From contig RBZT01000960.1 in assembly GCA_003693705.1 (NCBI GenBank), forward strand, positions 1 to 33,630: DNA of 33,630 nt, read 5' to 3'. Of this stretch, positions 1 through 33,630 are shown piece after piece (positions within the stretch are counted from its first letter, which is position 1; the number at the start of each line of letters is the position of its first letter). The notes under the pieces were generated by a model. It did not search any database and was not told where the DNA came from. It saw nothing but the letters and a program-made list of their open reading frames with translations. The translations under genes and the position numbers were made by a program. This DNA comes from Polymyxa betae A26-41 (Eukaryota > Protista > Endomyxa: Phytomyxea).

Positions 1-201
1 CGATCTTCCAGAATTGATGCACCAGCATTGCCCACAGATCAAAGCGAAATCAAACCGAACGTCATTCCCCGTGAATTACTCAAGCTCGCTGAGGATCTCT
101 CCAGGAATAATCTCGAAGTTCAATCCGGCAGAAGTCGCACTGGCAAGAAACGTCGGAATGACGGTGACTTGTCAAATGTGTCTGTCGATACTCTTGTATG
201 A
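1..201 (+). CDS. 3' end of an unknown protein-coding gene entering from upstream (RSSRIDAPALPTDQ...SRTGKKRRNDGDLSNVSVDTLV*)
   Basis: Frame 1 is open from base 1 to TGA at 199-201. The composition is protein-like with a basic NLS-like GKKRR. An AT-rich tract with AATAAA at 412-417 follows. No family recognised. Confidence 0.45.
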   Translation, partial: RSSRIDAPALPTDQSEIKPNVIPRELLKLAEDLSRNNLEVQSGRSRTGKKRRNDGDLSNVSVDTLV

Positions 202-450
202 TGTTAAATTCAATCAAAACTTGGTTCCAAGTTTCTTATCGTTTGCCTCTTTTGATTATAGCTACATGTTTCATCCTTTTGATTTGGGTATCACGTAATC
301 TAATATCAAGAGTGTGATGTAGAATCTGTAAGTGTAAGCGCTAAGTAAGATAGATGCTGTCGTCAAATACTCAAAGCTATATAAACGAGATCTGCATTGT
401 ATATCGTAATCAATAAACTCACTTATTATCGTCCTTGAATAACTGTTGAA

Positions 451-900
451 TTAACCGGTTTTGCGTCGTTTCTGTCGCTTAGTGCCAGGTTTAGGTCGGT
501 CTGGATGATCGTCATGAAAATCTTGAATCATTTCTCTTATAGCAGCATGTTGCTTAAGTTCAGATGCAGGTTCCCATGACCGATGTTCAGGCCCATAACC
601 TTCCCAATCAACTAAATACTCGTAGCGGCGATTTCGCAAACGGCAATCAATGATGGCAGCTACCACATATAATCCCTCGCCGGCATCATCGATTAATGCA
701 GGACCTGGTTCGAATGTTTTCGGGGCAGGTCGGCAGGCGATCTTGGGCGATGAAACAAGATGGAGTTCATCTTGATCGGAATCGTTGTCGTCGTAATCTG
801 AACAGAGACCTGGGACAATAGATCGGGGTCGATGAGCGCCGGGTTGATGATTGTTATCAGCTGTATTGTTCTGATCAATAACAGCCAACAGCTGTTCCAT
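451..900 (-). CDS. Stand-alone chromodomain protein of chromovirus (Ty3/Gypsy) integrase type with a basic C-terminal tail
   Basis: YVVAAIIDCRLRNRRYEYLVDWEGYGPEHRSWEP...IQDFHDDHPDRP matches the group I chromodomain at the C-terminus of chromoviral Pol. An in-frame stop lies about 95 nt upstream of the ATG, and no integrase or RT is adjacent. Confidence 0.75.
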   Translation of the reverse strand: MEQLLAVIDQNNTADNNHQPGAHRPRSIVPGLCSDYDDNDSDQDELHLVSSPKIACRPAPKTFEPGPALIDDAGEGLYVVAAIIDCRLRNRRYEYLVDWEGYGPEHRSWEPASELKQHAAIREMIQDFHDDHPDRPKPGTKRQKRRKTG

Positions 901-1475
901 TCCGTGACAATGATAGATGATTGATGAATAGGTTATTGGGCTGGTACGCCGGAACCCAATGAAACCCGGAACTAGGTAGACTATATTTACAAATTATTTA
1001 CCATGAACACAATTTTCCATGTTTTTTCTACAACTATTGACGTAGGCAGCTATTCATTTATCTTGTTTTATTTATCATTCTAAGGCTTGTTCTATTTTAC
1101 TTATAGCCTATGTCTAGTGCGATCCTGATAGGGTCAGTTCAGTAGCCAGTCCTCGTTTCCTTTCATTGATACGTAATCTAATCTATCAAAATACGGTATA
1201 CTTGCCTCAGAGTTCTATCAAAGAGTAAGGCGAGGTTTCTCTCAGCTCAGCTTCAATACATCGAACAACTATATCCAATTATCTAACGGCATGAGCTCAT
1301 ATAAGAGCGGAAAGTGAATCACTTCATATCACAAACCGGAACCCAACTGTGTAGACCTGACTTACCTGATTCATTGTTCTTCACCACTTTGTCGATAGCC
1401 TTCTCAATTTATACGAGTTGAATCTATTATCAGTTTGCGCATTTACCAGCTGATAATTATACAGCATAACCCAAA

Positions 1476-2462
1476 ATGTCGACATTGTCGTCATCACAAT
1501 GTTTGGGGCCAAAAAAATTGATGGCTATCGTTGCAGTATGGTTCTTAGTTCTATCTCTGCCGTTAGTGCTCTATAAGTCACACCCTTATAAGGATGTGCA
1601 GAATGTGCAGATTGTTGTATTTCCGAATGCATCAGGAACTACATACCCTGCTTGGCCACCAACACGTGAAATGTTGAGTTTGATTGCAGATGAACAAGGT
1701 CGTGTCACTGTTGTTGGCGTCAATTTTGGATACATTGATATGTTCTATAACTGGGCCCGAAGTGCTACCAATGTCGGCTTAAACAATATCGTTATTGTGG
1801 CTTTGGATGACAAAACCTATCAAGTTCTGCAGAGTCGTTTCCCTGAGAGGACTCTTCTACCATCGTTCAAAGTAGAAAGCGGCTTTGCTGAATTCGGGTC
1901 TGTGAAGTTCAAGAAATTAACCCATACTCGACCATCCTTTATTCGTGCTATTGTGGATCTTGGATTTCCTGTATTCTATATTGATACTGATACGATCATG
2001 CGACGTAATCCATATCAGGATATCGAACGTGCCTTAATGCAGGAGCCTAATACTACTATGATGGTATCTGAAGATGGAATTCCTGGATATTATTGCTCCT
2101 GTATGTTACATTTCTCATGTGATGAAAGTTCTCGATCTGTATTGAAGGCCTGGGAGACTGAATGTCTTAATACTCCTGATTATGATGATCAACATGCTCT
2201 AAATGTGGTCATCGCTGAATATTCCATTTTAGAAAGGTTCCATCTATTCGTCATACCAGAATCTGCATTTCCTAGCGGCAAACGAACGTTTATCAAAGGG
2301 TACGATTGGCATAGATTCCCTGATGGGCCTACTATTGTACATGCTAATTATATGATTGGACACGACAAGAAAATGAAGGCACTACAGGATCGAGCTGCAT
2401 GGGATCATAAAAGGATTTTACCTGTTCTGTATAATGATATCGAACCAGCGAGATTTTATTGA
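1476..2462 (+). CDS. Nucleotide-diphospho-sugar transferase (Nucleotid_trans / CAZy GT77-like), type II membrane protein, intronless
   Basis: N-terminal TM anchor; N.GY.DM.YNW, VALD, DxD motif (YIDTD), DDQ.ALN, F.SG and VHANY...K motifs typical of this family. Confidence 0.85.
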   Translation: MSTLSSSQCLGPKKLMAIVAVWFLVLSLPLVLYKSHPYKDVQNVQIVVFPNASGTTYPAWPPTREMLSLIADEQGRVTVVGVNFGYIDMFYNWARSATNVGLNNIVIVALDDKTYQVLQSRFPERTLLPSFKVESGFAEFGSVKFKKLTHTRPSFIRAIVDLGFPVFYIDTDTIMRRNPYQDIERALMQEPNTTMMVSEDGIPGYYCSCMLHFSCDESSRSVLKAWETECLNTPDYDDQHALNVVIAEYSILERFHLFVIPESAFPSGKRTFIKGYDWHRFPDGPTIVHANYMIGHDKKMKALQDRAAWDHKRILPVLYNDIEPARFY

Positions 2463-2502
2463 CCCATCATTCTATTGATGTTATATTACTTTAATAAATT
2501 TA

Positions 2503-3394
2503 TCAAACATTGGACGTCTCCTTCTTCTTGCAGGAAGCGATGAGTTTACGATATCGTAAACCTTCGTAATGAGTTTTATCGAACCTCTTTTTCAGATCCT
2601 GAATAGCACTAAGCACATTCAAATGGCATTGCGCTAATCTCGCGATCTCGTTTCTTTCGTCAGTTACAAATTGCTCCAAATTATCTGTGAATGTTGATTG
2701 CATAGTGGTAGATTTGAGGCATGCTTACAGGCAAATGCAGGGTCTAACGACAAATCTACTGGAATAGTACGCTGAGCTAATCGGGCCAGTGTATTCTCAG
2801 ATGGGTCCACAAAAACGAATTCGTCGTAAAACTCGGTTAATACTGGCTTCTTAACAGATAGTTGACCTGAGAAGAAGTTAGTAACGAACCATATTGATCG
2901 CCGAAATTACCAGATGGATGAAAAAGATTTATCGGGTGACTAAACTCGACAGGATGCTCATTACGATCATGAAAAAAAACCTTGATGTTGCACACAAACT
3001 CTCCCCACTGAACCAAATTGAATTTACAAAAAGCGTTTGATTAGAAAACCTACGCCATGTTCAGTCACTTCAAAGGGAGGTTTTTGAACAACTAACACAA
3101 ATTGAACTTCGAGCAAGCTACTGCTCATGGAGACCCACCTCTAACAGGGCAAGCAAAGCTTTCATGAAGATGAAAAACCACCTTCCTAATGATTGTAGAC
3201 AGATCATCGTCTTTCGTTAAAGATCTAACATAGACAGTCCATTTATGAGAATGAGATGAGTCAGCATCTGAACCCATCCACCATGCCATACTTCCATGAA
3301 CAAAAGGACGCCATACTGTTTTGCCCTTAATACGACGATTACTTGGACCAGAAAGAGACCCAGAGCCTAGATCAGATCCAGATCCAGCCGCCAT
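2503..3394 (-). CDS. YAF9: YEATS-domain protein Yaf9/GAS41 (NuA4/SWR1 subunit), 5 exons
   Basis: Spliced through four short GT-AG introns: HSHKWTVYVR...KVVFHLHESF.CPVR | VVQKPPFEVTEHG | WGEF...FFHD | KPVLTEFYDEFVFVDP, then a C-terminal coiled coil. Confidence 0.9.
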
Positions 3395-3709
3395 TCATAT
3401 GCTCACTACGCAATCGTAGCCCGCCCTGCACTCATAACAGTCTAACCAAAATCCGAGTAAAATATTGAATCTTAATATTGCTTCTGTGGCGCAGTTATTT
3501 ATCCATTATTGCAATTGTTAACCTGCGTTTGTGTCGCATCCAACTCATGACTGGTAGGTATTCTTGCTCTCTGCTGTTCTGCTTTTTCGTTGCTTTGTTT
3601 AGCAATACAAACTGGGCGTGAAATTCGAGTCAAATACTGTAAATTGTAAAACAAATACACTACCGGTACAGCATAGTACAATCCATTCTGTATTATGAAA
3701 ACACAATGA

Positions 3710-4361
3710 TCAGTTCGCGATCAATGCCACGGCCGCAATGATGATAGCGAAGGTCAATCCTATGGATGTTTGGGATGAGCTTAGTGACGAGCTGGTTGCC
3801 GATTGATCCTGTATTGCAGATACCGGCGCTGGTGTTGGATTGGATGCTTCCTGAACTTGATTTTGTGTAGTAACTGGTGCTGATGTCCTGGGTAGGCCAT
3901 ATGGGTTTGTACCGTTGAACTCTCCATGGAAATTGGTTATTGCACAGGCTCCTCGAGTATCGACGTCTTGGGAACAGATAAATGGACCTGGGTTGTTAGC
4001 GAATTGACAATCAGCATCGGTGGTGCATAATGTGGTTGGGTTCCTAACTCACTTATTAAATTTGAATATTAGATTTGAGTAATAACCTACCAGTAGAAAT
4101 TCCCAAGATCTTGCTGACCACATACAGATTGTCGTGTACTGGTTTCGCTGCAATATCCCCACTTCAACATTATTTAGTGCTTTCAACCAGTATATCTGCA
4201 TTCCCTACTTTAGAGCAACATTGAGTTTCTTCATTCATTTCTGGGCATGATTTCCAGTTGAAGAAGGGACCACATCGGAATCCATGAACATCATCTTGGC
4301 TATTAGTTATGACAAACAGGTTCACGATCACTAACGCCCACATAAGCTTCTTACCAATCAT
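3710..4361 (-). CDS. Secreted, probably GPI-anchored Cys-rich protein with a hevein/CBM18-like chitin-binding module (3 exons; alternative ATG at 4388)
   Basis: Exons 4361-4209, 4161-4091 and 4043-3710 with two 47-nt GT-AG introns. They give a signal peptide, CGP..NWKSC......CCSKWGYC, a second Cys cluster, an S/T/P-rich stalk and a hydrophobic C-terminus (SSSQTSIGLTFAIIIAAVALIAN*). Confidence 0.8.
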
Positions 4362-4547
4362 GGTATTTTGATTATGATTGTCAATCATGGTTCAATTCGC
4401 ATCTCATCATTACTTCAGACGTGTGCCTTAAAATTCAACGATATCTCTCAGATGGCACACGTTGCCACTCACAAATCATGATCAAGTCGAACGAAAAGAT
4501 TTTCTAGGCGCGTTCTCTAGGAATTGGTTCTGAGAAGGATATAATAA

Positions 4548-6764
4548 TCATATGGTATTATCGCATTGAAATGAGTGGTGATCGTACTTAGATTCTTCGA
4601 TTATCAGTAGTGGTTCAATCCAATAAATATTCAGGTTCAACTTGGGTTGATCATTGGCACAATAATCAATAGCGATATATTCCTCAGCAATAGCACCCAA
4701 CTAATATTCATACAGCACACGATCTCGACGTCATCACAATAGTAACTATGAAGAGCAAGAATTGATATGTGATTGGATCCCAATCTCAATGAGAAGTTTG
4801 CACTTGTTGATAGACTGCTGCGAACTTTATCTTGAAATTTAGAACAAGAGCGTTGTCATCGACAATACAATTCCCCACTTTCACTGGCAAGGTTTTTCAT
4901 GACTTTGGAAGTGATTTAACATGCTTAATAGGAAGAAAGTCGAATTCTGTCTTTTTAAGCGGCCGCATTCGCTTATTTCAATACACCTAAGAAGATGTGA
5001 TTGGCAATCAAATAGAGAATCTCAAAGGCTGTCCTATAACCGGATACGTTATTTCTGCAAATCGGTTTGGAGCAATACAATCTGAGGAATCAAATGCCGA
5101 CCCCGTTGCGATCTTTGATTATAGAAAAGCACATTATGGCTAATTTGAGAAACATTGCGATTGGCCAAATATCGATATTGATTGTACATTTCATCAAGGA
5201 CGACGTTATGATTCCACTTTTCATGACCGAATAGAAAGGTCTTATTAACGTCGTCGATGTCATGATACCATCCATAATCTTGATTGGACTCAAGCATGGA
5301 TACGAATGGGATTTTTGCTGATATTGCTGAATGATCTGAATAACAACCTCGATTCTATCACGAGGTCGTCCTCTAAGAATGACAGGATACGTGAATGTAG
5401 AACCGTCTTGCCACATTATCAGATGGATTTGACGATGATATGTGATGGATACAAATATTATGATATAATACTAATTAACCCAACTAGAATCAAGATCAGG
5501 TTTAGTGAAAGACTCCTAACAATGGCCTATTGCAGTGAACTTTTTTTAATGTTCATGTCTAGAGTATGTAAAGTACTGAGATTTAAATGCACAAGGGGAA
5601 TGACATTCAGATCGAGATGCAAGAACGATTACGTAATCAGGGATCTTCCCAGACTCAGCACATTGGTACCACTTTCTTGATGGATTTTCTATGTAATTCT
5701 CCTACAACTACCTGTTTCCCAGTTTATTAATCACAAGCGTGAAATTTCAGAGAGATTCGCTTCATTCTAATTGAATTTTTTGCATTTCTGTATAATTCAA
5801 TCTGTGAGTCAGGCCTCTATAACCTTGCTGAAGTCTTTTTTCAATATACAAATTGCATTAATGCGAATTCATCTACAATGGAACCAGTTTCCAACACTGT
5901 CACAGCACATCGTTTAGATATTATGACTGCATTCCAGCAACGAGTTTCATTAAACCAGATAGATTCGATGTAACACGTTTGGATTTGGCCTGGATGTTAA
6001 TAATGTGATCTCAGAAAAGCGAGCTATCTGGAAAATCAGTGAAGGCATGAAAGTCGATACTCAAACTGAGTTACATCCAAGTCAGAGACATCTTCTGTTC
6101 ATTGTCTATAATCCTCAGACAATTTGCGACGAAAATCAAGGACGGGAACAGCATCGTCCTCCATAACCAGAACGTCTTCGTCTGCGTATTTTCCAAAAGC
6201 CAACCCTTCGAAAGTCTCAAACTGATTCATTGTGCTCAGGAAGTTGCCTTTGTTTGTTAATTATGACCGAAATAGAGGCAGATGGATAACCGCACGACCT
6301 CTTTGAATTGCAGATGACAAAGCCGCTCTCGATCGATGTAAGCAGTAAAAATATGTCGCTGTGATACTTCATCATATCTATTCAGATCAAAGCCCAACTG
6401 ATAGAATAATGCCCGACTACATTCTAAGCGATTACCATAGGCTAGAATCGTATAAGGAATCTTCTGGGTGCCATTATCTGGAAAATTTCAATTCGGATCC
6501 TGAATTTCATCTAGCGATAGTGCATCCCAAGCTTCAAAATGCAGCCAATTTGTAGCGTTATGGAGTCGATAAATGTCTCTTAAAGCAGAAATTGGACTAG
6601 ATAATGGTACAGAACACATCTGCAGATACTGATTAATGATCTCAGAACTGATATGAGGTCAAATAAGAACCTAAAAATATTAAATGAACCCGCTTCCATT
6701 GAAATCAAATAAGCTAATGGTGATATCATATCAGATTTAATAATAAAAACAATACAATGAACAT
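4548..6764 (-). pseudogene. Decayed multi-domain glycosyltransferase gene (two GT25-like segments flanking a GT61-like segment)
   Basis: Manual minus-strand translation gives long protein-like frames broken by stops and frameshifts: [18 protein letters not shown] (~6121-6173), TRCWNAVIISKRCA (~5903-5945), WNHNVVLDEMYNQY...VLFYNQRSQRGRH (~5098-5218), IVDDNALVLNFKIKF (~4822-4866), IDYCAN...LNIYWIEPLLIIEESK (~4587-4670). Boundaries are approximate. Confidence 0.6.
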
Positions 6765-7267
6765 AGATGGAGATCAGGACTATAACTCCCTAAGCTGTAA
6801 TTGGGAATATAACCCATATCGAGCTATTGGAATTGGTATTGGTCTTACCAACCATCAATTAAAAACACTGAACTCAATAATATTAACTTTTGACAGTAAT
6901 ATACTACCAGGACATATTTATTACGTAACTGTAATAATACCATCTCCTATCTACTTTCGAGTAGTATTGGGATCAATCTCGTCATTAACATCTGTCTTCA
7001 CTAATCTGGATTTAGATTACTGGAAGATAGCATGTAGCATGGTCGTACGTTAACAATATTGATGAACAATGCAGGATCCACCGCCATTAGACATTGGACA
7101 ATGAAAGCTCAGTACTGGTAGTTGAGATTCTGTCACAGAGTCTCATGGCAGAGTTGCAATTTCATGCTACTAATGTCAAGTACTTTTGCTGTCTTGGACA
7201 CGGGGGTGTTGCATTCTTAAGCAGCACATTTAGCTCAAATTTTCATCTTAACTGTTCTTGCTGAGGG

Positions 7268-10200
7268 ATGCGATTGCAGATGATGCAGGCCTTAATCCTT
7301 CTGCTCGTAATACATCTAATTGGAGCTCAAGATCCATTCACATACGTTGTACCTGGGTCATGTTCATCGCCATCTACGTCGTATGATCCATCATCTTTAA
7401 CATGTGTATCATGCCCATCCAATGCTGTTGCGAATCAGAACCAAACCGCCTGTGTTTGCGCTGCTGGGTATTATCAAACTTCTGCTCCTAATGTCAAACC
7501 TATTACATGTTCTGATTGCGTGTCACAAGGAATGGTATTGATTTTGATATGATAATATATCGCTGGCTTGACTACTATTAGGTCGCAAGTCAAGATCGAA
7601 GTCGCTGTCTGTCGTGTGATGGCTCAACACAAGCTGTATTAGATCAAACACGGCGAGAATGCACCTGTCCATCACATCTATATGCTTTGTGTTGGGTTCT
7701 ATTTGTATGTCTGCCAGATATCATCTTATAATGCTTTTCCAGCTGACAGCACGTCGACGGGACGTCCCCTATCATCGAAGCAGTGTACATTATGTCCATC
7801 AAACTCATATTCAACGACATCATCGCCACATGAATGTATATCGTGCCCAGACCCAAATATGAGTTTAGATGTATCAACATTAACATGTAGATGTACAACT
7901 GGATATACACAGGTATCCATTTATTTTTACTGCTTTACACAGATATACTCAATTTTCTTGCTGCAGTACCAGCAGACTTGCATTTTAAATTCTTGGCAAT
8001 CTGAAATCTCAGCAAGATGGCCTGTCAGTTTAGCGGGTGTTCGCCAGTTTCGTGACGTCGTTAGCTCTGATGGTGAGCCTGTATCGCCTACTGTAAAACA
8101 GACGTCAGCTATTATTTCAAATCTATTCATGCCCGCTGCTTCTGGTTGTAAGGTACATTCTATAATATTTTAAATCATTGTATTCAATACTATTTAGTAT
8201 TCAGCCGATATTACCTCTTGCCAATCTTTGTTAAACCTGTGTGTACTTCAATTATATGATCCTGGCTCACCACCATGTGATCTATTCGCATCCATTGCGG
8301 CTGGCGTTCAGTTGACAGTACATGAGTTTCGAGACTGGAAATATCATATGCCTCTCGGAATGCTTTCAGATTCCAGGTATCCGTATCTTTCATGTCTTTT
8401 TGCCTTATTCTGAATCTCAATTCAGTATTCTGACGAATACCGATCTAATGTCAAGCGTTGCATTAGCTGGGTCTGGATCTGAACTGCAATACGTGATTGT
8501 ATCATATTATGTAAATGGCACAATTGCATCGGTTAAGACTTTAACAAATGAGTTGCAACTTTGTCCACAATCACCCGATCATGCTACTGATTTCATGTTA
8601 TTTGGAAGTCGATATGACAACGCGTGCTGGATATCATTAACATCGTTATTGACCATCACCCATCCTCTATTTCACGATCTTTACTACGTTGACAGTGGTT
8701 TTGATACTGACCTGTTTCCTGACTTTTCACTTATTTGTTTGATTTCAGGAAAGCTATTCCCCGTTCCAATCAAGATTCTAAATTATCGCGAGAATAATCA
8801 ACTTGTAAATGTGGACCCATCGACAAACGCCGAAATCGTGACTTCTACTATCAAACTACATCACCGATTCATAACGGTCGATACTCTTAGCGGTAGAATT
8901 TCACAACAGTCAGATGTGCCCAATATCTTCTCATATCTCAAAACTGCCGAGCTTCGGTAAGACGGTAATGATGCAACAAGATTGTCGTTGAAATGTGGTT
9001 GCAGAGTTTCGATGCAGTATGGATCGTCTTCGAAGATCTATCCTCCACTGCTCGTTTTAACATATTCGGAAAGAGAAACATCAACCTTAGGTTAGATTAA
9101 GCTTGCTTAAAAGTCGTAATTGAAATTTTTCTTTGCAGCTGGTACAAGTGCATTGTCATGGGTTTTATTTCGAAGCCAATACTCGAAAGATTTATCCGGT
9201 GTTTGGACTGGTGGCAATGCAATCTTTGTTTGTGCCATGCTGTTTATTGGTGCAGTATTATTATTGCAAATGTGGAAGCTGTATATCAATACAGATCTCA
9301 GCACCGACTCTGCCAAGGTTTGATGAATTATAATTCTAAATTTATACTGAATCAATGTACAGTTTGTCATTGCTTTTATGATTGAAGCTGTTTGCATAGC
9401 ATCCAACGTCATATTCTGGATGGTGCTATTGCTCACCTGCTATTTCCTAGTGTTTTTTAAGTTCCAGCAAATTGCATTTATTCTTCTGCCTCTTGTGAAC
9501 GGACCAGAAGAGCAAGCATTCACTGCATCAGTTATATTTGTATTTTTCGGAAAGGTTCCTTGACGCCTTGTTTGCTTGTCACTTCACCGTACTTACGAAT
9601 TCAAAAGGTCGTTGTAATCATCCGACAATTGTGGCGTCAAATCAATGTCGACTTATTCTTCATTGATTGGGAGAAACCGAAACAATCATCGGGTGAAACG
9701 TGTAGCAATGTATCTGTTTGGAGAAAGCTTTTTGTTGCTAATGAATGGAATGAATTAGCAACAATTCGTACAGTTAATATTGAGCTTATACTGCTGGCGT
9801 TGTTGTTCATGCTTCGTGGTATCAATCTGGAGTATTTATCAACTTCACAACCATCGCTGTCTCTAACACCAGGACTAGCTCCTATCAATATTATACTGAG
9901 ATTCGCAGTGACCACTACCCTATTCTTATCTTTCGCCACTGCTCAAGTCGTATATCGAAAGCTAATTCATCACCGGTTTTTCACACATGATATCGTCCAG
10001 TTTGTGGACTTTATGACTATTTCAAACATCAGGTATGCATAAGACTTATCTCACTTTTCATGTGTAACATGGTGATCCAGTGCATTCGTTCTGGATAGTG
10101 ATATTCATGGATACTACATTCATGGTCGTACTCTTCATGCATTTGCAGATGCAACAATGGAAGAAATTACTCGACAACTTCGAATGGAACGAGTAGGTCT

Positions 10201-10865
10201 ATAAAAGCCGATGTTTCACTATGTAATACTAATACGCATTAGAAAGAGATGGTGAAAAACCGAGGTCTAGTAAACGGCAAGGATACATTCGAGATCTTTG
10301 TGACACCTGACTTCCGATTACATTATGGATCGATCTTTCGTGAGATTGCTCATCATCGTTGTGACCATCATTCATCTGTACGTTTGGGATCACAAAAGCA
10401 AGTATCCAGTGATATATCAACTGAGTCGTCACTGTTGGCCCAAGCTGATGCCAAATTGAATCGATTTTTACGTAATTTCATCGATCAAAATTCGACATCA
10501 TATGTCTGGGCTGAATCTCAGCGAACATTCTTGGAGCGGGTTTTTAATATTCCGCCCTCCATTAAGGAATCAAAATCGACATTGTTCTTAGATGGTCTCT
10601 ATTTCATTATATCTGCATACTTTTCTGATTTTTCTGTCTAGATCCTGATTATGGCTTTATGAATCTCTATCTGATGGGCATAGAATATGATATTGTCACA
10701 TTTTCAATCTCCCTTTATGCTGTATGTGATCTGGCATTTGACAACACCTTCGTTTCCATATTTGTCGTATATGTGGTCAACCGAGCTATTGGATTTGTTC
10801 GCCATCATTGGGGACAAATTAACATATCGAAAAAGACCCTTGTCGATAAAAGGTTTCTGCTGTAA
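7268..10865 (+). CDS. TMEM67: Meckelin (TMEM67/MKS3), ciliary transition-zone membrane protein, multi-exon
   Basis: Signal peptide, Cys-rich repeats, CQSLLNLCVLQLYD, DLFFIDWEKP, VSVWRKLFVANEWNEL, QFVDF..ISNIS, HGYYIHGR..H.FAD, and C-terminal GQINISKKTLVDKRFLL*. All introns traced are GT-AG. Confidence 0.95.
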
Positions 10866-11597
10866 TCTTCCTTGCTAATAGTAAGCCTTGCCATTTCGGG
10901 CCATTTGATCCATTTATGATTTTATGCATGGAATAGATAAGCGAATCATTTTTGTTGGTAACTAGTTATTGGGTGAGATAATATTTTGATCTTACGATTA
11001 GATAAAGAGATCACGATATGGGTGTCTGCGGTTCCATACTCAGATAATTGTAACCGTTGGATTTCCTACTGCCTGATTGCCTGCTAATACATTATAATCA
11101 ATGACACATAGACTGGCTATCTGGCCGAAAAGTATATGTAAGATAGCGCTCAGACATGTTTTAGGTCGATGACTACTTTACATCCGAGATTTGCACTGAC
11201 CAGCAATAAGTTGATTTGCTTTTCGGTCAGCTACAAAATAAAGTTCGCTGAAACTAAACTGACAGTAGTGCAATATCCAGCAACATAGATATGTCTGATG
11301 CCTCAGCATGCATTGACAGCAGATTTGATTGTCGATCTCTTGCAGACGTTCAGATATTAGACATAACCTAGATGAAGAATCCACTAAGTCTGACATAGCA
11401 GAGATAATTATGAGAAGATCTCCCATTGGTTAAGCAAGTTTTATGTGAACCACATTAAAGATCAGCTCGAGTTGCCTACAGTATAACCTCCGGATCAAGA
11501 AACAGTTGATCAAAATGTGAGAAGTGAGTCTGTCCGTGGTTCGTTCATACTAGTTTGAGAGTATCGCATTAATTTGTGTTATCACAAAGATAACATC

Positions 11598-14500
11598 ATG
11601 CAGACGACGTCCATTGACGAGGGGTTGTACAGCAGACAGATATATGTACTCGGTCATGAAGCAATGTACGCCATGCAATCAGCTACGATTGTTATTCATG
11701 GACTCTCTGGTGTATGATTCATATGTTAAGTACATTTCCTGTTTCGTGATAAAGCCCCATTAGGTTGGCCTAGAAATCGCCAAAAACTTGGTCCTTGCTG
11801 GTGTAAAAAGCATTGTTTTAGTAGATCCTAATCCTGTTTCGAATCGAGATTTGGCATCTGGAGTGAGTCGCTTACTTCTTCATGAAGTTGTCATTTCTCA
11901 AGATTGCAAACCTAGTATTATTACTCGGAATCACAAGTTGGCTGTGTATCTCGCGCTGAAGCTGCATTTCCTCATCTGGCGTCACTTAATCGCTATGTAC
12001 ATGTAGTTCTACATCATGGTTATTACTTGAATGTTCAATACTGAACCTGCTAACAAATTGCTCAGGCAGTTTTGATATCGGGCTGATATCGTCGTATGCT
12101 CCGGTTGCTGTTCTATTATGGGCAGTAGAGCATCCTATCGTGAATGATACATTACTAGTCAATGAATACTGTATTCAACACAATGTTAAATTTATTCAGG
12201 CTGATGTTTTTGGAGTTTGCGGCATGGTTAGCTACGTACTTGAACCTAAAATTTCAAATCTAATGCTTTTTAGGTATTTGTCGACAATGGAGACGAGTTC
12301 GTCGTCCAAGATTGTGATGGCGAACCTGCTCTGGAAGGACTCATTGCACACATATCTAAAGAAGATAATGCTGTTGTTACTTGTTATGATGAAACTCGAC
12401 ATGGACTTTCTACTGGTTTGTCGCTTTTATATTCTTGATTGGCTCTAAGTCTTATACTGTATAATTAGATGACCGCGTTGTATTCGTTGATGTAGAAGGA
12501 ATGACGGAAATCAATGATATTGTTTGTGAGATCACAGTGTTGGGCCCTTTTAGCTTCAAGGTTCATCACAACACTACTCAATATAATGATTACTCAAATG
12601 CCGGTCGCTTCCGGCAAATCAAATCTTCGAAGACCATGCGCTTTTCGCGGCTTCGTGAGAACCTGATTCATCCCAAAATGGCTTGTGTCGAATTTGGTAA
12701 AGAAGATTTTGTCAAACAAGTAATGAACTGATCAACATTGAGCAATACGTTGGTTGCTTTGTTCATTCACCATTAGGTACACATTCTACACCAAGCCCTT
12801 TCTAACTTTCGAATTACCTACAAACGCGAACCTCGTCACGACTCTTGGAATGATGCAGAACAGATTGCAACTATAGCAGACACTATCTGTAATCACAATT
12901 CTCGTATTACGTCCTTACAATAATTGCCATTTATGCAGGCTCGAATAATTCATCTGGAGAATTTGGTCAGATTGTCGACAGAAAATCCATTGTTCGAATG
13001 GCTCGCTGTGCATCATATTGCTTAGCTCCAATTGCTGCTGTTATTGGCGGTATTGCTGCCCAGGAGGTATCGATGTCTTCATAACACATTCTTTGCATCA
13101 AGCATCATTAAATCGGTTTAGGCATTGAAATCTTGTACTGGCAAATTCACTCCTTTTAATCAGCTGTATTATTTTGACTGTATTGAAATCATGTCTGAAG
13201 TTAGTATGAATGCCCTCTTTTCGATCATAATCTGAAGCTCTTCCAAGGCCATTACAGACTGTACCGAGTTTCAAATTTCTGAGGACCATCAGTCCAGATA
13301 TCTGAGCCAGATCGCTGTCATTGGAACCACTCTTAATGAACGCTTGAGACAATGTACGACCTTTTTAATAGGTACTGGAGCTATCGGCTGTGAAATTCTC
13401 AAGAACTGGGCCATGATGGGTGTTGGAACTGGACATTCTGCATCTGTATGATTTTGTTCTTTAAATGCATATTGTGAATATCTGTGCAGATAACTGTTAC
13501 CGATATGGATACCATCGAACGTTCCAACTTAAATCGTCAGTTCTTATTTCGAGATAATGATGTTGGTCAGCTGAAGTCTCTGGCCGCTGCGAATGCAGCT
13601 TGCCTTATGAATCCTCATGTAATCCCTAATCTTTCTCTTCTAAACTTTTTTTATTTTTGGCTTATTTAGGTTAATATTTTGGCTCATAATAACCGTGTCG
13701 GTCCCGAGACTGAATCTGTTTATAATGATCAATTCTGGGACTCTCTAAACATTGTTTGTACCGCTCTGGATAATCTTGATGCGCGACTCTATGTTGATCA
13801 GCGATGTGTCTACTATAAGGTATCGGTATTATTTAAAAAAACAATCGATTTCAACATTATTGTAGAAACCTCTTATGGAGAGCGGTACAATGGGAACAAA
13901 GGGCAATACTCAGATTGTAGTTCCTCATAAAACAGAGTCATACGGTGCCACTCGTGATCCTCCCGAAAAATCTATTCCACTGTGCACTTTGAAGAACTTC
14001 CCGAGGTGAAAAGTATACTTTCATACTCGTATGACTCTTTCATGATTACTGCTATTCAGTCAAATCGAACACACAATCCAATGGGCCCGAGATATCTTTG
14101 AAGGCTGGTTCAAAGTCGGTACTTCGTGTATTGCAAGGATTTATTGCTGAGCTTGGTGATTTTTCATGATAGATCTCGGCTGATACTGTTAATCAGTATT
14201 TGTCAGATTCCGATTTCCTGGATACATTGCGAAAAGAGAATCCCAACTCTCTTCTCGGTATTTTCCTGCAAGTTTCTTATCATTTGTGTTTGATTATTGA
14301 TAGAAACTCTGCGAATCATTGAGAACTCGCTCTCTGTATGTCGTCCTCTGTCTCTTTCAGATTGTGTTCAATGGGCTCGGATTCAATTTGAGAAAGAATT
14401 TAATCACAATATCCAACAACTGTTGGTTACATTCCCTCCGGATTCATTAACATCTTCTGGGACTCCTTTTTGGTAGTCATATTCCATTATCAATGCTGAA

Positions 14501-15694
14501 TGCAATCGTGACCGTCTGCTTTAGGTCGGGTCCGAAACGTGCCCCTTCTCCATTGACGTTTGATGCACAGGTTTAAATCGCTGTTCTTTGTTGAAACTTG
14601 ATTCATTGTTTGTCTTAGGACTCACTACATATGTCATTCATTGTTGCAGCTGCTAATCTACGTGCGTTCAATTTCGGCCTGAACGGATACATTGATTGCG
14701 AGCTCGCCAAGGTATTCAGTCAAGTGTCGTATTTATAATATCGAATAACTGCAATGCTTAGAGTATCATCAAATCAATCCAAGTTCCAGATTTTCATCCT
14801 AAAACTAATGCTCATATTGCTGTAACTGATGATGATATGAATCATACTTCAGATAATGGAAATGAACATGTCGCTGCATTTGAAGCTGATAAGATCATTT
14901 CAAACCTTCCCGCGCCTTCAAAATTAGCAGGCTTTTGTTTGACACCAGTTGAGTTCGAAAAGGACAACGACGCAAACTTTCACATCTCCTTTATAACAGC
15001 CTGTTCTAATCTTCGCGCTCGTAACTATCGAATATCAGAGGTATCAGCCAGTGAGACTAAACGGATTGCTGGAAAGATTATCCCGGCGATTGCAACTACA
15101 ACGGCTATCGTCTCAGGCCTAATCTGTATTGAAATGTATAAAATTCTCCAGGTAGGTGTGCTTATTTACCATTGCAACTGTAAGCTGAGCAACTGTGTTA
15201 GGATCTGACGATAGACAAATTTCGAAATTGTTTCATCAATCTCGCATTACCTCTGTTCTCATTTGCAGAACCCGTTTCACCAGCTGTTAATTGCTCTTCG
15301 ATTGGTTCTAATGCAGAACGTTCGTTGGAGTGGACTCAATGGGATTACATCGATGTTCCATTAGGTAAGCAGCTTTCCCCATTTTGTTGATGGTCTTTAT
15401 ATTGATGGAGATATGATAGGAAATTGCACTTTATCGCAATTAATCGGCTATTTAAAGGAGGAGTTTGAAGTTCATGTCGAGATGTTATCATATGGAGCTT
15501 CATTATTGTTTGCATTCTTCTCTCCTCAGGCTACTCGCAATAGTCGTCTTCCCATGCGTATCACTGATCTTATCACCAGTGTAACCAAACAACAGTTTCC
15601 AGCTAACAAAAGATACATCGTTCTCGAAGCTTGCTTAACTAATGCTAACGATGATGATGTGGATTTCCCAAGTCTTCGCCTGAATTTGCAATAA
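11598..15694 (+). CDS. UBA1: Ubiquitin-activating enzyme E1, about 20 exons
   Basis: Starts [19 protein letters not shown]; also [41 protein letters not shown], catalytic [14 protein letters not shown] (Cys codon 13983-13985), [23 protein letters not shown] and a C-terminal UFD. Confidence 0.97.
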
Positions 15695-15719
15695 TTATGT
15701 TGCAATAAACGGTGTGTTT

Positions 15720-16700
15720 CAGTGTCGGACCAAGAACCGCCTCGCTTATCTCGTTAGTTGTTAAGAGTATAGAGGGGATTGGTTATTGTGTATAATACAG
15801 TGTTGCAAGATCACTTTATCTCTGTATATTGCTGTCCAAACAGCGTACCATATCAGATTCCATGAATATGGAGAAACTTGAATGATGACGCTGTAACCTG
15901 ATTGGTTGTTAACAGCATTTGCAGAGTTTCAATACATAACGATCTACAATATTGCATGGCACATCAAATTGATCTAGTTCGAAGCTCGAATACTTGTTGA
16001 AGAACATGCAGAGATGTTATAGCTGTCTTCACTGTCTATCTGGGTATCTGTTGAGCATATGATCACAATTTGATTGTTTATGGATTTAGATCTTCATATT
16101 CAACATCATCAAAGTACATATCTGATGCACCAACAAGGCATTTCTCCAATGCTTGTTGATAATTCCATTGGACATGTTCAAACTCGTTCTTGTTCATTCG
16201 TTTCTGATCGTTGCCCTGGGTTGAATCTCGTTTCCGCTTAGATCTTGGCGATGACGTCTTGGTTGAAGCGATCTGGACTCCTGCTTGTGATTGTTGTGGA
16301 TATGATCCAATAACAACTGGATATTGTTCTGTTGGTGTGTTTATGTTCATCACTGACTGATTCGGACACAATTCTCAATTTCAAAGTGACTTGATTGAAG
16401 GTCATGGCCACATTAACTTGAACATAATTGCAATGAGTTGACTCAATACCGACCTGATCATTGACTACATATTCATTCATTAGTAGATTGATCGAGATAG
16501 TTCAGCATAACCTAACATTGCTCTGACTTAACAACTGGACTATTATGATGAGATTTAGATTTAAGATGTTTTGAAAGGAATTCCCGAATAGCCTTCTTTG
16601 CATCGCGAACTAATCCAGGGGTATATCTGCTGTTGCTCGATGATTCGTATTGACTACAAATATGTTCTGAATATGAATAACAGAATAGTAACACCGACTT
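15720..16700 (-). pseudogene. Probable decayed gene of unknown family
   Basis: Overlapping minus-strand ORF fragments in different frames (16512-16694, 16238-16480, 16078-16371 with KRKR). Downstream exon-like stretches contain in-frame TAG/TGA/TAA that I could not remove with canonical introns. Confidence 0.35.
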
Positions 16701-17385
16701 AATTCATGGAATTTGTATTCAGGTTCTGATATGATTGTTTTATCAATCATTTGAATATCAATGATGAAATGTTTATAGATACATTTCATGGAAGATTGAT
16801 TTTGTATTGGGAGATGAATATGTCTAAAGTCGTGTATTTACTATGTATATTCAATGGGAATGTGATATCGTTAAAGATCAAGATATCATCATCAGATATG
16901 CTGTATATTGTCATATAGGTTGGAATAGGTTCTTGAGATCTCGTTAAACATTCTACAAATATTCAATACAGGGCCCAATATATTCCTCCATCTGTGAGAA
17001 TCTATCACATAATCCTGCATTAATTGCAGCTATTTTCTTCACAAAATATCCAGATATTCATGTTTATTTTCTACTATCACGTCACAGGTAATTTGCCCAA
17101 TAATCGGCTTACTCTAAACAGAAGTTTCCACCTTTCACAAACGACATTATCAAGGTCGGTACTGTACTGTCCCTGTTAATTGTTTCTTGCAGACTAGAAC
17201 CGTACTGGATCCGATCCCGATTTATTTGTACATTGCAGCTCTGCCTTGGTCATAACTACCATTTTGGTACTGATTGAAGCAGCGATAACGATCGATCATG
17301 ATCTGTACAATGTGTACCTGCTGGCAGCCAACACCATGACCTGTCGTTGAGCTCATCTTCAAGCTCATAATCTAATCTGCTCGAT

Positions 17386-19236
17386 ATGGCTCGCTTGGCT
17401 GTTTTCGCTAGTGCTGTTCTTGGCCTTGGTGCTTTTACTGAGGCCAGACAGAAGGCTGCTAATGAAGTTCATGCTCTATCCAAGGATATGGGCGAATCCC
17501 TATCGAACATTGCTGGACGATTCCTCTCCAAATCGGAGATCGAAGCTCTTGTGACGTTATCATCACCCAAAGATGTGTTCATCAATGAGATCGATCAGCT
17601 GCAGAAGGAGATTATCAAAGAATGCCATGCTGAGACTGACACCTTCAACGAATGGCTTCAATCGAAGCAAAACGATCTTTACAACAACAATCTCCAGCTG
17701 AGCTCTCTTCAAGGACATCTTTCTGATGTTCAGAACACGATTGCACAACTTCAGGGACAATTAACTGGAGCTCAAGAAGATCAAGGAAATCTTCAACAAC
17801 AACTTGAGGGAGCTCAAAACGACCTGTTATCGTACCAGCAACAACTCCAAGACGCCATTGAAGAACGTCAGAAGACTCATGATCAGAACGAAGCTATCAT
17901 CAAACAACATCACGACTCTCTTGCTGTTCTTCAAGGTCTTCGTGATCTCGTTGCTAACTTTGATGTCAACAAGAACGATGTCATGAGCAAGCAGCTTGCC
18001 AAAGTTCCCAAAGTGAACCGCCTTCACAAGCATGCCTCCAAGATCAATGCTTTGATCACCTCGGTTAAAGAGAAGATCGCTAAAGCCCTGACCAAAGATC
18101 CTCAAGAGAAGGCCAGGATCAAGGACAACCTGTTGAAAATGATTGATGGAGTTATGGCCGGTGTTCAAGATTCTCTGAACTTGTATCAATCTCAGGAAGA
18201 CGCTCTTCAACAGAAGTTCGACAATGAAGTGAAGCCAGGCTTGGAACAGATGATCTCTCAAACTCAGGATCACATTGGTGCTCTTCAGACTGAGATTGGT
18301 CAAGTTGTTGGAGATATTGGCTCTATTCAGAGCGATCTTGACCAAGCTAATGATGATCTCGATCAGACTCAAAGCCAGATCTCCACCCTTGAAGGTCTCA
18401 TTCAATCATTACAGGATCAGATCCAACAAGGCATTGATGCTCACAACGACAAACAGTCCAAGTGCAAGGCTGATCTGGATGCTCTTGAAGAGATTCGTCA
18501 ATACGTTGTCGCTAATGTTCATGGTGCTACTCCTGGTAACAACTGTAATCCAGAATCACCAACATGTCCACGATGTCTTTATGATGGTCACTGCTCTCAA
18601 GGTCAAATCTGTACAGATGATGGTGTCTGTGGTGTTCCTCCCACTACTGCTCCTCCTCAACCACAATCATACTCAGCCTTGATCACCGATGTTGTTGGTC
18701 CTCAGCAAGGTCGTCGTGTTGATGCTGGTGTCGTCTCTCAGACTTCTTTTTCCAATGGCGATTACACCTATATCTTCAAGTACCAGCAGCTATCAAACGC
18801 TGATGGATGGGGTAACCTGTTCAACGTTGTTCCAACTCAACCTGGATGGCCCTTCCCTAACCAAGCTGCTCTGTTCCTTACTGGCAACATGTTCGAGATT
18901 GATGTCTGTGATGGTTCAAAGCCATGGAGTGAGAGCTACTGGTACCGTAACTTCTATCTTGATCAGGTCGAACTCGGTCAATGGAACGCCATCGCTTTCA
19001 TCGTCAGCGGCTCAACCAGATCCGTTACCTTCGTTCATCGCAACAGCGCTGGAAAGATCAAGAGCCAGAGCTGGGCTGATTATCATGGAACTGTTCAACA
19101 ATTCCCAGAAACCGGAATCTATGTTAACGGTCGCGATTACAACAATCTCAACTCTAACTTTGATGACTTCCGTCGTTACGAGCGTGCTTTGGGCGAGAAT
19201 GAGGTCGAATCCGTGTTCAACGAGTTCTTCGCTTGA
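17386..19236 (+). CDS. Secreted 616-aa protein: signal peptide, two acidic/Gln-rich coiled coils split by a basic linker, a 6-Cys module, a P/T linker and a C-terminal LamG/concanavalin-A-like domain; intronless
   Basis: Clean long ORF with strong codon bias (aag, aac, atc, ttc, gct, ggt). Heptad repeats; CNPESPTCPRCLYDGHCSQGQICTDDGVC; the ending NFDDFRRYERALGENEV matches the LamG3 'IDEVRIYNRALS..EI' pattern. Confidence 0.9.
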   Translation: MARLAVFASAVLGLGAFTEARQKAANEVHALSKDMGESLSNIAGRFLSKSEIEALVTLSSPKDVFINEIDQLQKEIIKECHAETDTFNEWLQSKQNDLYNNNLQLSSLQGHLSDVQNTIAQLQGQLTGAQEDQGNLQQQLEGAQNDLLSYQQQLQDAIEERQKTHDQNEAIIKQHHDSLAVLQGLRDLVANFDVNKNDVMSKQLAKVPKVNRLHKHASKINALITSVKEKIAKALTKDPQEKARIKDNLLKMIDGVMAGVQDSLNLYQSQEDALQQKFDNEVKPGLEQMISQTQDHIGALQTEIGQVVGDIGSIQSDLDQANDDLDQTQSQISTLEGLIQSLQDQIQQGIDAHNDKQSKCKADLDALEEIRQYVVANVHGATPGNNCNPESPTCPRCLYDGHCSQGQICTDDGVCGVPPTTAPPQPQSYSALITDVVGPQQGRRVDAGVVSQTSFSNGDYTYIFKYQQLSNADGWGNLFNVVPTQPGWPFPNQAALFLTGNMFEIDVCDGSKPWSESYWYRNFYLDQVELGQWNAIAFIVSGSTRSVTFVHRNSAGKIKSQSWADYHGTVQQFPETGIYVNGRDYNNLNSNFDDFRRYERALGENEVESVFNEFFA

Positions 19237-19980
19237 ACAAGAACGTTGGTTCATCTAATTGATGCTCCGTTCTGATTGCTTTGTATTATAATAATACAAG
19301 TTTTGCTTTTTCACTGCATATAATTGAGTTTCTATTCGTCAGCTTTTTCTCAACTTTAACAGTAGCAAAGTGAAGGAGTGCTTTTTTAAATAGTTAAGAC
19401 CGTTCAGCGAATGTACTCAACCTGGTTTTACCTGATGGCATCTTCCAGCACTTGATCATCTGTCATCATGATTGGTCGACCTTATCTACACCAATCGGAA
19501 TGGTTTTCAGGAATCGTCAGGTAAATCTGTCTGTATGTTTGAATATCAACAGGTCTTAGGTGCGATAATGCCGCGTCCAACCTCTGGTAATATGATTGTG
19601 TTAGTGGTAGATTGACGACATTCTCTCAGTATTATAGAGAATAGAACTCGTGTACAGCAGACAGAGCAGACTAATTGGTATTGCTGGTTTGCAGCAATCT
19701 GTTGTTGGTGAGATAAAGTGAAACCGATCCCACACTTGTTTTTCTCCAGGCAAGACCATTGCTTCTATGAAACCGATCTTCTATATATCCCACGATTGTG
19801 GTCGCTGCGAGCATGTTTTGAGAAAAGACGCAATCAACAAAATAAGGGTTGTTCTTAAAATAAGTCTGTTCAACATGAATATTATAATGAAATATATCTA
19901 CCATCAAATACATTGACAATATACACATTGTGCAGAGAGACGTTTTTCTTTCTGAAATTCGAATTGACATTGCTAGACAA

Positions 19981-20801
19981 TTAAAGCGAGGTTCGGCCAA
20001 GAGCTTTTGATACTTGAACCATTGTGTCTTCAGGGCTAGTGACAGTATGTCCCACTGTCCTTGAATCCTCAAAGATTTCATGATCGTTCCCGCCTTTATG
20101 GGTTTTATCACCGAAGAAGTGGACCTCATCGAAACCATCATCTTCGAGGAACGACAGGCAGTACCGTTTATCCCAGCCGTTTGGAAAAACATCGAAGCTG
20201 ATTTGGCCTCCAATTGAGTAAGTTAGGCCATAATCAGGGAATTCAGCCTTCAAAGACTCGATCATTTTAGCTCGAACATGGTGTGTTTGATCGTATTTCT
20301 CAAATTCGTCACGCTCGCATTGCGAGCAGTTTCTACCGATTGGAGACACGTTTATCATACCTGTTCGAAACTCCACGAATGTTCCTCGCTGCTTGGGTAT
20401 ATCAAGATTAGCAATGTATCGGAGACAGAATTTGATGAAGTTCTGAAGACGTTCTTCACCAAAATATTCTCTGATGCTGGTTGAGCCAAGAGAGTCGCCT
20501 TTACGAAATGATACGAGTCCATTCTCAGAGAAGCCATAATCGAATTCAGTGACACATGAATCACCGAGTTGCTCCTTGATCTTGACCAAGTCAGAGCCAC
20601 CAACAAATCCAATATAGACATGTTTCTTGAGGTTATGCAAGAAATCAATAACAGATTGTTCGGCTTTCTATGACACATTTCAATCTTATTGTTGTAGAAG
20701 CTTGCCACCTAGTTTACCATTCGGGGTTTCGTTAATGTACCATCAACATCGAAAAGAAAAATCTTCCGAGGTCGAGCAGATGGTGACTGAGAACGACTCA
20801 T
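19981..20801 (-). CDS. PMM: Eukaryotic phosphomannomutase (HAD IIB; SEC53/PMM2 family), 2 exons, intron 20668-20717
   Basis: Exon 1 [28 protein letters not shown]; then [71 protein letters not shown]. Confidence 0.97.
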
Positions 20802-20954
20802 ATGGAATCAGCTGATACCTTAATTGAATAACAACAGGATGGTTAATAACCAGATTAATTAGTGAGAGTGATATTAGACGAAAGGACCTTACAGCCTCCT
20901 TGATCTATTATAGAGAGATCAATCAGGACTCAGGCCTCTTCACCATCAGTTAAA

Positions 20955-20990
20955 GGCTCCGCCCACCACTACTTTCCACCATATAAAAGC
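20955..20990 (+). promoter_or_regulatory. GC-box-like (CTCCGCCC) and TATA-like (TATAAAAG) motifs in the divergent PMM/PGP intergenic region
   Basis: Motif match and position between head-to-head genes only. Confidence 0.3.
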
Positions 20991-21330
20991 CCTCCAATAA
21001 AATGAGCAGAATGAGAGGATCAGATCGGATGGTTGAGATTGCAAATTTATTGTGGTTTATTTGATAATTCATATAGCAGTTATTTAATGGTAGTTATTTT
21101 TAGTATCCAGATGTTTAGAAACCAAACTCAACAAAACCGCTGTTACAGAGTCAGATTAAATCTCGTAGTCTGATGGTGGTTGGCGTAGGTTCAGTGTAAA
21201 GACCAGAAATCATATGGAATCTTCTTAATAGCTAATAGTGATGGCTGTTTGATATGGCTGCGCCTTAACTCGATTTAGAACACATCAGCGTCGTCTCATT
21301 CAGTAGGGCCAATCTTAATTGCCTGCTTTT

Positions 21331-22534
21331 ATGACGGATCTGGATCTTGACAAATATCAGACCATCCTCTTTGACTGTGATGGTGTCATGTACGTGATAG
21401 AGACTACTGACTATTCGTGATTCTTGAGCGCTTTTATTTCACACTAGATGGAGAAACAGATTGCTTATAAATGGTGCTGATCGGGTCATTAAGCGTCTTC
21501 GTGAAATGGTACAATAGCGTCGATAATTTTGCTTGCCTGCTGAAATGCAAAAATTAGGGCAAGCGGTTGTATTTCATCTCGAATAATTCAGGTGCCACTC
21601 GCCAGCAATATGTTAATAAGCTGCAATCGTTCGGCATTGATGCAACTATAAACGACATCGTTTGCTCTGCATATGCTACAGCTCAATATCTGAAACAAAT
21701 CAATTATCAAGGCTGCGCTTACATCATCGGTCAGGAATCTATTTCGCTTGAACTTAAAGATGCTGGAATCAATTGCATAGAATCATTCAAGGTAATCCAT
21801 TTCTTATTTTACACTTGTTAGTCATACTCGTCCGACATGATGTAATTTTTCTATATTCCTGTAATCATCGGCTATATTCATACAGATACACCCAGCCAAT
21901 ATTCCGACTTCCGAATTCGAAAATCTCTCTATCGATCATTCAATCACAGCTGTGATTGTTGGATTCGATTACGGATTCAATTGTAAATCTCCAACGCTTC
22001 TAACAACAGGTATTTAAACTGCTTTTGGTTGCATAGATCTCAAGATGGCATATGCTCAACGGTTACTGTTTAAGGTGCATGCATCTATCAGAATTTTCTA
22101 TTCGGTTTCTTATTTGCTGGCATTAGCGCCCAGACGTGGTATTTATCAGCACAAACAACGATCCAGTATATCCCACAGCAGACCTTCAGTTTTTGCCTGG
22201 AGCGGGATCATGTGTGGCAAGCGTATCAACTGCAGCTCAAAGGGAACCCTATAACATTGGCAAACCCCAGCCCTATATGTTCAACCTTATCAAAAGGTTC
22301 AGGTCTTTAACTTTATGCAAATCACAGTTCTGAGTCAATTTCAACAGACGTGACAATCTCGACCGAGAATCGTGTTTAATGATTGGCGATAATCTGTCTA
22401 CCGATATCCTGTTCGGGAAGAATTGCGGTTTAAAGACATTGCTGGTTTTAACTGGGGTTGCCACGTCTGAAGATGTTGCCTCTTGCCAAGCTCCACCTGA
22501 TTACATACTGAAATCAGTCGATGAGCTGATTTGA
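21331..22534 (+). CDS. PGP: HAD IIA phosphatase (phosphoglycolate / 4-nitrophenylphosphatase, PGP/PHO13 family), 7 exons
   Basis: Spliced: YQTILFDCDGVIW, FISNNS, AVIVGFD, FISTNND, PGAGS, IGKPQP, MIGDNLSTDILFG.NCG.KTLLVLTGV, PDY. Confidence 0.92.
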
Positions 22535-22577
22535 AAATCCTTTCAGTACATAATGTTCGATATTGTCGTACTGTTGC

Positions 22578-24103
22578 ATGGGAAAGTACGATCGAGATGC
22601 ATTGTCAAATCCAATGGAAGTTGCATATGAAGGATCCTCGCCGTATTCTTCAATATGGACATCCTCACGACGTAATCTTCGTAGACAGAGCATCGCTTAT
22701 CAGATTGCACATTTTGGTCGAACTGAATCCCATGTATCTTGTGCAACTGGCCTATATGGACATGCCCTACCTTCCTCTAAAAGACGCATCATCGACCGTT
22801 GTCGGCATAACGATCCCTCATTAATGTGTTTAAAATGGGAGAACATCCCCTGTAACAGCGCGAACCGATCTGGGATAAGCAGTTGCTCGTTATGCGATGG
22901 TCTAGAGCTTTCAATGCTGGCACGTGCGCTGCTCATTAACCGTCACGTTCGCACATTAGATATGTCTGGATTTCGATTGACACCGAGAGCTATACATAGC
23001 ATGGCAGAATTATTCGAACAGAACGGAACTATTGTTCATATTATACTGGACCAAACTGCACTTGGAGATAAGGGCATCGAACTTATATCGAAAGCGTTAA
23101 GCCGTAATGGGACGTTAAAAGTTTTATCAATGAGGAGAGTGGAAATCGGCTGGGTTGGAATGATGTCTTTAGCAGCAGCCTTAGAAAAGAATTTTAGTCT
23201 AACTACGCTTGATATCAGGTCTAATCGAAACCAGTCGGACTAACAAAATCTTTGAAACGGTTATTTAGGGATAACTACATTTACCAACGTGGCGCTCGAG
23301 CATTAGCTCAAGGTCTGCGATCCAATACAGCTTCGAAACTGACATCGTTAGATATGCAATCAACTTCTATCAATATGAAAGGAGTTGAAGCTATTATGGA
23401 TATCATATGCGGTAATTCCTGCTGCCAGCTCCATCATCTAAACTTAAGCAATAATTTCGCTGGAACGGCCGGAATAACGATTGTGGCCAATTCGCTTATA
23501 TTCAACAGAACGCTCACTATTCTCAATCTGGCTGGAAACATTTGTAAGACTACAGAATTCGCAAGCCACATGGTTTAGTTTTCTGCAGGTGGAGATGAGG
23601 GGGCTATACAGCTGGCCAGAGCAATTCGAGCAAATTCCTCGTTGATTCATTTAAACCTTTCGTTGAATGATATACGGGACAATGGGGCCACGTCATTAGC
23701 AGCTGCACTGCAATGGAATACTGGCTTGCAACACCTAGATATCAGTATGAATAAGATTTCAAGTGTTGGACTTCGTGCTATATCTCTGGCTCTTATCGTC
23801 AACAACCATCTCGTCTCGTTAGATGCTGGGTCCAATATATCTGATACGATCGTTCAGGGCTGTTTCACATTTGAAATCTGTCGAAGGTTAAAACAAAATC
23901 GATCACGAGTTTCGCTGGCCTTGGAGTTGGGAATACTCCTGAATTGCACAAAATCTTCCACCTGGAGAAACGCCAAACAATACGCTGCTGGAATGCCCAA
24001 TCATTCTTGTGCAAGCTGTTTTGAATGTCGGGGAACATCGATTGACGACGTCAATGACTGCAAAACAATATTAAATCGAATTTGGTCATTCGTTAGGAAA
24101 TAG
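22578..24103 (+). CDS. Ribonuclease-inhibitor-like leucine-rich-repeat protein (NLRC3-like LRRs), 3 exons
   Basis: 28-residue repeats of the type L..N.TL..L.L..N.IG..G...LA.AL continue across two GT-AG introns near 23220 and 23543. Confidence 0.85.
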
Positions 24104-24292
24104 AAGTAAACAACGATAATGACATCGACTGTCTATATTCGCAAGTGAAATCTGATAGCATAACAAGTAAATAACGCACCAAAAGGGGATCTTTGTAAAC
24201 CTGTTTTTTATACTAGAAGTGCGCGATACAAAAACCTGCCTTGAAATCAACAAAACAGCGAGCTTTTCGTCTCGGACTCGGTATGAAATCTG

Positions 24293-25898
24293 ATGATCAC
24301 TTCATTGGTGATCTTTATTGCTGTCTATAGCGCTATTATATCACTGATCGCAGGATTCGTCAAGGTCTTTATGATTCGAACTCTGAGTTAAGCACTGATC
24401 CTCAATACAGCGGCGATTTGAATGTGTGAAGGTAGAGCCACATTGGTATGCTGTAACTTTCCGATATCAGATCGGTCTGGAATCGATCTGTGATATCCAA
24501 GAACGTCTTCGCAGACATCGCCAGCTCCATGTGCTATGGTTCGGGTTGGGCATCAAATTGGCTTTAATATTAATGGAATGCAATTTCAATTCATGGCTTT
24601 GTTCTTGTATTAAACCTGATTTCAGGTTGTCACATCGATTATATTATTCAAAAATATTATACAGCTCGTTTATGAGTTTAATAGACCGCCTTCAACATTA
24701 ATTGGTAGGAACGGATTGTCGTTAATTTCTTATTTATGATGATATGCAAGTATTTATGGTTTTGTTATCGCTCACTAACTGGCTAACGTCTGTTTAGTTC
24801 CTGTGGTGCCTGGCTTGACGGTCCCTTTATGGCAGATTGGTTATATCTGGATCTCTGTAATTATAGCTATATGTGCTCATGAATTAGGACATTTCCTCTG
24901 TGCTATACTCTACGATGTATTTGATACTGCTGCACTATTCATTCAGCCTATCAATGACTGTTTTGTAGATTCCTGTCCATGACATCGGCTTAACACTGTC
25001 TGTGCTTCCAATGGCTTTTGTTAGTCTGGATTCGGAAGCTTTACAAGCACGTCCCAGCTGGGTTCGTCGCTCTGTTGCCAGTGCTGGAATCCTTCATAAT
25101 ATCGCTGTAGCACTAGTCGCTTCTGCTTTGCTATTTGCGTTGCCCATATATCTGTATCCATTTTATCAGACATGTTTGTATCCTATTGTTCGAAGTTGTT
25201 CTTCAAGCTCCCCGCTAAATCCCAGCATTATTAATGGAGTGACCGAGATACAGGCGATAAATAGCATATCATTGAGTAATGCCAACTCATTAATACCAAC
25301 CTTACAGACGATCATTAGCGGAAGTGACGGCATCTGCATATCTGATCGTATTATCGATTACAGCAATAACGAATGCTGCACTTCATCATCACCTGAGCTA
25401 TGCATGTCAACTTCCAGTCAGCATCAATTCTGCATTCAATCGAAATCACAACTTCCGCGATATTCGATTCTATGTGATACCAATCAAGCGTGTACATTAC
25501 AAGATTACCCAACATGCAGTTATTTGCAAGACAGAAACTCCAGAATCGTCTATATAACGACACAGTCCTCAACGTTAATCTTCGTCGGAAATCCTGCCGA
25601 GCTTAGCATAACATTGGAACTAGCCGATTATGTAGGCCGTTCGAGTTTCATACCGATTTCGATTCCATTATGGATTGAACGCCTTCTCAAGGCTATCATC
25701 TTCATTAACATCTCACTGGCACTTGTGAACTCGGGTCCTGTGTTCGGTTTCGATGGCGAACATTTAGTTCAGACTTGGGCATGCACTCCCATTCGATATC
25801 GACGAATCCGGGGTTTGTTGGGCCTAGGAACAGTGTTGCTAATAACAAACGTAATAGCTGCTGTCTCCATCCAATTTATACAATCTATATTAGTATGA
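24293..25898 (+). CDS. MBTPS2: Site-2 protease (M50 intramembrane zinc metalloprotease), 5 exons
   Basis: WFGLG, PVVPGLTVP, HELGH (24878-24892), PMAFV, ASAGILHN, a Cys-rich/PDZ-like insert and NSGPVFGFDG (NxxPxxxxDG). Confidence 0.92.
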
Positions 25899-26140
25899 TT
25901 TGTTATGACTTTATTACCATCGGACATGGGTACGTTTTTTCATTGCTGTGTAGAAAATTAAAAACACGCAGTTACGGTAAATAGGTTGTAGAGAAGCCAA
26001 AAAGCGGAAGTAGAAATTGCGTAAGTTTCTAATCTTGTTGCGCCGATTTTCTGCGCTGCTCGGCCATTATTACGTAGTCCAGATCGAAAATCTCGCTCTG
26101 ATATATCAGATTGCTGCCTGAACTGACTGAAAACAGTGAG

Positions 26141-27719
26141 ATGGGACGGATTCGCTTCCGTCTGGTTTCAAACGATGCTGACAGACCTGCACATTTATGT
26201 AATTTGATGCTGACTGTACTGGTTACCGATTTATGGTTTTTTTTATCGTAGTGACATTTCCATCGGGACTTCCATCAGATCTGGATTCCATGAAATTTTC
26301 AACTGAATCGAGTTCCAGTGAAATTCGTATACAATCAAAACATGGTCATCATGATTACAAGGGTTGCTCATCGAATTCTACCTCATCACGAAAGTCCATG
26401 AAGCTCTTCTGCTTTCTGCCAATATTTTCTGAAGTATTTATCACAGATATATGATTGGGTTGTTCGATACCTGCAGTAAGAAACTTCGTATTGGTACGAA
26501 TGCCACTGGCAGTCTTGTGACCATGAAGCGAGTCGTGCATGATTCCGATCACGCCATCGGCATCGATCGCAATGTCACATCGTTCGCTGAGACCAGGAAG
26601 ATGCTCATCGACGAGTTTGGCAGCAAGAAACGACAACGATCTATGAGAGAGCAGGAGATGAATCGTGTAGATATCGCTACAGCTGGTTCTGCTGGTGCCT
26701 TACAACATGCTCTTAATGCTGGTGCTGAATTACATGGTAACTTAAGAGTATCGCGTCCTTATCATAACTCAATATCTCGATCATACAGATTCATCTGACT
26801 CTAGCAGCAATGTGGCACGTTCATATCTTCCCCCTTATGATGCTACAACCACAGATCGGCAGCAGATCTACCCCGTCGATAAATGTAATAACTGACATGG
26901 TATGGCGCCTATTCTAACATTTCATTTAGTGGTGCCTGGTTCTGTCCTCATGAATATCAATATGAAGTCATTATCAGCTAGATTCAAATCGCAACAGTTC
27001 ACCCATCAAGGCCTTCAAGACGATCAATTCGCCTTCATCGTCTCATTATTACAGTCATTACGTCAGACCTCATCAGGTCGCGACGCCCTTCGCGATCATC
27101 TTCGCCAGCTGGTGAGGATCCTGTATTGATCCCCATTCAATCCCGTTTCACTCACAAATCTGTATCCGTACAGGCTCTATTGAGTTTCATGTTGGATCTA
27201 TATATGAAGAACAATGACATGTTCGATTCAAGTTCGCATCTCTCGAAATCTATTGGCTGCGAAGATGACGTTTCTGATTACCTTCTGCAACAATTTCGTC
27301 AGGTCAGTACCGCCCTATATGACATCTCAGCAGTTATCTCTGATATTGAACTGTGTATAAATAGGAGAAAACTTTACCAAGCGGTAAGATTGTGTATACA
27401 GCTACTGGAGCACATCGTGTCAAACTATTATGTTATATCTGTGTTTTATCATTGATTATATCTGGATTCTCATTATCCAAGATCGCATTCGTTCACCTCC
27501 GAAATGATCTTAAACTCTCTGACGATCTGTGAGTAGTGTATTGAACATCGTGAACCTGATTACTGATTGTTGTGTTATAGATTGTACACACATTTTCTTC
27601 ATATTGGATCAACAATCAAACGTCGATCTACAAGTGATAATGAAGTGACAGTTAGTTTATCTGCACCTCTGAAATTACCAGCACAGAGCACAGGGCCTTC
27701 GAAACGTGGCAGAAAGTAA
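26141..27719 (+). CDS. RPA49: RNA polymerase I subunit A49 (RPA49/PAF53), 8 exons
   Basis: KYMIGLFD, LIDEFGSKKRQR, LPPYDATTTDRQQIYP and terminal V.LSAPLKLP...KRGRK* are typical of the A49 family; GT-AG introns join the frames. Confidence 0.85.
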
Positions 27720-27814
27720 ATCTGCAATCTTCGTTGTTGTATTCATCCATTTTCTGTAAATAAAATCTTTGCTTGCTATCAACTGATTACGAAATTGTTT
27801 ATCATAACGAGCTA

Positions 27815-30291
27815 TTACATAATATCTTTGGAATGATGAGCGCCCTGTTTGTCGGACCTGTATATTTGCAACTCCTGCTTGTTAGGGAGTGCTTCCTGAT
27901 ACTTAGGATAATCGATTGAGTTGAGGTGAGTTATTGCTGCAGCTTGATACCACCAGTATACAACTGTCTATCAATGATTCATTTACTCGTAGTCAATCAG
28001 TCTATACTATTGGTATTTAGGCATCGATGACAGTGCTGATACTCGATCCAAAATCTGAACACATCCAGTTTAATATGAAGCCATCATTGAAGATATCATA
28101 TAGCCAACCTGTGTCATAACAGACTTGATGATGTCCTGGTCCAGATCCGATTCAGTTGATTTCACGAAGAATTCCTGCAGTTTGGCAATGATCGGTTGTT
28201 GATATGATTGTACAGAGGTAGATAATCGTGTATGATGTATATTAACTTGATACCTGAATTTGTGGTATTTAGAAGGAGAAGATACTCAATATAAATCAAT
28301 ATACCTGGACCAGAATGTATTCAGGTCCAAATCACCAATCAGATCACGAACATATTTCATTGTTTCAAGAACCGAACTGGGCCATCGCCATTGGGAGATA
28401 TAATCAGTTCCAATACAATAGAATTGGTTCTGATCAACTAATACATCTTTGATATCATTGATAGGTAGAGATGCTATACGACGTCCTGTCCCAAATTGTA
28501 TGATATGAAGGCCATCACCATCATCATCATATAATATCATAAATGCACCTGTACTATCGAATCTAATACCAGTCGCTCTGCCATCAATACATCCAATAAC
28601 CTTCCCTGATATGAAATCTCGATATTCAATACATCCTATTGCAATACAATTATGACCACAATCAGATATCCAGATGATGTCATACCGGATCGTAATGCTA
28701 TAACAATATAACGATATGATGGATGAAGAGCGAATGTGATGATAGATTCCGATGCAGTTAATGGATGTCGTGATATAATATGATTATTATGTAGATCTAT
28801 GTGACATTGTTGTATAACAGTATCATCTAATGTTGAATATAACAATGTTAATGTTGTTGATGATGATATCGCAGGGATCATGTCAAGTCTTGGTGATGTT
28901 CGAACTGATCCAGTCCTCCATTTGACCGAATCTTGTATAGTAATCCCATGATATTGATCATTAAGTAATATAATACGATGATCTTTCTGATATATAGCTA
29001 GATATCCATTCATTGATATCATTGTAATAATACCAGATGGAGACAGATCCAGACCATGTTTAACATCACCTGTTCTAATATCAAGATAACGTATTAGACC
29101 ATTGGTATCTCCCAGTACTAGCTGGTGCGGGCCAGTACAGCATTGCCAAGTTGGCTGAAATGTGATCGGTAACCATGATAACTATACAAGATAGAATTTA
29201 GAGAGGTTGGAGGATTTGTTGCTAGGGTTAGGGTTTACCTGTGATTTCTGCCACAGTGATAATGACCGATCTGTACAGGCGAATGCAGCTGCTGATCGCA
29301 CCAGACAAGCTGATACGATCCGTGAACGAATAGAAGGGCGTTCGGCGATGATACGTGCGGCGGTCAAGTCGAGGACGTGTACGACCCCATTAGAGTAGAC
29401 GACCAGAAGTATAAAGGATATAGAAGGGTTAGATCGAGATGTGACTTTAATAGATTTAATCTGAACATGACCTAGACTTGGTTCTGGAGCAATAATACGT
29501 TGTAACTGTAGTGAGCCTGTATCATAAATGTATATGTTGCCGTTACAATCTGCAACAGCGATACATGAACCATGACTATGAACATGAGTAGATAATGATC
29601 TCAACTTTATACAACGAATTCCATCTCCATTACTGTCAATGATATGAAGTTGTGATCTTGTTATAACAATATAAAGGTGATTATTACGACAGAAGGTAAC
29701 ACAATCATTCATGATACATGTAACACCATCATTACGATACAGAGACAGTTGGTTCGGGGCAATGATCGCTGCAAACCACGATTGTGTATCAATAGCCTGT
29801 GTTAAGCATTGAATTGATGATTTCATCGTGAAGATATCAATAAATATGATATTGACCCCATCCCATTGATAACGATATAATTGTTCATCAATACTAACAT
29901 ATATATAGTTACTATTATATATGATATCTATTACATGAATATCAGTAATGGGATTATTAATATGTATACGATCTAGACATGTGAGATCCCATATAGACCA
30001 TATACATATAGTACTACCATCAGTTGTAATCAGATATTGATCATACAAGTATGTAGCACGTATAGGGAGTGTATGGGCTATTATATATCGTGATGATGAT
30101 ATAGTCCATGTCCATTCACATATAATATTATGTAATGCAATATATACACAGCTTGTAGTAGAACATTGTAATGCACAATTAGATGCATTAGATAGATAGG
30201 CAATAAGATCAGGTGTTAGATCAATATCATGGGCAATATTATCATGACCATCTTCAAGGAATGGACGTCTGAACACAACATCACATCCCAT
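27815..30291 (-). CDS. Divergent WD40/beta-propeller protein, multi-exon
   Basis: Beta-strand repeats such as LITTDGSTICIWSI, IAVADCNGNIYIYD, VVYSNGVVHVLD, LVLGDTNGLIRYLD, FALHPSYRYIVIA. Intron 29182-29238 joins the two largest ORFs in frame; the last exon ends ...SKDIM*. Confidence 0.75.
29223..29236 (+). repeat. Intronic telomere-like repeat TAGGGTTAGGGTTT
   Basis: Seen directly; adjoins the donor site of WD40 intron 29182-29238. Confidence 0.8.
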
Positions 30292-30373
30292 TGAAGATAT
30301 TTATCTGCAACCGTATCGTCTGCTTGAAGATCTTCCAGATTATTGCTAATAGGTTTATATCTATTTATTATAA

Positions 30374-32851
30374 TCAACTATGTACAGAATAAAGACGAGC
30401 ATGTTGTCTACGACGTATCTGATTACAACGAGCCAATATAATCTGCTCAATACGATGTACCATACGAACCCAAAACTCGGGAATATCGACCATGACCCGA
30501 TTGTATCTGTAGAGTGCAATCAAGTCAGTACAGGTGCGTAGCGGACCCCGCCACGGACTCAACACTTACTCATCTCTTGTAATACAAACGTTGGTAACAG
30601 TTGGATCAGTGTCTGTAGATGCATTAAACTTGTCAACAACCGCATCCAATAAACAATCGAGTGAATCACGAATAGCTTGACCCCAACGACATTCCATTAC
30701 AGCGAACATCTCATCAGCCTGACGGACTAGATTTAGGGCCGTGGCGGACTCCGTCCCTACAATATAGACTCACCCGAATCACGCCGTTCTTATCGAAATC
30801 GAACATCTTGAATAACATGTCGAGTATCTGGTCAGGATCTCCTCTTACCATAATACCAACATTAGTTAGGAAACTTTCAAATGTGATGGCATTCGTATTA
30901 TCCGGATCGAAGACCTGATATCACATTGAATTAGGGGTTTAGGGTTTCGAATATTTGACTCACTCGCTGAAAGTATGAGCCAGCAGTTTCATCAATTTCC
31001 AATATAGATAGTAACTCTATTAGATCTGGACGTGTTATTGAACTACGTCCTGCAGATGCCTTCCAGAACATTGTCAGCCATACTTGAACTTCATCTCGTG
31101 TCCAGACTGCAGTAGCCTATACAATGTTAGGGTTAGGGTTTCCATCATTACAGTTAACACCTCTGTCTTCTCTAATGATGCACGTAATTGATTACCAACA
31201 GCAGCAGTACGTCGAAATACACTTAATGCATGAGCTGTACCAAATACTTTCGTAGTAAATGCTAGACGTTTGTTCATACCAATACCATCTAGTCCTGGAT
31301 AATTTGATGGTGATGATTCATCACGAAATTGGTCGTACAAGATCCGGGTTAATGTTGGTAGAACATCACTGGAGTTGGGAGTTAGGGTTTAGGGTTGTCA
31401 ACGATCTCTAATACCAATTAGTTCGTCCGCGGTTCTTCTGTATCCAATCTGTAAATCGAATATCTACAGGTTTCTCTCGTAAGCATAGATATAATGCATT
31501 ACTGATTGTAGGCTCATTATTAGCTATATTCTGAATACAAATGATAGTTGATATACACAGGATAGTTATTATTCATATAATATTACCTTAAGAGATCTAT
31601 ATTGTCCATCTGTGTCACTAACTAAATAGCATAATATACGGAAATCATTGGGAAATAGTTTATGCAGATCCATTCTCATTAGATCAAATAGATCTCGTGT
31701 AGATACAGTTCCATCATTATCTAGATCATATAGCATATATGCAACTATATACAGCACAGATATCAGCACCAGGGGGCCAGTACGGGGGCGAATAACGATA
31801 ACCCAGTCGTACTTACATTGAAGGCGATTTTGTTTTGCATCTTTGGTAAGAATCGAGAGTAATGCAAAATAATCGGGAGCATCAATAAATTGTGAATTAG
31901 TTGCAATTAGATCGATAAAACGATCTAGAAATTTGCCAGTTTGTATCATATCTATACCATTCTTATGCATAAATCTCTTTAATTGACCTCGTGTTAATAC
32001 AGGTCGAGCTGTTTGACTTGTATGTGGACATAGACCAGTAAATATCATAAGAGCTTCTTGGGCTTCATCCGCATAAACTACAAAATGCCACAAACCCTAA
32101 AACCCTAGCCCTCCCTCTGGATTCTAACACTTACATCGAATATCCTGTTCAATAGCACCAGATGTTTTCCCGAACCAGAGTGATTCCTTCTTAGCAAGTC
32201 CTGGCATTGAACTATTAGTACGGCTATGTTTACGAGAATGGAATGTGATGGGAATCCTGGCCCTTCTGATAGTGATTACATTGCGAGCTGTACCATTCCG
32301 TAATAGATTGGCCTCTTGAACCTGTTTAAGAACACTGCCCACTATATAATATACAGTTGAGTTAGGGTTTTAGGGTTGTTGCATCTTCACTCACTGATAA
32401 CTCGTGTCACATTTAATATTGTCAATAGAGGTGATATGGTCGATTTAGTTGCAGCTGGTGCACGATGTCGGTGTGTTCGGGTTGTCTGTGATAATCTATC
32501 CATGATCAGGCCTGGTCTCATATCATCATCTATTCATCACCTTGGTGTTCGCAACGTGCTACGACATCGAGCATGAAGCTTATCACGAGCAGTCACTGGT
32601 TCGGGTTCGTCAACATCGTCTTCGTTTGTTATCTGGGCTGCATTAGCGACAGGAGCCGTTTCAGATTTCAGATCGGTATCAGCACGAGTCACACCAATCG
32701 CTTTACGACCTCGTATTGATGATAGAATACGACGCCAATCATTACCACGATATGTCCATGGACGCCAATTAATAATCTCTAATAGAGTCTTATCTCGATT
32801 CTTCTCACTTGATAATACTGATGGTCCTAATAGGCTCGAGTCAAGAATCAT
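30374..32851 (-). CDS. Large EF-hand protein with two neuronal-calcium-sensor/calcineurin-B-like modules, multi-exon (both ends uncertain)
   Basis: Module 1: FALLSILTKDAKQNRLQFAYMLYDLDNDGTVSTRDL. Module 2: VFDPDNTNAITFESF...VRGDPDQILDMLFKMFDFDKNGVIRADEM. Frames are joined by GT-AG introns. Confidence 0.8.
30931..30947 (+). repeat. Intronic telomere-like repeat TTAGGGGTTTAGGGTTT
   Basis: Seen directly, inside intron 30915-30963. Confidence 0.8.
31127..31141 (+). repeat. Intronic telomere-like repeat TTAGGGTTAGGGTTT
   Basis: Seen directly, inside intron 31117-31160. Confidence 0.85.
31382..31396 (+). repeat. Intronic telomere-like repeat TTAGGGTTTAGGGTT
   Basis: Seen directly, inside intron 31369-31414. 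Confidence 0.85.
32092..32107 (-). repeat. Intronic telomere-like repeat in opposite orientation (AAACCCTAAAACCCTA on +)
   Basis: Seen directly, inside intron 32078-32134. Confidence 0.85.
32362..32377 (+). repeat. Intronic telomere-like repeat TTAGGGTTTTAGGGTT
   Basis: Seen directly, inside intron 32342-32394. Confidence 0.85.
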
Positions 32852-33630
32852 AATAGCTCACTCCTCTCAGAAGGCAGATGCACAACATTCGACCCAGTAG
32901 TACCCGCCCAATATCTGATCGCAGAGATCCTTCAGAGCATATACCGACACTCTTGTGATATTTGATGGTGTATCAACTATCATGACAAATTAATAGTTCA
33001 GATCTGATAGATGGATTAACCAGGACTCGCTATCAAATAATACGTTTATCTGCACTAAAAACAACCGAATGATACAAAGCGACGTTTTTATCAGTGATAT
33101 TGAAGATGTGAAAGATGTGGTCTTTGTCAGATGTTGGAGTGGATATCAGTTGGTTCAGAACGAAGTCTGTCATTAAATATCGATTAATTTGAGGTATTTG
33201 GAGTTGAATGCAGGATTGAACTTAATTACAAAGTTCACACTCTTAATATAACCGTTATATCGTTGATAGCATGGATCGACATCAGTCATGGCAGCATCTG
33301 TCATAACAAAAATCAACTATGCCTAATAAGAACAGCAAAGCTCGGCCAGATATCGTATCATGTTAAGACATATGAAATAGTCACCCAATATCTGCATCTG
33401 CTCATTGTTCAAACTGAGTTTTAATCAGATGCGAAAGACTCCAGGTGCTTTCCTGATCCGTCCGCAGCGATGATTTGTTTTGCAAAAGTGCGGAGTGTCA
33501 GGTGAATTCCAGCACAGGGACTGTTGGATGTGCTTACTCCATTTATGATGTTAAATACTATATACACAGATACAAGCTTGAGTCAGTACCCTCATGAACG
33601 GGTCATTTTTTAGACCCGACCACAGGTCTG

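Follow-up and report, generated by a model that had tools for sequence, protein, structure and literature searches.

Gene structure and transcription

The window analysed here, a stretch of 33,630 nucleotides of contig RBZT01000960.1 from Polymyxa betae A26-41, a root parasite of sugar beet, carries on its plus strand a gene for a secreted modular protein of 616 residues, referred to below as the window protein. On ORF inspection the reading frame is open from 17386 up to a stop codon at 19234-19236. The span of 17386-18525 given to the gene in an earlier note is thus too short: it corresponds to residues 1-380 of 616 (62%), and since the ORF continues to 19234-19236, it misses a six-cysteine module and a lectin-fold head. 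The features of the gene are as follows.

17386..19236, plus strand: whole CDS, one intronless ORF (616 aa and stop)
17446..17568, plus strand: conserved N-terminal segment (aa 21-61), from paralogue conservation, the AF2 model and T1-F alignment
17386..17445, plus strand: putative signal peptide (aa 1-20), MAR, a hydrophobic core of 14 residues, and TEA before RQ
17569..17955, plus strand: predicted helix 1 of a T1-F-type hairpin (aa 62-190), AF2 pLDDT 75-95, acidic, with Cys80
17956..18099, plus strand: loop or linker (aa 191-238), a low-pLDDT break with a short predicted helix at 217-234, basic
18100..18516, plus strand: predicted helix 2 of the hairpin (aa 239-377), AF2 pLDDT up to 95, acidic, with Cys360
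18517..18630, plus strand: six-cysteine module (aa 378-415), from the family alignment
18631..18705, plus strand: Pro/Thr-rich hinge (aa 416-440), from composition and pLDDT below 50
18706..19233, plus strand: predicted LamG/ConA-like lectin-fold head (aa 441-616), from Pfam matches of homologues, the AF2 model and fold searches

RNA contigs identical to the gene indicate that it is transcribed and unspliced in infected-root metatranscriptomes, the runs having been picked for containing the gene and representing bulk infected roots with life stages pooled. One such contig of 1805 nt matches 17402-19206 of the window with 0 differences and no joints. P. betae reads were not found in the raw-read RNA runs X19 and X20. 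A pseudogene or an artefact is ruled out by the uninterrupted reading frame, the matching RNA contigs and the conservation of paralogues. Codon bias, described previously as strong, is moderate (ENC 44.8, vs 43.8 for actin/tubulin genes), but it does run in the direction of the actin/tubulin genes, with an RSCU correlation of r = 0.63 compared to 0.06-0.28 for the neighbouring genes in the window.

Domain organisation

The signal peptide already proposed for this protein was read from the sequence by eye, and an equivalent N-terminus is present in all paralogues. The segment that follows (aa 21-61), taken earlier for a "pro-like" region, is conserved: residues L31, L55, L58, P61 and K62 are unchanged across the four paralogues compared, short helices are predicted in the AF2 model, and profile alignment places the segment at the beginning of a T1-F unit (see below). 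An intracellular or cytoskeletal coiled coil is ruled out by the signal peptide, the cysteine module and the lectin heads.

The rod is predicted by AF2 to be an antiparallel two-helix hairpin of about 19 nm. Two acidic coiled coils had been proposed here, in agreement with the isoelectric points of the two halves (4.40 for aa 60-195 and 4.10 for aa 246-380) and with the predicted helices at 62-190 and 239-377. The halves had also been thought to be internal repeats, and their resemblance does exceed heptad bias: family-profile hhalign gives 94.7% with a score of 49.6 over 128 columns, compared to 28.5 for reversed rod 2 and at most 36.3 for 30 heptad-block shuffles, and the plain pairwise score corresponds to z = 5.4. 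The intervening loop is sharply basic in the window protein, as noted before (pI about 10.2 for aa 191-238, 10.4 if taken as aa 196-245), but this is not a family trait, given that values in the six other members are 8.3, 10.4, 4.05, 8.4, 10.9 and, in Plasmodiophora brassicae, 4.2. With loop pI thus anywhere between 4.05 and 10.9 in the seven members, the idea of a conserved basic cleavage linker does not hold. Among the family members aligned, Cys80 and Cys360 occur together only in the window protein and in L002; their positions sum to 440, and those of the helix ends, 62 and 377, to 439. In Foldseek comparisons with the PDB, the rod model matched antiparallel coiled-coil hairpins such as those of the dynein stalk, Rad50, MukB/Smc and MCP, and the Atlas's own model of the protein matched MCP hairpins and a diatom protein (TM 0.55). 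The whole 616-residue model gave only meaningless matches (TM < 0.2) to Atlas structures.

The module following the rod matches no Pfam family above cut-off, and its six cysteines, along with G380, L398 and G413, are unchanged in 7/7 aligned family members. Beyond the hinge, the head is modelled as a beta sandwich (AF2, pTM 0.65). Five of six aligned head homologues match Laminin_G_3 (PF13385), with E-values down to 7.1e-11, but at 16.6 bits the window protein remains under the cut-off of 27.6. Fold comparisons with VIA-align gave Z-scores of 13-15 (15.3, 15.1 and 14.8 among them) at an rmsd of about 3 Å over 150-175 residues, including 15.3 for the CBM40 domain of NanB, 15.1 for PAPP-A and 14.6 for the pentraxin domain of PTX3, and Foldseek retrieved lectin-like jelly rolls at E ~5e-7. 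The head thus shares the jelly-roll fold common to the Laminin_G_3/ConA-like superfamily (CBM40, pentraxin, LamG). Its likeness to lectin subdomains of toxins and sialidases is at fold level only, and a kinship with toxins, suggested by Foldseek matches to neurotoxin binding domains, was rejected because the shared part is the common ConA-like jelly roll found also in CBM40, pentraxins and LamG. Pfam detected neither a SUEL/Gal-lectin domain (PF02140) nor a C-type lectin match in the window protein.

Relationship of the rod to trichocyst matrix proteins

Judged by profile comparison, residues ~21-380 are one T1-F unit (PF27870), the domain found in the trichocyst matrix proteins (TMPs) of ciliates, an assignment based on plasmodiophorid profiles compared with T1-F-bearing proteins. 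A profile of seven plasmodiophorid rods (A2), searched against 5.8 billion proteins, yielded 14 matches at E <= 1, 11 of which carry PF27870, the best of these with E-values of 2e-8, 2e-7 and 9e-7. Aligned by hhalign, the same profile was collinear over 306 columns with the C-terminal T1-F unit of these proteins (96.2%, E 2.3e-9) and over 297 columns with their N-terminal one (94.5%, E 7.9e-8). The real score of 79.3 contrasts with 25-29 for reversed profiles, at most 28.5 for heptad-block shuffles and at most 46.7 for shuffles of 28 columns. As an HMM, A2 gave a median of 27.8 bits on 131 T1-F proteins and -5.7 on their reversals; conversely, a T1-F HMM placed 9/9 plasmodiophorid proteins above all reversals, with the window protein on top (20.4 bits). 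Precomputed Pfam annotation assigns T1-F together with SUEL_Lectin to the nearest relative, P0001, at E <= 1e-5, and the same pair weakly to P0002; for the P. brassicae orthologue, the database record lists no such T1-F match. In a protein-language-model search of the Atlas with aa 21-425, ciliate clusters named "Trichocyst matrix protein" (359-368 aa) ranked first, with 192-196 of 256 features in common and a score of 0.85, the bar of the tool being 0.9.

Identity between the rod and T1-F proteins is about 15%, and the window protein alone, without the family profile, reached 61% (E 8e-5) in hhalign. A word-index search with its single sequence found no match. In a Pfam copy without PF27870, the window protein gave sub-threshold matches to generic coiled-coil families, and P0038, a bona fide T1-F protein, gave none. 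Searches of the P. betae genome with profiles of marine T1-F proteins (A4 and A5) missed the gene, one candidate each passing the first look; scores of plasmodiophorid proteins in the direct hmmsearch that followed were weak yet direction-specific. The A4 profile search returned 2392 matches, and the best 120 of these 2392 were marine sequences, none being a named ciliate TMP or Grl protein. Sequence searches of the PDB with the protein, A2 and A4 found short generic coiled-coil matches only (at most 74 residues for A2) and no solved relative.

The likeness to TMPs postulated in the earlier note therefore goes beyond coiled-coil bias: most A2 matches carry PF27870, the units align collinearly, reversed and shuffled controls fail, and the language-model ranking points the same way. 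The rod thus has more than generic matches, and its alignment is register-specific. The proposed TMP/Grl-like precursor layout is likewise recognisable in the signal-peptide-like start, a mass of about 40 kDa for aa 21-380 and two acidic helical regions around a linker. The family was already known from beyond the ciliates, T1-F clusters in the Atlas including diatoms (Bacillariophyta) beside Ciliophora. Diatoms have no trichocysts or other extrusomes, so T1-F membership does not by itself imply an extrusome.

Ciliate TMPs with PF27870 share with the window protein predicted secretion, a unit of about 360 residues and two long acidic helices around a loop. They lack the six-cysteine module, hinge and lectin head, and they come from Alveolata, whereas the window protein belongs to Rhizaria and to a family with variable loop charge. 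The closest rod relatives outside the plasmodiophorid family are marine two-unit T1-F proteins (P0038-P0171), which have anchors in the same order as the rod (helix-1 start, helix-1 end, helix-2 start, and helix-2 end with R..(D/E)(L/I)(D/E)AL..A) and paired cysteines near the open end of the unit, as does the window protein. Unlike it, they consist of two tandem units with a poly-Pro loop, and have neither the Cys knot nor the lectin head. The Grl proteins of Tetrahymena, compared by published description only, are acidic, Ca2+-binding, proteolytically processed lattice proteins of dense-core granules (PMC2133959) and similar in type to TMPs. Unlike the window protein, they are not known to have a lectin head.

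A plasmodiophorid family with exchanged heads

At least five paralogues are present in P. betae, with rod and cysteine module retained and the head exchanged (LamG-like, SUEL or none). In paralogue L003 the SUEL domain (PF02140) reaches 54.5 bits (cut-off 31.4), and SUEL is also present in P0001-P0003. Two paralogues have no head and still retain rod and cysteine module, which suggests a function for the rod independent of the head. The P. brassicae protein PBRA_002083 (SPQ93242.1, "SUEL-type lectin domain-containing protein") is 23% identical to the window protein over aa 23-415 (E 4.8e-14) and has the same rod and six-cysteine module, but in place of the LamG-like domain its head has three to five SUEL lectin repeats in tandem, and its loop is acidic (pI 4.2) rather than basic. 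Its database annotation is Gal-lectin only, and a literature search found no mention of PBRA_002083. Gal-lectins are enriched in plasmodiophorids (PMC4471660). A literature search also did not find "trichocyst matrix" together with "plasmodiophor". The T1-F family itself is known; its lectin-tipped form is new.

Possible function

On balance, we favour the view that this is a secreted modular rod-and-head protein, in which a T1-F hairpin forms the rod of a condensed secretory matrix and the head anchors the discharged matrix via glycans. By analogy with ciliate T1-F proteins, the rod would probably self-assemble into a condensed matrix stored in vesicles. Processing may take place in the loop, and the Cys80-Cys360 pair would then join both helices once the loop is cleaved. 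Once discharged, the matrix would be fixed on a surface through glycan binding by the head. This would most plausibly take place when zoospores encyst on root hairs, attach to them and penetrate them, with the protein in the cyst coat, the adhesorium or the Rohr/Stachel apparatus; a spore-wall or sporosorus matrix would be the main alternative site. The sequence of Rohr, Stachel and adhesorium has been described (PMC4815078). In Spongospora, zoospore attachment falls once roots are treated with trypsin or PNGase F (PMC9944879).

A less probable but serious alternative is that the protein is no more than an oligomeric lectin with constitutive secretion, acting as agglutinin or wall protein in the resting-spore wall, in the sporosorus matrix or at the parasite-host interface. 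The rod would then be a mere stalk or oligomerisation device, with no condensed lattice, regulated discharge or processing. The lectin folds of the heads, the lack of conservation of the loop and the existence of T1-F proteins in diatoms, which are devoid of extrusomes, are all compatible with such a role, as is the fact that the transcripts come from infected roots in bulk, in which most of the biomass is plasmodia, zoosporangia and sporosori. However, a mere stalk would hardly be expected to persist in two headless paralogues together with the cysteine module, or to be a specific T1-F unit beyond a generic coiled coil. Moreover, collectin-type lectins combine a short parallel trimeric coiled-coil neck with a C-type lectin domain, and for the rod a long antiparallel hairpin within one chain is predicted instead.

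The earlier note suggested that this protein may be a structural subunit of a projectile or secretory lattice. In its specific form, the proposal is that the protein helps to build the Rohr/Stachel projectile itself, in a lattice that Ca2+ would expand as in a trichocyst shaft. T1-F homology, the sharing of the family by P. betae and P. brassicae and the possession by plasmodiophorids of a projectile apparatus (PMC4815078) are in line with this proposal. We nevertheless consider it very improbable, as a glycan-binding-type head on a flexible hinge would be more at home in an adhesive coat than in a rigid bullet, T1-F proteins also occur in organisms without extrusomes, and the processing linker is not conserved. 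The lectin head suggests glycan-binding adhesion over a projectile core.

Least probable of all is convergence of the rod with TMPs, two secreted helical hairpins, both acidic, rich in Gln/Glu and alike in length, having arisen from separate ancestors: the low identity, the modest single-sequence hhalign probability, the negative reciprocal genome searches with A4 and A5 and the known inflation of profile scores by coiled-coil proteins would agree with it, but against it stand an order-dependent, end-to-end collinear alignment with two different T1-F units, the drop of reversed and heptad-shuffled controls to background, the independent curated-model match of P0001, the equally independent language-model ranking with ciliate TMP clusters first, and the short, generic nature of the PDB matches of the rod profile.

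Implications for plasmodiophorid biology

Plasmodiophorids are the agents of clubroot and powdery scab and vectors of the rhizomania virus. To our knowledge, no molecule used by their zoospores in attaching to root hairs or piercing them has been established. The rod-and-head protein that we favour is a concrete but unproven candidate for attachment or penetration material of P. betae, and its family supplies named, expressed candidates that combine a putative self-assembling rod with a putative glycan-binding head. It is tempting to go further and speculate that plasmodiophorids store a lattice of ciliate-trichocyst type, made of lectin-tipped T1-F rods and discharged at encystment as adhesorium or Rohr/Stachel apparatus. 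This stronger proposal is improbable as things stand; if true, the infection apparatus of plasmodiophorids would have its first identified molecular components, and extrusome-matrix proteins would be part of an ancestral SAR toolkit, here reused for host invasion. The reach of the T1-F domain is also extended to Rhizaria, where it is part of a fused architecture tipped with a lectin, and this bears on the possibility that an older family of secreted hairpins, common to stramenopiles, alveolates and rhizarians, lies behind extrusome-matrix proteins.

Protein architecture

A single unbroken ORF on the forward strand (17386-19236) encodes a protein of 616 aa. The features described in the earlier note on positions 17386-18525 were found, but its extent was too short: that span ends at residue 380, and the ORF goes on to residue 616. 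The part beyond it comprises a 6-Cys module, then a Pro/Thr hinge and, at the C-terminus, a beta-rich domain. The N-terminus is signal-peptide-like, as claimed, and the pI values of rod 1 (4.40), linker (10.4) and rod 2 (4.10) bear out the proposed acidic rods and basic linker. AlphaFold2, run with a four-paralogue alignment, predicts long helices at residues 62-190 and 239-377 (pLDDT up to 95). Foldseek matched this rod model to antiparallel coiled-coil hairpins that form within a single chain (dynein stalk, Rad50, MukB/Smc, chemoreceptors), and the modelled rod is therefore best read as a hairpin, approximately 19 nm long. The suspected internal repeat was also recovered: profile comparison of rod 1 with rod 2 (94.7%, score 49.6, 128 columns) outscored reversed rod 2 (28.5) and 30 heptad-block shuffles (at most 36.3), and the kinship of the two halves exceeds heptad bias. 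The window protein and its LamG-type paralogue are the only family members with both Cys80 and Cys360. The placement of these two residues fits facing positions in a hairpin (80+360 = 440; helix ends 62+377 = 439), and a putative bond between them would hold both helices together after loop cleavage.

As for the C-terminal head, Laminin_G_3 was matched by 5 of 6 aligned head homologues (best E 7.1e-11), with the window protein below the cut-off. The AF2 model of the head is a jelly roll (pTM 0.65) which aligns with the CBM40 of NanB sialidase (Z 15.3), the LamG-like module of PAPP-A (15.1) and the pentraxin domain of PTX3 (14.6); Foldseek matched it at E ~5e-7 with lectin-like subdomains found in several proteins. 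The modelled head is placed in the ConA-like lectin superfamily, an assignment at the level of fold which is silent on ligand. A toxin function was considered and set aside, as it is not implied by fold-level likeness. LamG-like heads were also noted in tandem repeats without a rod in metagenome proteins P0005 and P0021, and directly after the Cys module in the metagenome fragment P0009, which indicates that this head is a mobile module in related organisms.

Relationship of the rod to trichocyst matrix proteins

A Pfam scan of the window protein, with a model set lacking PF27870 (the trichocyst matrix protein domain, T1-F), returned only sub-threshold coiled-coil families. In a protein-language-model search with residues 21-425, ciliate "Trichocyst matrix protein" clusters ranked first; the top clusters (359-368 aa, PF27870-bearing) shared 192-196 of 256 features at a score of 0.85, below the tool's bar of 0.9, and this ranking is taken as a lead only. 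When a profile of seven plasmodiophorid rods was searched against 5.8 billion proteins, PF27870 was present in 11 of 14 matches (best E-values 2e-8 to 9e-7), the PF27870-bearing ones being two-unit proteins. By hhalign, this profile matched the C-terminal T1-F unit end to end (96.2%, E 2.3e-9, 306 columns) and the N-terminal unit nearly as well (94.5%, E 7.9e-8, 297 columns). The rod and both units share the same order of conserved segments, namely helix-1 start, helix-1 end, helix-2 start and a terminal R..(D/E)(L/I)(D/E)AL..A. Reversed profiles (25-29), heptad-block shuffles (no higher than 28.5) and 28-column shuffles (no higher than 46.7) all fell short of the real hhalign score of 79.3. 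The rod HMM gave a median of 27.8 bits on 131 T1-F proteins and -5.7 on the same proteins reversed; conversely, each of the nine plasmodiophorid proteins scored higher with the T1-F HMM than any reversal did, and the window protein scored highest (20.4 bits). With controls so far below the real scores, the match reflects neither composition nor heptad periodicity. Precomputed curated-model matches place T1-F on the environmental relatives P0001 (E <= 1e-5) and, weakly, P0002, each also carrying SUEL_Lectin; T1-F is absent from the recorded domain matches of the P. brassicae orthologue. Alone, without the family profile, the window protein reached only 61% hhalign probability, and P. betae genome searches using marine T1-F profiles missed its gene.

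Five converging lines, all comparisons made via T1-F-bearing proteins and clusters, make it very probable that the rod belongs to the T1-F superfamily. The earlier note had likened the protein to ciliate trichocyst matrix and Tetrahymena granule lattice proteins; the homology of rod and T1-F stands on register-wise profile alignments and their controls, but the basic linker is not conserved in the family, being acidic in the C263 paralogue and in P. brassicae. In overall build, this is a secreted modular protein in which a T1-F hairpin rod is followed by a Cys knot, a hinge and a head with a lectin fold.

The marine T1-F proteins of profiles A3, A4 and A5 (P0038-P0047) are tandem duplicates of one hairpin unit. 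Each unit has a Cys near the beginning of helix 1, another towards the end of helix 2, and a poly-Pro motif in its loop. They have >2392 marine metatranscriptome relatives; among the matches listed, none is functionally named.

Paralogues and plasmodiophorid relatives

The paralogue census proposed in the earlier note yielded five full paralogues and one fragment in the P. betae genome.

Members of the family in P. betae, by contig
C256 (window gene), 17386-19236 (+): 616 aa; rod, Cys module and LamG-like head
C45, L002:1477-3312: 611 aa, 54% identical to the window protein; LamG-like head
C675: 499 aa; SUEL lectin head, scoring above the Pfam cut-off
C263: 418 aa; rod and Cys module only
C966, L010:1321-2460 and L011: rod; Cys module in a different frame
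C432, L009:1498-1743: fragment, 81-aa ORF

On C966, the rod ORF stops after 379 aa and the Cys module follows ~70 nt further downstream in another frame, which points to either a short intron or a frameshift. In the C432 ORF, 76 residues are identical to the C-terminal end of the C263 paralogue (rod end and 6-Cys module), which reflects duplication of part of the gene or else redundancy in the assembly.

Searched exhaustively with phmmer, 1.84 billion representative proteins yielded only 15 matches. The true relatives among them are P0001 and P0002, both plasmodiophorid-like, and PBRA_002083 of Plasmodiophora brassicae, the nearest named relative; each of the three combines this rod and the six invariant Cys with SUEL heads. 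The other matches were rejected as generic bacterial coiled coils. Since paralogues and relatives keep both rod and Cys module while their heads differ, the family has, as judged from sequence, a conserved core made of these two and an interchangeable head. Records of the P. brassicae orthologue give lengths of 504, 715, 815 and 915 aa (P0003, P0017, P0018 and P0019); the versions have different numbers of SUEL lectin repeats in tandem, owing either to copy-number variation among isolates or to differences in assembly or annotation.

Codon usage and transcription

The strong codon bias previously claimed proved to be moderate (ENC 44.8). In its choice of codons the gene nevertheless follows those for actin and tubulin (RSCU r = 0.63, vs 0.06-0.28 for neighbouring genes). 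The C45 paralogue forms a sharp GC island (gene 0.60-0.62, flanks 0.45-0.50); its GC3 is 0.83 (ENC 34.5) and that of the window gene 0.44, so that codon usage of these two close paralogues is very different.

In metatranscriptome runs picked for containing the gene, which do not separate life stages, 70-97% of its sampled words were present in four root runs of one study and 13-27% in rhizosphere runs of another. One RNA contig of 1805 nt spans 17402-19206 with 0 differences and no joints, and the gene is therefore transcribed, unspliced, as the ORF predicts. It is expressed in infected roots. Its flanking genes were not assembled among the RNA contigs placed on the window, and two raw-read RNA runs contained no P. 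betae reads. A 155-nt root-metatranscriptome contig matches 16183-16337 exactly, so this stretch also occurs in RNA libraries.

Possible role

Atlas clusters of P0038-like proteins, which go by the name of "Trichocyst matrix protein T1-F domain-containing protein", have ciliates and diatoms as known taxa, and occurrence of the domain outside ciliates is thus not new. Diatoms have no trichocysts, and homology alone is therefore insufficient to call the window protein an extrusome protein. Ciliate T1-F proteins self-assemble into a stored secretory matrix; by analogy, the plasmodiophorid rod would do the same, and after release the head would bind glycans and anchor the matrix. The main rival to such a stored matrix is that the protein would be secreted constitutively as a lectin of the wall or matrix and have the rod merely as its stalk. 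A role as a Stachel subunit is conceivable but much less probable. The stored matrix would most plausibly act during zoospore encystment, attachment and penetration. Published findings are compatible with such a setting: Gal-lectins are enriched in plasmodiophorids (PMC4471660), treatment of root surfaces with trypsin or PNGase F reduces attachment of Spongospora zoospores (PMC9944879), and no component of the Rohr/Stachel/adhesorium is known (PMC4815078).

In the papers searched, nothing ties "trichocyst matrix" to plasmodiophorids, and the only mention of PBRA_002083 is in a supplementary list, as a Gal-lectin. Because the T1-F domain itself is already known, what is new here is a lectin-tipped form of it in a new lineage, a variant rather than a new kind of system.
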